From positions 14,042 to 78,041 of the forward strand of contig CAYVYW010000007.1 of the NCBI GenBank assembly GCA_964456065.1: 64,000 nt of DNA. The letters run 5' to 3'. Position 1 is the first letter of the stretch; each line of letters begins with the position of its first letter. The translations under genes and the position numbers were made by a program. Of the stretch, positions 1-64,000 are shown piece by piece. The notes below the pieces were generated by a model. That model did not search any database and was not told where the DNA came from. It worked only from the letters and a program-made list of their open reading frames with translations. Origin of the DNA: an uncultured Geobacteraceae bacterium (GTDB taxonomy: Bacteria; Desulfobacterota; Desulfuromonadia; Geobacterales; Pseudopelobacteraceae).

Positions 1-2626
1 CCTTGAGGGGTATAATCAGCGGTACAGCTTCGGTCATTTCACGGATTATGACAGCGCAGACCCGTTCTTGTTCTTCCTGTGGCGCCTCAAAAACAAGTTC
101 GTCATGAACCTGCATGACCAGCCTTGTCGCAAAGCCTCCTTGACGAAGTGCCCGATCAACGCCAAGCATGGCCTGTTTTATAATATCGGCAGCCGATCCT
201 TGAATTGGATAGTTAATGGCATTTCGTTCCGCATAGGCCCTTAGATTGCCGTTGGTACTGTTTATGTCGGTAATGGGAAGACGTCTGCCCAGCATGGTAG
301 TGACGGCTCCGGTTTCACAGGCCTGTTGAATGCAGCGGTCTAAAAAGGCCATGGCCCCATGATGTCGTTCTTTATAGGTTGCAATGAAACGTTCAGCTAC
401 GGGACGTGCAATACCAAGTTGCTTCGCCAGGGAAAATGCCCCTTGACCATAGATGACCCCGAAGTTGATTGCTTTGGCCTGGCGTCGCATTTCAGGTGTT
501 ACCATTTCCGGGAAGAGGCCGAATATTTCAGCGGCTGTCCTGGTATGGATATCCTGATCCTCATTGAAGGCCTCACAGAAGACCTGGTCTTTGGAGAGGT
601 GGGCCAAAACCCTTAGCTCAATCTGAGAATAGTCCGCAGCAATGATGCAGAATCCAGGAGGGGCAATAAAGGCTTCTCTGATGCGCCGTCCTTCTTCTGT
701 CCTGATCGGTATATTCTGAAGATTTGGGTCGGAGGAGGAAAGGCGTCCGGTTGCCGTGACGGCTTGGTTGTAACTGGTATGAACACGGTCGTTGCTATCA
801 GCAAGTTTAGGGAGTGCATCACTGTAGGTTGATTTCAGTTTAGCAAGACTACGGTAGGCCAGAATTTGCTGCGCTATCTGGTGGTCTTGGGCTAAGCTGG
901 TGAGAACTTCGTTATCGGTGGAACGTCCTGTTTTTCCTTTAGTTTTTTTTGAAGCAGTGAGGCCGAGTCGATCAAAAAGAATCTCTTCAAGTTGGCGAGG
1001 TGAGTTAAGATTGAATGGTCCTCCTGCGAGATGATAGACCTCCCCTTCCCGGGCCTGCATCTGCTCGCCAAAATCACTGGAGAGACGGGTAAGCAGTGCT
1101 CTATCCAGTAAAACGCCATGCATCTCCATGGCAGTGAGAATCTCCATGAGTGGCATTTCAAGCTCGTAGAGCAGGGCAGCCATTCCTGAGGCCTCGAGAC
1201 GCTCACGTAATGCATGGTAAAGGAGCCACGTCACATCTGCATCCTCGGCGGCATAGCGGGTCGCCAGTGGTAAGGCCACTTCACTAAAGCAGATCCGATT
1301 CTTCCCCGTCCCTGTGACGTCATCATAACTCAGCATGCGGTGATTAAAGTATTCCTGTGCCATGGCATCGAGCCCATGACCACCGCGGGAGGGGGCAAGT
1401 AGGTAAGAGCAAAGCATGGTATCAAAATGGCAGCCGTGCACGGTGTAGCCGGCGGTGGCTAGAACTTGCAGGTCGAACTTAAGATTTTGGCCCACTTTTT
1501 TTATGCTTGAATCGGCAAAGAGCGGCCCTATGTGCTCTTTTACCAAGTTGGCCGAGAGTTGTTCGGGAACACCTAAATAGCGATGATTGAGGGGAATGTA
1601 CCAGGCTTCATGGTCACGGCATGAAAAAGAGATGCCAACAAGCTCAGCCGTGCGAGGATCCAGGCCGGTTGTTTCGGTGTCAAAGGCAAAGCTGCCGGAT
1701 GCTTTGAGGTTTTTAGCCAGGTGCGTCAGGGTTGCTATGTCAGTGACGCAATGATACTGCTCATGGGAGAGCGTTGCCTGGGCTGTCAGTTCCTTGATAA
1801 GGCTGCCAAAACCATACTCAGTTAAAAGTTGATGCAGTGTTTCACGGTCTGGTTCAGCTGTCGCAAAGGGGATCTCGTCAACATGAAAGGCAAGGTCGCA
1901 GCGGATAGTGGCCAGAAGTCTCGAAAGACGTGCTTGTTCCGCAAATTCCCGCAGACGCTCACCTGTTTTTCCAGGAACCTGCTCGGCCGACGCCAAAAGC
2001 TGATCAAGGGAGCCGAACTGCTGAATGAGCTTTATGGCGGTTTTCTCACCAATACCGGGAACCCCGGGTATATTATCAGAGCTGTCTCCAGCCAGACCGA
2101 GGATGTCAACCACTAGGGAAGGGGGGACACCGAAGCGTTCGATGACCTCTTTGACTCCAGAGCGGGTATTTTTCATGGTGTCAAGCAGAGTGGTGTGTTG
2201 GCTGACAATCTGCATCAAATCCTTATCACCGGTTACCACGACGACATCACCACCGCGTTGTTCCCATTCACGGGCAAGGGTGCCTATGATATCATCAGCC
2301 TCGAATCCCTCGCGGTCAATAACTGGAATATTGAACGCCTTAATCATGGTACGAATGGGGGGGATTTGAACCCGTAAGTCTTCAGGCATCTCACTGCGGT
2401 TTGCCTTGTAGGCTGGATATAGTTCAGTACGGAAGGTAATGCGGCTAACATCGAAGATAACCGCTATATGGCTCGGGTCGTGCTCTTGAAGGAGGCGTAA
2501 AAGCATCTGGGTGAAGCCATAGAGGGCATTCGTTGGAAAGCCACTAGGGGAAGACAGGCGTTTGATGGCAAAGTAGGCACGGTAGAGATAGGATGAACCA
2601 TCAACAAGGTAAAGCGTGTCAGCCAT
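1..2626 (-). CDS. polA: DNA polymerase I (3' end of gene runs off the window start; about 20 C-terminal aa missing)
   Basis: Absent from the ORF track because it is open at the window edge. My minus-strand translation from ATG at 2626-2624 gives MADTLYLVDGSSYLYRAYFA... (5'-nuclease), ...FDTETTGLD... (exo domain) and ...DYSQIELRVLAHLS...QVHDELVFE... (family A polymerase motifs). Confidence 0.95.
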   Translation of the reverse strand, partial: MADTLYLVDGSSYLYRAYFAIKRLSSPSGFPTNALYGFTQMLLRLLQEHDPSHIAVIFDVSRITFRTELYPAYKANRSEMPEDLRVQIPPIRTMIKAFNIPVIDREGFEADDIIGTLAREWEQRGGDVVVVTGDKDLMQIVSQHTTLLDTMKNTRSGVKEVIERFGVPPSLVVDILGLAGDSSDNIPGVPGIGEKTAIKLIQQFGSLDQLLASAEQVPGKTGERLREFAEQARLSRLLATIRCDLAFHVDEIPFATAEPDRETLHQLLTEYGFGSLIKELTAQATLSHEQYHCVTDIATLTHLAKNLKASGSFAFDTETTGLDPRTAELVGISFSCRDHEAWYIPLNHRYLGVPEQLSANLVKEHIGPLFADSSIKKVGQNLKFDLQVLATAGYTVHGCHFDTMLCSYLLAPSRGGHGLDAMAQEYFNHRMLSYDDVTGTGKNRICFSEVALPLATRYAAEDADVTWLLYHALRERLEASGMAALLYELEMPLMEILTAMEMHGVLLDRALLTRLSSDFGEQMQAREGEVYHLAGGPFNLNSPRQLEEILFDRLGLTASKKTKGKTGRSTDNEVLTSLAQDHQIAQQILAYRSLAKLKSTYSDALPKLADSNDRVHTSYNQAVTATGRLSSSDPNLQNIPIRTEEGRRIREAFIAPPGFCIIAADYSQIELRVLAHLSKDQVFCEAFNEDQDIHTRTAAEIFGLFPEMVTPEMRRQAKAINFGVIYGQGAFSLAKQLGIARPVAERFIATYKERHHGAMAFLDRCIQQACETGAVTTMLGRRLPITDINSTNGNLRAYAERNAINYPIQGSAADIIKQAMLGVDRALRQGGFATRLVMQVHDELVFEAPQEEQERVCAVIIREMTEAVPLIIPLK

Positions 2627-2671
2627 GATTACTCCGCACAGCAGATAGGCATATGTGCCAGGTAGGGTTTG

Positions 2672-2950
2672 TTAGGCTTTCGGGTCTTTTTCAACGGGTT
2701 GCTTCGGGGCTGCAGCACCTTCTTCGGCTTTCTCTGCGGCCTCCTGCTTAATGCGGCGATGATTTGCTACGACATCATCCGTGTCTTTGGTTTCCGTTTG
2801 CATATTCCGTTGAAAATCATCGGTGGCTTTTTTGAATTCAGCGAGGCCTTTGCCCAGAGATCTTGCAATCTCAGGGAGCTTATTGGGCCCGATTACAATC
2901 AAAGCGATAACAAGTATGACGATTAGTTCTGGCATGCCAATACCAAACAT
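2672..2950 (-). CDS. tatA: Twin-arginine translocase subunit TatA/E
   Basis: [42 protein letters not shown] is the canonical TatA TM plus amphipathic helix. I moved the start to the internal MFGIG Met instead of the track start at 2980. Confidence 0.85.
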
Positions 2951-3109
2951 GGCTGACTCCTTGCAAGATGGTAGATGCATTTAAGCCATCTTTGGCGTGG
3001 CTTGGCAACAAAAAAATGTGTCATACTCATGCCTTCTCTGCGAGCATAGTACTGGACAGCATGCACAAAAAAGGTGCATAAGTGATTAAAAAATAGGCAT
3101 GGAGCCGTT

Positions 3110-4078
3110 GTGAATCTTGTCAGACCATTATCAATAGCAGGGTTACACCTGCCCCATAATCTTATCCTTGCTCCCTTGGCGGGCATTACAAACCATGTCT
3201 TTCGCTGTCTTTGCCGTGAGCAGGGAGCAGCATTCGCTTTCACCGAGATGGTAAGTGTAAACGGCATGATTCGTGAAGGAGAAAAGTCATGGCGATTACT
3301 CGCACGTGGCGATGCAGACCGTCCCCTTGGTGTTCAGCTCTTTGGTGAAAACCCTTATATCCTCGCTGAAGCTGCCAAAATGGTGGGAGAAACGGTCGAG
3401 TTGATTGATATTAATATGGGGTGTCCTGTCCGTAAAGTTGTTGGTAGTGGCGCCGGGAGTGCTCTTTTACAAGATCCTAGCAAGGTTGCCGCGGTCGTGC
3501 GGGCAGTGCGGGCTGCAACGAAGCTGCCTTTGACCATTAAAATTAGAAGTGGCTGGCAGACCGATGAACCAGTCTGGTCAACAATAGGGCATATAGCAGA
3601 AGAAGAGGGTTGCAATGCCATCACCCTCCACCCCCGTAGTCGCGCCCAGATGTTTGATGGGCAGTCTGATTGGAATCAGATTAGGCTGCTCAAGCAGCAA
3701 TGCCGTATCCCTGTTATCGGTAGCGGTGATCTTTTTACGCCTGAAGATTGTAGAAACATGCTGGAAAAAACCGGTTGTGACGGAGTTATGATAGCTCGAG
3801 GTACCTTGGGAAATCCCTGGATTTTTCGACAGACTCTGGATCTTATAGAAACCGGTACGGTACATGAAATTACGGCTGCTGACCGCGTGGCCATGGCTTT
3901 ACGCCATCTACAGCTTTTTACTGATGAAGCCGGTGAACAGGTTGCGGTGCGGGAAATGAAAAAACATGTTGCCTGGTATATCCATGGGGTAGCCGGTGCA
4001 GCAGCACTGAGGCGGGATGCCAATCGTGCAGCCACAACACAGGAGTTGGCAGGCTGCATACAACGGATGGAGCATTAA
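3110..4078 (+). CDS. dusB: tRNA-dihydrouridine synthase (DusB/NifR3 family)
   Basis: LILAPLAGITNHVFRCLCREQGA...EMVS, DINMGCP and ITLHPRS are Dus family motifs. GTG start. It is followed by an NtrB/NtrC-like pair, as in nifR3-ntrB-ntrC operons. Confidence 0.9.
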   Translation: MNLVRPLSIAGLHLPHNLILAPLAGITNHVFRCLCREQGAAFAFTEMVSVNGMIREGEKSWRLLARGDADRPLGVQLFGENPYILAEAAKMVGETVELIDINMGCPVRKVVGSGAGSALLQDPSKVAAVVRAVRAATKLPLTIKIRSGWQTDEPVWSTIGHIAEEEGCNAITLHPRSRAQMFDGQSDWNQIRLLKQQCRIPVIGSGDLFTPEDCRNMLEKTGCDGVMIARGTLGNPWIFRQTLDLIETGTVHEITAADRVAMALRHLQLFTDEAGEQVAVREMKKHVAWYIHGVAGAAALRRDANRAATTQELAGCIQRMEH

Positions 4079-4087
4079 TCGATACCC

Positions 4088-5191
4088 ATGCATGCAGATG
4101 ATTTGAGCGGATATGCACGTAACGTGCTTGATAGCGTCGGAGACGGCGTTATTGTTGTCAATGCAGAGGGTATCATTACGCTTATGAACCCTGCGGCAGA
4201 GGAGATGACTGGTCGCTCATACAGCCAAGTTGCTCTGCATGCATTTAGTTCGGTTTTTGAAGCTGAAACACTTTTGGTAGAAATGGTGGCACGCACAGCT
4301 AAAACCGGTGTGTCGCTCTCTGACCAGGAAAATATTGTCTTGAATGCCCTCGGCCGGCTTTTCCCGGTTAATGCAACAACCTTTCCCCTCGTTAAACCAA
4401 GTGGTGAATCCATCGGGGTCATTTTGACGCTGCGTGACCTGAGTTCCATTCGGGAGCTTGAGGCTGCCGTTCGGCAGTCTGACCGTTTATCAACCCTAGG
4501 CACGCTTGCTGCCGGCCTAGCCCATGAGGTGAAAAATCCCTTGGGTGGCATTAAAGGCGCTGCCCAGCTCTTAGAGCGTGAACTGCCTCCCGACAGTGAA
4601 CTTCGTGAATATACACGCGTGATGCTCAAAGAGAGCGACCGTATTGATAAAATAATCAGGCAGCTTCTTGACTTTTCGTCACCACGCCGTCCACGCAGTC
4701 AATCCGTCAATCTTCATATGGTGCTGGGGGATATCATCCTGTTACAGCGGGAGGCTGCTTCTAGCCAGGATGTCTACGTCAGCTCTATTTTTGACCCGAG
4801 TATTCCGCCGATTCTTGGTGATGAAGCATTATTGACACAACTTTTTTTGAATCTGGTGCGTAATGCTCTTGAGGCAATGCCTGAGGGGGGCAAACTTACG
4901 ATTACCAGCCGAGTTGATGCTGAATATCTTCTGGCAAGGGATGAGGGGAAATCCCGCATGGTGGCAGTTGAAATTCGAGACACCGGTGTTGGTATGTCCC
5001 CAGATGATTTGACCAAAGTCGGGACCCCCTTTTTTACAACAAAAATGTACGGTACGGGCCTTGGGTTGGCAATCTGTCAAAAAATTGTTGCTGAACACCG
5101 GGGACTGCTGAAAATACGATCAAAAGTAGGTTCAGGTACGACGATACGCGTCTTACTACCACTGGTCAATGCACCGCTGACAAGGGAGTAG
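4088..5191 (+). CDS. Soluble PAS-domain sensor histidine kinase, NtrB-like
   Basis: N-terminal PAS (GVIVVNAEGIITLMNPAAEEMTG), H-box LAAGLAHEVKNPLGGI and HATPase_c N/G boxes (LVRNALEAM, DTGVGM, GTGLGLAI). No TM segment. Confidence 0.85.
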   Translation: MHADDLSGYARNVLDSVGDGVIVVNAEGIITLMNPAAEEMTGRSYSQVALHAFSSVFEAETLLVEMVARTAKTGVSLSDQENIVLNALGRLFPVNATTFPLVKPSGESIGVILTLRDLSSIRELEAAVRQSDRLSTLGTLAAGLAHEVKNPLGGIKGAAQLLERELPPDSELREYTRVMLKESDRIDKIIRQLLDFSSPRRPRSQSVNLHMVLGDIILLQREAASSQDVYVSSIFDPSIPPILGDEALLTQLFLNLVRNALEAMPEGGKLTITSRVDAEYLLARDEGKSRMVAVEIRDTGVGMSPDDLTKVGTPFFTTKMYGTGLGLAICQKIVAEHRGLLKIRSKVGSGTTIRVLLPLVNAPLTRE

Positions 5192-5196
5192 TATCT

Positions 5197-6639
5197 ATGG
5201 GACTCAAACGGATTCTGATAGCTGATGATGAAGAGAGCATGCGCTGGGTTTTATCGAAAGCTTTACGTAAAAAAGGCTTTCAAGTGGACCTTGCTGCTGA
5301 TGGTGGGCAGGCCCTGCGCCAGATTCAAGAACAGTCTTATGACCTTGCAATTGTAGACATCAAGATGCCCGTTATGAACGGCTTGGTGCTACTTGAAAAA
5401 GCAAGGGAAATACGTCCCGATATGTTGGTGGTAGTCATGACTGCCGAGTCCAGCATGAAAAATGCTGTTGAGGCAATGAAGCGTGGTGCCTATGATTATA
5501 TCACCAAGCCATTTGACCTTGATGTGATTGATGCGATTATGGAGAAGGTCAGTCGTGTCCTGGAGGTTACGAACCAGGTTTCTCTATTGAAGCAGGAGTT
5601 GAAAGACCGTTACAAGGTCGAGAAGAATATCATTGGTAATTCATCCCAAATGCGGGACCTATATAAAACAATCGGTAAAGTTGCCGGTAGTGATGTAACG
5701 GTTTTAATTCAAGGTGAGTCGGGAACAGGAAAAGAGCTGGTGGCGCGAGCGATCCACTTTAACTCGCCCCGTCTTGGCAAACCATTTGTTGCCATCAACT
5801 GCGCTGCCATACCGAAGGACCTTTTGGAAAGTGAGTTGTTTGGTAGTGAACGCGGGTCATTTACGGGTTCGACTGAGCGTAAATCAGGTAAATTTGAGCA
5901 GGCCAACCAAGGGACCATATTTCTTGATGAAATTGGAGACATGCCCTTAGAGCTCCAGGCAAAAATTCTCCGGGTTCTTCAAGAACAAGAAGTCACCAGA
6001 ATTGGCGGTACAGCAAGTAACCAGGTTGATGTACGGGTTGTGGCAGCTACCAACCAAGATCTAACGGAACGAGTGAGAAACGGGGAGTTCCGAGAGGATC
6101 TCTATTATCGCCTCAATGTTGTGCCGGTCAAACTGCCACCGCTCCGTGAACGTCAGGAAGATATCCCGCTGCTTTTAGAATATTTCCTCGAGCGGGCCTG
6201 CGCGGAACTTGAAATCCCCGTTAAGCAGTGTTCGCCTGAGGCAATGGAGATGCTGCTGACCCACAGTTGGCCCGGTAACGTGCGGGAATTGGAGAACATG
6301 GTCAAGCGGGCGGTGATTCTTTCCAACGACACCATCCTTACGCCGGCCGATTTCAGTGGGCTGAGTGACCGCAGTGACATTATCCATGCTGATCCCCTTG
6401 ATCAGTCTCTGGAGTCACTCGTTGAAGCGAAGCTCAGAAGCTCCATGATTGGTATTGAGAAGTTGGACAAGGGCGACATTCACGAGCGCGTCCTTGAGCA
6501 GGTTGAGAGGCCACTGATACGCTTTATGTTAGAGAAAACTAGGGGGAATCAGGTCCGTGCAGCTGACCTGTTGGGTATCAACCGCAACACACTTCGTAAA
6601 AAAATTCAGGAACTCGGCATCGTTATCAAAAAAGACTGA
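5197..6639 (+). CDS. NtrC-family response regulator (receiver + AAA+ sigma-54 activator domain + Fis-type HTH)
   Basis: Receiver (ILIADDEESMR...DLAIVDIKMP), Walker A GESGTGKE, RVVAATN and a C-terminal GNQVRAADLLGINRNTLRKKI HTH. The GAFTGA loop reads GSFTGS. Confidence 0.9.
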   Translation: MGLKRILIADDEESMRWVLSKALRKKGFQVDLAADGGQALRQIQEQSYDLAIVDIKMPVMNGLVLLEKAREIRPDMLVVVMTAESSMKNAVEAMKRGAYDYITKPFDLDVIDAIMEKVSRVLEVTNQVSLLKQELKDRYKVEKNIIGNSSQMRDLYKTIGKVAGSDVTVLIQGESGTGKELVARAIHFNSPRLGKPFVAINCAAIPKDLLESELFGSERGSFTGSTERKSGKFEQANQGTIFLDEIGDMPLELQAKILRVLQEQEVTRIGGTASNQVDVRVVAATNQDLTERVRNGEFREDLYYRLNVVPVKLPPLRERQEDIPLLLEYFLERACAELEIPVKQCSPEAMEMLLTHSWPGNVRELENMVKRAVILSNDTILTPADFSGLSDRSDIIHADPLDQSLESLVEAKLRSSMIGIEKLDKGDIHERVLEQVERPLIRFMLEKTRGNQVRAADLLGINRNTLRKKIQELGIVIKKD

Positions 6640-6642
6640 CTC

Positions 6643-7263
6643 CTAGAGGTGGTCAAGAACCTGACAGTGATGAGTGATGGTTGTCACCCCGGGGAACATG
6701 CTTTTGTAGGCCAAAAAGGGTACTGACGCAGCGGTGGCAGCCTGCAGGTCTACGGCACTGTCCCCGATAAACAATGCCTGTTCCGGGGCAATACCGTAGT
6801 GCTCAAGTACACGATGGAGCGGTTCTGGGTCTGGCTTTGGCCTACTGACTTTACTCGCGGTCATGACACAGCTGAAAAAACCTTCCAACCCAAAATCCTC
6901 AATAATCATTTCCATCGACGCCGCACGGTTCGTGCAAATAGCAAGTTCAACCCGGCCTTGTAACTGTTGCAAAGCCTCCAGAAGTCCTTCTTCGCGACGC
7001 ATATACGGCATAAGCTCACGATAGCGTATGGTTTTTCCCAAGACGAGCGCCTGTTCTTTTTGGGGGTCTCCCCCAAAAAAATACTCTATAACGTCCTGAT
7101 AGGAATAGGTATGCAGGACATTTTCTGCTTCTTTACACAAACGGTTGATGGGAGGGCGTCCAAGGCCAGCCATAATCCGATTGTAGAAAATGTAGTTTGA
7201 CTCGATGGAATCTAATATGACACCGTCGCAATCGTAGATAACAACGGCATACTGTTTGTTCAT
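6643..7263 (-). CDS. HAD-superfamily hydrolase (phosphoglycolate phosphatase-like)
   Basis: MNKQYAVVIYDCDGVILDS (DxDG motif I) and FIGDSAVDLQAA (motif IV). I chose the start at 7263, which abuts the HNH gene stop, instead of the track start at 7308. Confidence 0.8.
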   Translation of the reverse strand: MNKQYAVVIYDCDGVILDSIESNYIFYNRIMAGLGRPPINRLCKEAENVLHTYSYQDVIEYFFGGDPQKEQALVLGKTIRYRELMPYMRREEGLLEALQQLQGRVELAICTNRAASMEMIIEDFGLEGFFSCVMTASKVSRPKPDPEPLHRVLEHYGIAPEQALFIGDSAVDLQAATAASVPFLAYKSMFPGVTTITHHCQVLDHL

Positions 7264-7265
7264 GA

Positions 7266-7568
7266 TCACTCCTGAGGTCTGTTCAGACTGGCAAGATATT
7301 CTTCCCACTCCATTGGAAGCAGATACTTTTTCTTGTTGTTACATTCTTTGCAGCAGGGAACGACATTATTACGGCTTGACTTTCCCCCACGGAATATAGG
7401 GACAATATGATCCATGGTAAGATCCTCAGGGGCGAAATGATTGCCGCACCAGTGACAGACCCCCTGTGCAAGACGCGTGTGCCACCATCGGGATTTACGG
7501 AGTTCCCGTGCTTTTTCACGTTCTTTTTTTATTTCGGCCTCTGGCACGCTGTCGATAAAAAAATCCAT
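7266..7568 (-). CDS. Small HNH endonuclease
   Basis: CHWCG...MDHIVPIFRGGKSSRNNVVPCCKECNNKK is an HNH/zinc-finger nuclease signature. It lies 11 nt downstream of the mutS2 stop. Confidence 0.8.
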   Translation of the reverse strand: MDFFIDSVPEAEIKKEREKARELRKSRWWHTRLAQGVCHWCGNHFAPEDLTMDHIVPIFRGGKSSRNNVVPCCKECNNKKKYLLPMEWEEYLASLNRPQE

Positions 7569-7579
7569 GCGACCCTCGT

Positions 7580-9952
7580 TTAGGAAAGACTGACCACGGT
7601 CGCCCCGTTGCGCCCTTCATGGGGTTCTCCGGTTCTAAAGCGAATAACATTGGGGTGGCGTTCCAGTGCCTCTCGAACCGCCTGCCTGAGTGCGCCACTA
7701 CCAACGCCGTGGATAATGCGTACTTCACGTATGCCTGCCAATACAGCATGATCCAAAAAGCGCTCCAGTTGGTCAAGGGCACTATCCACCCTCTGGCCAA
7801 TCAGGTTGAGCTGGTCAGCCATGTTCTCCTCCTCAATGCGTGGACCACGCAGTTGCGGTGGGGATGGCTTGCGCCTGGACTGCCCTGGCATGCTTGCCAG
7901 TCCATCAAGAGGAACCTCAATCTCCAAGGAGCCAGCTCTGACCCGTACTTTGTGTCGCTGTTGATCAATTGCGATGACCTGCGCTTCACGTGCCAGAGAG
8001 CGTACCATGACGGTACTGCCAATCGAGAGGTCGCTTAGTGACGGAATTACCATGTCGGCTGGTGCTGCAGCCTGTTCAAGGGCTTTGGCAGCACTCTCAA
8101 AATGGCTGATAGATTCTTTGCGGCGGTCTTGCCGATACTGCTCTACCAACTGCCCTAACTCACGCCTCACGGCTGCAACCTGTGCTCTGACTTCTGCGTT
8201 AGCCCGTTCTTTGAGCGTTTTTTTCTGCTGTTCAAGCTCATTTCGTTGGATGTCGAGTTCTGTTTTTGTTTGGGCAGCCGCACGTCTTAATGATGCGGCC
8301 TCCGTAACCTCATGTTCGAGTTCCGCCCGGCGCCGGTTTAATTCCTCCATGACGCCGGCAAATGCGGAGCCTGCACTCCCGAGTAAAACCTTGGCCCGGC
8401 TGAGCACCTCTTCAGGCAAACCATAGCGCCGTGCGGTCTCAAGGGCGTGGGATTGTCCAGGCTCCCCCATAATCAGACGATATCGAGGTGTCCAGGTTTC
8501 ACGGTCAAACTCCATGCCGGCATTTTGCATGCCTACTGCCTGTTGAACAAAACCGACAATCTCCGTCAAGTGGGTTGTTGCAAGAACCATTGCTCCTGCC
8601 TGTTGTAAGGCCTCCAATACAGCAGAACCGATGGCGGCACCCTGCAGCGGTTCAGTACCGGTACCAAGCTCATCAAGGAGTACGAGGGTTGCCGGTCCGG
8701 CCTGTTTTAGAATTGTGGTGGTCGCAGCGACATGGGCGGAAAAAGTTGAAAGTTGTTGTTGTATCGACTGCTCATCCCCGATGTCCACCAAAAGGTTCTC
8801 GAGCAACGGTATGGTACTGCGGTCGGAGGCGGGAAGCAGCATGCCGCTTAAAGCCATCAGTGTTAAGAGCCCGACCGTTTTGAGGGCAATTGTTTTGCCA
8901 CCGGCATTAGGACCACTAATCGTAACAATCTGGGGTGCTTTCCCCTGATGGGGAGCCGGGGCTAAGGCTAGGGTCAGTGGGACAACGGTTGTCATTGCCT
9001 GTTTGTCAGGAGCAAGCGCCATGAGCAGTGGGTGCCGCGCATCAATCAGGGACAGCTGTCCGTCATAACTAATGCTGGGGCGCTGCATACCGTAATGACT
9101 GGCATGCCAGGCAAGGCAGTGTAAACGGTCTAACTCAAGCAGGGTGGCAAAGGACTGCTCTATCAACTGAGCATCATCACGGATCCAGCCTGAAAGTTGT
9201 CGCATAATGCGGATTTCTTCCGTTTTTTCTTCGGCAGCGAGATTCTCAAGCTCATTTACAAAGGGGATAATCTCTAGCGGCTCCATGAAAGCGGTTTCAC
9301 CGGAGGAGGAAACGTCATGAACAACACCGGGAACCATCCCTTTGGCATCCATTCGTACCGGGATGACCCACCGTCCGGAACGGATGGTTATGAAGTCGTC
9401 CTGGAGGAAAAGTGCGGTCTCGTGGCGTCGTACAATCTCTTCCATTTTTTTACGAACGCGGGACATCAGGCTGCGCTTGGCGCTTCGGATGGTGGCCAGT
9501 TCACGTGAGGCGGTATCGAGAATTTGACCTTCTGGTCCAAAGGTGGCCATCAGGGGTTCGAGGATATCAGCAAAGGAACTCGGAAAGGGCTCCAGTGTTT
9601 TTAGGGCAGGAATATCCTCTCGGGGTGTGAGTTGCCGTGCAAGGTCACCAAGCGATCCAAGGACCGGTATAAACTGCATCAGCTGGATTGCGGAAAGAAC
9701 CGCTCCACAAGGTTTCAGCTCTGCAAGGTGTGGCCTAATATCGTCAAAGGGGCTGATGCGGAGATGGCACTGCTGTTGGTAGAGTGATCGTAACTCTTCC
9801 GTACGATCCCACTCTCGGGTGATGAGGTGAGCATCAAAGAGTGGCCGCATTGCGGCTATGCGCTCCCGCGTTGCATCGCTATGGGCTTTACTCGCGACTT
9901 CTGCCAAGATGGTGGTGAACTCAAGGCGCGTGAGTGTCTGGTCAGGAATCAT
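7580..9952 (-). CDS. mutS2: Endonuclease MutS2 (MutS ATPase + C-terminal Smr domain)
   Basis: Walker [24 protein letters not shown], a coiled-coil region and a C-terminal Smr ([42 protein letters not shown]). Start set at MIPDQTL (9952). The 59-aa track extension to 10129 lies inside the upstream gene. Confidence 0.9.
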
Positions 9953-10322
9953 GGGGCTCCGTCGACTGGCGTGTAGCGCGTGAACGTCTACTGCGGCGCA
10001 GTTTTTGTTTTCGTTGTTTGTCCTGCTTGCTCTGGCGAGCAGGCTGGAGGCCGGCAGCAACAGCCAGTTGCTCCAAAAGTTCTCTGCGGGCAAGAAAGCG
10101 ATTTGCTGACTGACTTCGCTCTCTGTCAACTCGAACCACGCGACCCGATGGTAGATGTTTTAGCTGTACGGCTGTACTTGTTTTGTTAACATGCTGTCCA
10201 CCTGGCCCCGATGACCGGATAAACTGTTCCTCAAAATCACGCTCGCTGACGCCGAGCTCCTGCATCCGTTGACGCAACCATAGGTTTTTCTGTTCACTAA
10301 CGGCAAACATTGGTGGCTGCAT
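9942..10322 (-). CDS. ArfB-like peptidyl-tRNA hydrolase (class I release-factor GGQ domain with basic tail)
   Basis: [21 protein letters not shown] motif and a Lys/Arg-rich C-terminal tail [17 protein letters not shown]. The stop overlaps the mutS2 start by 11 nt. The start (10322 or 10310) is uncertain. Confidence 0.75.
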
Positions 10323-10414
10323 ATTGCTCCTTATACTATCGCATTCCGTACTGTACTGCAAAAGGTCACGATGTGCAAACCCCACAGCGGTTGCCCTGTA
10401 AGTACGGGCATGCT

Positions 10415-11131
10415 ATGCTAACGAAAGTAACGATACCGTATGGAGAAGGAGTCTTGAAGGTGAAGGTATCCCTATTTCGTCGTTTATGGATTACAGCCTG
10501 TGCCATGCTGATCTGGATGTATGCAGCGGTTTTAAATCGTTTGAGGGTTACCGGTCTTGAGCATGTCCCATCCCATGGTGGTGTCCTGTTTGCCTCGAAC
10601 CATATTTCTCCCTTTGAGACGGTTTTTATGCCGGGTGTTTTGATTAAAAAATTTCCGTTTCAGATGGTGTGGGCTCCTGCTAAGGAAGAGTTGTTTGTAA
10701 AGCCGATTCAGCGTTTCATATACAGCTCCTGGGGAGCCTTCCCTGTAAGGCGGGGGCGGGATGTGCGAGCGGGGAAAGTTCTGAACGACCTGTTACAGAA
10801 TGAAAAAGTCATGCTTTTTCCCGAGGGAACCCGTCACAAGGATGGTCGCCTTGGTCAGGGCAACCGAGGTATGGGCAAAGTGATTTATGATGTCAGGCCG
10901 ACTGTCATTCCAACGGCATTGGTTGGGCTCAATCGTTGGGGATTTCCTTCCTTTGGTGCCCAAGGGCGCATCATTTTTGGCCAACCGCTGGATTTTAGTG
11001 ACCTCTTTCAAAAAGAAGATGGTAAGGAAACCCATCAGTTGATTGTTGAGCGTGTCATGCAGGCCATAGAAGGGCAATTACGTGACGCTGGTGCTTTTGT
11101 GGGTCGTGTGGGCGCAAAGGGTGAGGCATGA
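10415..11131 (+). CDS. 1-acyl-sn-glycerol-3-phosphate (lysophospholipid) acyltransferase family protein
   Basis: N-terminal TM, motif I NHISPFE (HX4E variant of HX4D) and motif [13 protein letters not shown]. The start is uncertain (ATG 10415 chosen). Confidence 0.75.
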
Positions 11132-11604
11132 CAACGCTGCTCACCAAGGTTGAGATTTTTTGTGATGGGGCCTGTAGTGGTAATCCTGGCCCAGGTGGTT
11201 ATGGTGCTATTCTGCGCTGTCGCGGGGTTGAAAAGGAGCTTTCAGGCGGTGAACCTGCCACAACAAATAACCGCATGGAGTTACAGGCGGCAATAGCAGC
11301 TCTGACCGAACTTACGCGACCCTGCCAGGTTACGGTTACGACCGACTCTCAGTACTTGGTGAAGGGTTGTACAGAGTGGGTGTATAGCTGGCAAAAAAAC
11401 GGTTGGAAAAATAGTAAAAAAGAGCCGGTTATGAACCGTGATCTCTGGGAACGTCTCGTAGAGTTGTTGGCAGCCCATCAGATTACCTGGTGTTGGGTAA
11501 AAGGGCATGCGGGCCATACTGAAAATGAGCGTTGTGATCAGTTAGCCCGTGAGGCACTGGAACGGACTCGGCCCGGGTCTGTTGAACCCGGGCCGAAACA
11601 TTGA
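11128..11604 (+). CDS. rnhA: Ribonuclease HI
   Basis: [22 protein letters not shown]...[14 protein letters not shown]...TDSQYL...[22 protein letters not shown] overlap with the upstream gene. Confidence 0.92.
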
Positions 11605-11606
11605 GG

Positions 11607-13061
11607 CTAAATACCACCCATGCAAAGATATTTGATTTCGAGGTAGTCCTCGATACCGTATTTCGATCCTTCTCTCCCCAATCCTGACTCTTTCACACCA
11701 CCAAAAGGGGCTATTTCTGTTGAAACAAGCCCTGTATTAATTCCGACCATGCCATATTCCAGTGCTTCAGAAACACGCCAGACGCGACCGATATCGCGGG
11801 TGTAGAGATAGGAGGCGAGGCCAAATTCAGTGTCATTAGCCATGCGAATGGCGTCTTCTTCCGTGTCAAATGCAAAAATAGGGGCTACGGGGCCAAAGGT
11901 CTCCTCCCGCGCAACCATCATTGCCGGGGTAACATCACAGAGAATGGTTGGTTGAAAAAACGTGCCGCCTAAGGCATGTCGTTTGCCACCTAAAGCGACC
12001 CGTGCACCCTTTGCCACGGCATCGGCAATATGTTCCTCGACTTTCGCTACTGAGGCCTCATCAATGAGCGGCCCCTGCTGGACATCATCAGTCAGACCAT
12101 TTCCGACCTTCATGGCAGCCACTGCGTGGGCAAGTTTCTCAGCAAAGAGGTCATATACTCCACGCTGTACGAGAAGCCTGTTGGTGCAGACACAGGTTTG
12201 ACCTGTGTTACGATACTTTGACGCTACAGCTCCTTCCACTGCTGCATCGAGATCTGCATCATCAAAGACGATAAAGGGTGCATTCCCTCCCAGTTCCATG
12301 GAAACTTTTTTCATGGTGGCTGCTGATTGAGCTGTAAGGTGTTTGCCGATTTCCGTTGAGCCTGTGAAGGTCAGCTTACGGATAATGGGGTTGCCGGTCA
12401 TTTCATCGCCAATTTCCTTGGAGGACCCGGTGATGACACTAAAAACGCCGGCAGGGATACCGGCACGTTCTCCGAGTTCAGCCAGGGCAAGAGCAGAATA
12501 AGGGGTTGCTGTGGCCGGTTTTACGACCATGGTGCATCCCGCAGCTAAGGCAGGCCCTGCTTTTCTGGTAATCATTGCCGATGGGAAGTTCCAAGGGGTG
12601 ATGGCTGCGCAGACGCCGATCGGCTCTTTAATGACAACAATACGTTTATCACGGGCATGGGCTGGAATGGTGTCCCCGTAAATACGTTTTCCCTCTTCAG
12701 CGAACCACTCTATGAAGGAGGCGGCATAGGCTATTTCACCACGGGACTCTGCGAGCGGCTTCCCCTGTTCAGCGGTCATAATGATGGCAAGGTCTTCTTG
12801 ATGAAGCATCATCAAATCAAACCAGCGCCGTAGTATCTGAGAGCGCTCTTTTGCTGTTTTGGCTCGCCATGCGGGCAGGGCCTTTTCAGCGGCTTCAATA
12901 GCACGACGTGTTTCAATGGTTCCCATACGGGGGATCTGCCCAAGAACCTCTCCGGTTGCTGGATTAGTGACCGCAATGGTTTCCCCCCCATCGGCGGACA
13001 GCCATTGACCGTTGCTATAGCATTGCTGACGTAAAAGAGTTGGGTCTTGCAGAGTAATCAT
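11607..13061 (-). CDS. gabD: NAD(P)+-dependent succinate-semialdehyde dehydrogenase
   Basis: Aldehyde dehydrogenase family with GabD-like sequence (ITPWNFP, VSMELGGNAPFIVFDDADLD, TGQTCVCTNR). Start set to MITLQ (13061). Confidence 0.85.
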   Translation of the reverse strand: MITLQDPTLLRQQCYSNGQWLSADGGETIAVTNPATGEVLGQIPRMGTIETRRAIEAAEKALPAWRAKTAKERSQILRRWFDLMMLHQEDLAIIMTAEQGKPLAESRGEIAYAASFIEWFAEEGKRIYGDTIPAHARDKRIVVIKEPIGVCAAITPWNFPSAMITRKAGPALAAGCTMVVKPATATPYSALALAELGERAGIPAGVFSVITGSSKEIGDEMTGNPIIRKLTFTGSTEIGKHLTAQSAATMKKVSMELGGNAPFIVFDDADLDAAVEGAVASKYRNTGQTCVCTNRLLVQRGVYDLFAEKLAHAVAAMKVGNGLTDDVQQGPLIDEASVAKVEEHIADAVAKGARVALGGKRHALGGTFFQPTILCDVTPAMMVAREETFGPVAPIFAFDTEEDAIRMANDTEFGLASYLYTRDIGRVWRVSEALEYGMVGINTGLVSTEIAPFGGVKESGLGREGSKYGIEDYLEIKYLCMGGI

Positions 13062-13199
13062 GGAAAACACCTCCGAGCGCAGTCTTGATGACAAGCTGTC
13101 ACGAGATGGTATAGCGTATTCAACGGTCGCTGTCGATGGGTTTCAGAGAGAAGGAAGAGAAAATGCTCCTGGCGATGTGGTTAACCAGGAGCACCAACT

Positions 13200-13478
13200 T
13201 TATTTTTTGTTAAGCGCCTCACGAAGGACGATGCTTGGTTTAAAACTAATCGATTTCTTAGCATCTATGGTGATACTGGCACCGGTTTGGGGATTGCGCC
13301 CTTTACGTGCAGCTTTTTGGCGTAGTTCAAAATTACCAAAACCGGAAATTTTTAGCTCCTCACCCTGTACCAAGGTGTCTTTAATCAGGTCGATGACGGT
13401 GTCGAGTAACTCCTGAGCTTTACGATTCGTCAAGCCGGTGGCATCTTGCAAACGGTTAGCAAGGTCTGATTTTCTCAT
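13200..13478 (-). CDS. HU/IHF-family DNA-binding protein (IHF-alpha-like)
   Basis: 92 aa containing ...ISGFGNFELRQKAARKGRNPQTGASITIDAKKSISFKPS..., the DNA-binding arm of the HU/IHF family. Confidence 0.85.
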   Translation of the reverse strand: MRKSDLANRLQDATGLTNRKAQELLDTVIDLIKDTLVQGEELKISGFGNFELRQKAARKGRNPQTGASITIDAKKSISFKPSIVLREALNKK

Positions 13479-13631
13479 GGTCTACTCCTCAAATTACTAG
13501 GTTTGATATTGTTTTTTATATTCGATTAGCATAACTGCCTTAATTGCTGCCACTCTCCAATACTCACAAATACTCACATTTAGCATTTTTAATTTCTTTG
13601 AAGCCGCTTACAGGCATGATACCATAGTAAT

Positions 13632-14366
13632 ATGCATACGATGAGCATACCCAAAGGCAGTGATTGTTATCGTGTCGCCATCATCGAGGATGATGATGAC
13701 CTGCGTCTCAATACGTCTCTCTTTCTCTCCTCCCGTGGATTTTTAGTCTGGTCGGCTGCTTCTGCAGAGGAATTCTTTCGCCGTTTGGCGGGGGAGCCGG
13801 CTGATGTTGTGCTGGTTGATCTTGGTCTACCAGGTGAGGATGGCCTCTCAGTTGTGCGCTATTTGCGGAGCCTGCAACGCTATGCCATTATTGTTATGAC
13901 GGCGCGGGGCGGTCTTGAAGAACGGATAGCGGGCCTTGAACAGGGTGCCGACTACTACTTTGTAAAGCCCGTCGATCTCTATGAGTTATCGGCAGGTATT
14001 CTTGCGGTGCTACGCTCACATAAACATTCGACGCAGGAACAGGATACGCTTATTTCCGCGCCGGAGTGGATTTTAAAGCGCAGTGAGGCTGTGTTAGTCG
14101 CTCCAACACAAATCAGTATTCCTGTCACCTCCCACGAGTTGATTTTATTAGAATGCCTGATGGGGGAGGCTGAAAAAATATTCGCCAAAAACGACCTCCT
14201 GGAATTGTTTGGTGCTGACACTGCTGAAGCTGATTTTCATCGTATAGAAGTGTTGGTATCTCGCTTACGGGCTAAAGTCCTCCAGATATCAGGCCTGCGA
14301 TTACCCCTTCGTTCTGTTTTTGGTAAAGGGATGACCTTTATCGGAAGTCCTGAGGTGCTTCCGTGA
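13632..14366 (+). CDS. OmpR/PhoB-family response regulator
   Basis: Receiver (VAIIEDDDDLR...VVLVDLGLPGEDG...YYFVKP) plus a C-terminal winged-helix (LTSHELILLECL...VLVSRLRAKV...GKGMTF). Confidence 0.85.
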   Translation: MHTMSIPKGSDCYRVAIIEDDDDLRLNTSLFLSSRGFLVWSAASAEEFFRRLAGEPADVVLVDLGLPGEDGLSVVRYLRSLQRYAIIVMTARGGLEERIAGLEQGADYYFVKPVDLYELSAGILAVLRSHKHSTQEQDTLISAPEWILKRSEAVLVAPTQISIPVTSHELILLECLMGEAEKIFAKNDLLELFGADTAEADFHRIEVLVSRLRAKVLQISGLRLPLRSVFGKGMTFIGSPEVLP

Positions 14367-16702
14367 CGCGGTGGCCACGGTTTTCCGGTATCACCTTCCT
14401 GATGGCTGCCCTGCTCTGCATTTCGCTAGCCGGCGTACTCCTTGCCGGTCAAAGCTCGCTTCCTTTCGGTACACCACTAACACTCAGCTATTACCGTGAT
14501 AGCAGCGCTACGATGGCGGTATCTGAAATAGCCGACTTACCGGTTGATGCGTTTAAAAATGGTGGGAGTAACCCGAGCTTTAGTTATACGGATGATGCCA
14601 TTTGGGTTCGTCTTGCATGGCCGGGGATAGTTCTTGCTGAACCTCTCTTACTTGAAGTGCTTCCTTCGACACTGGATTCGGTCAGTGTCTACCAGTTCTG
14701 GCCAGGAGCCGGGTGGCAGGTACGTCAGAGTGGCGATCGCTTTCCTTATGACAGTCGAGAAGTAGCGGCTCGGGCCTTTGTCTTTCAGCTGAGCGAAATA
14801 GAACACCCCGTTTTCATACGTATTACGAGCAGTAACTCCCTTTTCCTTCGTATGGTATTGTGGGAAGCTGGGGCGTATCACAAGCATGCCAGTATGCTGA
14901 CCATGGTATGGGGGCTCTACTTCGGGCTGACCGGTGGCATGCTGTTTCTGCTGTTGCTCAACTTGCGGGGGCGACAGGGACGCTCGTATCTGGTGTTGTC
15001 GGTGGCATTGCTGTTTAATATCCTTCATATAGCCATGATGCAGGGGTTTGTGGCCTTCATCTTAGGGGCTCCCTACGATGTAATGGCGGATGTCTTACCT
15101 AAAATAACAGGTATCCTTTCCATGGCCGCAGCTATCTATGCCCTGCGAGAGTTCTACCTTTTGGGGAAGGCACCGCACCACATGGTCCAACTCTATACCG
15201 TTATGACGGTAATTGTGGCATCTTTGCCCCTTGCCATCGGAACACTTCCGTTTCCCCTTGTTGTGAAAATTGGCTATTACCTGTTACTGGCTGCCATCTT
15301 AGGCAGTTGTTACGCCTATATCCGCTATAAGCAGTACCAGTCTATCACGGGTCGCTTATTGGGAGCAGCCTTACTTGCTTACCTTGGGGTTTACCTTACG
15401 GTGATGCTTGGTTTCCTTGGGGTGACCGCCACGGGAATGCTTGGTCAGGAACTGCGCCATACGGTCTTTTTTCTCTTCGCCCTAACGGCCTGCCTTTCTC
15501 TGATTCTCGAGGGGAGAACGTTTCACCGCTACGAACTCGAGGAGCAAAAACGACGATTAAGTGATGTTGAGCGGGGACGGGAAGACCTGGGGCGTCAGTA
15601 TCAAGAGCAGCAGGTATCTTTGCGTTATCGTGAGTCTCAGTTCCGCTCAATCCTCCAAGCTTCGCCCGAAAATATCAGTATTACCGATCTTGATGGTACG
15701 CTGACGCTGGTAAACCGTGCCGGTCTGCTATTATTTGGGTACAATCGTCTTGAGGAGATGGTTGGCCTATCGCTCTTGGATCTTGTTGCGCCAGAGGAGC
15801 GTGTCCGTGCGATGGAACACCTCGCCGGTATCAAAGAAGGGCATTTCCCAGGGACACAGGAATATCGGGTGCTCCGCAAAGACGGAACAGATTTTTATAT
15901 TGAGTCCAGTGCCGAATTCATCAGAAATGATGAGGGAGAGCCACTGAGTGTCGTCATTATCGGCAGAGATGTAACCGAGCGCAGGAAGATTCGCGAGGAG
16001 TTGGAACAGGCGCTTGCTCGTGAACGCAAAGTTCTGTTGGATCAAAAACTCTTCCTCAGCATGGTTAGTCATGAATTCAGAACACCCTTGGCGGTGGTTG
16101 ATAGCGCTGCTGTCAATCTGACAGCCGTTCCCCCTAGAAGTGATGATGAGCTGGGTGAGCGTGCGCGCCAGATTAAGCGGGCAGCTTCTGCCATGTCACT
16201 CTTGATTGAAAACTGTCTGACCATGGAACGTCTGGAGCAGGGTGGGTTTTCACCGATTCGTGCTTGGGTTGATGTTGCGCAGTTGATTAATGATGCTTCA
16301 TATCTTGTGCATTGGTCGCCACGCCATCAGCTTGAGCTTGATCTTGCGGGTATGCCGGCTAGCTGGCAGCTCGATTCTGCGCTCATACGGGTTGTTTTGT
16401 CGAATCTTTTGGATAATGCGATTAAATATACCGCCATGGGAACCATCAGGGTGACGGGGCGAGAAGAGTTGGGCATGCTGGTGATTGCGGTTGAGGATCA
16501 CGGTGAAGGGGTACCCTTCGCTGACCAGTCAGCATTATTTGAAAAATATCAGCGGGGGCAGGAAGGGGTGGCACTGAGAACGCGAGGAAGCGGTCTTGGG
16601 CTTTACACGAGTCGTATGATTGTGGAAGCCCACGGCGGAACCCTTATCCTTGCATCAAGTCAGCCTGGGCAGACGGTTTTTGAAATCAGACTTCCCGCCT
16701 AA
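14363..16702 (+). CDS. 7TMR-DISM-type membrane sensor histidine kinase (periplasmic domain, 7 TM, PAS, HisKA, HATPase_c)
   Basis: Signal/TM, a roughly 150-aa extracytoplasmic domain, multiple TM helices, PAS (ISITDLDGTLTLVNRAG), H-box MVSHEFRTPLAVV and G-boxes (DHGEGV, GSGLGLY). The GTG start overlaps the regulator stop. Confidence 0.85.
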   Translation: MTRWPRFSGITFLMAALLCISLAGVLLAGQSSLPFGTPLTLSYYRDSSATMAVSEIADLPVDAFKNGGSNPSFSYTDDAIWVRLAWPGIVLAEPLLLEVLPSTLDSVSVYQFWPGAGWQVRQSGDRFPYDSREVAARAFVFQLSEIEHPVFIRITSSNSLFLRMVLWEAGAYHKHASMLTMVWGLYFGLTGGMLFLLLLNLRGRQGRSYLVLSVALLFNILHIAMMQGFVAFILGAPYDVMADVLPKITGILSMAAAIYALREFYLLGKAPHHMVQLYTVMTVIVASLPLAIGTLPFPLVVKIGYYLLLAAILGSCYAYIRYKQYQSITGRLLGAALLAYLGVYLTVMLGFLGVTATGMLGQELRHTVFFLFALTACLSLILEGRTFHRYELEEQKRRLSDVERGREDLGRQYQEQQVSLRYRESQFRSILQASPENISITDLDGTLTLVNRAGLLLFGYNRLEEMVGLSLLDLVAPEERVRAMEHLAGIKEGHFPGTQEYRVLRKDGTDFYIESSAEFIRNDEGEPLSVVIIGRDVTERRKIREELEQALARERKVLLDQKLFLSMVSHEFRTPLAVVDSAAVNLTAVPPRSDDELGERARQIKRAASAMSLLIENCLTMERLEQGGFSPIRAWVDVAQLINDASYLVHWSPRHQLELDLAGMPASWQLDSALIRVVLSNLLDNAIKYTAMGTIRVTGREELGMLVIAVEDHGEGVPFADQSALFEKYQRGQEGVALRTRGSGLGLYTSRMIVEAHGGTLILASSQPGQTVFEIRLPA

Positions 16703-17813
16703 TTGGCCCGGGCCCCAGTAACTCTGCAACGGCAGCCAAGACCTGCTCAGGGGTGATTTCAGCAAGGCATGGCGGTGGTTTGTGATCATTATTGCACCCT
16801 TCCTGTGCACAGGGGACACAGTCCCGCTCTGACTGGATGACAATGGCATTTCCGCTACGCTGTGTTCCGTTTTTCAGTGGGCACTGTTCCTTGATCGGTC
16901 CGTTATTATCCCAGGGTGACCAACAATGTACCAAGGTAGGACCGAAAAGGGTCACTAAGGGGGTATTCGTGCTTGCTGCCAGATGGGTAATGGCAGTATC
17001 GAGGCCGATAAACAGCGCTGACTCATGTAAGAGGCAGGCCATCTGATTGAGATTAAAGCGTCCAGGAAGTAATATCGGAGGGTGGCTACAATAGCCTGCG
17101 GCCCGTTCCAGTTCCTGGATTTCCTGCGGGCTCGGTGATGAAGTCCATACCGGTGTCAGGCCGTAGTGCTCCACGAGCAGATCGCTTGTCTGTGCAAACT
17201 TTTCAAAGGACCAAAACTTGTACTGCCAGCGTGCAAAAGGGTGTATCACGACAAAAGGTTTAGTAACCCCTTCACGCCCTAATTCCTCACGGACCTTGTC
17301 CTCATCACGACTATCCCATCTAACACGAACTTCAAGTTTCTCAACCCTTATGCCGAGTGCTTCAGCAATCTGTTGGCAGAGTCTTATGTAATGCTGCTGT
17401 GACCGGTAGTTAATAGTATGACTATAAGTTAGTCGCTTCCAGGCATCTTTTATTGGGCTGCTGCCGTGAATAAAGCCGACCCGCCAACGCCGGCTGGCGG
17501 TTAAAACGGCTATGGAACCACGGTCTGATGGATTCATGGTGATAGCGAGGTCATACTGGCGGAAGAGCGTGAGAAGGTAGCGGTTTCTCTTGAAAAGAGA
17601 GCGTCCATGAGACGGCTCTATATAATGTACTGCGCGGACATCAGGGTCACGTTCGAGAAACTCTCCCGTGCCCCGTGAGACGAGAAAGTCTATGGTGGCA
17701 TCAGGATAGGCCTGCTTAAGCAGAGCAATCAATGGGGTTGACAGAATAACGTCGCCAATCAGCCTGATATTGCTGATAAGAATATGACGTGGGGTAATGC
17801 TGGTATCTGTCAT
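16686..17813 (-). CDS. Glycosyltransferase family 9 (LPS heptosyltransferase-like)
   Basis: ILISNIRLIGDVILSTPLIALLKQAYPDATIDFLV and ...LFIGLDTAITHLAAS... are typical of the RfaF/RfaC family. The 3' end overlaps the convergent kinase gene by 17 nt. Confidence 0.8.
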   Translation of the reverse strand: MTDTSITPRHILISNIRLIGDVILSTPLIALLKQAYPDATIDFLVSRGTGEFLERDPDVRAVHYIEPSHGRSLFKRNRYLLTLFRQYDLAITMNPSDRGSIAVLTASRRWRVGFIHGSSPIKDAWKRLTYSHTINYRSQQHYIRLCQQIAEALGIRVEKLEVRVRWDSRDEDKVREELGREGVTKPFVVIHPFARWQYKFWSFEKFAQTSDLLVEHYGLTPVWTSSPSPQEIQELERAAGYCSHPPILLPGRFNLNQMACLLHESALFIGLDTAITHLAASTNTPLVTLFGPTLVHCWSPWDNNGPIKEQCPLKNGTQRSGNAIVIQSERDCVPCAQEGCNNDHKPPPCLAEITPEQVLAAVAELLGPGPIRREV

Positions 17814-17902
17814 GGACCAATCCTAAAAAAGTATGCAGCCATTATAGGGGAGCTACCATGAAAAAACAAGGCCGGACTTGGTGCTGTTTTTAGTATGGGC
17901 TC

Positions 17903-18523
17903 TTATATGCCGGTAATGATAAGTCGCAGCGCCAATACACTGAAGATCGCAGCAGTTAGATAGGTCAAAAGCCCACTGATACGGGGATGGCGTACCAGCA
18001 GGTTCCCGATAGCTCCGGCCCCCCAGGCCAGGGAAGTGAAAAGAACGGTTGCCTGTACATAAAACAATAGTCCGAACACCGACATAATCAAGAAGGGGAA
18101 CGGTACGTCTCTTGGTATGAACTGGGGTAGAAAGGCCACAAAGAACAACGTTACCTTCGGGTTCAAAAGATTCATGATCAGGCCGCGTCTGAAGAGGTGA
18201 CGAGAAGGGGTGAGGTCACTTCCCGGTTTATTGAGTGGTTTGTTCCTAAGCATCTGCCAGGCGCAGAAAAGCAGATAGGTCGCACCGGCATACTGGATAA
18301 TAGTGAAGAGGGTAGGTGCGTGCCTCAGTAGTGTTGCAATACCGCTTGCAGCCAAGAGGGTGTGAATGAAAATACCACTTGTCATGCCGAGTGCCGTTCT
18401 CACGGCTTCATGACGGCCACGGCTGATGCCAAGACCCAAGACCAGCATGTTGTCAGGGCCGGGTGTTATGGTTAGCAGAACGGAGGCCGCAAGAAACCCT
18501 GCGATATGCTGCCAGTCAAGCAT
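17903..18523 (-). CDS. LysE/RhtB-family amino-acid exporter
   Basis: FLAASVLLTITPGPDNMLVLGLGISRG, six hydrophobic segments, 206 aa. Confidence 0.85.
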   Translation of the reverse strand: MLDWQHIAGFLAASVLLTITPGPDNMLVLGLGISRGRHEAVRTALGMTSGIFIHTLLAASGIATLLRHAPTLFTIIQYAGATYLLFCAWQMLRNKPLNKPGSDLTPSRHLFRRGLIMNLLNPKVTLFFVAFLPQFIPRDVPFPFLIMSVFGLLFYVQATVLFTSLAWGAGAIGNLLVRHPRISGLLTYLTAAIFSVLALRLIITGI

Positions 18524-18526
18524 GCT

Positions 18527-18997
18527 TTAGATAACGAAATCAATAACAGGCTGTCGGGGTTGCGATGTGGTTACTGGAGCGGTAAAAAGGTAGCCGATGG
18601 CGTGGGCTGTTTTGATAGGGGCACTATTATCACCAGCATTTTTGACCTTTGTACGCAAACGTCTCACGAGCGAGTCAAGGGAACGCGAAGTGTGGTAGTC
18701 GTAGCGGGCATAGAGTTTTTCTGCAATCGTATCCCGTCTGACGGGTGTCCCTTCGGCATTCACCAGGAGTGTCACGAAACTGTATTCATTCGGGGTCAGA
18801 TTGATATGCATACCCTGGGGGGTTGTCAGTTGCCACGAGCGGAGATTGAGAAACCATCCCGTGCCGTGTACGGGTGTCATGGTGGCACTTGCTGCGGATT
18901 GGCGTAGCAGCTTTTTAATGCCCGGATGATGATGGAGCGGGAGGCTCGTGGAAGTCATCATCGTATGGAGGTTAATATGGTCAACCTGTTTTGTCAC
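18527..18997 (-). CDS. Stand-alone OmpR/PhoB-type winged-helix DNA-binding protein (no receiver domain)
   Basis: WQLTTPQGMHINLTPNEYSFVTLLV...SLDSLVRRLRTKV...IKTAHAIGYLF matches a Trans_reg_C domain. The roughly 50-aa N-terminus has no receiver motifs. It lies 3 nt upstream of the LysE gene. Confidence 0.65.
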   Translation of the reverse strand: MTKQVDHINLHTMMTSTSLPLHHHPGIKKLLRQSAASATMTPVHGTGWFLNLRSWQLTTPQGMHINLTPNEYSFVTLLVNAEGTPVRRDTIAEKLYARYDYHTSRSLDSLVRRLRTKVKNAGDNSAPIKTAHAIGYLFTAPVTTSQPRQPVIDFVI

Positions 18998-19282
18998 AAC
19001 GTCTCCTTTAGTCCCGAGATATTCGGGTGTCCAATAGAGGATTTAAAAGGTCTACCTTATCTAATTTGTAAGCAAAAAAACGTAAACTCAGAAAACTGAG
19101 CGAATAAAAAACATAATGCTTATAGTGTTTTATGATTATATTGTAAACACAATAATTATGGTGTGGCGGATATTGGCCACCTCAAAAATGATTTTCCGTA
19201 GTGTTTATGTGTGTTTTTCTGCATTTGCATGCTGTATTATTTTTGCAACACTATACTCAAAAATATCAGTGAAGAGGTGTTT

Positions 19283-20053
19283 ATGGAGAAGATGCCCCCC
19301 CTGTCAGTTTTCGATGCACATTTACACATAATCGACTCTCGCTACCCACTAGTTGAGAACCAAGGCTACCTGCCTCCAACCTTTACTGTGGATGCATACC
19401 GTAATGCTATGGCACCGTATCATCTCGTGGGTGGAGCCGTTGTTTCTGGCTCGTTTCAAGCTTTTGACCAAACATACCTTGTGGATGCTCTGGAAAAACT
19501 TGGTCCGGGTTTTGTTGGGGTTACGCAAGTGCCCATGACCATCGCAGATGCAGAGATTATGGCACTTGACCGGTGTGGTGTGCGGGCAGTTCGTTTTAAT
19601 ATGAAGCGGGGTGGGTCTGAAGATATTGCGATGCTGCGTGAAATGGCCTGGAGGGTCCACGAACTTGCCGGATGGCATGTTGAACTCTATGCTGATGCCG
19701 CTAAGCTTGAGGCCCTTGGAGAGCTTCTTGTGTCGATACCTGCAGTTAGTATTGATCACCTTGGCTTAACACGGAAAGGCTTGCCTTTTTTGACCCGGCT
19801 CGTTGCTCAAGGAGTTATGGTGAAAGCAACCGGCTTTAGCCGGGTTGATTTTGACGTTGCTCAGGCACTTAGGCAGCTGTACCGTGAAAACCCCGACGGG
19901 CTTATGTTTGGGACTGACCTCCCTGGGACCAGAGCCCCGCGGCCTTACGACCATACTGATTATCAAGTCATTGTTGATGCACTCGGTAGTGAGGGAGCCA
20001 GAAAGGTTTTCTTTGAAAACGGGATGCGCTTTTATCGGCTCATGGAGGGATGA
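19283..20053 (+). CDS. Amidohydrolase_2-family metal-dependent hydrolase (LigI/lactonase-like)
   Basis: FDAHLHII... at the N-terminus, ...SIDHLG... and ...MFGTDLP. Start moved to ATG 19283, which is preceded by GAAGAGG. The track start lies in an AT-rich leader. Confidence 0.7.
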   Translation: MEKMPPLSVFDAHLHIIDSRYPLVENQGYLPPTFTVDAYRNAMAPYHLVGGAVVSGSFQAFDQTYLVDALEKLGPGFVGVTQVPMTIADAEIMALDRCGVRAVRFNMKRGGSEDIAMLREMAWRVHELAGWHVELYADAAKLEALGELLVSIPAVSIDHLGLTRKGLPFLTRLVAQGVMVKATGFSRVDFDVAQALRQLYRENPDGLMFGTDLPGTRAPRPYDHTDYQVIVDALGSEGARKVFFENGMRFYRLMEG

Positions 20054-20163
20054 TGCTCACGATGAGCACGAGAGCAGAAATTGATAACGTTGCAGTTCAT
20101 AATGAAGTCCTGGCGATTTGCTCTTTTCGCCGTTGGCTGTGATCACTATGACACAACTGCACC

Positions 20164-21477
20164 TCAGGCAGCCCCCATGTTCATCAGATATTTGAAGGCG
20201 GGAATCAGCCGTATTATTTTACCGTCAAGCATAAGTTCTTCCTCATCCTCATAGGTTATGATCTCACCTCGATCCAATCCGGTCTCTTCCAGTGCCTTGA
20301 TCAGTGACCGCACTTCCCGGTTGCGTGTGTTCTCATCCCCTAATGTATGCACGACCTGGATCAATTGCGTGATCTTGCCGCCGGTACAGCAGGCGAAATC
20401 AACCTCAAGGCCATTTCCGGTCTTGTAGTAGTAAATTTCATGTCCCTGGCGTTTCAGATCAAGATAAACCTGATTTTCTAGGAGATGCCCAAGATTTTCA
20501 CTGAAGCTGAAACCAACGGCACCGGCCATCCCGGTGTCAATGGCATAGACCTTTTTCGGACTTTTGATTTGCTCCTTCACGGAAAAAGCAAAGGAGTCGA
20601 GCGTGAACAGCAGATAGGCATCGCTGAAATAACCCAGGTACTCCTTCACGGTCTTATCGTTAAGACCGACCAGCGCCGCCAACTTGTTAAAACTGTAGAG
20701 CGAGGAGATATTCGACGCCAAGTAGAAAAAGAGATTCTCCAGATCAACAGCCTTTTTGATGTTAAACCGGGGGACTATGTCCTGGTAGAGGATATTTCTG
20801 GCGTACATCACCAGAAGCTCTTTTTTTGTTTCCGGTAGATCCACCGTACTGGTCTCTGGGAACCCGCCAAAATGGAGGTAGTCGTCAAGAAGTTTACGCA
20901 GTCGGTTACGCTGTTTGGTCACTGCTACTGCATCGCTGATACTCAGTCCGTTGGCGGCAATAAACTCTGGAAAAGAAAATGGATACACCTCCACCGGCAT
21001 CGCCCGTCCGGAAAGGAGCGTGATGAACTCTGAGGTGAGCAGGTGTGAATTGGATCCGGTGACAATGAACTTTATCCCCTTCTGCTCATACTTAGCCTTG
21101 ACGAAAACCTGCCATTCAGGAAAGAAGTGCACCTCATCGAGACAGCAGTACACTGGACCCACCGGCGCAACCAGCTTCAGGTAATCGTCATAGGCCCGCT
21201 CAATGTAGGAAACATCGCTCCGGTGTCGGCTGAATTGCGGGTTTTCGAGGTTAAGAAAGAGTATATTCCGAGCGGGTACCCCCTTGTCGCGAATCAGGTG
21301 GTTAATCGTCTGCCGCATCAGCGTGCTCTTGCCTGACCGACGCACACCTACCAGCGCGACAATGTGGGGCAGATCCAGATAACCCTTTACCTTACCGAGA
21401 ATGCCGCGCGAGATCCCTTCCTGGTAGAGGGGCCCATCCCAATGGGGATTCTGGTCAACGATTACCGATTCAAACAT
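20164..21477 (-). CDS. AAA_14 + DUF4143 family ATPase
   Basis: Walker A VGVRRSGKST, Walker B CCLDEVH, and C-terminal architecture typical of the uncharacterised AAA_14/DUF4143 family. Confidence 0.75.
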   Translation of the reverse strand: MFESVIVDQNPHWDGPLYQEGISRGILGKVKGYLDLPHIVALVGVRRSGKSTLMRQTINHLIRDKGVPARNILFLNLENPQFSRHRSDVSYIERAYDDYLKLVAPVGPVYCCLDEVHFFPEWQVFVKAKYEQKGIKFIVTGSNSHLLTSEFITLLSGRAMPVEVYPFSFPEFIAANGLSISDAVAVTKQRNRLRKLLDDYLHFGGFPETSTVDLPETKKELLVMYARNILYQDIVPRFNIKKAVDLENLFFYLASNISSLYSFNKLAALVGLNDKTVKEYLGYFSDAYLLFTLDSFAFSVKEQIKSPKKVYAIDTGMAGAVGFSFSENLGHLLENQVYLDLKRQGHEIYYYKTGNGLEVDFACCTGGKITQLIQVVHTLGDENTRNREVRSLIKALEETGLDRGEIITYEDEEELMLDGKIIRLIPAFKYLMNMGAA

Positions 21478-21509
21478 AGGTTACTCCGAACTAAATCAGT
21501 TTTTTCCGT

Positions 21510-21537
21510 ATTATAGTACGAATAATATTCATTTCAA
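21510..21537 (-). promoter_or_regulatory. Sigma-70-type promoter for the AAA_14/DUF4143 ATPase gene
   Basis: The minus strand reads TTGAAA (21537-21532), a 16-nt spacer, then TATAAT (21515-21510). This is about 35 nt upstream of the ATG at 21477. Confidence 0.5.
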
Positions 21538-21930
21538 GCGAAATTATCAGCCTATCATCCACCATCATGCGGGCCGACCTTACGTATGTTGAACTGGTGA
21601 ATTCATTTGACTATGGCGTATTGATGGTGCCAATTAGTAGCCAAAACAGCCATCATGCGGTGAGGCATCCCAAACTAGAACCATTATGGTATACTAAATA
21701 TTGCCCTGCCATCAGTAATGCCAGCGCCAGTAGCACCATCTACTGTAAATCTGGTGTCGCCTCGGAATATCGTTTTTGGGCGGAGTGTCAGGATGTTGAG
21801 TATCAAGTGAGGACGAAGCTGTCGTAGGATTTACCGTTGGGCCATAGCAAAGCACTTTATTACACCACAGGCTACATACACCATGAAAGAAAAAGCACCC
21901 ACGGAATAACCCGTAAGTGCTTGACTGTAA

Positions 21931-22006
<76 letters not shown>

Positions 22007-22065
22007 GAAGGTTTCTTACCTATACCAAATAGGACTGCTTGTCAAGGAAAGGGGGAGCAGATCAT

Positions 22066-22890
22066 ATGGAGAGCCATGCATGGTTGCAGCAGGCGGCCGC
22101 ACTGATACGTAATGCAGAGGTGATTATTATTACCGCTGGCGCGGGCATGGGTGTTGATTCTGGGCTGCCTGATTTTAGGGGTAATCATGGTTTTTGGCAG
22201 GCGTATCCTCCGTATGCTGCCCTAGGGATGTCCTTTGTTGACTGTGCGAATCCCGACCATTTTGTACAGGACCCTGCCTTTGGCTGGGGCTTCTATGGAC
22301 ACCGCCTGCAGCAATATCGTGATACCATACCCCACCACGGTTTTAGTATTCTGAAATCGTGGTGTACGACAGAAGCACGAGCTAGCTGGGTTGTCACGTC
22401 GAATGTTGATGGCCAGTTTCAAAAAGCTGGTTTTGACGAACAAGCCTTGCTTGAGATTCATGGTTCAATTCACTGGTTACAATGTACAAAACCATGTGGT
22501 CGCCATGTCTGGGAGAATCATGAGCAGATACCTGTTGAGCGAACCACTATGCGTGCGAAGCATCTTCCCTCTTGTCACCGTTGTGGTGCCGTAAGCCGCC
22601 CTAATATTCTTATGTTTGGTGATTGGGGGTGGATCGCTGACCGCACCGAGCAGCAGCATACTGCTTTTAATGCTTTTTTAGAGGAGCAGTACGGCAGGCG
22701 TACGGTGGTGATTGAACTTGGTGCAGGAACAGCTATACCAAGTATTCGAGGTATGTCGGAGCGTCTTGGACGTCGCCCGGCGACGAGTGTTCTTCGAATA
22801 AATCTAAGGGAGTCATCGATTATTTCACCCCATATTGGCGTTGCCATGACAGCAGGGGAGGCTCTCGAACATTTGGGACGGATGGTATAG
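22066..22890 (+). CDS. SIR2-family NAD-dependent protein deacylase (sirtuin)
   Basis: ITAGAGMGVDSGLPDFRGNHGFW, TSNVDGQF, HGS, and Zn-ribbon Cys pairs CTKPC...CHRC. Start at ATG 22066, preceded by GGGGGAG, is preferred over the TTG at 22039. Confidence 0.85.
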   Translation: MESHAWLQQAAALIRNAEVIIITAGAGMGVDSGLPDFRGNHGFWQAYPPYAALGMSFVDCANPDHFVQDPAFGWGFYGHRLQQYRDTIPHHGFSILKSWCTTEARASWVVTSNVDGQFQKAGFDEQALLEIHGSIHWLQCTKPCGRHVWENHEQIPVERTTMRAKHLPSCHRCGAVSRPNILMFGDWGWIADRTEQQHTAFNAFLEEQYGRRTVVIELGAGTAIPSIRGMSERLGRRPATSVLRINLRESSIISPHIGVAMTAGEALEHLGRMV

Positions 22891-22891
22891 G

Positions 22892-23692
22892 CTAGCTGTC
22901 TTCTAGCTGGAAGCGTATCGGGAGTATGACACGCATGCTAACCGGTTTGCCGTCTCGACGGCCTGCGGTGAAGCGAGATTGTTTGATGGCCTGTATGGCT
23001 GCTTCGGCAAAGCCAAATCCTGGGTCTTTGAGAAGTTCACAATGCTGTAGTACTCCCGTCTCACTGATGGTGAGCCGGAGTTGGACAACTCCTTCCCGTT
23101 GGCGTCGACGGGCCTGCGCAGGATACTCAGGCATCACTCGGTGCCGAAACGAGGGGCCGTCCCCTTGTCCAAAAACGCCCTCAACCACCTGTGAACCACC
23201 ACCAGCTAAGCCTGTGCTCCCCTTAGAGACGCTCTCGCTCTTTCCACTATGACGTGTCGGGTCACCAATTGTAGCTTTGTGTGATGCTGTGCTTGTTGTG
23301 CCCGTGTGGGTGGAAGGACTGACATTTGTTATGCTGGCAGTAGCTTCTGTTAAACGCTTTGGTGTAGAGAGCACCGTTGGCGCGCTGGCGGATGGTGGCA
23401 CAGCGGCATGTTGTGATGAGCGAATGGTTGGTGAGGGAGTGCCGACTGAAGATGCGGTAGCGTTATGTGTGCCACTGGCCGGACTACTGCCTAGGGTTAT
23501 CATGACGGCACTGCTAAGACTGTGGTCATGGGTTTTATATCTACCGTAGAACAGATAGAGTGCCAGTAAGAGATGTAGTATGCATGAGAAGGCGAGCCAC
23601 AGGCGCATGCGCTGTGGCACAAATTGAGCCAAACGCTCTGTAATGGTATTTCCATTTGGGCGCTTCGTATCAAAAGGAGACTTCTTGGGCAT
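22892..23692 (-). CDS. TonB-family energy transducer (orphan; Ser/Thr-rich linker)
   Basis: N-terminal TM (LWLAFSCILHLLLALYLFY) and a C-terminal TonB domain (PEYPAQARRRQREGVVQLRLTISETG...FTAGRRDGKPV). Confidence 0.8.
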   Translation of the reverse strand: MPKKSPFDTKRPNGNTITERLAQFVPQRMRLWLAFSCILHLLLALYLFYGRYKTHDHSLSSAVMITLGSSPASGTHNATASSVGTPSPTIRSSQHAAVPPSASAPTVLSTPKRLTEATASITNVSPSTHTGTTSTASHKATIGDPTRHSGKSESVSKGSTGLAGGGSQVVEGVFGQGDGPSFRHRVMPEYPAQARRRQREGVVQLRLTISETGVLQHCELLKDPGFGFAEAAIQAIKQSRFTAGRRDGKPVSMRVILPIRFQLEDS

Positions 23693-23733
23693 GATACAGA
23701 TGACTATACACCAAAGGGCGTGTCATTTAAACG

Positions 23734-23763
23734 AAAACGGCTCCTTATAGAAGGAGCCGTTTT
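23734..23763 (-). terminator. Rho-independent terminator after thiC (hairpin usable on both strands)
   Basis: AAAACGGCTCC-loop-GGAGCCGTTTT inverted repeat between the thiC stop and the TonB start, with a T-run on the minus-strand RNA. Confidence 0.6.
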
Positions 23764-23782
23764 CTGCATCTATTATCCCAGT

Positions 23783-25075
23783 TTATTTACGAGCCATGGC
23801 GCTATCCATAACTTTATAGGCACAGAATTCGCCGCACATCGTGCAGGCACCATGCTCAGCTACTGGTGAGTTGGCACGATACTCACGAGCTTTGTCCGGA
23901 TCGAGTGCCATGGCGAACTGGCCTTCCCAATCGAGTTTTTTCCGGGCAAGAGCCATGGCATTGTCCTTCTCGATGGCGCCCGGAACACCCTTGGCAATGT
24001 CGGCGGCATGGGCAGCGATGCGCGAAGCGATAACGCCGTCTCGGACATCATTGATTTCCGGCAGGGCGAGATGTTCCGCTGGGGTGACGTAGCAAAGGAA
24101 GTCAGCACCAGCAGCGCCGGCAATAGCTCCACCGATAGCACAGGTGATGTGATCATAGCCTGGTGCAATGTCGGTAACCAGAGGCCCGAGGACATAGAAC
24201 GGAGCACCGTGGCAGAGACGTTTTTGCAGCTGAATATTTGTCTGAATCTGTTGTAAGGGGACATGGCCCGGGCCTTCAATCATGACCTGTACACCTGCGT
24301 CCCATGCCCGTTGGGTCAATTCTCCCAAAATAATCAGCTCCTGGATTTGGGCCCGGTCGGTGGCGTCAGCCAAGCAGCCAGGGCGGAAACCGTCGCCAAG
24401 GGACAGCGTTGCGTCATAGCGCTTGGTTATTTCCAGAAGACGATCAAAGTGCTCATAGAGAGGGTTCTCTTTGTTGTTGTAACTCATCCATTCGATGGTA
24501 AAGGCACCACCCCGTGAAACAACATCCATAATCCGGCCTTCACGGCGCATGCGCTCGACGGTCGCCTGTGTTACACCGCAGTGAACGGTGATGAAGTCAA
24601 CACCGTCATCGAGGTGCTTGATGATCCCTTCGAAAATATCATCTACGGTCATATCCACGAGGGCTTTTTTCTTTATACGTACGGTGTCTGTAGCGGCCTG
24701 ATAGAGGGGGACGGAGCCAATACATGCCGTTGTTTCGGCAACGATGGCACGTCTAATCTCATCAACCGGTCCACCTGTTGAAAGGTCCATTATGGCATCT
24801 GCACCGTATTTCACGGCGACGCGTGCTTTTTCCAGTTCCTTGGTGATATCAGTGTCATCTGCTGAAGTACCAATGTTGGCATTTACTTTTGTACGCAGGC
24901 CGGCTCCGACAGCTAAGGGAATACCGTGGGGATGGGTCTTGTCATTATGACAAATAATCATGGTCCCCTTGGCTATTCCGGCCCGAAGGAATTCTGGTTC
25001 AACGCCTTCCGCCTGTGCCGCGACTCTCATTTTGTCCGTTATAATGCCCTTACGTGCTGCTTCAAGCTGGGTCAT
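23783..25075 (-). CDS. thiC: Phosphomethylpyrimidine synthase
   Basis: MTQLEAARKGIITDKM..., ...GTVPIYQ-like SVPLYQA... and a C-terminal CTMCGEFC Fe-S motif. Start at 25075. It overlaps the thiED 3' end by 14 nt. Confidence 0.93.
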   Translation of the reverse strand: MTQLEAARKGIITDKMRVAAQAEGVEPEFLRAGIAKGTMIICHNDKTHPHGIPLAVGAGLRTKVNANIGTSADDTDITKELEKARVAVKYGADAIMDLSTGGPVDEIRRAIVAETTACIGSVPLYQAATDTVRIKKKALVDMTVDDIFEGIIKHLDDGVDFITVHCGVTQATVERMRREGRIMDVVSRGGAFTIEWMSYNNKENPLYEHFDRLLEITKRYDATLSLGDGFRPGCLADATDRAQIQELIILGELTQRAWDAGVQVMIEGPGHVPLQQIQTNIQLQKRLCHGAPFYVLGPLVTDIAPGYDHITCAIGGAIAGAAGADFLCYVTPAEHLALPEINDVRDGVIASRIAAHAADIAKGVPGAIEKDNAMALARKKLDWEGQFAMALDPDKAREYRANSPVAEHGACTMCGEFCAYKVMDSAMARK

Positions 25076-26543
25076 GCTGTAACTCCTTTGCTGCAAGGTA
25101 ATGGTTGATGGGACTATGCCCTTTTCCAATGGGACGTGCTGACCTAATCGCCCGGATAATAAATTCTTTTGCCTGTGTTACCGCCGTTACCAGGGGTTCT
25201 CCTTGTGCCAGAAAGGCCGCTATGGCTGATGCATAACTACAGCCGGTTCCGTGCGTTGCTGTGGTGGCAATTCTCTCGCCTGAAAAATGATGTATGTTTT
25301 TACCGTCAAACAAAACATCCACGGCACGCGCTCCGTTGAGATGTCCCCCTTTAATTAATACGTTTGCTGCTCCCATCGCGACAAGGTCACGAGCTGCCTC
25401 TTCCATCTGGCTGATGGTGGTTATGGGGCGGCCCAGCAATTCCTCTGCCTCAGGTAGGTTTGGCGTTAAAAGGTAGGTTAGGGGGAGTAATTCGGCGCAG
25501 AAGACCGAAACTGCTTCCCGTGCTAGGAGCGATGCACCACCCTTTGCAACCATTACCGGGTCGATGACCGTTGGAATATAGTGTGGTAGATCACGAAGAT
25601 ATTCAGCTAACATGGCTGTGACGGCAGGGGTGTGGAGCATCCCTGTTTTAATCACGTCTACGGGCAGGTCACTAACGACAGCCTCAATCTGATCTCGGAT
25701 ACAGGAAGGGGGGATGGCGTGTACGCCATGGACGCCGATGGTGTTCTGGATGGTTAAGGCGGTAATAGCGCTTGAGGCATAGCTGCCGAGGAGTGTTATG
25801 ACTTTGATGTCAGCCTGAACGCCAGCTCCGCCACCACTATCACTTCCAGCGACACTTAAAACGCCACCGCGCGGCAAAGGCAGTTTACGGTTGCCGATCA
25901 GGCGTAGTTCTGCTGCTGCAACCATTGGGTTCTTGGCAGATAAGACTGCAGAGATGACGGCAATGCCGTCTGCGCCGGCATCAATGACCCTGCAGGCATT
26001 GCTTGGAGTTATGCCACCGATGGCAATAATAGGAATGTGGATGGCTTGACGAATAGCACCTAGTCCTGCCACCCCTGGCATATGGATAACGTCCTTGGAT
26101 CCCGTTGGGAACATGGCACCAAAGCCAATGTAGCTGGCACCATCCGCCTGAGCCCGTTCGGCTTCAGCAAGATTATGGGTTGATACACCAATCAGTGCCT
26201 GCTCTCCCATGCGTTGGCGAGCTTCGGCTACGGTACCATCATCCTGTCCTAAATGGACACCATCTGCGTGCAGTGAAAGTGCTATATCTATGGAATCATT
26301 TACAATAAACGGTACGCCGTAGCGTTGGCACTGTGAGCGAATGGCCTCTGCTTCACACCGGTCAGCTTCTGAGAGTACTCCCTTGTGACGATACTGAACA
26401 GCACAGACACCACCGCGTAATGCTGCTTCGATCCGCTCGGTGAGGCCCTCGCCCTGGTCAGTAATTAAATAGACGCCGTTCAGAGAAAAACTCTGGTCAT
26501 GCCTTGTCGCTACAATATGCAGAGGATGGGCATCGTGTGCCAT
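25062..26543 (-). CDS. Fused thiamine-phosphate synthase / hydroxymethylpyrimidine (phosphate) kinase (ThiE-ThiD)
   Basis: The N-terminal half resembles ThiE (LYLITD..., VQYRHK, GVSTH, IIAIGGI). The C-terminal half resembles ThiD (LSVAGSDSGGGAGVQADIK..., HGTGCSYASAIAA). Confidence 0.9.
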   Translation of the reverse strand: MAHDAHPLHIVATRHDQSFSLNGVYLITDQGEGLTERIEAALRGGVCAVQYRHKGVLSEADRCEAEAIRSQCQRYGVPFIVNDSIDIALSLHADGVHLGQDDGTVAEARQRMGEQALIGVSTHNLAEAERAQADGASYIGFGAMFPTGSKDVIHMPGVAGLGAIRQAIHIPIIAIGGITPSNACRVIDAGADGIAVISAVLSAKNPMVAAAELRLIGNRKLPLPRGGVLSVAGSDSGGGAGVQADIKVITLLGSYASSAITALTIQNTIGVHGVHAIPPSCIRDQIEAVVSDLPVDVIKTGMLHTPAVTAMLAEYLRDLPHYIPTVIDPVMVAKGGASLLAREAVSVFCAELLPLTYLLTPNLPEAEELLGRPITTISQMEEAARDLVAMGAANVLIKGGHLNGARAVDVLFDGKNIHHFSGERIATTATHGTGCSYASAIAAFLAQGEPLVTAVTQAKEFIIRAIRSARPIGKGHSPINHYLAAKELQHDPA

Positions 26544-26555
26544 GTTTCACTCCAT

Positions 26556-26595
26556 AAAAACAAAAAACCGCACTGTCTCATCTTAGGACAGGCGG
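26556..26595 (-). terminator. Intrinsic terminator forming the expression platform of the TPP riboswitch
   Basis: The minus-strand RNA reads CCGCCUGUC-CUAAGAUGA-GACAG(U)GCGG followed by UUUUUUGUUUUU. It ends about 12 nt before the thiED RBS (GGAG) and start. Confidence 0.7.
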
Positions 26596-26632
26596 CGTGC
26601 ACCTCAGCACATCTTGAGGTATGGTGTCACAT

Positions 26633-26726
26633 ACGCCGCTTTCCTCCGCCGGCACTACCCGGTTCAGGTTCAAGGGGTTTGGCTATTGCCGTCTCAGCCT
26701 CGTCGTGCAAGGCTCCCCCAGGGCTT
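26633..26726 (-). promoter_or_regulatory. TPP (THI-box) riboswitch aptamer
   Basis: The minus strand reads CUGGGGGAGCC...GGCUGAGA...ACCCCUUGAACCUGAACCGGGUAGUGCCGGCGGAGGAAAG. This matches the conserved THI element core (CUGAGA, ACCUGA...GCC.GCG.AGGGAA). Confidence 0.88.
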
Positions 26727-26730
26727 GTTG

Positions 26731-26759
26731 ACTATGCCTAAATCACAACCTTCTGTCAA
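26731..26759 (-). promoter_or_regulatory. Candidate sigma-70 promoter of the thi operon
   Basis: The minus strand reads TTGACA (26759-26754), a 17-nt spacer, then CATAGT (26736-26731), immediately upstream of the riboswitch. Confidence 0.45.
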
Positions 26760-26874
26760 TATGAGAATTCCTTGCCGAGAGTGGTGTCGTTGAGGAACTG
26801 GAATCCTCTCTCGTATACGAAATCGTTGGAGGTTTCGGATTGCCCGTGACGCATGGTCGTGCTATCGTACGGGC

Positions 26875-28017
26875 ATGCAAGAAAGTAGACCAACATTCGC
26901 TGAGATTGATCTTGGTGCCCTGCGGAACAACTACCGGTTGATACGTGAACGTATTCCTGCAAGAACAAAGCTATTGGCTGTTGTTAAGGCGGATGCATAC
27001 GGCCACGGTTTTCTTGAAGTCAGCCGAGAGTTGGAGCGTCAAGGCGTTGATGCGTTTGGTGTTGCCTTTTTAGCTGAGGCGATTCAGTTGCGTAAAAGTG
27101 GTATTGATAAGCCGCTACTCCTGCTAGGGGGGATGTACCCCGGCCAGGAGCGTAAATGCATTGGATTTAATATCTCTTCCGCGGTATTTTCCATTGAACA
27201 GGTCAGGCTTTTGGACCATGCTGCTGCCCGGCTTTTCCGTAAGGCCTCAATCCATATAAAGTTAGATACAGGTATGGGGCGACTAGGTGTTCCCTTTGAT
27301 GAGCTTCCGGCTTTTCTTGAGGAGCTCAGCTCCTGTCACCATATTGCGGTAGACGGGCTCTTCTCCCATTTTGCCTCGGCAGATGAGGGGGATGAGGAGG
27401 GTCGTTACTTTACCGATTTACAGGTTGCACGTTTTGAAGCAGCCGTAGCCCAATTACATGCAGCGGGCTATACACCACCCTATATCCACATTGCTAATAG
27501 CGCCGGTGCTCTATGGGAGCGTTGTCCTGCCTGTACGATGGTTCGTCCGGGTATAGTCCTTTATGGTGCGCTGCCTTCGCTAGATTTTGCTGGACAGGTA
27601 AAGCTTGAGCCGGTTTTGCGTTTGCGCAGTGCCATCGCCATGATGAAATGGGTTGAGCCTGGCACCACTATTAGCTATGGTCGACGTTTTACCGCGGGAC
27701 GTCGCTGTCGCATTGCCAGTGTACCTGTCGGGTACGCCGACGGGTATCCCCGGGCTCTGACCAATAAAGGTGAAGTACTTATTCGCGGGCAGCGGGTGCC
27801 GGTTGTCGGAACGGTCTGTATGGACTGGCTGATGGTGGATGTTACTGATATCCCCGATGTGCGGGTTGGTGATGAAGTCACGTTATGGGGCGTTGACCGT
27901 CATGGTCATGCCCTTTATGCAGAAGAAGTTGCAGAGCGCTCGAACACGATTGCCTACGAGTTGCTCTGTGGTGTGTCTAAGCGTGTGCCACGCGTCTATA
28001 TTAACACTGGGAGCTAA
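26875..28017 (+). CDS. alr: Alanine racemase
   Basis: [12 protein letters not shown]...[13 protein letters not shown] (PLP lysine motif) and ...SYGRRF...GYADGYPR. Confidence 0.93.
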
Positions 28018-28024
28018 TCAAGGT

Positions 28025-29065
28025 ATGACGAACAAGAAAATCCGCCTGACCCAAATGGTCACGGCAGCCGGCTGAGCTGCTAAGCTAGGCCCGGAGGGCC
28101 TTGCCGAAGCGTTGGCTGGACTTGAACGTCCGGCCGACCCATACCTGCTCGTGGGACCTGAAACGTCCGATGATGGGGGTGTCTATTTCCTGCGTCCGGA
28201 TTGCGCCTTAGTGGAAAGCTGTGATGTTATAACACCGCCCGCCGATGATCCGCGAGCATTTGGTAGGATTGCAGCTGCGAATGCACTCTCTGATGTGTAT
28301 GCAATGGGTGGTCTGCCTCTCACGGCAATGAATATTGTCTTTTTTCCCCTCTGTTCTCTTGAGCCATGGGTACTCAGCGAGGTTTTAATGGGGGGGCAGG
28401 AGGCCTTGAATGAAGCTGGCTGCTGTCTGGTTGGCGGTCACACCGTTGAGGATGCAGAGATAAAATACGGTATGGCCATAACCGGCACCGTACATCCTGA
28501 TCATATTATTAAGAATGCGACGGCCCGGGTTGGTGATCGCCTTGTATTGACCAAGCCTTTGGGCAGCGGGATTTTAAATACTGCGGTAAAGGGTGGCTTG
28601 GCTACACCCGACCAAGAGCAGGAAGTCGTTGCCTGGATGGGGACCTTAAACCGGTTAGCTGCGGAGATTATGCGTCAGTGTGAGCCTTCGGCCTGTACGG
28701 ATGTAACCGGCTTTGGTTTAGTGGGGCATGCCAGTGAGATGGCCAACGGTGCCGGGGTTACGGTACATTTGCAACTTGATGCCATACCGCTTATGGGCGG
28801 TGTTATGGAACAGATTGCAGATGGTATGGTTCCTGCCGGCTGCTATCAAAACCGTAGCTTCTATCTCGGCAGTGTCAAGGCGGATGCACTGCCGGAAGAT
28901 CGTCTGCTGCCGCTTTTCGATCCACAAACTTCAGGGGGGCTTCTCATCGCACTATCGCCGCTTCAGGCAGAGCGTTTCGCTGAAATGGCGGCCCAGCAAG
29001 GTGTTTTCTGTCACGTTATCGGGGAGATTCTTCCCCGTGGTGATCATGCGGTACTTCTCACGTAA
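28025..29065 (+). CDS. selD: Selenide, water dikinase (selenophosphate synthetase) with in-frame UGA = selenocysteine
   Basis: ATG 28025 gives [16 protein letters not shown], then TGA (28073-28075), then [37 protein letters not shown]... The track ORF 28112-29065 is in the same frame (28112-28025=87). The UGA sits where SelD proteins carry the catalytic Cys/Sec (G-C/U-x-x-K). AIR-synthase-like domains follow. Confidence 0.85.
28084..28104 (+). promoter_or_regulatory. SECIS-like hairpin of selD
   Basis: AGGCCC-GGA-GGGCCU (28087-28101), extendable by GC/GC (28084-28104), begins 11 nt after the UGA. The apical loop is G-rich. Confidence 0.6.
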
Positions 29066-29120
29066 CCTGTTGTGAAATGCTTGGCACAGGACGAAAAAAT
29101 TGCTACATACATACGGTTTT

Positions 29121-29146
29121 CTCTGGCATTTGCCAGAGGTGTTTTT
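29121..29146 (+). terminator. Rho-independent terminator after selD
   Basis: CTCTGGCA-TT-TGCCAGAG perfect inverted repeat followed by GTGTTTTT. Confidence 0.65.
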
Positions 29147-29175
29147 GATCTGACTATCCATAGGAGAGGTGTACC

Positions 29176-30735
29176 ATGGCAAAAATAACACGGGCGCTGA
29201 TAAGTGTGTCCGACAAGACAGGTGTTGTTGCATTTTCCAAGGCTCTGGCTGGCTACGGGGTTGAGCTGCTTTCTACGGGTGGCACTGCAAAGCTGCTCCG
29301 TGAAGCTGGGCTGACGGTGAAAGATGTTTCTGAGTTCACCGGGTTCCCCGAGATGTTAGATGGGCGGGTAAAAACACTGCATCCAAAGGTTCACGGCGGC
29401 TTATTGGGTATTCGCTCCAATCCTGACCATCAGGCAAAAATGCGTGAGCATGGTATTGAACCAATCGACATGGTTGTTGTCAACCTCTACCCCTTTGAAG
29501 CAACGGTTGCCCATGCCGGCTGTACCATGGAAGAAGCCATTGAGAATATCGATATCGGTGGTCCCACCATGTTGCGCTCGGCAGCAAAAAATAATCGTGA
29601 TGTCACGGTGTTGGTTGATGCTGGCGACTATCAGAGGGTACTTGATGAGATGGCTGCCAATGCCGGTTCCGTCAGCGAGCAGACGAATTTCGGTTTGGCG
29701 GTTAAGGTGTATCAGCATACGGCAGCGTATGACGGTGCAATTTCCAACTGGCTGGGTGCCCGCCTTACGGGGCAGGCAGTTGAGTATCCTGAGACCTTTA
29801 CACTGCAGGTGAAAAAAGCCCAGGATTTGCGTTATGGTGAGAATCCGCATCAATCGGCAGCTTTTTATGTCGAGCGCACCATTAGTGAGCCATGTGTTTC
29901 CAATGCCATTCAATTACAAGGCAAAGAACTCTCCTTTAATAACATTATCGATCTTGATGCAGCCATCGAGACCGTTAAGGAATTCACCGGTAAACCAGCA
30001 GCCGTTATTATCAAGCACACCAACCCCTGCGGTGTTGCCTTGGGTGATTCACCTCTTTCCTCCTATCTTAAGGCCCGTGAGTGTGATCCTGTCTCTGCTT
30101 TTGGTGGCATTGTTGGCTTCAACTGTACCGTTGATGCTGAGGCTGCCCGTGAGTTGACATCGACATTTCTTGAAGCGGTTATTGCTCCGGGCTATGACGA
30201 TGAGGCTTTGGCTATTTTTACGGCGAAGAAAAACGTCCGGGTTATGCAGGTCCCCTTACTGGATACCTATACCGCGAGTGGTTTTGATCTCAAGCGGGTA
30301 ACTGGTGGTTTATTGTTGCAAGGCCGTGATTTAGGGATGGTGAGTGCTGCAGACTGCCGTGTGGTTACAAGCCGGCAGCCGACAGCAGAAGAACTGGCAG
30401 GTCTGGATTTCGCCTGGCGTGTTTGTAAGCATGTCAAGTCCAATGCTATTGTTTTCACCTCTGCTGACCAGACGGTCGGTATTGGTGCCGGCCAGATGTC
30501 ACGGGTCGATTCCTCAAAGATTGCCGTGCAAAAAGCACTTCTGCCCATTTCGGGGACCGTGCTTGCCTCCGATGCCTTCTTCCCCTTCCGTGATGGTGTA
30601 GATGCCGCTGCAGAAGCCGGTGTAACCGCCATTATTCAGCCAGGTGGTAGTGTGCGCGATGAGGAGGTTATTCAGGCGGCTAATGAACATGGTATTGCCA
30701 TGATCTTCACGTCGATGCGTCATTTCCGCCACTAG
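29176..30735 (+). CDS. purH: Bifunctional AICAR transformylase / IMP cyclohydrolase
   Basis: [13 protein letters not shown]...LLSTGGTAK...[13 protein letters not shown]... and a full-length 519 aa. Confidence 0.95.
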
Positions 30736-30770
30736 ACTTCACAATAAACAAGGGATGCAAGGAGTGTGAC

Positions 30771-32042
30771 ATGAAGGTTTTGGTTGTGGGAAGTGGTGGA
30801 CGTGAGCATGCGCTCGTATGGAAAATTGCCCAGTCACCGCTGGTGACGGCGGTATACTGTGCGCCTGGTAATCCGGGAACCGCTGAGTTGGCTACTAATG
30901 TGCCGATTCAGGTAGATCAGATAGATAAACTGCTGGCTTTCGCCCGTAATGAGCAGATTGACCTTACGGTAGTTGGCCCTGAACTCCCGTTGTCATTAGG
31001 GATTGTTGACCTTTTTCAAGAGTATGGGCTGACGGTGTTTGGTCCCAGCCGGGCTGCTGCCAGGATTGAAGCCAGTAAGGCTTTCTCAAAAGATCTGATG
31101 CATGCCTATAATATTCCGACCGCAGCCTATGGCGTTTTCACCGAAGTGGCTCCGGCGGAGGCCTTTATCAAGAAGACCGGGGCTCCGATTGTTGTCAAGG
31201 CTGATGGTCTGGCCGCTGGCAAGGGCGTTATTATTGCCCAAACAATTGATGAAGCATGTGCAGCTGTTCAGGATATGCTCGGGGGCAATGCTTTTGGTGA
31301 TGCCGGTTCTCGGGTTGTTATAGAAGAGTTCCTTGAGGGTGAGGAAGCCTCTTTTTTAGCTATTACCGATGGCAAAACGATTATTCCCCTCGCCTCAGCA
31401 CAGGATCACAAACCTATTTTCGACGGTGATTTAGGCCCCAACACCGGCGGTATGGGAGCATATTCACCGGCGCCCGTTGTTACTCCCGACGTTCACCAGC
31501 GTGCCATGGAACAGGTTTTACGGCGAGCCGTCGATGGTATGGCTGCTGAAGGGTGTCCTTACAGTGGTATCCTGTATGCCGGGCTGATGATTAAAAATGG
31601 CGAGGTCAAAACCCTTGAGTTTAATGCCCGTTTTGGTGATCCTGAATGTCAACCGCTTCTCATGCGCATGAAGTCAGACCTGGTACCACTACTGCTGGCC
31701 GTTGCTCAGGGGAATCTGTCAGGTCATACCATTGAGTGGTATGATGCGGCGACCATCTGTGTTGTGATGGCCGCAGAAGGCTATCCCGGTGATTATCCTA
31801 AAGGTGATGCCATAGAGGGGATAAGTGCGGCCGAAGATGTTGGTGACGTAACGGTTTTCCATGCCGGCACCGCAATGCATGATGGTGTTTTGGTAACAAA
31901 TGGGGGGCGTGTCCTTGGGGTTACGGCCCGGGGAGCAACCGTGGCAGCTGCTATTGAGCGTGTTTATAAGGCTGTGGGATGTGTCCGCTGGCGTGGTGTT
32001 CAGTTCAGAAGCGATATTGGGAAAAAAGCGCTTGGACGCTGA
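30771..32042 (+). CDS. purD: Phosphoribosylamine-glycine ligase
   Basis: MKVLVVGSGGREHALVWK...APGNPG...VVKADGLAAGKGV...LEFNARFGDPE. Confidence 0.95.
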   Translation: MKVLVVGSGGREHALVWKIAQSPLVTAVYCAPGNPGTAELATNVPIQVDQIDKLLAFARNEQIDLTVVGPELPLSLGIVDLFQEYGLTVFGPSRAAARIEASKAFSKDLMHAYNIPTAAYGVFTEVAPAEAFIKKTGAPIVVKADGLAAGKGVIIAQTIDEACAAVQDMLGGNAFGDAGSRVVIEEFLEGEEASFLAITDGKTIIPLASAQDHKPIFDGDLGPNTGGMGAYSPAPVVTPDVHQRAMEQVLRRAVDGMAAEGCPYSGILYAGLMIKNGEVKTLEFNARFGDPECQPLLMRMKSDLVPLLLAVAQGNLSGHTIEWYDAATICVVMAAEGYPGDYPKGDAIEGISAAEDVGDVTVFHAGTAMHDGVLVTNGGRVLGVTARGATVAAAIERVYKAVGCVRWRGVQFRSDIGKKALGR

Positions 32043-32142
32043 GAAAGCAATACAGGTAAGGCTTTGCTTGACTTTTCAAGGTTATAGTGCGATATAGTCG
32101 TACCTGATTTTGGTTCACTATTTTACAAAGGGGGATGTACAG

Positions 32143-32415
32143 ATGAAAAAGACTATGCTTGCTCTGATTGCTCTGGTGGCTTTTGCTGGCTCAGCATTCG
32201 CTGTTGAGGCAACGTACACCTATCCAGGTGGTTCGTTCGGTAAGGTTGCTTTCCCGCACCAAAAGCACATGAAGCTTGGTTGCGCGAAGTGCCATGAAGG
32301 CGCTCCGAAGAAAGTTGCCATCAACAAGGACGTGGCCCACAACCAGCTTTGCGTTAAGTGCCATAAGGCCATGGGCCAAGGCCCAACCGGTTGTAAAGAT
32401 TGCCACAAGAAGTAA
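32143..32415 (+). CDS. Periplasmic triheme cytochrome c7 (PpcA family)
   Basis: Signal peptide MKKTMLALIALVAFAGSAFA, then a roughly 70-aa mature protein with three CxxCH motifs (CAKCH, CVKCH, CKDCH). The layout resembles Desulfuromonas/Geobacter c7. Start at ATG 32143, preceded by AAGGGGGA. Confidence 0.88.
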   Translation: MKKTMLALIALVAFAGSAFAVEATYTYPGGSFGKVAFPHQKHMKLGCAKCHEGAPKKVAINKDVAHNQLCVKCHKAMGQGPTGCKDCHKK

Positions 32416-32443
32416 TGCTTCTTGACGGCCAGCTACACAATGA

Positions 32444-32473
32444 GAGGGGCGTCCATCGCCCCTCTTTTTTTTT
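32444..32473 (+). terminator. Rho-independent terminator after the c7 gene
   Basis: GAGGGGCG-TCCAT-CGCCCCTC followed by a run of nine T. Confidence 0.8.
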
Positions 32474-32647
32474 ATGTAGAAGTGTGGTAATAGTAATAAT
32501 TCCTAATTAATGGTTTTGACTTAAGTCATATCTGGGGCTTTTAAGTCCAAAAAACACTATTCATTTTACGGAGCATGGGGTATAGATAATCTATACTGTT
32601 TTAGTAGTGAATAAAGGGGCCATGCACCCTGTTGCAGGAGTTGAGCC

Positions 32648-34006
32648 GTGAGTAATCAAGAAAGTCCCCTGCAGAAAATCAATACGTTTTTCTGCTCTCT
32701 TAAGCTGACATTAACCCTTCTGATTACGCTTGCTGTTACATCTATCATCGGAACTATTATCCCCCAGTTTCCGAATATTGATGAACGTTATTGGGCCACC
32801 ATTAGCGAAACAAAGCGTATGCTGTATGAAAAAATGGGCTTCTTTGACATGTATCACTCCTGGTGGTACATGGCCTTACTGCTTCTTTTTAGTATCAACC
32901 TGATTGCCTGCTCCATAAAGCGTCTTCCCCATATTATTAAATTTGTCACCGAACCGATGACAACGCTCTCCGATGCGCAAAAGAAGTCGTTTCCTGGCCA
33001 AGATCTTACCATCATAGGCAGTACTGAGCAGGTTGTGGAGCAGTTGAGTGCAAAGTTAGGGAAACGCTACGGTACACCGGTTGTAACCCGCCAAGGTGAT
33101 GAAACCCATATTTTCGTCCAGAAAAATGCTTGGGCCCGTCTTGGGGTGTATGTAGTGCACTTCAGCATTTTAGTTATTATGCTTGGCGCCATTGTTGGGA
33201 CACTCTTCGGCTTTAAGGCTTTTGCGGCCATTGTCGAAGGGGAGACCATTAATTCTGTTAAAGCACGCAGTGGCAAGGATATACCCCTTGGCTTTGAGAT
33301 TACCTGTGATCAATTCTCAGTCTCATTCTATGAGGCTCCTGGCGGTCAAGGGCCAAGCCAGATGCCAAAGGAGTTTAAGAGTATTCTGACCTTGCGAAAA
33401 AACGGGCAGGAAATTCCTGGTTACAAGCATGTTCGCGTGGTTGTCAATGATCCGCTGTCCTATGATGGTATTACGTTCTATCAGTCAAGCTATGGCCAGG
33501 CTAATGATCCTAGTATGTTTTTCTTCTCGGTTAAGGGACGTAATGGCGGCCAGGCTGAAAGGATCGCACTCCGTCCTGGCGCAGAAACGAAACTTCCCGA
33601 TGGACGTTTTGCCGCCATCGTTGATTTGACGGAAAATCCTGGGGAAGGTATGGCTGCAACACTTGGTGTCAGAAAAGCCGGTGGTCAGCCAGAATTTTTC
33701 AAAGTATTTAAAAATGATCCTGAGCGTGACTCCTTGCGGGGAGATGCTTTGATTTTTAGCTTTATTGGCTCAGATGCCAAAATGTATACCGGTTTACAGG
33801 TTAATAAAGATCCTGGGGCCTGGATTGTCTGGCTGGGGTGCTTCCTGATGTGTACCGGCCTGTGTGTTGCGTTTTTTATGTCCCATAAGCGGGTTTGGGC
33901 GGTTGTTCGTCCTGACTCCGTTCGCGTCTTCGGGAATGCTAGTAAAAATCAACCGGCATTCAATCTGGAGTTTGAAGCGCTCGTCAACGAGCTTTCAGCG
34001 TCTTAG
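32648..34006 (+). CDS. resB: Cytochrome c biogenesis protein ResB/CcsB (System II)
   Basis: N-terminal FFCSLKLTLTLLITLAVTSIIGTIIPQ, a large soluble loop and a C-terminal TM. It lies directly upstream of ccsA. GTG start preceded by AGGAG. Confidence 0.85.
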   Translation: MSNQESPLQKINTFFCSLKLTLTLLITLAVTSIIGTIIPQFPNIDERYWATISETKRMLYEKMGFFDMYHSWWYMALLLLFSINLIACSIKRLPHIIKFVTEPMTTLSDAQKKSFPGQDLTIIGSTEQVVEQLSAKLGKRYGTPVVTRQGDETHIFVQKNAWARLGVYVVHFSILVIMLGAIVGTLFGFKAFAAIVEGETINSVKARSGKDIPLGFEITCDQFSVSFYEAPGGQGPSQMPKEFKSILTLRKNGQEIPGYKHVRVVVNDPLSYDGITFYQSSYGQANDPSMFFFSVKGRNGGQAERIALRPGAETKLPDGRFAAIVDLTENPGEGMAATLGVRKAGGQPEFFKVFKNDPERDSLRGDALIFSFIGSDAKMYTGLQVNKDPGAWIVWLGCFLMCTGLCVAFFMSHKRVWAVVRPDSVRVFGNASKNQPAFNLEFEALVNELSAS

Positions 34007-34023
34007 AGGAGGAAGAGGTAATC

Positions 34024-34875
34024 ATGTTGAGTGCAAAGCTCTTTAACGCCACAACTATTTTCTACATGCTGTCCATGCTGGCCTTTTTTGGCTATTTGGC
34101 AGGTCGTAATCAAAAAGTCGGCTTGACAGGGTCCGCGCTGGCCTGGGCCGGTTTCGTTCTCCATTCTGCAGCGACACTACTGCGTTGGAAAGAATCATAT
34201 GACATGGGGGTTGGTCATGCACCACTTTCCAATCTCTATGAATCGGTCGTTTTCTTCGCCTGGAGTACGGTCTTGATCTTTGGCATCATTGACGCCAAGT
34301 ATAAGTATCGTGTTATCGGGGCTTTTGTTATGCCTTTTGCGCTTCTTTCCATGGCTTGGGCGCAGCTCTATCTGCCAAGTGATATTAATCCGTTGATGCC
34401 AGCTTTGCAGAGTAACTGGCTTCTGTATCACGTTCTGACCTGCTTCCTTGGTTATGCTGCCTTTGCGGTGGCGTGCGCCGTCTCGATTATGTATTTGATT
34501 AAGGCAAAAAGCGAAGAAGCTTCCAGTTCGTCAACGGGAGGTCTTCTGGCGCTCTTCCCTCCCACCAAAGTCCTGGATGACTTAAACTATAAAGCCATCA
34601 TGGTCGGTTTTCCGCTTTTGACCCTTGGTATCATCACCGGTGCAGCCTGGGCCAGCTATGCGTGGGGCACCTATTGGAGTTGGGACCCGAAAGAGACCTG
34701 GTCTCTGATTGTCTGGTTCATCTATGCAGCCTTCCTGCATGCCCGGTTCACCAAGGGCTGGGTCGGTAAGCGGGCAGCCTGGCTTTCCATTATCGGCTTT
34801 GCCGCCACGATTTTCTGTTACCTTGGTGTTAACCTTTTACTTTCAGGTCTCCATAGCTACGGCAACCTGAATTAA
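34024..34875 (+). CDS. ccsA: Cytochrome c-type biogenesis protein CcsA/ResC
   Basis: Polytopic membrane protein with the WWD motif region AWASYAWGTYWSWDPKETWSLIVW and conserved His residues. Confidence 0.9.
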   Translation: MLSAKLFNATTIFYMLSMLAFFGYLAGRNQKVGLTGSALAWAGFVLHSAATLLRWKESYDMGVGHAPLSNLYESVVFFAWSTVLIFGIIDAKYKYRVIGAFVMPFALLSMAWAQLYLPSDINPLMPALQSNWLLYHVLTCFLGYAAFAVACAVSIMYLIKAKSEEASSSSTGGLLALFPPTKVLDDLNYKAIMVGFPLLTLGIITGAAWASYAWGTYWSWDPKETWSLIVWFIYAAFLHARFTKGWVGKRAAWLSIIGFAATIFCYLGVNLLLSGLHSYGNLN

Positions 34876-34892
34876 GCGTAACCATCACGTAT

Positions 34893-34922
34893 GACAAAGA
34901 CCGGGCTAGCCCGGTCTTTGTC
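34893..34922 (+). other. Perfect 13-bp stem hairpin (GACAAAGACCGGG-CTAG-CCCGGTCTTTGTC) between ccsA and the glycosyltransferase cluster
   Basis: Seen directly in the sequence. There is no following U-tract, so it is not a canonical intrinsic terminator. It lies 13 nt upstream of the next ATG. Confidence 0.7.
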
Positions 34923-34934
34923 TGTCTGGATACC

Positions 34935-35882
34935 ATGCCTCGTTTTTCTGTCATCATACCAATTAAGCCCGGCTTTGTGCCGCTTGCTTTACAGCGTTTT
35001 AGCCGCGGAAACTGGCCAACCGAAGGTGTTGAACTGTTGGTTGCGAAAGGGTGCGCCCCCAGTTCCCAGCGAAACCTGGCCGCTCAAATGGCCCAGGGAT
35101 CGATACTGTATTTTATTGATGATGACTCCCTTGTTCCAGAGGATAGGCTGACGCGCCTTGCTGAACTGATGGAAGACCCCACCATCGTAGCCGTTGGTGG
35201 TCCTTCACTAACGCCTGAGAGCGATAGTCTTTTACAGCGAACCATCGGGGTGTTATTGGGGTCACGTATTGGTGCTGGTGCGGTACGGGCACGGTACTGT
35301 TCGTGTGGTGTGCTACGCGACAGTTCAGAGCAGGAACTTATTTTATGCAACCTGGCCATTCGTCGTGATGCTTTTCTAGCCTTGGGGGGGCTGCATGAAG
35401 CGCTCTACCCCAATGAAGAAAATGAGCTTCTGGACCGTCTTGCCTCGCTCGGGCGTCTGGTACATGATCCTGATCTGGTTGTGTATCGGAGTCAGCGAGA
35501 ATCTCTTGCTGCTTTCATCCGACAGATGTTTCGATATGGGCGTGGACGCGGTCAGCAGACGCGTCTGACGGGACGTATTCCCCTTGTATCTCTGGCACCT
35601 GTTTTTTTGTGGTTGTATCTGTTTTTGCTGATTTTGTTTCCTTCCTTGCTTCTAGCCTTACCGTTTATTGTCTATGTCGCCATCTGTCTGGTGACCGGTA
35701 TGCAAGCGGTTCGGCAGACCGGTGATCTGCGTAGTGCCCTGTTGCTCCCTCCCCTTGTCCTACTTATGCACCTCAGTAATGGTATTGGTCTCATCTCAGG
35801 CTTGTTGGGCGGTGCCCGCCCTGTTGACCCTCAGGCAGCTCGCGAGGTTGCCGTTACACGCTATGCAGGGGATGAGCTCTAA
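34935..35882 (+). CDS. Glycosyltransferase family 2 with C-terminal TM segments
   Basis: FSVIIPIKP..., YFIDDDS (DxD) and ...CNLAIRRDAF..., with a hydrophobic C-terminus (LAPVFLWLYLFLLILFPSLLLALPFIVYVAI). Confidence 0.8.
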   Translation: MPRFSVIIPIKPGFVPLALQRFSRGNWPTEGVELLVAKGCAPSSQRNLAAQMAQGSILYFIDDDSLVPEDRLTRLAELMEDPTIVAVGGPSLTPESDSLLQRTIGVLLGSRIGAGAVRARYCSCGVLRDSSEQELILCNLAIRRDAFLALGGLHEALYPNEENELLDRLASLGRLVHDPDLVVYRSQRESLAAFIRQMFRYGRGRGQQTRLTGRIPLVSLAPVFLWLYLFLLILFPSLLLALPFIVYVAICLVTGMQAVRQTGDLRSALLLPPLVLLMHLSNGIGLISGLLGGARPVDPQAAREVAVTRYAGDEL

Positions 35883-35970
35883 AAACCTCCTGTTTCATCG
35901 ACTAATCATGGAGTTTAACGTGCGATTACGCTATACTGATACGTTCGTATCGTCGCGCCCGGAGAGAACC

Positions 35971-36927
35971 ATGGACGTCAGTATCGTCATTCCTATCTAT
36001 AACGAGGAGGAGAATATTCCCCTCATGTATGAAGCAGTCACCACGGCCATGATCGACAGCGGCCTCGATTATGAGGTTATCTGTGTCGATGACGGGTCCT
36101 GTGATGCCTCATTTGCGCGCCTAGAGAGCTGTGCCCTTGAGAATAAGCGCTGGCGCATCATACGTTTCCGTAGAAATTTCGGTCAGACTGCAGCTATGGC
36201 AGCCGGTTTTGACGCAGCCCGTGGTGAGGTTATCGTCCCTATGGATGGAGACCTGCAAAATGATCCCGGAGATATTCCGCTTCTTTTGACAACAATGAAC
36301 GAAGGGTATGATGTCGTTTCCGGCTGGCGTAAAGATCGGCAGGATGCTTTCGTGAATCGAACCCTCCCGTCACGTATTGCCAATGCACTTATTTCAAAAA
36401 TGACGGGCGTCCACCTCCATGATTATGGCTGTACTCTCAAGGCATATCGCCGAGAGGTGCTACTTGGTATCGGTCTGTATGGCGAGATGCACCGTTTCGT
36501 GCCGGCTCTTGCCTCTCGGGTCGGTGCACGGGTTACCGAGGTCCCGGTCAGACACCATCCGCGCCGCTTCGGTACCAGTAAATATGGTATTTCACGGACG
36601 GTGCGTGTCGTACTAGACCTCATAACCGTCCGCTTTCTCCTGTCTTATGCCACGAAGCCGATCCAGCTTTTTGGTAAGTGGGGAATTTATGCGCTGATGC
36701 TTTCCTTGCTCAGTGGGGGAGCAACGCTCTACATGAAAATTTTTGCTGGGACCAGCATGAATCGTAACCCGCTCCTGCTGCTGACGGCATTTCTCGCTTT
36801 TATGGGTATCCAGTTTATAGCACTTGGCCTCCTGGGTGAGCTGAACGCTCGAACGTACCATGAATCGCAGGGTAAGCCGATTTATGTTATTCGTGAGCAG
36901 CGCAATAAGCCGGATGACGGCGACTAA
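35971..36927 (+). CDS. Polyprenol-phosphate glycosyltransferase (GtrB/CsbB/ArnC/DPM1-like GT2)
   Basis: VSIVIPIYNEEENI..., VICVDDGSCD, RNFGQTAAMAAGF, VPMDGDLQNDP, and two C-terminal TM helices. Start at ATG 35971, preceded by GGAGAG. The track's longer ORF overlaps the upstream gene. Confidence 0.85.
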   Translation: MDVSIVIPIYNEEENIPLMYEAVTTAMIDSGLDYEVICVDDGSCDASFARLESCALENKRWRIIRFRRNFGQTAAMAAGFDAARGEVIVPMDGDLQNDPGDIPLLLTTMNEGYDVVSGWRKDRQDAFVNRTLPSRIANALISKMTGVHLHDYGCTLKAYRREVLLGIGLYGEMHRFVPALASRVGARVTEVPVRHHPRRFGTSKYGISRTVRVVLDLITVRFLLSYATKPIQLFGKWGIYALMLSLLSGGATLYMKIFAGTSMNRNPLLLLTAFLAFMGIQFIALGLLGELNARTYHESQGKPIYVIREQRNKPDDGD

Positions 36928-38092
36928 ATCTTATACGGTCTTGATGCTCGCGCCGACGCCGTATTTCTCGGATCGGGGCTGCCATGTCCGCATTTATGAG
37001 GAGGCTAGAGAACTCATAAAGGCTGGCCATCAGGTTGTAGTGGTGAGTTATCCGCTAGGGAGATCTCTAGAACCGGTGCCGGTGGAACGGAGTGTGCCTG
37101 TCCCGTGGTATACCAAGCGAGAGGCCGGGCCCTCATGGCATAAGCCATACCTTGACGTCTTGTTGCTCATTAAGGCTTGGGGCGTTGCCCGACGATTGAA
37201 ACCTGATATAATACATGCCCATCTCCACGAAGGTGCTTTGATTGGCTGGGTGCTTTCCCGCTGTAGCGGGGTACCCCTCGTCTTCGATTATCAGGGCAGT
37301 CTGAGTGGCGAGTCGTTAAACCATGGCTTCTATCGGCCTGGGTCTGTCTTGCACCGGGGATTTCGTGCGCTTGAACGATTGATAAACCGCTTGGCGGACT
37401 TGGTGGTGACCAGTTCGAGTAACGGGGTCGTTGAAGTTCAGAGCAGTTCGCCACAAATACCGGTCTACGCCTTACCTGATGGTGTCGATACGCAGACGTT
37501 CTCCCCGCAGGAGCGGGGTAGTATTCGTCAAGAACTCGGCCTGGCTCCAGACTTGCCTACGGTGGTTTTTATCGGCCTGTTGAACCAGTACCAAGGGGTT
37601 GATTTTCTGCTTGATGTGCTGGTGGATCTTTTACAAAGCCGACCTCCATTTCAGGTACTTATTATGGGGTTTCCAGAAGCTCCGTATCGCGAACTGGTGC
37701 GGCAGCGCGGGCTTAGCGACATGATTCATGTTACTGGGCGGGTTTCCTATGCTGATGTTCCGCGTTATTTAGCAGCCGGTGATGTCGCTGTGGCCCCGAA
37801 ACTTACGACAACGGAGGCAAACGGGAAGGTCTTGAATTACATGGCCTGCGGCCTGCCGGTCGTGGCTTTTGACACCGAGGTTAACCGAGAGCTCCTCGGA
37901 GATGATGGTATATACGTACCCCTTGGTAATCGGGCAGCTTTTGGGCAAGCCATCGCTTCGTTATTGGCCAATCTGCCACAAGCTGCTGCCCATGGTAATC
38001 GCCTGCGGGAGCGGGCTGTGCGCACACTCAGTTGGCATGCCAGGATAGCAACCCTGGTGGGATATTATGAGCGCCTGGTGAAAGTGAAATGA
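36914..38092 (+). CDS. Glycosyltransferase family 4 (GT-B, Glycos_transf_1)
   Basis: YTVLMLAPTPYFSDRGCHVRIYE... at the N-terminus, and a C-terminal GKVLNYMACGLPVVAFDTEVNRELLGD (EX7E-like region). The start overlaps the upstream stop. Confidence 0.8.
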   Translation: MTATKSYTVLMLAPTPYFSDRGCHVRIYEEARELIKAGHQVVVVSYPLGRSLEPVPVERSVPVPWYTKREAGPSWHKPYLDVLLLIKAWGVARRLKPDIIHAHLHEGALIGWVLSRCSGVPLVFDYQGSLSGESLNHGFYRPGSVLHRGFRALERLINRLADLVVTSSSNGVVEVQSSSPQIPVYALPDGVDTQTFSPQERGSIRQELGLAPDLPTVVFIGLLNQYQGVDFLLDVLVDLLQSRPPFQVLIMGFPEAPYRELVRQRGLSDMIHVTGRVSYADVPRYLAAGDVAVAPKLTTTEANGKVLNYMACGLPVVAFDTEVNRELLGDDGIYVPLGNRAAFGQAIASLLANLPQAAAHGNRLRERAVRTLSWHARIATLVGYYERLVKVK

Positions 38093-39414
38093 TACAGGCT
38101 GATGCGATACGGGAATATCTGACACGTCATGGTACAGAGCTTGGGTGGATACTCTTGGGACATGCTGCTGCTTTCATCGGTGGCATTGCGGGCGTTAAAA
38201 TCCTTACCGTAACCCTTGGGCCCGGCGGTTATGGTTCCTTTGCACTTGGTTTAAGTATTGCCGGACTCTTGACCAGTTTCGTCCATAATCCCGTTTCCAA
38301 TGCAGTTGCTCGCTATCTGGCTGTCTATCGTGAGCGGGGGCAGACGAAGCTTTATCTCGAGACCATGCTGACGCTACAGGGGCGTCTGGCCCTCTTTTCT
38401 TTTGTCGTACTCGGCCTGGCTCTCCTCCTGGGTACGGTCGCACTTGGGGGATCTTGGGGAATCCTGCTTGCTGCTGGCATCGCCTATGGTGCAGCAAATG
38501 GTGCTGGGGTAATTTTTCTTGCCTGGCAGAACGCTGCCCGTGACCGTCGTCGTGCAACCCTGGCTCAAATAGCCGATGTCTGGCTTCGGATCAGTATTGC
38601 GATTATGCTTATTCGTGCCGTTAATGACAGCAGGCTGGCCGTCGTAGGTTATGCCGTCGGCTCGTTGCTCGTGGCACTTTGGCAATGGTATAAAGCGCGT
38701 TGCAGCAGTGCTATCATCTCGGAAGCACTGGCTGGCCCAGAATGCCGCAAGCAAAGCCACCGGGAGTTTCTGCGATTTTCCTTACCGTTTTGTGGTTACG
38801 CTGTTTTTACGGTAGTGAGCTTGTATGGCGATCGCTGGATTCTGCAAGAGTTCTCTGGCCTCGCGGCAGTCGGTATTTATGCTGCGCTGTATCAGTTAGC
38901 CGCCTCACCGGTTAATATCCTGTTTGCCATTGTAAATCAGCTGATGATACCCCTTGTGTATGAACGGGCTGGTGGCAGTGCGGCGAATCTGCTTGCCCCG
39001 GCTGCCCGTCGTATGATTCGTGGGACGGTACTGGTGGTCACGATATTGCTGATGGTAGGTTCATTCCTTTTGTATCCTCTGGCTGATTGGTTGGTTGGGA
39101 TATGTACTTCAGCGCTGTTTGTACCTTCCGCGAGCCTGCTTGTGGTGTTGTTTTGGGGACTTGGACTTTTTCAGCTGGCACAGCTTCTTACGCTGTATGG
39201 GAATTGTGCTGGCCGCCCCGGCATCTACGTGTCAGCTAAAGTGGTGCATGCCGCTACGCTGGCATTACTTGGCTGTGCCTGGGTACCACATTGGGGGGCA
39301 TTTGGTATGGGGTGGGCACTTGTGGCTTCATCGGCCTCGTATCTTGTGGTTGTTGTGCTGCTGAATATGCGTTTTTTTAGTAATAAAGGAGAGGCTGATG
39401 TACAGCATGGATGA
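38089..39414 (+). CDS. MOP/Wzx-type oligosaccharide flippase
   Basis: 441 aa with about 12 hydrophobic helices, positioned inside a glycosyltransferase operon. ATGA overlap with the upstream gene. Confidence 0.65.
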   Translation: MIQADAIREYLTRHGTELGWILLGHAAAFIGGIAGVKILTVTLGPGGYGSFALGLSIAGLLTSFVHNPVSNAVARYLAVYRERGQTKLYLETMLTLQGRLALFSFVVLGLALLLGTVALGGSWGILLAAGIAYGAANGAGVIFLAWQNAARDRRRATLAQIADVWLRISIAIMLIRAVNDSRLAVVGYAVGSLLVALWQWYKARCSSAIISEALAGPECRKQSHREFLRFSLPFCGYAVFTVVSLYGDRWILQEFSGLAAVGIYAALYQLAASPVNILFAIVNQLMIPLVYERAGGSAANLLAPAARRMIRGTVLVVTILLMVGSFLLYPLADWLVGICTSALFVPSASLLVVLFWGLGLFQLAQLLTLYGNCAGRPGIYVSAKVVHAATLALLGCAWVPHWGAFGMGWALVASSASYLVVVVLLNMRFFSNKGEADVQHG

Positions 39415-41416
39415 CCGACCGATACCGTCGGTCTCAGTCCTGATGGTGGTCCATAACGGGGCCCGACACCTGCACGCCGCCATAGATAGTATTTTGGTGC
39501 AGAGTCTGTCTGATTTCGAGTTAATTGTTGTTGATGACGGTTCAACGGATAGCACCGCTTTCATTCTGGAATCATACCGTGATGCACGGATGCATATTCA
39601 CCGCATCCCGAAAAACATAGGTGTTGTTGCTGCCCGTAACCGCTCTCTGGCACTGGCGCGTGGCCGTTATTGCGCCATTCTGGACAGTGATGATGTCTGC
39701 CACCCTGAACGTCTTGCGGTACAAGCTGCGTGGCTTGACGCTCACAAGGATTGTGCTGCTGTGGCAACACGGGTGGCGCTGATTGATGAGCATGGTGCTG
39801 ATCTGGGGAGCTGGGAGGATGACCGTTTGACCATAACGGCTGAGGAGATTGCCCTCGCTATGCCTCGGTATAATTGTCTTGCCCATTCATCCGTTATGGT
39901 ACGAACGACACTCTTGAAGCGCTTTCGCTACCGAACTCCCCTTGGTATTCCTGAGGATTATGATTTGTGGTTACGGCTTTTGGTGGCCGGTCATCGTATT
40001 GACAAAGTTCCCCGCCTGCTGGTCAGCCACCGTTTGCATGAAAATTCCCTGACCGGTCAGCACCGCACAGCCCCTCCCGAGTTAGTGCAATGTGCCAGTA
40101 AACGCTTTTTCCTGAAGCAGCGACTCGCTGAAAAGACCTGGGGCCTTTTCGAGCAGCGGGTCTTGCTTAGTGCCATACGGGATGCTTTTTTACTAAGCGC
40201 TAAAGGATTTATCAAGTTACTGATCGGCAGCTGGCCGGCCTCGAATACAGACCAGTTTGCTCTCCAGGTTAACCAGCACCCTGTGGTGCGGATGGGTATT
40301 CGTCGTATCGCCTGGCTGGTGAGCCGTATTCCCTGGCAGCATACGGGCCCTTTTTTGATTTTCCCTTTCCATCATGTAGGGGGAGCTGAACAGGTCCACC
40401 TCAGGATTGTGCGCAGTATTGCTGACCAACACCCCCTGGTGTTGTTCAGCAAACGCTCAGGCCGTTCTTCCTGGTTGCATGCATTTCAAGAGTCAGCACG
40501 GTGTTTAGATCTGTGGTGGTTCTGTCGACCATGCTATCCCTTGAGTGTTGCGATTGTTGCCGGTCTCATCAACCGTCAGAAAGAGCCAGTGGTTTTGGGC
40601 TCCAACAGTCTCTTTTACGGTCTTGTCGTACCATATCTTGCACCCCATGTTGTCACTATGGATGTTACCCATGCTTTTGGTGGGCCGGCTGAACACTTTA
40701 TGTTGCCCGTGGCACCTTTGCTTGATGTGCGGGTTGTTATCAGTAAATCAGCAGCACGTCTACTTGCCAGCCAGTACCAAGAAGCGCAGCTGGAGCAGGA
40801 ACTTCAGGAGCGGATTGTTGTGGTGCCCAATGCGGTTGAAGTGCCGTCCGTCGACCAGGAACGCTGTCCTGACCGACTTTTACGTCTCTTATATGTCGGG
40901 CGTGCCAGCGATGAAAAGCGCGTGCATCTAATCGGGCGTGCTTTTCAGCGGGTCCGTCAAGCTGGTTTGCCGGTGGCATTAACCATGGTGGGTGAAGGGC
41001 TTGAAGAAGCCCTTATTGAAGAGGACCGTCAAGCCGTAACCTTTTGCGGGGCCATCCGTGAACGGGAAGAACTGGAACGTCTCTATCTTCAAGCGGATGC
41101 GGTTGTTATCAGTTCTATTCGGGAGGGATTTCCCCTGACTCTTATGGAAGGAATGGTCTGTGGCTGTATTCCGATTACAACCGATGTTGGTGCCATTGCA
41201 GAATTCATTACCCACCGACATAACGGTTGGCTCGTGGGTGGTAGTGGTGAGACGGCTGTTGTAGAAGGGCTTGAGGAAGCCTTCACGGTTTTGGCACAAG
41301 ACCGTGATCTCTGCCGTTGGCTTTCAGAACAGGCGCGACAGTATGCTGTGGATCAGTTCTCCCCTGACCATTTTCGTGCGGCGTATCGCTCATTATTCGG
41401 TTGTGTCGATGTCTGA
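39398..41416 (+). CDS. Two-domain glycosyltransferase (N-terminal GT2 + C-terminal GT4/GT-B)
   Basis: The N-terminus reads VSVLMVVHNGARHL...ELIVVDDGSTDST...ILDSDD (GT2). The C-terminus reads LLYVGRASDEKRV...VISSIREGFPLTLMEGMVCGCIPITTDVGAIAEFI (GT-B Glycos_transf_1). Confidence 0.8.
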   Translation: MYSMDDRPIPSVSVLMVVHNGARHLHAAIDSILVQSLSDFELIVVDDGSTDSTAFILESYRDARMHIHRIPKNIGVVAARNRSLALARGRYCAILDSDDVCHPERLAVQAAWLDAHKDCAAVATRVALIDEHGADLGSWEDDRLTITAEEIALAMPRYNCLAHSSVMVRTTLLKRFRYRTPLGIPEDYDLWLRLLVAGHRIDKVPRLLVSHRLHENSLTGQHRTAPPELVQCASKRFFLKQRLAEKTWGLFEQRVLLSAIRDAFLLSAKGFIKLLIGSWPASNTDQFALQVNQHPVVRMGIRRIAWLVSRIPWQHTGPFLIFPFHHVGGAEQVHLRIVRSIADQHPLVLFSKRSGRSSWLHAFQESARCLDLWWFCRPCYPLSVAIVAGLINRQKEPVVLGSNSLFYGLVVPYLAPHVVTMDVTHAFGGPAEHFMLPVAPLLDVRVVISKSAARLLASQYQEAQLEQELQERIVVVPNAVEVPSVDQERCPDRLLRLLYVGRASDEKRVHLIGRAFQRVRQAGLPVALTMVGEGLEEALIEEDRQAVTFCGAIREREELERLYLQADAVVISSIREGFPLTLMEGMVCGCIPITTDVGAIAEFITHRHNGWLVGGSGETAVVEGLEEAFTVLAQDRDLCRWLSEQARQYAVDQFSPDHFRAAYRSLFGCVDV

Positions 41417-42182
41417 CCGTGTTTGTGTGGTCATACCCTGTTACAACCACGGGCATTTTCTTCAGGAGGCTATTGACTCCGTTCTGGCTTCTTCCTCGCT
41501 ACCTGACCGCATCGTTATTGTCAATGATGGCTCCCATGATCCTCACACCCTGGAGGTCTTGGAGGGGCTTTCCCACCCCTTGATTACCGTCTTGCATCAG
41601 GAGAATGCCGGTCTTGCGGCTGCCCGTAATCGTGCTATTGCTGCCTGCGATGAAGCCTTGATTCTTCCCCTTGATGCCGATGACCGTATCGGACCGGATT
41701 ATATTGCACAGGCCCGTCAGCAGTTCCAAAAAGATCCGGCGGCGGTAATTGTGTATTGCCATGGAGAGCTGTTCGGCTCCCGTCAGGGGCCGATTGTTGC
41801 TCCTGCTTATCATCCCATGACCATGCGCTTTAGCAATTTGATTTTTGCCTGCGCCATGTTTCGTAGAGAGGCCTGGTTATCAGTTGGTGGGTACTGTTCG
41901 GCGTTTACATACGGCTGTGAGGATTGGGACTTCTGGATAGCTTTGCTTGTGCAGGGCGGTCATCCTGTCCGTCTGGCACAAACCGGCTTTTTTTACCGTA
42001 TCACACCACACTCCATGAATCAGGCCATGGACCGACAACGGCGTATGGCCATGCATCGCCTGATTATCAAGCGCCACCCAAGCTTCTTTCCTGCCGGATT
42101 TGCCCTGCTCTTGCCCCTGTACTATCGTCTTCTGGGTAGTCTGCCCCATCGTCTCATGCGTGCACTGCGGGGACGTTCGTGA
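41409..42182 (+). CDS. Glycosyltransferase family 2
   Basis: VCVVIPCYNHGHFLQEAIDSVL...IVIVNDGSHD...LPLDADD. Start at ATG 41409 overlaps the upstream stop (ATGTCTGA). Confidence 0.8.
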   Translation: MSDRVCVVIPCYNHGHFLQEAIDSVLASSSLPDRIVIVNDGSHDPHTLEVLEGLSHPLITVLHQENAGLAAARNRAIAACDEALILPLDADDRIGPDYIAQARQQFQKDPAAVIVYCHGELFGSRQGPIVAPAYHPMTMRFSNLIFACAMFRREAWLSVGGYCSAFTYGCEDWDFWIALLVQGGHPVRLAQTGFFYRITPHSMNQAMDRQRRMAMHRLIIKRHPSFFPAGFALLLPLYYRLLGSLPHRLMRALRGRS

Positions 42183-43201
42183 AGAACGGTCGTTTAAGGA
42201 TATTGCTACTTGTACGGGAGAACCTATCCCTGACGGGAAGTGGAACCTATGAGGCTAACCTCCTGCGGGAGCTTGATAAGCGTTTTGCGGTAACCCTCTA
42301 TCGTCATGTTCAGGACCTGGAGGGTGATTATGATGTTGCCCACTGTACTAATTTAAAACATCTTGATCCGGTGGTGGCACGTCGATTACGCTGTCCCCTG
42401 GTGGTTGACATTCATGATTATTACTGGGTGCGCTATTTCCACTTTTTTTGTATGGATGCCCCGCTACGTTACCTTCTGCAAAAAATAAGGCACTATCGTT
42501 ATCAGCATTGGTTTAGCGTTATCGATGCCTTGATTCTCCATGGCCGGTTTCTCTTTGACCTGATTGAGCACCCGCGTCGCTATTTCAGCTTTTATTTTGG
42601 TTTGGATTACTCCGCAATAACACCTCGTCCATGGGAAGAACGGGAGAACTGCATTCTGTTCGTGGGTGGAGATTATTTTCGTAAGGGTCTTCCCCGCATT
42701 ATAAAAGCCCTGCCTGCGATTCTTGCTAAAGTTCCCGATGCCCGTCTATTGGTAATTGGAAAGGAACCATGGCATTCCAGGCTGTTAGCCCGTTGGATGG
42801 CACGTAAGCTGCCGGTTGATTTTGTCTATGGTATGCCACGTGAGGCCGTTTATCAAACCTATAGCCGTGGCAAGGTCTTGGTGCTCCCCTCTGAGATTGA
42901 ATGTACACCGCTTGTGATTGCAGAAGGAACCTACGCCGGATTGCCACCGGTGGTGTCACGGGTTGGCGGACACCCAGAACTGGTGAGTCATGGGAAAACG
43001 GGCTTTCTCTTTGATCTCGACGATAGCTCTGCTTTGGCTGACGCTGTGGTGACCTGTCTAACGGATCAACAACGCTCACAGGAACTGGTGCAGGCAGGCC
43101 GTGCTTTTTTCGATGGCTGTTCGGTCTCTGGCATGATTGATCGTCTGGCAGCTATTTATCAGGACCTGGCGGATAATCCTCCTCTGCGGAGGCGATTATG
43201 A
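42179..43201 (+). CDS. Glycosyltransferase family 4 (GT-B)
   Basis: LLVIGKEPW...VLVLPSEIECTPLVIAEGTYAGLPPVVSRVGGHPELVSHGKTGFLF. The GTG start overlaps the upstream stop. Confidence 0.8.
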   Translation: MKNGRLRILLLVRENLSLTGSGTYEANLLRELDKRFAVTLYRHVQDLEGDYDVAHCTNLKHLDPVVARRLRCPLVVDIHDYYWVRYFHFFCMDAPLRYLLQKIRHYRYQHWFSVIDALILHGRFLFDLIEHPRRYFSFYFGLDYSAITPRPWEERENCILFVGGDYFRKGLPRIIKALPAILAKVPDARLLVIGKEPWHSRLLARWMARKLPVDFVYGMPREAVYQTYSRGKVLVLPSEIECTPLVIAEGTYAGLPPVVSRVGGHPELVSHGKTGFLFDLDDSSALADAVVTCLTDQQRSQELVQAGRAFFDGCSVSGMIDRLAAIYQDLADNPPLRRRL

Positions 43202-45600
43202 GGCGATATCACACGGACTGGCATGAAAAGGACTGGGTCTGGGGACTTGCACTGGTCCTGGCGATTCTTGCTTCGTTGGCGCCGGTACTCTTCACGCACC
43301 AGATTATTAGGGCCTCAGACGTACTGACACAGTTTTTCTGGTCTGCTCGGCAGGTCCAGGAACAGACCCCCTGGGAATATCTCCAGGCCGTTCAGGCAGC
43401 CTTTCATGCCAGTTGGGAGCCCTTTAGTGATGGTGGCCGTTCCCTTGAAGGGGGATGGAATGCCATTACCCTCTTGGTGCACCGTTATTTGTTACAACAT
43501 TATATACCCTTTCCTGCAAACATAGCTTGGCTCGCCGGTGCTGCTCTGGCGTTTGCAGGTCTTGGGACATTCTGGTATTGCCGCTGTATCGGTGTTGGTC
43601 GTGCTGGTGCTTTCCTGGCAGGCCTCATCATGGCATTGGGCACGGAGCATGTCAGTCTCATTAATGCCGGACATATTCAGAAGATTGAGGCCATAGCGTG
43701 GATCCCCTGGGTGCTTGCTGCTCTTGAGCTGGGGCTTCGAGAGCGACGCCCGCTTCGCTACGGGCAGGTTGCTTTCCTGCTGGCCCTGCAGTTCTTCCAT
43801 ATGCACTGGCAGATTTCCTTTTATACCTGCCTAACGGTTGGTCTGTACTGGGTTATCAGTCAGCAATTTTTATGGGATGAACGTCCGCCGGGAAAACGTT
43901 TAACATTCCTTATGCGCGATAGTGCTATGGTGGTAGTGCTTTTACTCCTCTTTTTCAGTCTTATTGCTATTTCCTTTGCGCCGTTATTGAGTTGGTCTAA
44001 GCAGTCTGAGCGGGGGGGCGGCATGGCCGCCGAGCAGGGGATGAGCTGGTCCATGCCACCGGAGGAAATCCTCAGTTATGCGGTTCCAGGGTTTTTCGGT
44101 CTCTCGCGACAGGAGGAGGGGGATCAGCCGATACCAGGACACAGTTACTACTGGGGACGTATGGTTATGAGTCAGACCAACGACTACCTCGGTATTTTTG
44201 CACTGATGTTGGCCCCGGTCGGTTTTTACCGCATGCGGGATCGTCTTGGGTGGCTTCATGCTGGTCTGGTGCTTGTAACCCTGTTGATGGCGTTGGGGGG
44301 GTATACACCGGTCTATCGTCTGATGTTTGACTACCTGCCCGGCTTTTCCACCTTCCGTGTTCCCAAGATGGTGTTGTGCGTAACCACCTTTGCACTTGCC
44401 GTTCTTGCGGGGCGTGGCCTTGATCAATTCTTGCATCGGGAATCTACCGTGCCGTCAAAAGGCCTGCTACGCTGGCCAGTCAGCCTGAGCCTGTTGTTAG
44501 TGCTGTTGTGGGGAGTACTGATGGTGCAGCCGACACTCATCACCGCCGGGATGGGGGATTTGCTGACAGCAGGCACCCGTTACCAGGCAGGCGGGGAGGC
44601 TATGGCTGTTACACGGGTTTCTCAGATGGTGCGGGAGAGTGGTTACGCCGGTGTGATTGCCATCATGGCATGCCTCGTCTTGTGGATGCTCCGCACCCGT
44701 CAGTCTTGGCAGCGCCCACTCCTGGCGGTACTTTTTGTGATGACGTTGTTAGATCTTGCACGGGTTAACCGTATTTTTCTTGTGGTTACGACACCACCGT
44801 CAGCCGATAAAGAAGCTGCTAAAACGGATGTGGTGCGTTTCCTTGAGGGACGTATTGGCCATGACCGTATACAGCCGGTGGATGAGATGGAATCACATTA
44901 TTACAGTGACTATCATCTACCAACCCTGGCCTCCTATGTGACCGTCAGTGAACGTCGTTACCGTGAATTTCTTGATCACTTCCGCTTGATGTCGGGTATG
45001 CCCGATATGATGAACGTCCGCTTTTTGGTGCTATCATCCCAGGCATATACCCGTGAGGCGGCACGGCTTGCATCAAAATATCACCCTGTATTTACTGCAA
45101 CCAGCGGTTCAGTGGTTTTGGAAAATCGTGACACGTTACCGAAAGCGTGGACCGTAGCAGATGTGCAGGTCGTGCCTGGTCGTGATGAACGGCTGACCCG
45201 CTTGATGCAGTCATCGTTCCAACCGGGCCGTGTTGCTTTGGTGGAAGATGCTCCCCCCCATGATTTTGTGCCGGGTGGTACTGCAGAGACGGACGGTGTT
45301 GAACTCAAGCTGTATCAACCGAACCGCATAACGCTGGTAACGCAGACCAGTGGTAGCCGTTTGCTTGTCCTTGGTGAAAAATACTACAACTGGTGGTATG
45401 TCAGTATTGATGGTAAGCCTACCCGTATGGTGCCGGTTAACCATATCTTGCGTGGGGTTTATATCCCGGCGGGGGCACACCAGGTTGTGTGGCGTTTTGA
45501 CCCCCTTCCGTTTAAAATTGGACGTTATGTGACCTTGGGTGGTGCTGCCTGTTTCATGCTGATGTGGTGGTACGACTGGAGGAGGCGCCGACATGGATAG
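43198..45600 (+). CDS. Large polytopic membrane protein, YfhO-like / GT-C-fold glycosyltransferase candidate
   Basis: 800 aa with about 12-13 N-terminal TM helices, a roughly 270-aa soluble C-terminal domain and a final C-terminal TM (LGGAACFMLMWWY). This architecture is typical of YfhO-family proteins. The assignment rests on architecture, not on an alignment. Confidence 0.5.
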   Translation: MRRYHTDWHEKDWVWGLALVLAILASLAPVLFTHQIIRASDVLTQFFWSARQVQEQTPWEYLQAVQAAFHASWEPFSDGGRSLEGGWNAITLLVHRYLLQHYIPFPANIAWLAGAALAFAGLGTFWYCRCIGVGRAGAFLAGLIMALGTEHVSLINAGHIQKIEAIAWIPWVLAALELGLRERRPLRYGQVAFLLALQFFHMHWQISFYTCLTVGLYWVISQQFLWDERPPGKRLTFLMRDSAMVVVLLLLFFSLIAISFAPLLSWSKQSERGGGMAAEQGMSWSMPPEEILSYAVPGFFGLSRQEEGDQPIPGHSYYWGRMVMSQTNDYLGIFALMLAPVGFYRMRDRLGWLHAGLVLVTLLMALGGYTPVYRLMFDYLPGFSTFRVPKMVLCVTTFALAVLAGRGLDQFLHRESTVPSKGLLRWPVSLSLLLVLLWGVLMVQPTLITAGMGDLLTAGTRYQAGGEAMAVTRVSQMVRESGYAGVIAIMACLVLWMLRTRQSWQRPLLAVLFVMTLLDLARVNRIFLVVTTPPSADKEAAKTDVVRFLEGRIGHDRIQPVDEMESHYYSDYHLPTLASYVTVSERRYREFLDHFRLMSGMPDMMNVRFLVLSSQAYTREAARLASKYHPVFTATSGSVVLENRDTLPKAWTVADVQVVPGRDERLTRLMQSSFQPGRVALVEDAPPHDFVPGGTAETDGVELKLYQPNRITLVTQTSGSRLLVLGEKYYNWWYVSIDGKPTRMVPVNHILRGVYIPAGAHQVVWRFDPLPFKIGRYVTLGGAACFMLMWWYDWRRRRHG

Positions 45601-46345
45601 CGCATTACAGTGCTCGTATGATCGTCTCGAGCGATTTGATTTGTCGTTACAGCAGCCGCGAAGCGGATTTCGATTTAGCCTCGATCCGTTGCTACTCTGT
45701 GAATATGCCTGCCGCGGTGATGAAGAACGGGTGATTGATTTAGGCTGTGGCAGTGGCATCATCGCTTTGGTTATGGCCCGAAAACTACCTGCCTGTCAGG
45801 TCATCGGTCTTGATTATGCTCGTGATGCGGTGGCAGCTGCCCAGGCTAATGTTATTTTAAACGGTTGTCAGGAGCAGGTGCGGATCCAGCAGGGTGATGT
45901 TATTGAGGTAAAGCGTTATTTAGATCCCAATACCGCTGATTTAGTGGTGATGAACCCGCCGTATCGCCGTCCTAATAGCGGTCGTTTAAGTCCTGATCCA
46001 TCGCGGCGGCAGAGTTGCCATGAAAGTACTGCAGGTCTTGAACATTTTCTGGCAGCAGCGCGTTATTTGGTAAGCCCTAAAGGGCGTATTGCCATGATTT
46101 ACCCTAGCGAGCGTCTGGCTGAACTGGTTCTGACTGCCAAGGGAGAACGTTTAACCGTTGTGGCACTACGGCCGGTCTATGGTCGAGAAGGTAAGAAAGC
46201 TAAGTTAGTGCTGATAACGCTGGTGAAGGGAAGTCGAGGTGTGGCATTATCCTTTCAAGAGCCGCTGGTGGTCAGGGATCGAGAAGGAAAATATAGTGCT
46301 GAACTGCAACTGATTCTCTATGGTACACAAGCGGGAGATAGGTAG
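45593..46345 (+). CDS. NPPY-motif SAM-dependent methyltransferase (TrmN6/YfiC-like)
   Basis: FRFSLDPLLL..., SAM motif VIDLGCGSGIIALVMA, and VMNPPYRR. It overlaps the preceding gene by 8 nt. Confidence 0.65.
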   Translation: MDSALQCSYDRLERFDLSLQQPRSGFRFSLDPLLLCEYACRGDEERVIDLGCGSGIIALVMARKLPACQVIGLDYARDAVAAAQANVILNGCQEQVRIQQGDVIEVKRYLDPNTADLVVMNPPYRRPNSGRLSPDPSRRQSCHESTAGLEHFLAAARYLVSPKGRIAMIYPSERLAELVLTAKGERLTVVALRPVYGREGKKAKLVLITLVKGSRGVALSFQEPLVVRDREGKYSAELQLILYGTQAGDR

Positions 46346-46349
46346 CTGA

Positions 46350-46709
46350 TTAGAGAGCTCGAAGTACCGTTAAGAGGGTTTCGGCATCAAAAGGTTTGGT
46401 AATGATTTCCCGTGCACCGGCTTTAAGTGCCTCGGCGCACCAACTTGATATGGTGCCAAAACTGGTAATCATGACAATTTTGACGGTTTTGTCGAGTTTA
46501 ACCAGACTGCGTACTGCGGTTAAGCCATCCATGCCAGGCATCTGCATGTCCATACAGATAATGTCGGGGTCTTCGGTGTGATTCAGTTTGATGGCCTCTG
46601 CACCATTTTTGGCATGGCCAACGCACTCAAAATCAGTTGTGGAATGCAAGATAGAGCGAATCTGCTTGGCAATAGCGAAATCATCGTCAACAACCAGAAC
46701 TCTGTGCAT
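46350..46709 (-). CDS. Single-domain CheY-like response regulator
   Basis: VLVVDDDFAI...DIICMDMQMPGMDG...ITKPF, 119 aa, no output domain. Confidence 0.85.
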   Translation of the reverse strand: MHRVLVVDDDFAIAKQIRSILHSTTDFECVGHAKNGAEAIKLNHTEDPDIICMDMQMPGMDGLTAVRSLVKLDKTVKIVMITSFGTISSWCAEALKAGAREIITKPFDAETLLTVLRAL

Positions 46710-46913
46710 TGCCCTCCTCCTTACCGTGGCGGAAACAAACTATGTTTTACTGTTCTCATTAATGTAGCGCATTGTTGCAAAAATGTAAAATGGTTTCTTT
46801 AGATAAAATCTTTATACTGCTATAGTATCGCCATCAGCAAGGACAATTTATTTTAAAAACAACAAAAACAGAAGGTTAAAGAATGAGACCTTCTTAATGC
46901 AAGGAGAGGTGTT

Positions 46914-47936
46914 GTGTATATTTTTAGTGAAAGTAAAAAAGTGCTTTGTGTTGCGGCTGTTGCGTTTAGCCTGGTTATTCCTTCCGTTGTTGGGGCCACG
47001 CCAACCAAGAAAAAGCAGAGTAGTGTGGCAGCGCTTGCCTTGCCGGCGGTTGTTGCACGCGTTAACGGCGTAGAGATTCGTGGTGCTGATTTAGAGAAGG
47101 AAATTACTAATTTTACCAAGCGCCGTTCAGGTGGTCACCATGGTGTAACGGATACGCAAAAACCTGCCGATTTGCAGCGGGTCGTGCTTGACCGCATGAT
47201 AGGTGCCGAACTGCTCTACCAGGTGGCTCAGCAGCATCCTTTTGCTGATCGCGACAAGCAGGTCACGGCAACCATCAGTGAGTTAAAAGGACGATTCCCT
47301 GACCAAAAAAGCTTTCAAGCTGCATTAGCCGAACAGGGTATTAATGAGGAAATCTTCCAAAAACTGGTCGTCTTCAATGTTGTGCTCGAAAACTATGTCA
47401 AAACAGTCGTCATACCGAGTATCACGCCGAGTGAGCTGGATATCAAAGCTTTCTATGCCGCCAATCCCCAGGCTTTTAAGCAGGAAGAGGGAGTGCGGGC
47501 GAGCCACATCCTGATTGCCGTTGCTGAAACGGCGACACCTGCTGATCGTGAAAAAGCCCGTGTTACCATGGAGGCTATCGAGAAGCAGTTACAGTCTGGC
47601 GCAGCTTTTGAAGAACTGGCCAAAAAACATTCCGCCTGTCCCAGTGGCAGTAAGGGCGGAGACTTACAGTTTTTCGGGCGGGGCCAGATGGTGAAACCGT
47701 TTGAAGAGGCTGCTTTTGCACTTAAGCCAGGTCAGGTAAGTGGCATTGTCAGCACACAATTTGGTTACCACCTTATTAAACTCACTGATCGCCGTGCTGC
47801 AGGAACTATCCCTCTTGAAGCGGCACGTCAGAGTATTCTGGAAGAGCTTCAGCAACAACGGCTAGGTCAGGCCCTTGATACGCTTCAGGTTGAGCAGCTG
47901 AAAAAAGCGAAGGTAGAAATTTACTTGAAGTCATAA
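46914..47936 (+). CDS. Periplasmic parvulin-type peptidyl-prolyl isomerase (SurA/PrsA-like)
   Basis: Signal peptide, a SurA_N-like region and a rotamase domain (RASHILI...CPSGSKGGDLQFFGRGQMVKPFEEAAF...FGYHLIKL). Confidence 0.85.
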   Translation: MYIFSESKKVLCVAAVAFSLVIPSVVGATPTKKKQSSVAALALPAVVARVNGVEIRGADLEKEITNFTKRRSGGHHGVTDTQKPADLQRVVLDRMIGAELLYQVAQQHPFADRDKQVTATISELKGRFPDQKSFQAALAEQGINEEIFQKLVVFNVVLENYVKTVVIPSITPSELDIKAFYAANPQAFKQEEGVRASHILIAVAETATPADREKARVTMEAIEKQLQSGAAFEELAKKHSACPSGSKGGDLQFFGRGQMVKPFEEAAFALKPGQVSGIVSTQFGYHLIKLTDRRAAGTIPLEAARQSILEELQQQRLGQALDTLQVEQLKKAKVEIYLKS

Positions 47937-47978
47937 GGCTTCTTGACAGCCACGAGTTACAGAGTTCCCCATTGAATG

Positions 47979-48008
47979 AAAAGCCCGGCATATTGTGCCG
48001 GGCTTTTT
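47979..48008. terminator. Bidirectional rho-independent terminator between convergent PPIase and EVE genes
   Basis: GAAAAGCCCGGCA-TATTG-TGCCGGGCTTTTT, with U-runs available on both strands. Confidence 0.75.
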
Positions 48009-48056
48009 GAGTGGGTACCGTGAAGGGAGCATTTCCCTGTTGCTAACTGTAAGCAC

Positions 48057-48518
48057 CTATCCGTTGGCTAAGGTAAGAATGGTTTCAAACTCGCTGGGGC
48101 TAACCGGTTGTACGGAAAGTCTACTTCTCTTCACGAGAGGCATATCCTGCAGTTTTGGATGCTCTTTAATGACGCTGAGGGGAACTTCATGGGGGAAGCT
48201 CCGTATAGCCTTAACATCAACCATATACCAGATAGGGTTTTGGGGGGTGGCCTTTGGATCGAAATGTTCCCCCGTTGGATCCTGTGCCGTGTGGTCAGGA
48301 TAGCCACTTCTAACAACGGTACACAGCCCAATCACCGCCGGTATGGCAATGGAGCTATGATAAAAGAGTATCTGATCACCAACCGCAATATCGTCACGAA
48401 GAAAATTACGGGCTTGAAAATTACGTACACCATCCCAGTGCTCAGTGCTTTCAGGACGCTCCTGGAGGTCCTGAAAAGAGAAGCAACCCGGCTCTGATTT
48501 GAAAAGCCAGTACCGCAT
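48057..48518 (-). CDS. EVE (PUA-like) domain protein
   Basis: MRYWLFKSEPGCFSFQDL...WDGVRNFQARNFLR...GDQILFYHS. Start at 48518 makes an ATGA overlap with the DUF1015 stop. Confidence 0.85.
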   Translation of the reverse strand: MRYWLFKSEPGCFSFQDLQERPESTEHWDGVRNFQARNFLRDDIAVGDQILFYHSSIAIPAVIGLCTVVRSGYPDHTAQDPTGEHFDPKATPQNPIWYMVDVKAIRSFPHEVPLSVIKEHPKLQDMPLVKRSRLSVQPVSPSEFETILTLANG

Positions 48519-49768
48519 CAGGAGTGAGCACCCAGCAGGTGAACGAAGAGACCACTCCGTAACTTCGGCTCGAACCAAGTCGATTTCGGGGGCATAATCT
48601 GGTCGTCATCTGCCAGATCCATTAACTCCTGAATACCGGTTGGGAACATGGAGAAGGCGACACGATAATCCCCGCCATCTACAAGACGAACGAGCTCATC
48701 TACCCCTCTGATACCCCCTACAAAACTGATGCGTTTATCGGTACGGGGGTTTTCTATTCCCAAAACAGGATGGAGCAGGTGATTTTGTAAAATAGAGACA
48801 TCAAGGCGACCAACGGTATTTCCTTCGTCGGCAAGACCTTTCGGAGCGCTTAGGGTATACCAGCGACCATCGAGATACATGCCGAATTGGTGCCGCTCAA
48901 GTGGCGTAACGGCGCATTCGGAAGGCTCGACCGTGAATGTTGTGCTGATTTTAGCAAGGAATGCATCAGGCGCAAGGCCGTATAAATCCTTCACCACACG
49001 ATTGTAGGGCATGATATTGAGCTGACTTTCAGGGAAAATAACGGTCAGAAAGAAATTGTACTCTTCATTGCCCGTGTGGTCCGGATTGGCGGCTTGTCGC
49101 AGATCCCGAACTTTGGCGGCAGCGGCACTACGGTGGTGACCATCGGCGACATAGAGGGTAGGGATGGCCGCAAAGATAGTTGTGATGTGCTGAATAAGCT
49201 CCTGATCAGCAACAACCCAGAACGTATGAGAAACACCATCATCAGTTGTGAAATGGTAGTCAGGGGGTTCATAACTCGCCCCTTGCAGAATCATTTCCAT
49301 TTCCGGGTGGTTTCTAAAAATATAGAAAACCGGTTCATCATTTGCATCGAGAGTGTCGATATGGCGAATACGGTCTTCTTCCTTATCAGCTCTGGTATGT
49401 TCATGTTTTTTGATAATGCCGTTGACATAGTCGTCAACTGCTGAACAGGCCACCAGGCCTGTCTGTGTAATGGTTCCCATCCGCTGGCGATAGATATAGT
49501 AGCAGTCTATGGGGTCTTGTATGAGGACGCCGCGCTCCATGAAAGCAGCCAGATTGGCGGCTCCCTGCTCGTGAACAGATTGGTCGTAAGGATCAACACT
49601 GGGATCCAGGTCGATTTCAGGACGGGAAATGTGCAGAAATGAGGCCTCGTTATCACCGGCCATGGTGCGTGCCTCTTCAACGTCCATAACATCATAGGGA
49701 AGGGCGGCAACCTTTGCAGCTATGTGCATGGGGGGACGAACCGCCATGAAAGGTTTGATAATAGCCAT
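48518..49768 (-). CDS. DUF1015-family protein
   Basis: MAIIKPFMAVRP...ALPYDVM... at the N-terminus and ...LYVADGHHRSAAA... are characteristic of DUF1015. 416 aa. Confidence 0.75.
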   Translation of the reverse strand: MAIIKPFMAVRPPMHIAAKVAALPYDVMDVEEARTMAGDNEASFLHISRPEIDLDPSVDPYDQSVHEQGAANLAAFMERGVLIQDPIDCYYIYRQRMGTITQTGLVACSAVDDYVNGIIKKHEHTRADKEEDRIRHIDTLDANDEPVFYIFRNHPEMEMILQGASYEPPDYHFTTDDGVSHTFWVVADQELIQHITTIFAAIPTLYVADGHHRSAAAAKVRDLRQAANPDHTGNEEYNFFLTVIFPESQLNIMPYNRVVKDLYGLAPDAFLAKISTTFTVEPSECAVTPLERHQFGMYLDGRWYTLSAPKGLADEGNTVGRLDVSILQNHLLHPVLGIENPRTDKRISFVGGIRGVDELVRLVDGGDYRVAFSMFPTGIQELMDLADDDQIMPPKSTWFEPKLRSGLFVHLLGAHS

Positions 49769-50700
49769 TAGGAGACTCCTGCCGGTTGGAAATAGCGTTT
49801 CGCTCCCACGAAGCGCTTGGAAAAATACGGTTCGGAAACCGAGGTGATTTTTATATCCTCACCACGGCGCGGGGCATGCACAAAGCGACCATTACCAACA
49901 TAAATGCCGACATGATTGATGGAGTGCTCGGATGCACCGAAGAAGACGAGGTCACCATCGCGCAGATCAGCTAACGATACCGCATTACCGGTTTGAAACT
50001 GATCACGGGAAGTGCGGGGGATGTTAACGCCACAGAGGTTGTAAACTGCCCGTACGAAGCCGCTACAATCAAGACCATCCACCACGGTGTTGCCACCCCA
50101 TTGATACGGTATCCCTACGAAACGCTCAGCTGTTCTGGCCACAATACTGCCCATGTCCTTTTCTCCAGGACGGGTCGCTATGAGTGGCTTCTCGGCTGCC
50201 GGCTCGGCTGGTTTCGTGCTTGCTGGCGGTGGTGGCTCAGGTTTTTTACTCGCAAAGGGGGAGCTTATGGCGGGCAGACGGGTATCCTGCATCTGCTTCG
50301 GTAAAGCCTTTACCGCTCCATCCTTGAAGACAACTTCATTAGGGGGAGTAACATAATAATGATCAATGACCTTGTCTGCCACAAGTTTACGGGCCGTTAC
50401 CAAGGCCTTTTCCCGGGTTGGGAAGCTGCCAAAACGCACCGCATAAATACCGTTGTCCTTACGGTAATAGAAGGCATCAAGCCCCTTATTCTGTAACTGG
50501 TTAGCCAGCCGTTCCGCATTTTTGACATCGGAGAAGGCACCCAGTTGAATGGCATACCCTACTTTGGTAATGCCCTTAACTGCTGTGGTTGCAGGAGCAG
50601 GGAAAGGCTTTGGTGCTGCCAGTAGTTGGGATGTCTCCAGCATGCCGGTGGCAACTGCTATGGCAGTTACAACGGCACATACCCGTTGTTTAGTCATCAT
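49768..50700 (-). CDS. SPOR-domain NlpC/P60 (C40) peptidoglycan endopeptidase
   Basis: Signal peptide, SPOR (YAIQLGAFSDVKNAERLANQL...YAVRFGSF), a Pro-rich linker and NlpC/P60 (YQWGGNTVVDGLDCSGFV...HVGIYVGNGRFVHA). The start at 50700/50697 overlaps the prfB 3' end. Confidence 0.85.
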   Translation of the reverse strand: MMTKQRVCAVVTAIAVATGMLETSQLLAAPKPFPAPATTAVKGITKVGYAIQLGAFSDVKNAERLANQLQNKGLDAFYYRKDNGIYAVRFGSFPTREKALVTARKLVADKVIDHYYVTPPNEVVFKDGAVKALPKQMQDTRLPAISSPFASKKPEPPPPASTKPAEPAAEKPLIATRPGEKDMGSIVARTAERFVGIPYQWGGNTVVDGLDCSGFVRAVYNLCGVNIPRTSRDQFQTGNAVSLADLRDGDLVFFGASEHSINHVGIYVGNGRFVHAPRRGEDIKITSVSEPYFSKRFVGAKRYFQPAGVS

Positions 50701-51809
50701 CACGCACCTCACGTCGTACTCCCATTAAGAAGGGAAGAACAAACTGGTCGAGTTCCCCATCCAATACCACATCTGGCTGGGATGATTCTACACCGGTTCG
50801 TAAGTCTTTTACCATTTTGTAGGGATGGAGGACATAGGAACGGATCTGGCTTCCCCAGCCGATATCCTTTTTCTCGCCCGCCAGTTCACTGGCCTTGGCG
50901 TTTCGTTCTTCCATCTCACGTTCATAGAGTTTCGCCATCAAAACCCGCATGGCGGTTGCACGGTTCATAATCTGACTACGCTCAGACTGGCACGCCACCA
51001 CAATACCAGTTGGCAAGTGCGTAATACGGACCGCTGAGTCTGTTGTATTGACGTGCTGGCCACCAGCACCACTAGAACGAAAGGTGTCTACCCGCAAATC
51101 AGACTCGGGGATTTTTATTTCTATTTCCTCCTCTGCAATCTCTGGGAAGACGAAAACAGATGCAAAGGAGGTATGGCGACGGTTGTTACTGTCAAAGGGG
51201 GAAAGGCGTACCAGGCGGTGGACTCCAGCCTCAGCTTTGAGGTGACCGTAGGCATACTCCCCACCCACGGCAAACGTAGCTGATTTAATACCTGCTTCAT
51301 CGCCATCTTGATAGTCGGTGAGGGTTACCTTCCAGCCTTTTTTCTCACTATAGCGCATCAGCATGCGTAGGAGCATACCGGCCCAGTCCTGGGACTCGGT
51401 ACCACCGGCTCCAGGGGTTACGGTAATAAAGCAGCTGTTTTGATCATGGGTGCCCGACAGCATACGCTGAAATTCCATCAGATCAACCAGCGTACTGAGT
51501 TCATGCACGACCTGCTTAGTCTCACGCAGGGTTTCAGTATCAGAGGCTTCACTGCCAAGTTCAATCAGGACGTTTATATCATCTGACAGGCGAGCGGCCT
51601 GCTGAAATTGTGTGACAAGTTTTTCTAAGCCCGTTCTGGTTTTTAGGATTTCCTGCGAGCCACTGGGATCATCCCAGAAGCCGGGGGCTGCTATGGTGGC
51701 ATCGAGTTCAGCAAGTCGTTCCTGTGTCCCTTCAAGGTCAAAGTGACCTCCGAAGCGATGCAATACGACGGGTGAGATCATCAAGGGCACTGCGTTCGTC
51801 TCTATACAT
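50690..51809 (-). CDS. prfB: Peptide chain release factor 2 (programmed +1 frameshift)
   Basis: Frame 0 from ATG 51809 gives MYRDERSALDDLTRRIASLRRSL, then TGA at 51740-51738. The +1 frame continues DLEGTQERLAELDATIAAPGFWDD... and carries SPF and GGQ (SSGAGGQHVNTTDSAVR). The track ORF 50690-51790 is the +1 frame. Confidence 0.93.
51737..51752 (-). promoter_or_regulatory. RF2 autoregulatory +1 frameshift site
   Basis: The minus strand reads CGG AGG TCA CTT TGA C. An internal SD-like GGAGG lies 3 nt before the slippery CTT, followed by TGA C, matching the classical prfB recoding signal. Confidence 0.88.
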
Positions 51810-51823
51810 ACCGTACTTTCCGT

Positions 51824-53389
51824 TCAGCGGTGTTTTGCATTGTTTGTACCTTTTTTCTGCCGCCACTGCAATATCAGAATCCAGCCACACAGGGACAAAC
51901 AGAGCCAGGCGAAGATGTCGCCAAACTGTTGATAAAAGCTTGTGCCCGTGCCCGGCGTAATACTCTGGGTAACCACGGCTTCACGAAAGAGGTCACTGTG
52001 GGCCACAATGACGCCGTGTTGGTTAATAATGGCTGAAATACCGGTATTTGCAGCCCGAACAAGTGGTGTTCTGTTTTCAATCCCACGGAAAACGGTCATG
52101 GCCAGATGCTGATGCGGAGCTGATGAGCGGCCGAACCAAGCATCATTTGTGACATTTACCAGTACTTTGCTGCCGGCTTCAGTGTAGCGCCTGGCAATCT
52201 CAGGGAAGACTGCTTCATAGCAGACCAGGACGCCGACGGCTGTGTTGGCCATTGGTAAGGTACGGGCCGTTGTCCCTGGGCTGAAGTCTCCGATTCCAGC
52301 TACCATCTTTTTGACAAAGGGCAGCATGGAGGCAAGGGGAACATACTCACCAAAAGGGACAAGGTGTAGTTTGTCTGCCCGTCCGATTTGGCTCCCATCG
52401 GGCCGCAGTAAAAAAGCACTGTTGAGATAATGGGTACGGCCTTGACGCTGTTCAGTGGCCGGACTACCAAACAGAAGGTAACTTCCCAGTTCTCTGGTTA
52501 GGTTTTGAATCTGTTCTGAAGAGGATCCACGCTCCTGAAAATTGAAAGGTGCTGCACTTTCGGGCCAGACAACTAAGTCAGGTCGTGAAGGTGCGGCAGT
52601 ACGGCTCAAACGGCTAAAAATATCCATGGTGGTATCACGGTATTCCGGTGACCATTTAACCGATTGATCGATATTTGCTTGAATCAGTGCGACTGTCATA
52701 GGGGGGCCGCCATGCAATGGCTCGTTTAGACGGACGTGGCCATACCCTACGCTGGCTGCAAGACAGATTGCACTTATGATGATGGGGGGTGAGACCAAGG
52801 TGGTTTGTAAGGCTGTCTGGCGGTGCACGATGAAGAGATACAGGCTGCTGTTGACGAGGACCACGAGCGCTGTAATGCCATAAACACCCATAAGATCAGC
52901 CATCTGAATCAGGGAAATCATACGATACTGACTGTGGCCTAGCATGGTCCAGGGAAAACCGGTTAAGAACGTCGCCCGCAAAAAGTCTGCAGCAACCCAG
53001 GCCGCTGGCATAACAAGCCAAATCGGGATGTTGTGACGTATGGCACGTGGCAAAAAGGAAAGGGCGAGACCATGGAAGAGCCCGAGCCAAGCGGAAAGAG
53101 CAAACCAGAGTGGGATAGTGGCATACCAGGGAAGATTGCCATACTGCCCCATAACAATCATGACCCAGTAGACCAAAAGGGCATAGGTTAAAAAACCGGC
53201 AAACCAGCCGGTACGAAAGGCCTGTAGTGGTGTAAGTCCTTGGGCAGCATACAATAGGGGAATCAGTGCAAACCAGGCCAGGTATGGTATTTCAACGGCG
53301 GGAAAAGCACCCGCATAGAGTAGGGAACTTACCAGGCAGAGGAAGACCATGCGTAGTCTTCCTCCGTGACGGGGGATGCAAGCTTTCAC
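51824..53389 (-). CDS. lnt: Apolipoprotein N-acyltransferase
   Basis: N-terminal polytopic membrane domain plus a C-terminal CN-hydrolase domain (LVVWPESA...VCYEAVFPE...NDAWFG). GTG 53389 (GTGA overlap with corC) or ATG 53350 is the possible start. Confidence 0.88.
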   Translation of the reverse strand: MKACIPRHGGRLRMVFLCLVSSLLYAGAFPAVEIPYLAWFALIPLLYAAQGLTPLQAFRTGWFAGFLTYALLVYWVMIVMGQYGNLPWYATIPLWFALSAWLGLFHGLALSFLPRAIRHNIPIWLVMPAAWVAADFLRATFLTGFPWTMLGHSQYRMISLIQMADLMGVYGITALVVLVNSSLYLFIVHRQTALQTTLVSPPIIISAICLAASVGYGHVRLNEPLHGGPPMTVALIQANIDQSVKWSPEYRDTTMDIFSRLSRTAAPSRPDLVVWPESAAPFNFQERGSSSEQIQNLTRELGSYLLFGSPATEQRQGRTHYLNSAFLLRPDGSQIGRADKLHLVPFGEYVPLASMLPFVKKMVAGIGDFSPGTTARTLPMANTAVGVLVCYEAVFPEIARRYTEAGSKVLVNVTNDAWFGRSSAPHQHLAMTVFRGIENRTPLVRAANTGISAIINQHGVIVAHSDLFREAVVTQSITPGTGTSFYQQFGDIFAWLCLSLCGWILILQWRQKKGTNNAKHR

Positions 53390-54240
53390 GGGACGGTAGA
53401 ATGTACGTCGCCGGTATGTGGTTCGATGCGGACTCGTTTTACTTTGCGTGGGTCTGCTTCGAGAATGGTTATATGGAACTGTTCACTGTCGATATGGGTA
53501 CCGGCGGTCGGAATGCCGTCGGCCAGATGCACCACCAGTCCGCCGACAGTATCAAATTTCTCCCGTTCTATGGTAATACCCAGCAGGTTTTCAAGCTCTT
53601 CAATCGGGAGACGGGCATCGGTGGTGAGAGAACCATCGGCATGTTGTTGATAGAGATCCTCTTCCATGTCGTATTCATCCTGAATATCACCGACAATTTG
53701 CTCGAGCAGGTCCTCAATGGTGACCAGGCCGGAGGTGCCACCATACTCATCCACCACGATTGCAAGGTGTACCTTCTTCCGCTTAAACTCCTGTAAGAGC
53801 AGCTCAAGTGTTTGTGTTTCGGGGGTAAAGAATGGTTCTCGGGTGAGTTTCCGCAGGTTGATGCTTTGATTTGATTCTCCCCAGTGTTTGAGGAGATCTT
53901 TAGCATAGAGGAGGCCAATAATGTTATCGAGGGTCCCCTCATAGACGGGAATGCGTGAATGGCCGCAGGCTAGAATAGCATTGACGGTCTCGGGAATACT
54001 GGCATCGACACTAATGGCGGCCATGTCCGTACGGGGAACCATAATCTCACGGGCAATCGTGGAATCAAGCTCGAGGATGGCGCTGATCATTTCGCGCTCC
54101 TCTTCGTTGACAATTCCCTCTTCCTCACCTGCTTCGATCAGGTCATGAATCTCTTCTTCGGTGATTTTTTTACGACCCGATACCATCCGGGTTATGGCTT
54201 GCAAAAGCCCCCCGGGCCTTCGACTACTGCCTTCGTCCAC
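53386..54240 (-). CDS. corC: CorC/HlyC-family CBS-domain protein
   Basis: EEREMISAILELDSTIAREIMVPRTDM, a CBS pair and a C-terminal CorC_HlyC domain (VHLAIVVDEYGGTSGLVTIEDLLEQIVGDIQDEYD). Confidence 0.88.
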   Translation of the reverse strand: MDEGSSRRPGGLLQAITRMVSGRKKITEEEIHDLIEAGEEEGIVNEEEREMISAILELDSTIAREIMVPRTDMAAISVDASIPETVNAILACGHSRIPVYEGTLDNIIGLLYAKDLLKHWGESNQSINLRKLTREPFFTPETQTLELLLQEFKRKKVHLAIVVDEYGGTSGLVTIEDLLEQIVGDIQDEYDMEEDLYQQHADGSLTTDARLPIEELENLLGITIEREKFDTVGGLVVHLADGIPTAGTHIDSEQFHITILEADPRKVKRVRIEPHTGDVHSTVP

Positions 54241-54254
54241 GACGATTGTCTCCT

Positions 54255-54725
54255 TTAGCTTTGCGGTATGCTGGTTAGTCCTTCTGACGTCAGCAACTCC
54301 CAGAGTGTGCGTTCTTTACGTTGCATTTTTCGAGCTTCAATTTCACCACTTCGCTCATGATCATACCCACACAGATGTAAGATACCATGCATCAGGAGGT
54401 AGAGCATGCGTTGGTAGCCATCGAGTGCCGTCTCCTCTGCTTCCCGATGGGCAGTATCCGCTGATATGACAACATCACCAAGGGTGTTAACAGTAAAACC
54501 ATCCATCTCCCCCTCCAACTGGGAAAATGAGATGACGTTCGTTGGACGGTCCTTACCGAGGTATTCGCGGTTCAATTGCCGCATGCTGCGGTCACCCACA
54601 ATCAGAACCGAAAGCTCGGTATCGTCAGGACATCCCAAGTCGCTTAAGATCCTCTGTGCCACTTTTCGTAGCTGGCGGATCGGGACTGGGTGGCGTCGCT
54701 GGCGGTTCTGAATCAGGATGTGCAT
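54255..54725 (-). CDS. ybeY: rRNA maturation endoribonuclease YbeY
   Basis: MHILIQNRQ..., ...GKDRPTNVISF... and the zinc motif HGILHLCGYDH. Start at ATG 54725, not the track start at 54830. Confidence 0.9.
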   Translation of the reverse strand: MHILIQNRQRRHPVPIRQLRKVAQRILSDLGCPDDTELSVLIVGDRSMRQLNREYLGKDRPTNVISFSQLEGEMDGFTVNTLGDVVISADTAHREAEETALDGYQRMLYLLMHGILHLCGYDHERSGEIEARKMQRKERTLWELLTSEGLTSIPQS

Positions 54726-57024
54726 GTGCTTTTTTACCTCCGTTACTTCCCTTGTGGACCGGCTCCGGATACTCAATACGGTGATGAAAAATTGCGCCAA
54801 GAATGCGGTTGAAGCTCTTTGCAATTTCATGCAGGTTTTTGAGTGTTAATTCACACTCGTCAAGCTGTCCGTCGGCAAAAATCTTATTGATAAGCTTTTG
54901 AACCATACCCTGAATGCGGTCTGGCGTTGGGTTTACCAACGTGCGGGAAGCAGCTTCTATAGCGTCTGCTAGCATGACGAGACCAGCTTCACGGGTTTGT
55001 GGTTTAGGGCCGGGGTAACGGAACTCCTGTGGGTCGACCTGACTACCGGTGGCTTCCGCCTGCGCTTTGGCCCGTTCGTAGAAAAACTTGATTAAGCCGG
55101 TTCCATGGTGCTGCTTAATAACATCAATAATCGGTTTCCCGAGGCCATGGGCTTTTGCAAGTGACTCCCCATCTTTAACATGGGATATCAGAATTAAGGC
55201 ACTCATGTGGGGTGTTAGCTTGTCATGGCGGTTTTCACCGCCTTGCATGTTCTCAATAAAGTAAAGAGGCTTGGTGGTCTTGCCGATATCATGGTAGTAC
55301 GCACACACTCTTGCTAAAAGAGGATTTGCGCCGATGGCTTCAGCAGCAGCCTCAACCAGATTGCCGACAATAACGCTATGGTGGTAGGTCCCAGGCGCTT
55401 TGATCATCAGCTCACGTAAGAGTGGTGAGTTAAGATTGGCAAGTTCCAGCAGCTTGATATTGGTAGTATAGCGAAATAATGACTCAAAGAGTGGGGTGAT
55501 AGCAGAAACGACCATTGCGGAGAGTAATGCACTGACCAAGCTGAAGATGGCCACATAAAGTGTCTGTACAGAGAACAAGTTGCTATTGATGGTCTGAAAG
55601 CAGAGCCCCATAGCCAAATTGACGACTGACAGTTTGAGGCCGGCAGTATAAATGACACTCCGGTTCTGGCAGTAGCGAACCCCGTGGGCACCGACAACAG
55701 AGCCAAGGAGTGCATACATCCCGATGAAGAGATCATTACTAAAGAGCAATGCCACCATTGGCGCCATAATGACGCAGTAAATTAGAGCCACTTCCGAGTT
55801 AAGCAGAATTCTGACAATCATTGCACCAGCGGCAAAGGGGAACAAATAAGCATAGGTTGACGGGGCAATTGAAGGGAAAGCCACCCCGATATTGGAAGAA
55901 ATAGTCTGCCCAATTCTGAAGATAAAAATACTACTGACTATTAAGAGAGCTATTGCTAACAGATCGGTATTGGTGGGGTTAAACTTTCTGATATTACGCG
56001 TGGCAAAGCGGTAGGGGAAGTATACCATAACCAGCGTGAAACCGAACAGGCCGACAATACTGTATAGTGTCCCTTCACCAAGGCTTGCATCATGCAGTAG
56101 CTTTAGTTTATGTGCCTGCTCACTGGTAATCCGATCTCCGACCCGCACAATCATCTCACCTTTTTGAATACGGAAGAGAACCGGCTTTACATCACGGGTA
56201 ATGGCAGCCCGTCGTGCTTCCGTCCCTTCTTGGTCGAAGAAGGTGTTTGGTTTAAGGCGTTTGGCTGAAAGAGCCAGGAGATGACGTGAGACATCCTCAG
56301 GGACCGAGGAGAGCCGCTGGGTGCTGATAATACGTCTTGCCTCACCAATTTCGGTATAAGCGGTACTTGCAGCAGACCCTTCAAGGCAGGTGCCACCAAC
56401 CGTGCAAATTTGAATTCCTTTGCTAGTATCAGCACGGAAGACTTTCCCGTCGAGTACAATCCGGCGGCGGTAAAGTTCCTGGAGGCGTTGCTTCAGTTCC
56501 TGTAAGACTGGTGCTGCCTGTCTGACCTTTAAAAGGGAACGTAACTCCCCTTCGGCGAGTTGGACGCCAAGCACGGGCTCAAGCAGTTTACGTAAGTCAG
56601 CAGGAGAAATGCTTGGATTTTCAGCACGTCGCGCTGCAGTAATATCAAAGGCCTGTTTGAAGCCGTTGACCAGCATGTCATCAATGGTTTCAGAGTAGGT
56701 ATAGACCACCGGCGCAGTAATCAACGCTTCTTTACGCAGCTGATTAGTGATGTCTCGGTCTTCCAGCAGATACTCTTGGTTGGCTCGTATGTCCGAGGTT
56801 GCAATATCTCCGGGTTTGTAGGATACCGTTGTGAGATGGTGGCTCGGCAACAACAAGAGCGTCAAGATTAGAGCCGTAGCCACGAGCAAAAGCATGCGAT
56901 TACGCTGAGCTATTTCCGGTATAGCCGCACGATTAGCAAGCGAATCAAGAATACGCTTTACCTGAAGGGTCAGACGGGACTTCTTATCGACAGGGGGGGT
57001 ATGGTTAGATGTGGTGTCAGACAT
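54625..57024 (-). CDS. 7TM-HD membrane phosphohydrolase (PgpH/YqfF-like HDIG protein)
   Basis: Extracellular N-domain, 7 TM helices and an HD domain (HHSVIVGNLVEAAAE...YYHDIGK...HHG). The last roughly 34 codons overlap ybeY. Confidence 0.85.
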   Translation of the reverse strand: MSDTTSNHTPPVDKKSRLTLQVKRILDSLANRAAIPEIAQRNRMLLLVATALILTLLLLPSHHLTTVSYKPGDIATSDIRANQEYLLEDRDITNQLRKEALITAPVVYTYSETIDDMLVNGFKQAFDITAARRAENPSISPADLRKLLEPVLGVQLAEGELRSLLKVRQAAPVLQELKQRLQELYRRRIVLDGKVFRADTSKGIQICTVGGTCLEGSAASTAYTEIGEARRIISTQRLSSVPEDVSRHLLALSAKRLKPNTFFDQEGTEARRAAITRDVKPVLFRIQKGEMIVRVGDRITSEQAHKLKLLHDASLGEGTLYSIVGLFGFTLVMVYFPYRFATRNIRKFNPTNTDLLAIALLIVSSIFIFRIGQTISSNIGVAFPSIAPSTYAYLFPFAAGAMIVRILLNSEVALIYCVIMAPMVALLFSNDLFIGMYALLGSVVGAHGVRYCQNRSVIYTAGLKLSVVNLAMGLCFQTINSNLFSVQTLYVAIFSLVSALLSAMVVSAITPLFESLFRYTTNIKLLELANLNSPLLRELMIKAPGTYHHSVIVGNLVEAAAEAIGANPLLARVCAYYHDIGKTTKPLYFIENMQGGENRHDKLTPHMSALILISHVKDGESLAKAHGLGKPIIDVIKQHHGTGLIKFFYERAKAQAEATGSQVDPQEFRYPGPKPQTREAGLVMLADAIEAASRTLVNPTPDRIQGMVQKLINKIFADGQLDECELTLKNLHEIAKSFNRILGAIFHHRIEYPEPVHKGSNGGKKAHAHPDSEPPATPPSPDPPATKSGTEDLKRLGMS

Positions 57025-57083
57025 GAATGCCGTCAGCAGCAGATGGTGGCAGTATGGTTATATAAATAGTACATAATGGTATT

Positions 57084-57113
57084 AGTATACCTTTGATGGC
57101 ATAAGCCTGTCAA
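57084..57113 (-). promoter_or_regulatory. Candidate sigma-70 promoter of the pgpH-ybeY-corC-lnt operon
   Basis: The minus strand reads TTGACA (57113-57108), an 18-nt spacer, then TATACT (57089-57084). This is about 60 nt upstream of the ATG at 57024. Confidence 0.5.
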
Positions 57114-57139
57114 ATCTTTACGACGTTACGATTTTAAGG

Positions 57140-58519
57140 CTAAAAGGCAGCATGCCGAGGGGTGCGGGGGAACGGCAATACATCTCGAATGTTTTCCATG
57201 CCGGTCAGATACATTAAAAAGCGTTCAAAGCCGAGACCAAAGCCTGCATGGGGTGTGCTACCCCAGCGGCGTGAGTCGCGATACCACCAGAGTGAGGCCG
57301 GATCGATACCGCTGGCCTGCATCTTGGTATCAAGTCGATCAAGGCGTTCTTCCCGCTGACTACCTCCAATCAGCTCACCAACACCGGGGACCAGAAGGTC
57401 CATGGCGGCAACGGTGCGGCCATCATCGTTGTCACGCATATAGAAAGCCTTGATGGCACGGGGATAGTCCAGTATGAAAACAGGGCCACCAACCACCTGC
57501 TCGCAGAGATAGCGCTCATGTTCCGTCTGTAAGTCGGCTCCCCAGGATACGGGATAGCTAAATCCGCTTGGTGCTGCTTCAAGATGGCGTATTGCTTCGG
57601 TATAGCTCATGCGCTCGAAGCTATGCTCAGCAACGGAGCGAATACGCTCCAAAAGGCCTGGCGCAATCATACGGTCAAAAAAAGCCAAATCCTCAGGTAA
57701 GTCCTCCAGTGCACGGCGCAACAACGCTTTAACGAAGGTTTCAGCAAGATCGGCATTGTCTGCCAGGTCAGCGAAGGCCATTTCCGGCTCAATCATCCAG
57801 AACTCGGCGGCATGTCGTGGGGTATTGGAGTTTTCTGCTCGAAATGTTGGACCAAAAGTATAAATTGCACTGAAGGCCTGGGCAAAGAGCTCACCTTCAA
57901 GCTGTCCGCTGACCGTGAGGGCTGTTTTTGTCCCAAAAAAATCATCCTGAGGTGAAGCATGGCTCCCTGGCTCATGGGTGGTGACGTTGAACAGCTCACC
58001 GGCTCCCTCGCAGTCACTGGCTGTAATTATCGGGGTGGTCACGTAAAGAAAGCCCTGCTCGGCGAAGAAGCGATGGACAGCCTGTGCCATTGTGGAACGA
58101 GTGCGAAAGACCGCGCCAAAGGTGTTGGTGCGCGGGCGTAAATGAGCAATTTCTCTTAGATACTCGAATGAATGTCGCTTCTTCTGTAGGGGGTACTCTG
58201 GGTCACTATCACCAACTATCGTGATTGTGTGTACCTGTATTTCAAGCGGTTGGGGGTGGCCAGGAGTCAGGTGGACCGCGCCGGAGGCAATGATGGCGGC
58301 ACCGGTACCGATGCGGGTGGCGCTAGTGTAGTCCTCAAGGAGCGTGGCATCCAGCACGAGTTGAAGTCCGGCAAGTTCGGATCCGTCATTAAGAGTTATG
58401 AAGGCAATATGTTTTCCGGCTCGATTGGCGCGTACCCACCCCTGAACCGTTACCATGCTTCCTTCAGGTGGTGGGTTGTGCAGGAGCTCCTTCAAGCGGA
58501 GGTCACAGCGCAGACTCAT
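57140..58519 (-). CDS. asnS: Asparagine--tRNA ligase
   Basis: N-terminal OB-fold (VTVQGWVRANR...IAFITLNDGS), class II motifs, and the AsnRS-typical ITASDCEGAGELF. ATGA overlap with the rluB stop. Confidence 0.88.
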   Translation of the reverse strand: MSLRCDLRLKELLHNPPPEGSMVTVQGWVRANRAGKHIAFITLNDGSELAGLQLVLDATLLEDYTSATRIGTGAAIIASGAVHLTPGHPQPLEIQVHTITIVGDSDPEYPLQKKRHSFEYLREIAHLRPRTNTFGAVFRTRSTMAQAVHRFFAEQGFLYVTTPIITASDCEGAGELFNVTTHEPGSHASPQDDFFGTKTALTVSGQLEGELFAQAFSAIYTFGPTFRAENSNTPRHAAEFWMIEPEMAFADLADNADLAETFVKALLRRALEDLPEDLAFFDRMIAPGLLERIRSVAEHSFERMSYTEAIRHLEAAPSGFSYPVSWGADLQTEHERYLCEQVVGGPVFILDYPRAIKAFYMRDNDDGRTVAAMDLLVPGVGELIGGSQREERLDRLDTKMQASGIDPASLWWYRDSRRWGSTPHAGFGLGFERFLMYLTGMENIRDVLPFPRTPRHAAF

Positions 58520-59499
58520 CGCTTCGTATCCCGTGGCGTTGTAACCATAATTCTACGGGGAGGTCGCTTTGTTCCCGGAGTATTCTCCTGGTTCACCACT
58601 GGAGCGCGCTCCCGCTTCGCTGCCGGTGCATTCTCCCTTTTTCCCACCGGAGTACGCTCACGTTTTACTGGCGGCGCATTCTCTCTTTTTCCCGCCGGAG
58701 CACGCTCACGTTTCGTTGAGGGTGTACGCTCAGCTCTAACGGTCGGGGCCTTTTCCCGTTCTACTCCCTTAGGTCTCTCTTTCGGGGCCGGCTGTACGAG
58801 GGCAGTTGCTTCCTGTTTGCTCAGTAAGCGGTATTGACCTGGTTCAAGGCCACCAAGGGTCAGCGTGCCGTAACGAATACGGCGCAGACGGACAACGGAA
58901 AGGCCAACTGCCGCACACATACGACGCACCTGACGATTTCGCCCTTCCCGTATGGTTATGGAGAGCCAGTCATTTAACTGGTCCTGCTTGAGAATCCTTG
59001 CTGCGGCTGCTTTGCATGGTCCGTCTTCCAGTTCAACACCGGACAAGAGACGTTGGACCTGTTGTGGATCAACCTTGCCGCGTACGCGGACATGGTATTC
59101 TTTATCGACCTCATGGCGGGGATGCATAAGACGGTTTGCCCAGTCGCCATCGTTCGTCATTAATAGCAACCCTTCAGAGTTATAGTCCAGACGGCCGACC
59201 GGGTAGAGACGTACTCCGACCTCTTGTACTAAATCACTAACCAGTGCACGTCCGTTTGGATCTTTGAGGGTGGTTACATAGCCAGCTGGTTTGTGCAGTA
59301 CCAGATAGACCTGCCGTTCCACGGGACGTACCGGTGCGCCATCCAGGGTGATGGTGTCGTGATGGGGATCGGCTTTGGTGCCTAGTTCCGTGACGGTAGT
59401 ACCGTTTACCTGAACTCTTCCTGCAAGGATATACTCCTCTGCTGTTCTACGGGAACAGATTCCGGCCGAGGCTAGTATTTTTTGAAGACGCTCCGTCAT
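58516..59499 (-). CDS. rluB: 23S rRNA pseudouridine synthase RluB family (S4 domain + catalytic domain + repetitive basic tail)
   Basis: MTERLQKILASAGICSRRTAEEYI (S4), PVGRLDYNSEGLLLMTNDG (catalytic Asp) and a Lys/Arg/Glu/Pro repeat tail. Confidence 0.88.
   Translation of the reverse strand: MTERLQKILASAGICSRRTAEEYILAGRVQVNGTTVTELGTKADPHHDTITLDGAPVRPVERQVYLVLHKPAGYVTTLKDPNGRALVSDLVQEVGVRLYPVGRLDYNSEGLLLMTNDGDWANRLMHPRHEVDKEYHVRVRGKVDPQQVQRLLSGVELEDGPCKAAAARILKQDQLNDWLSITIREGRNRQVRRMCAAVGLSVVRLRRIRYGTLTLGGLEPGQYRLLSKQEATALVQPAPKERPKGVEREKAPTVRAERTPSTKRERAPAGKRENAPPVKRERTPVGKRENAPAAKRERAPVVNQENTPGTKRPPRRIMVTTPRDTKR
58570..58761 (-). repeat. Eight tandem 24-nt (8-aa) coding repeats in the rluB 3' region
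   Basis: EREKAPTV / RAERTPST / KRERAPAG / KRENAPPV / KRERTPVG / KRENAPAA / KRERAPVV / NQENTPGT. The periodicity is visible at the DNA level, and in the antisense ORF 58229-58837. Confidence 0.85.
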
Positions 59500-59726
59500 G
59501 ACTCTTCTTTCTGGGTGGTGGAGGAATCCTTACCATCCTTGGGGGACTGCTCACCTGGAACAAGCGCAAGGGCAAGTCCAATCAGTGCACCGTAGAGGGC
59601 CCCTGACCAGGGGCTGGACATCATGGCTCAGCCACCGCCGGTGCAGCGACTGACAAAACTGTAGAGTAGGCCTATCACCCCACCGCCACCAACAAAGAGC
59701 AGATATTTTACAGCTTTCAATTTCAT
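59496..59726 (-). CDS. Candidate 76-aa two-TM membrane protein with an in-frame UGA (possible selenocysteine); alternatively two separate 32-aa and 42-aa ORFs
   Basis: ATG 59726 (ATGA overlap with the ybaN stop) gives MKLKAVKYLLFVGGGGVIGLLYSFVSRCTGGG, then TGA (59630-59628). The same frame continues AMMSSPWSGALYGALIGLALALVPGEQSPKDGKDSSTTQKEES, then a stop at 59498-59496 that overlaps the rluB ATG. Both parts fall below the ORF-track length cutoff. Confidence 0.4.
59599..59614 (-). promoter_or_regulatory. SECIS-like hairpin downstream of the in-frame UGA
   Basis: The mRNA can form GCCCC-UGGUCA-GGGGC: a 5-bp G:C stem with a 6-nt loop containing GGU, starting 13 nt after the UGA. Confidence 0.3.
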
Positions 59727-60094
59727 CAGTTCTCCTTCCTGGTTGGAAGCCTCATTAGGTAGATCACCAGCAAGGCAGCAAGCAAAAACAGGGCGACCTG
59801 GACTGGACGTGAGGGAACCAGGAGTACCGTTGAGGGGGGTAGGGTTAGTAAGACCATGGAAACAGCAGTAACTTTAGCCCGGCGTGGTATGCCGCTACCA
59901 TCGAGGTACCCTTGGATTATCGGCCCGAAGAAGCGATGGCCGAGTAACCAGTGGTGGAATCGTTCGGAACTACGGGCAAAACAGGCCGCCGCCAGAAGTA
60001 CGAAAGGGGTTGTGGGGAGTAGGGGTACCACCACACCAACAATACCTAAGGCGAGTGAAAGCCAACCGGCTGCAATCAGAAGGAGGCGTAGCAT
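59726..60094 (-). CDS. ybaN: YbaN-family (DUF454) inner membrane protein
   Basis: LALGIVGVVVPLLPTTPFVLLAAACFARSSERFHHWLLGHRFFGP is the DUF454 signature. 122 aa. Confidence 0.85.
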   Translation of the reverse strand: MLRLLLIAAGWLSLALGIVGVVVPLLPTTPFVLLAAACFARSSERFHHWLLGHRFFGPIIQGYLDGSGIPRRAKVTAVSMVLLTLPPSTVLLVPSRPVQVALFLLAALLVIYLMRLPTRKEN

Positions 60095-60142
60095 AATACC
60101 ATGAAATTAGGGGAGTCGCCCCTCCATTACCGTTGTTGCTCC

Positions 60143-61096
60143 CTAATCCTGTGCCATTTGTGTCATGGCCCGAAACTTGCGGTAGCGGTCTTCCACTAAC
60201 TCAGAGCCAGACATACCTTTCAGTTCGGCAAGGTGACGGCGAATGGCGGAGCCAAGTGCCATGGCGGTGGCTTCATGATCATTATGGGCACCACCAACTG
60301 GCTCATGAATTATTTCATCAATGACGCCAAGTCCAATGATGTCCTGAGCAGCAGGTTTAAGTGCTTCAGCAGCAAGAGAACCTTTGCTGCCATCGGACCA
60401 GAGAATGGCAGCACACCCTTCTGGGGATATGACGGCATAGATGGAGTGCTCGAGCATCAAGACTCGGTTACCGACAGCAATCGCCAGCGCACCGCCAGAG
60501 CCCCCTTCACCAGTGATACAGACAATAATGGGCACGGTCAGCTCAGCCATCTCGCGCAGGTTCCGAGCAATAGCTTCTGCCTGGCCGCGCTCTTCAGCGC
60601 CAATGCCAGGAAAGGCGCCTGGGGTGTCAACAAAGGTAACGATCGGCATATTAAACTGTTCAGCCATGCGGAAAAGGCGGAGAGCCTTGCGGTATCCTTC
60701 TGGGTTGGGCATGCCGAAGTTTCGATAAACCTTTTCCTTCGTGTCACGACCTTTTTGGTGACCGACAACTAACACCGGCTCACCATCAAAACGGGCAACA
60801 CCGGCAACAATAGCAGGGTCGTCACCATAGAGGCGGTCACCATGGAGCTCGTTAAAGTCAGTACAGAGTATACGGATGTAGTCCATGGTGAAAGGGCGGT
60901 TAATGTGCCGAGCCACCTGGGCCTTTTGCCAGCGGGTTAGGTTTTCAAAGATTTCAAGCCGCTTTTGGGTGACATGCCGTTCCAGAGCGCTAATCTCCTC
61001 GCTCATACCGCCATCACTCAATGCACGCAACTCATCAATCTTTTTTTCTAATTCAGCAATCGGTTTTTCGAACTCTAAATAGACAGGAGCTGCCAT
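60143..61096 (-). CDS. accA: Acetyl-CoA carboxylase carboxyltransferase subunit alpha
   Basis: [18 protein letters not shown]..., ...[23 protein letters not shown]... and ...[11 protein letters not shown]. The start at 61096 (MAAPVYLEF) is preferred. 61120 is possible. Confidence 0.93.
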
Positions 61097-61161
61097 GTAT
61101 GACCTCATGGACTGCGACAAAATCGCAGGGGTAGTCTCGCCTCCCTCAGGAGGATTGGGCG

Positions 61162-64000
61162 TTATTCAAATACGGCGGCATTATACCCGACACAGCGTTC
61201 TATCGCTACTTTAAATTCGTCACAGGCTGCAACTCTCAGTGAGTCGGAGAGTTTGACGGTCGTTATACTGTGCTCTGGCAATTCAAGGCTCATATAGACG
61301 GGCAAATCGCCAGGGAATCGTTCGAGTACCGCCTTCAAAGCCAGAACCTGTTGATCGTTTAAATCAGGGAGCTGACAGTTCAAGGTGACCTGGCGAACTT
61401 TTTCAATCTGTGCTTCACGTAATAGGCAAATACGACCATTGACGTTGTTCTGATTCCCAAAGCGTCGACGATTCTCTTGGGGCTTCATGACGAGCAACTT
61501 GACACCGGCTTCACCTTTTTCGAGCTTACCGGTAATACAAAGTGGTTCATCAGACTTCAGCATCTGCTGCGCAGGAAGGTACATATCGCTAAAGATGGTG
61601 ACCTCTACCTGGCCGGTCAAGTCCTCGATTGTTGCAAAGCACATGCGATCCCCCTTTTTTGTGGTGATTTCCTTCAGGGTGGTCACAATGCCGCAGAGCC
61701 GTATTTCACTGCCATCGCCACGTTTTGGCAGGTCTTCTATGGTGCTGTTGGCAAGGCGGCTTATCTCCCCGATATAGCGGTCAAGGGGATGGCCACTGAT
61801 GAGGAAGCCTAGTGCCTCCTTTTCAAAGGAAAGCTTCGTACGGTCATCCCAGTCATCGATACGGGGTACCTCAGGTACCATCAGCAAACCAGCCTCTGCC
61901 GGATCACCAAAGAGGGAACACTGGGCTGAGTCCCGTTCCTCCTGGAATTTTTGGCCATAGCTCATGGCCTCTTCCAGTACGGCTATCAGTGGTGCACGAC
62001 AACCGTGGAGGCTGTCAAAAGCCCCACATTTAATCAGCGCTTCCAAGACGCGGCGATTGACCTTCCGTAGATCAACCCGTTCACAGAGATTGAAGAGACT
62101 GCTAAATGGAGCTGTTTGCCGGGCTTCAATAACAGATTCAACGGCACCACTTCCCACTCCCTTAACAGCCCCAAGGCCAAAACGCATCGATTTGTCGACA
62201 ACTGTAAAAGACAAGCCCGACTGATTAATATCAGGGGGAAGTACCTCAATCCCCTGATCACGGCAGTCGGCAATACTTTTAATGACCTTGTCGGTGCTGT
62301 CCATGTCGCAGGAAAGCAAAGCCGCCATGAACTCCACAGGATAGTGGGCCTTCAAGTATGCTGTTTGATATGCAATTAAGGCATAGGCCGCTGAGTGTGA
62401 CTTGTTGAAGCCATATTCAGCAAACTTTTCCATCAGGTCGAAAATGGCTTCTGCTTTTTTGGGATCAATATTCTGCAGTTCGGCTCCAGCTAAGAAAGGC
62501 GCCTTCTCCTTTGCCATAACCGTAGGATCTTTTTTACCCATGGCTCGGCGTAACAGGTCGGCACGACCAAGGGAGTAACCTGCCAGGCTCCGTGCTATCT
62601 GCATGACCTGTTCCTGATACACAATGACGCCATAGGTGTCTTTGAGAATAGGTTCAAGCTGGGGTAGATCGTATACCACCTCACGCCGTCCGTGCTTGCG
62701 GTCGATAAACTCGTCAACCATGCCACTACCCAAGGGACCTGGTCGATAAAGAGCGCAGGCAGCGATGATATCTTCAAAACAGTTCGGCTTCAGTTTGACC
62801 AGCATTTCTTTCATACCGCTTGATTCAAGCTGGAAGATACCGGTAGTGTTGCCGGATGAAATCAACTCATAGCTGGCTAGGTCATCATCCCGTAATGTAG
62901 TGATATCAAAGGAGGGGTCTTTGCCAGCCCGTACCATGTCGACGGCATTCTGGATGACGGTCAGGTTTTTTAATCCAAGGAAGTCGAATTTTACCAGACC
63001 CACCATTTCAACATACTTCATGGAGTACTGGGTGTTGATACCGCCGGTTTTCTGATCCTTGTAGACGGGAAGGAACTCTTCAAGCTGGTCGGGGGCTACA
63101 ACAACACCAGCAGCATGGGTTCCGGCATGACGTGCCAGTCCTTCTAAGCAGCGTGCGGTTTCTAGAAGCTGTGCCACCCGTGGATCTGCTGCGGCCATTT
63201 CCCTAAGTTGCGGTTCCTGATCAATGGCCTTCTCAACCGTCATCTTGAGGTCTTCTGGAATCAGTTTGGCAATTTTATCCACTTCGTTGTAGGGCATATC
63301 CAGTGCCCGGCCGACATCGCGTACAACCGCCTTGGCTTTCATGGTACCAAAGGTGATAATTTGGCAAACCCGTTCCCGTCCATACTTGTCAATGACGTAC
63401 TCAATGACCTCTTCGCGACGATCTTGGCAGAAGTCAACGTCAATATCAGGCATGGAAATCCGCTCTGGATTCAAAAAGCGTTCGAAGAGCAGATTGTAGG
63501 GAAGCGGATCAAGATCGGTAATTCGGATAGCATAGGCAACGAGCGAGCCGGCAGCAGAACCCCGGCCCGGACCAACAGGAATATTCTGCTCTTTGGCCCA
63601 GTTAATAAAATCAGCAACAATCAGAAAATAAGCCGGAAACTTCATGTGGGCAATGCAGCCAAGTTCAATGTCGAGACGGTCCCAATAGGCCTGCTCTTCC
63701 TCGGCGGTCATCTGGGGGCGTTTTAGGCGAATGGTCTTTAGGCGTTCAATCAATCCCTCTTTAGCGAGTTTAGCAAGCATGCCGTCATGGGTTAATCCTT
63801 CCGGCGGTTCAAAGTGGGGAAAGTGATATTTGTCATCCAACGGCAAATCGAGATTACAGCGTTCGGCAATAACGAGGCTATTGGTGATTGCTTCCGGTGC
63901 GTAGGGGAAGGCATCAACCATTTCCTGTGGTGTTTTCACGAAGAACTCATCGGCCGAGAATTTCATGTGGGTCGGGTCAGACATGGTTTTACCGGTTTGG
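61162..64000 (-). CDS. dnaE: DNA polymerase III alpha subunit (5' end of gene lies beyond the window end)
   Basis: ...[10 protein letters not shown]..., ...HAAGVVV... and ...[24 protein letters not shown]..., plus a C-terminal OB-fold region. The reading frame remains open past 63984 to the window edge. Confidence 0.93.

What the first reader, a model, noticed from the sequence alone, without database searches (positions are those of the whole stretch)
59496..59726. Possible undescribed small membrane selenoprotein (C-x4-UGA between two helices) wedged between ybaN and rluB
This 231-nt stretch has no entry in the ORF track, yet it is bounded by overlapping start/stop codons on both sides. The ATG at 59726 overlaps the ybaN stop (ATGA), and the stop at 59498-59496 overlaps the rluB ATG (TCATGA). 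That arrangement argues the stretch is translated. Read on the minus strand it is one frame interrupted by a single TGA (59630-59628). The sequence is MKLKAVKYLLFVGGGGVIGLLYSFVSRCTGGG-[UGA]-AMMSSPWSGALYGALIGLALALVPGEQSPKDGKDSSTTQKEES. Each half carries one hydrophobic, Gly-rich helix. The UGA falls in the short connecting loop exactly 5 residues after the only Cys (C-T-G-G-G-U), a geometry typical of redox Cys/Sec pairs. Thirteen nt after the UGA the mRNA can fold into GCCCC-UGGUCA-GGGGC (59614-59599), a GC stem with a GGU-containing apical loop at SECIS-like spacing. The same window encodes a Sec-containing SelD, so the organism should decode UGA as Sec. From memory only and unverified, small two-helix proteins with a Cys-x4-Cys loop followed by S-S-P exist as a DUF family. 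If so, the UGA would align with the second Cys. The alternative is two tiny independent ORFs with the second starting at AUG 59624.
Basis: partly seen in the sequence, partly recalled or inferred. Interest (0 to 1): 0.78.

Follow-up and report, generated by a model that had tools for sequence, protein, structure and literature searches.

The report
Uncatalogued small membrane selenoprotein (Sec-DUF6132)
The 231-nt stretch between ybaN and rluB is most likely one gene for a 76-residue, two-helix membrane protein of the DUF6132 family, in which an in-frame UGA encodes selenocysteine in place of an invariant cysteine; I found this selenoprotein family in no catalogue or annotation that I could check.

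Summary
On the minus strand, 59726-59496 is one frame broken by a single TGA (59630-59628).

- **Family match.** With Cys or X at the TGA, the product matches Pfam DUF6132 across the stop, above the gathering score.
- **The UGA aligns with an invariant Cys.** All 153 Cys-form relatives examined have two loop cysteines (Cx4C in 147). These are the only invariant columns, and the UGA aligns with the second (hhalign 98.6%).
- **Orthologues.** All 23 related Geobacteraceae loci keep TGA there, with both halves in frame and under purifying selection. Real stop codons of neighbouring genes vary.
- **Hairpin.** CCCCU-GGUC-AGGGG lies 19 nt after the UGA. It is invariant even at synonymous sites, meets the published bacterial SECIS constraints, and is absent from Cys-form genes.
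- **Sec trait.** The window's SelD has its own in-frame TGA at the catalytic Cys position.

The family is missing from a 2026 catalogue of 119 prokaryotic selenoprotein families and from NCBIfam. GenBank annotates the first half as a 33-aa hypothetical protein (Glov_2726).

Verdict: a new selenoprotein family decoded by the ordinary bacterial mechanism. Biochemical function is unknown; I infer a redox or soft-metal site facing out of the cytoplasm. Not excluded: termination at the UGA with restart at the conserved AUG.

The parts
59496..59726 (-). Single gene of 76 codons plus stop: a Sec-containing DUF6132 family protein. Layout: N-tail MKLKAVKY, TM1, loop SRC-TGGG-U-AMMSSPW, TM2, acidic C-tail.
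   Evidence: Translation. Pfam PF19628 match over residues 6-56 spanning the UGA. hhalign to 75 Cys-form members gives 98.6% probability, E 6e-16. Orthologues occur in 23 related loci.
59628..59630 (-). In-frame UGA, read as selenocysteine (residue 33).
   Evidence: TGA in 24/24 loci. It aligns with the invariant second Cys of DUF6132. The Pfam score rises 5.3 bits with C compared with X at this position.
59643..59645 (-). TGC codon for Cys28, the partner of Sec in the C-x4-U loop motif.
   Evidence: Invariant in all Sec-form orthologues. It aligns with the first invariant Cys of the family.
59599..59614 (-). Apical SECIS-like hairpin. Stem GCCCCU (59614-59609) pairs with AGGGGC (59604-59599). 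Loop GGUC is at 59608-59605.
   Evidence: It is the RNAalifold consensus stem. CCCCUGGUCAGGGG is invariant in 15 distinct sequences, including the third positions of CCC, TCA and GGG. Energy is -10.1 kcal/mol and the UGA-to-loop distance is 19 nt. It meets the bSECIS constraints quoted. It is absent from Cys-form genes.
59586..59630 (-). Possible extended SECIS, with a lower stem that starts at the UGA and pairs the AUG-AUG region with the Leu-Tyr-Gly codons.
   Evidence: Single-sequence folds give -11 to -21 kcal/mol. The lower helix is 85% paired across 15 sequences, with one A-U to G-C double change in 4 sequences. This is weak: RNAalifold does not predict it, and the window's own lower stem is poor.
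59732..59737 (-). Shine-Dalgarno sequence AAGGAG, 5 nt upstream of the start ATG (59726-59724). The ATG overlaps the ybaN stop as TGATG.
   Evidence: Read directly. The ybaN stop is TGA in 18/18 loci that have ybaN, as the overlap requires.
59622..59624 (-). AUG two codons after the UGA, invariant in the Sec clade. It is either part of the SECIS lower stem or a possible restart codon.
   Evidence: ATG is 20/20 at codon +2. Cys-form members have Ile at this position in 123/136 and Met in 1/136.
59726..60094 (-). Upstream neighbour ybaN (DUF454 inner-membrane protein), translationally coupled to the small gene.
   Evidence: It is present in most related loci but absent in L013, L015, L016, L023 and L027.
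58516..59499 (-). Downstream neighbour rluB (S4 plus pseudouridine synthase domains). Its ATG overlaps the small gene's stop as ATGA.
   Evidence: This adjacency holds in every related locus that extends far enough.
28025..29065 (+). selD (selenophosphate synthetase) with its own in-frame TGA at 28073-28075 and a hairpin AGGCCC-GGA-GGGCCT at 28087-28101. It shows that the organism decodes UGA as Sec.
   Evidence: tblastn with E. coli SelD gives E 5e-72 and 42% identity. Translation reads ..VTAAG*AAKLG... The fold has z = -3.8.

Best explanation
Window 59726-59496 (minus strand) is one gene, not two. It encodes a protein of about 8 kDa from the DUF6132 family, with two transmembrane helices joined by a short loop. 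In the rest of the family the loop carries two invariant cysteines, usually C-x4-C. Here, and in a clade of Geobacteraceae, the second cysteine is selenocysteine encoded by UGA 59630-59628.

Decoding follows the ordinary bacterial route. The mRNA hairpin GCCCCU-GGUC-AGGGGC (59614-59599) has its apical loop 19 nt after the UGA. I infer that it recruits SelB with Sec-tRNA(Sec) to the ribosome paused at the UGA.

The gene sits in a translationally coupled string, ybaN-X-rluB, with TGATG and ATGA overlaps.

Charge distribution places both termini in the cytoplasm. The Cys28-x4-Sec33 loop would then sit at the outer face of the inner membrane. I infer, without any test, that it acts there as a selenylsulfide redox centre (about 50%) or a soft-metal or chalcogen binding site (about 30%).

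Shown: one conserved frame, alignment of the UGA to Cys, nucleotide-level constraint on the hairpin, and a Sec-containing SelD in the same genome. Inferred: actual Sec insertion, SelB binding, membrane topology and biochemical role.
For: 1. Family membership across the stop. Pfam PF19628 scores 33.9 bits (C), 28.6 (X) and 27.3 (W) against a gathering score of 23.2. The second half alone scores 20.7 and the first half gives no hit.

2. Real Cys homologues exist: P0003 (..GRCAGGTCPIACTPWGG..), P0004 and P0005. A profile search finds 1507 representative clusters. All 153 sequences examined have two loop Cys: x4 in 147, x3 in 5, x5 in 1. In a 75-sequence alignment the two Cys are the only invariant columns. 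hhalign between the Sec clade and the Cys family gives 98.6% probability and E 6e-16, with the Sec column on the second Cys.

3. All 23 related loci, from reference genomes and metagenomes, carry TGA at this site. Synteny accA-(ybaN)-X-rluB-asnS is conserved. An in-frame 3-nt indel gives C-x5-U in the Trichlorobacter group.

4. dN/dS is 0.04-0.5 in both halves, with dS from 0.4 to saturation. Ordinary stop codons of neighbouring genes vary in the same loci.

5. The hairpin codons show zero synonymous variation in 20 distinct sequences, while flanking invariant residues use 2-4 codons. RNAalifold recovers the apical stem.

6. The bSECIS constraints quoted from PMC13188914 are all met.

7. Cys-form genes have TGT or TGC and no such hairpin.

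8. SelD in the window is itself a selenoprotein. G. sulfurreducens has 13 selenoprotein genes according to PMC12013277.
Against: - There is no direct evidence of Sec insertion.
- The hairpin is invariant, so no compensatory changes support it. Lower-stem covariation is one pair in one lineage.
- The 81-nt fold around the site is no more stable than shuffles (z = +1.04), and its MFE does not use the hairpin.
- An AUG two codons after the UGA is strictly conserved. Gly codons just upstream give SD-like GGNGG strings. This is what a stop-restart arrangement would also need.
- All Sec forms found belong to one clade (Geobacteraceae), so the 24 loci represent few independent lineages.
- selA, selB and selC are not in the window and were not checked in the related genomes.
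- Gene neighbourhoods give no consistent functional clue.
Confidence: 0.87

Rival explanations
1. Split gene. The UGA is a real stop, and two separate peptides are made: a 32-33 aa TM1 peptide, and a 41-42 aa TM2 peptide restarted at the AUG (59624) 3 nt after the stop. The two assemble non-covalently into a DUF6132-like hairpin that lacks the second Cys.
For: - The AUG at codon +2 is invariant in 20/20 distinct sequences, although Met is rare there in the family (1/136).
- Gly codons upstream give SD-like GGNGG or GGAGG strings at suitable spacing.
- Gene callers and GenBank annotate the halves separately.
- Sec insertion in bacteria is known to be inefficient (own knowledge), so truncated product is expected in any case.
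Against: - The stop is TGA in 24/24 loci, while neighbouring genes' stops turn over.
- It falls exactly on the family's invariant Cys column, which the split protein would lose.
- A hairpin that fits the SECIS model has its synonymous sites frozen. A restart model does not require this.
- The untranslated 'spacer' codon GCC/GCA stays an Ala codon.
- The AUG can be explained by pairing with the conserved Tyr codon in the lower stem.
Confidence: 0.08
2. Programmed or leaky UGA read-through by a standard tRNA (Trp, Cys or Arg near-cognate), giving a full-length protein without selenium.
For: The single conserved frame and the family match are equally compatible with this reading. W at the site still passes the Pfam threshold at 27.3 bits.
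Against: - The aligned residue is an invariant Cys.
- The organism has the Sec trait.
- A GGUC-loop hairpin at SECIS distance is conserved.
- Efficient near-cognate read-through of this kind is not, to my knowledge, an established mechanism in these bacteria.
Confidence: 0.03
3. Decaying pseudogene, or chance juxtaposition of two short ORFs of no function.
For: The ORFs are short, the sequence is hydrophobic and of low complexity, and gene callers treat them inconsistently.
Against: - Both halves are under purifying selection across lineages with near-saturated synonymous divergence.
- Synteny and translational coupling are conserved.
- The family match is significant.
Confidence: 0.01

Closest known systems
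Pfam PF19628 (DUF6132), Cys-containing members, e.g. MDP8217524.1 'DUF6132 family protein' of Candidatus Theseobacter exili
   Same: Size of 65-76 aa. Two hydrophobic helices. Loop motif G/R-C-x(3-5)-C/U-x-[IM]-x-S-x-P-[WY]-x-[SG]-x-L-Y-G-A. K/R-rich N-tail. hhalign 98.6%.
   Different: The second invariant Cys is UGA (Sec). The loop is Gly-rich (C-[AT]-G-[GS]-G) instead of C-x-S-G-T. Position +2 is Met instead of Ile. The C-tail is acidic. The gene carries a SECIS-like hairpin that Cys forms lack.
Canonical bacterial selenoprotein genes with an intragenic SECIS (E. coli fdhF type; the bSECIS consensus model of Zhang and Gladyshev as summarised in PMC13188914)
   Same: In-frame UGA, followed at once by a stem-loop inside the coding region. 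G-first apical loop (GGUC, the same four bases as the fdhF loop, from my own knowledge). The UGA-to-loop distance is 19 nt against 18 in fdhF. All four model constraints are met.
   Different: The upper stem is 5-6 perfect pairs with no bulged U, which fdhF has (own knowledge). The lower stem is weak and poorly conserved. SelB binding is untested.
[quoted passage not shown]
   Same: Sec lies in or next to membrane segments of proteins that handle soft metals or chalcogens. This precedent suggests a metal or chalcogen role.
   Different: No sequence relationship: the only Pfam hit is PF19628 and NCBIfam gives no significant hit. This protein is much smaller, with only two helices and a C-x4-U spacing that appears in none of the 119 listed families.
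Small two-helix mercury transporters MerF and MerE, and eukaryotic small membrane selenoproteins SELENOK and SELENOS (own knowledge)
   Same: Very small membrane proteins whose function rests on one or two Cys or Sec residues near the membrane surface.
   Different: Not homologous. MerF and MerE use vicinal CC or CPC motifs within helices. SELENOK and SELENOS are single-pass proteins with Sec near the C-terminus and a 3'-UTR SECIS.

Membership tests
Pfam PF19628 (DUF6132) | Profile HMM match above the curated gathering score over most of the model | tested here: met
   33.9 bits with C and 28.6 bits with X at the UGA, against a gathering score of 23.2. Residues 6-56 match profile positions 6-56 of 60. 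hhalign to 75 members gives 98.6%.
Pfam PF19628 (DUF6132) | Two invariant loop cysteines spaced by 3-5 residues, followed by x-[ILM]-x-S-x-P | tested here: met
   The first Cys is present (C28). The second position is UGA, aligned to the invariant Cys. A-M-M-S-S-P follows. The feature is met only if UGA is read as Sec (or Cys).
Pfam PF19628 (DUF6132) | Stand-alone protein of about 60-80 aa with two hydrophobic helices | tested here: met
   The product is 76 aa. The AF2 model of the closest Cys homologue has helices 2-21 and 35-71 and a loop at 22-34. The longer database members look like mis-called starts.
Bacterial selenoprotein gene | In-frame UGA conserved in orthologues, with coding conservation on both sides | tested here: met
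   TGA in 24/24 loci. dN/dS is 0.04-0.5 in both halves. As a control, neighbouring genes' stops vary.
Bacterial selenoprotein gene | Cys-containing homologues with Cys aligned to the UGA | tested here: met
Bacterial selenoprotein gene | bSECIS model: apical loop 3-9 nt, upper stem 4-16 bp, G in the first two loop positions, 16-37 nt from UGA to loop, MFE of -7.5 kcal/mol or lower | tested here: met
   Loop GGUC (4 nt). Stem of 6 bp in the window and 5 bp in relatives. 19 nt from the UGA. Energy -10.1 kcal/mol for the hairpin alone in the window. In Trichlorobacter the hairpin alone gives -6.7, but -11 to -21 with the lower stem.
Bacterial selenoprotein gene | Sec machinery (selA, selB, selC, selD) in the same genome | tested here: inconclusive
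   selD is present and is itself Sec-containing, which implies a working Sec system. No tRNA-Sec, selA or selB was seen in the 64-kb window. The rest of the genome is not available.
Bacterial selenoprotein gene | Selenium actually incorporated (75Se labelling or mass spectrometry) | not testable with these tools
   This needs an experiment.
E. coli fdhF-type SECIS | GGUC apical loop plus a bulged U in the upper stem, about 11 nt of spacer before the minimal stem-loop (own knowledge of the fdhF element) | tested here: not met
   The GGUC loop is present at a nearly identical distance (19 against 18 nt). The 5-6 bp stem is perfect, with no bulged U.
Catalogued prokaryotic selenoprotein families (119 in PMC13188914 Table 1; NCBIfam selenoprotein models) | Match to any listed domain identifier or NCBIfam model | tested here: not met
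   PF19628, '6132' and CxxxxU are absent from the review. The NCBIfam release 20 scan returns only mtrG at E 0.7.
Mer-type small membrane transporters (MerT PF02411, MerF, MerE) and YgaP-like TM (PF11127) | Profile HMM match | tested here: not met
   The Pfam scan at E up to 10 returns only PF19628, plus a holin family at E 0.89 for the W variant.

The most novel reading that the evidence does not exclude
The UGA may be a selenium-dependent switch rather than a plain Sec codon. With selenium, SelB reads through and one covalent Cys-x4-Sec hairpin protein is made. Without it, translation stops at the UGA and restarts at the strictly conserved AUG two codons later. That AUG is Met in the Sec clade, where the family has Ile in 123/136, and it is preceded by SD-like Gly codons. 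The result would be two single-helix peptides forming a split, Sec-less DUF6132. The same 231 nt would then encode two alternative products. Because of the ATGA overlap, the switch would also tune translational coupling into rluB.
Probability: 0.1. Interest if true: 0.72.

Novelty: new member of a known kind. Interest (0 to 1): 0.55.

Why it matters
- **Annotation.** It would add a selenoprotein family missing from the most recent catalogue of 119 families and from NCBI's models. That would correct a recurrent mis-annotation in Geobacteraceae genomes, where a 33-aa 'hypothetical protein' such as Glov_2726 sits next to an orphan 41-aa ORF.
- **Function of DUF6132.** It gives the first functional hint for a widespread family of unknown function (at least 1507 clusters at 50% identity). 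Replacement of Cys by Sec usually marks a catalytic redox or soft-metal-binding residue, so the invariant C-x4-C loop is probably the active site.
- **Unusual class.** At 70-76 residues and fully membrane-embedded, it would be among the smallest bacterial selenoproteins and one of the few integral-membrane ones.
- **Testability.** It is testable in cultured strains (Trichlorobacter lovleyi SZ, T. thiogenes ATCC BAA-34).

It does not change how Sec decoding is understood.

Tried and rejected
- **Single-sequence homologue search.** The word-indexed search found only the 41-aa second-half ORF. Searching with an alignment of the Sec clade was needed to reach Cys homologues.
- I therefore searched with a profile of three Cys homologues. 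The cluster look-up does not accept 'U', so I could not ask directly for a full-length annotated selenoprotein. The alignment search listed no full-length Sec-clade protein.
- **Thermodynamics alone.** The 81-nt fold has z = +1.04 and does not use the hairpin. I do not count it as evidence.
- **Covariation.** The apical stem never varies. The lower stem has one double change in 4 related sequences. The shuffle and slide controls are mildly favourable, but I derived the structure from one of these sequences. I treat this as weak.
- **Rfam.** Nothing turned up at the site; only chance-level hits appeared.
- **Function from neighbourhoods of Cys forms.** No recurrent partner emerged. One locus has an overlapping, sub-threshold YgaP-like TM protein. 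Another has a Zn-ribbon (FmdB-type) gene plus a thioredoxin-like gene. These are anecdotal.
- **Domain fusions.** The longer database members look like mis-called starts.
- **Structure.** The AF2 model gives helix-loop-helix with a low-confidence loop. I did not run a fold search because a two-helix hairpin with pTM 0.41 would give meaningless matches.
- **Pseudogene and chance-ORF readings.** Rejected.
Full report
**1. Observation**

Reading the minus strand from 59726 to 59496 gives MKLKAVKYLLFVGGGGVIGLLYSFVSRCTGGG*AMMSSPWSGALYGALIGLALALVPGEQSPKDGKDSSTTQKEES*.
- The single internal stop is TGA at 59630-59628.
- The only Cys codon (TGC, 59645-59643) lies five codons before it.
- The ORF list shows the two pieces as separate ORFs of 32 and 42 aa.
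- The start ATG overlaps the ybaN stop by one base (TGATG), not as ATGA. An AAGGAG Shine-Dalgarno sequence lies 5 nt upstream.
- The hairpin GCCCC-UGGUCA-GGGGC is at 59614-59599, 13 nt after the TGA.

SelD lies at 28025-29065 (+). It has an in-frame TGA at 28073-28075 where E. coli has Cys17. A stable hairpin starts 11 nt after that TGA.

**2. The two halves are one protein family member**

I tested the product against Pfam with different residues at the UGA.
- With Cys it matches PF19628 (DUF6132) at E 2.5e-8 and 33.9 bits, against a gathering score of 23.2. Residues 6-56 align to profile positions 6-56 of 60, so the match runs straight across the stop.
- With X it scores 28.6 bits and with W 27.3 bits.
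- The second half alone scores 20.7 bits, below threshold. The first half alone gives no hit.

The 5.3 bits gained by Cys over X show that the profile expects Cys at this position.

**3. Real Cys homologues**

- A search with an alignment of the Sec-clade sequences (X at the UGA) returned the full-length proteins P0003 (..GRCAGGTCPIACTPWGGILVGALIG..), P0004 and P0005. All three have C-x4-C.
- P0003's cluster includes an NCBI entry named 'DUF6132 family protein' from Candidatus Theseobacter exili, phylum Auribacterota.
- A profile of these three, searched against 1.84 billion representatives, found 1507 proteins at E of 0.001 or lower and 511 at 1e-10 or lower.
- All 153 sequences examined have two loop cysteines: C-x4-C in 147, C-x3-C in 5 and C-x5-C in 1. 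The surrounding motif is G-C-x-S-G-T-C-P-I-T-S-N-P-[YW]-x-S-T-L-Y-G-A.
- In a 75-sequence alignment the two Cys are the only invariant columns.
- Profile-profile comparison of the Sec clade with this alignment gives 98.6% probability and E 6e-16. It places the UGA column on the second invariant Cys.

**4. Orthologous loci**

- A scan of one genome per GTDB species found 9 related loci. They come from Trichlorobacter sp., T. lovleyi, T. thiogenes ATCC BAA-34, several Geobacter MAGs, and one contig binned as Cloacimonadota.
- A metagenome scan added 14 more.
- All 23, plus the window, have TGA at the aligned position, never TAA or TAG, with both halves in the same frame.
- The Trichlorobacter-type sequences carry one extra codon between Cys and the UGA, giving C-x5-U. 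This is an in-frame indel within the family's observed x3-x5 range.
- Synteny accA-(ybaN)-X-rluB-asnS is conserved. ybaN is missing in five loci, but X always abuts rluB.
- Pairwise dN/dS is 0.04-0.5 for each half. dS runs from about 0.4 to saturation, so these are well-separated lineages and both halves are translated.
- As a control, genuine stop codons of neighbouring genes in the same loci turn over: AsnS TAG 6 / TGA 5, AccA TAG 13 / TAA 6.
- The stops of ybaN and of X itself are always TGA, but the TGATG and ATGA overlaps force that.

**5. The hairpin**

- Across 20 distinct DNA sequences, the codons for P(+6), S(+8) and G(+9) are CCC, TCA and GGG in 20/20.
- Neighbouring invariant residues use several codons: A+10 four, L+11 four, Y+12 two, G+13 three, A+14 four, G+17 three, P+24 four.
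- The constraint on CCCCUGGUCAGGGG is therefore at the nucleotide level.
- RNAalifold on 15 distinct sequences predicts exactly CCCCU/AGGGG closing a GGUC loop.
- The published bacterial SECIS model requires a 3-9 nt loop, a 4-16 bp stem, G in the first two loop positions, 16-37 nt from UGA to loop, and MFE of -7.5 kcal/mol or lower (PMC13188914).
- Here the loop is GGUC, the stem is 6 bp (5 bp in relatives), the distance is 19 nt, and the hairpin alone gives -10.1 kcal/mol. Relatives give -11 to -21 kcal/mol in the 48-nt context.
- The window's SelD hairpin sits 17 nt from its UGA. The E. coli fdhF loop, also GGUC (from memory), sits 18 nt away.
- Five distinct Cys-form genes have TGT or TGC at the site and no comparable hairpin.

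Some caveats apply.
- Because the apical stem never varies, there is no compensatory evidence for it.
- A possible lower stem is 85% paired, with one A-U to G-C double change confined to four related sequences. I took that structure from one of the sequences.
- The 81-nt fold is no more stable than shuffled sequence.
- Rfam has no match at the site.

**6. What it most likely is and does**

The best-supported reading is a single selenoprotein gene decoded by the ordinary SelB and SECIS mechanism (confidence about 0.87).

On anatomy, an AF2 model of the closest Cys homologue gives helix 2-21, a low-confidence loop at 22-34 that holds both Cys, and helix 35-71. Across the family, K+R averages 3.0 in the N-tail, 0.39 in the loop and 2.67 in the C-tail. 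By the positive-inside rule both termini are cytoplasmic, and the Cys/Sec loop faces the periplasmic side. This is an inference.

The biochemical role is not shown. Cys-to-Sec replacement usually marks redox-active or soft-metal-binding residues (PMC13188914). I therefore propose that the C-x4-U loop forms a selenylsulfide redox centre (about 50%) or a metal or chalcogen binding site (about 30%).

Neighbourhoods of Cys forms are uninformative. The exceptions are single cases: an overlapping, sub-threshold YgaP-like TM protein, and a Zn-ribbon plus thioredoxin-like pair.

**7. Rivals**

- **Split gene (about 0.08).** Termination at the UGA with restart at AUG 59624. In its favour, the AUG is invariant, whereas the Cys family has Ile there in 123/136 and Met in 1/136, and SD-like Gly codons precede it. 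Against it stand TGA-only conservation, coincidence with the invariant Cys column, frozen synonymous sites in a SECIS-like hairpin, and the retained Ala codon (GCC/GCA) between stop and AUG. The AUG may instead be kept because it pairs with the conserved Tyr codon in the lower stem.
- **Near-cognate read-through (about 0.03).**
- **Pseudogene or chance ORFs (about 0.01).** These fit the data poorly.
- **Hybrid.** Selenium-dependent choice between read-through and stop-restart is the most novel reading not excluded (about 0.1).

**8. Comparison with what is known, and novelty**

The mechanism is canonical. The family is not listed anywhere I could check.
- The 2026 inventory of 119 prokaryotic selenoprotein families contains no PF19628 or DUF6132 entry and no C-x4-U motif.
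- NCBIfam release 20 has no model that matches.
- The only full-text hit for 'DUF6132' is unrelated, and 'Glov_2726' is in no paper. Searches for Geobacter and lovleyi selenoproteins found nothing on it.
- Public annotation splits the gene. The first half is 'hypothetical protein Glov_2726' (ACD96439.1, 33 aa) in T. lovleyi SZ. The second half of the window's gene is an unnamed 41-42 aa ORF.
- No full-length Sec-clade protein appeared in the 5.8-billion-cluster collection.

I classify it as a new member of a known kind: a new selenoprotein family, notable for being very small and membrane-embedded.

**9. Scores**

Interest is 0.55. This is a solid, publishable addition to the selenoproteome and a handle on a widespread DUF. 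New Sec forms of Cys families are found regularly, and nothing here challenges current understanding of recoding.

Noticed in passing
window 28025-29065 (+), TGA at 28073-28075, hairpin 28087-28101: selD is itself a selenoprotein gene (..VTAAG-U-AAKLG..). A stable hairpin AGGCCC-GGA-GGGCCT starts 11 nt after the UGA. The 76-nt fold has z = -3.8. The ORF list shows only the 317-aa piece after the TGA (28112-29065).
   Followed up: yes
window 59622-59624 (-), and the same position in L011-L033: An AUG two codons after the Sec UGA is invariant in all 20 distinct Sec-form sequences. Cys-form DUF6132 proteins have Ile there in 123/136 and Met in 1/136. It may reflect lower-stem pairing with the Tyr codon, or a restart codon.
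   Followed up: partly
window 26624-26729 (-): A TPP riboswitch (Rfam RF00059, 70.1 bits) lies upstream of the 493-aa ORF at 25062-26543 (-), presumably a thiamine biosynthesis gene.
   Followed up: no
window 58575-58714 (C-terminal tail of rluB, minus strand): The rluB 3' end contains a degenerate tandem repeat (period 24/48 nt, about 3-4 copies). It encodes a K/R/E-rich repeated tail (..KRERAPAGKRENAPPVKRERTPVGKRENAPAAKRERAP..). The 202-aa ORF on the opposite strand (58229-58837) is probably a shadow of this region.
   Followed up: partly
L017 (JAJBBF010000146.1, labelled Candidatus Cloacimonadota MAG) against L018 (Geobacter sp. UBA4074) and L029: The 'Cloacimonadota' contig carries a Sec-DUF6132 locus with a product identical to that of L029 and differing at one residue from L018 (Geobacter sp. 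UBA4074), and AccA 84% identical to the window's. It looks like a Geobacteraceae contig mis-binned into that MAG.
   Followed up: no
L013, L015, L016, L023, L027 against the other related loci: ybaN (DUF454) is missing between accA and the small gene in five loci, including T. thiogenes. The small gene always stays directly upstream of rluB. Its conserved partner is therefore rluB, not ybaN.
   Followed up: partly
L038:479-736, L042:1773-2021, L045:4375-5254: In some Cys-form DUF6132 loci the gene overlaps a downstream membrane-protein gene of 82-85 aa. The L038 product scores 24.1 bits against YgaP-like_TM (PF11127), just under the cutoff of 25.3. In another locus the gene is followed by an FmdB-type Zn-ribbon gene and a thioredoxin-like (Thioredoxin_2/DsbH) gene.
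   Followed up: partly
L011-L016, L019-L028 against the window, L017, L018, L029-L033: The Sec clade splits into a C-x5-U group (Trichlorobacter-like, C-A-G-G-G-[TAS]-U) and a C-x4-U group (C-[TA]-G-[GS]-G-U). The two differ by one in-frame codon. The same x3 to x5 variation occurs among Cys forms.
   Followed up: yes
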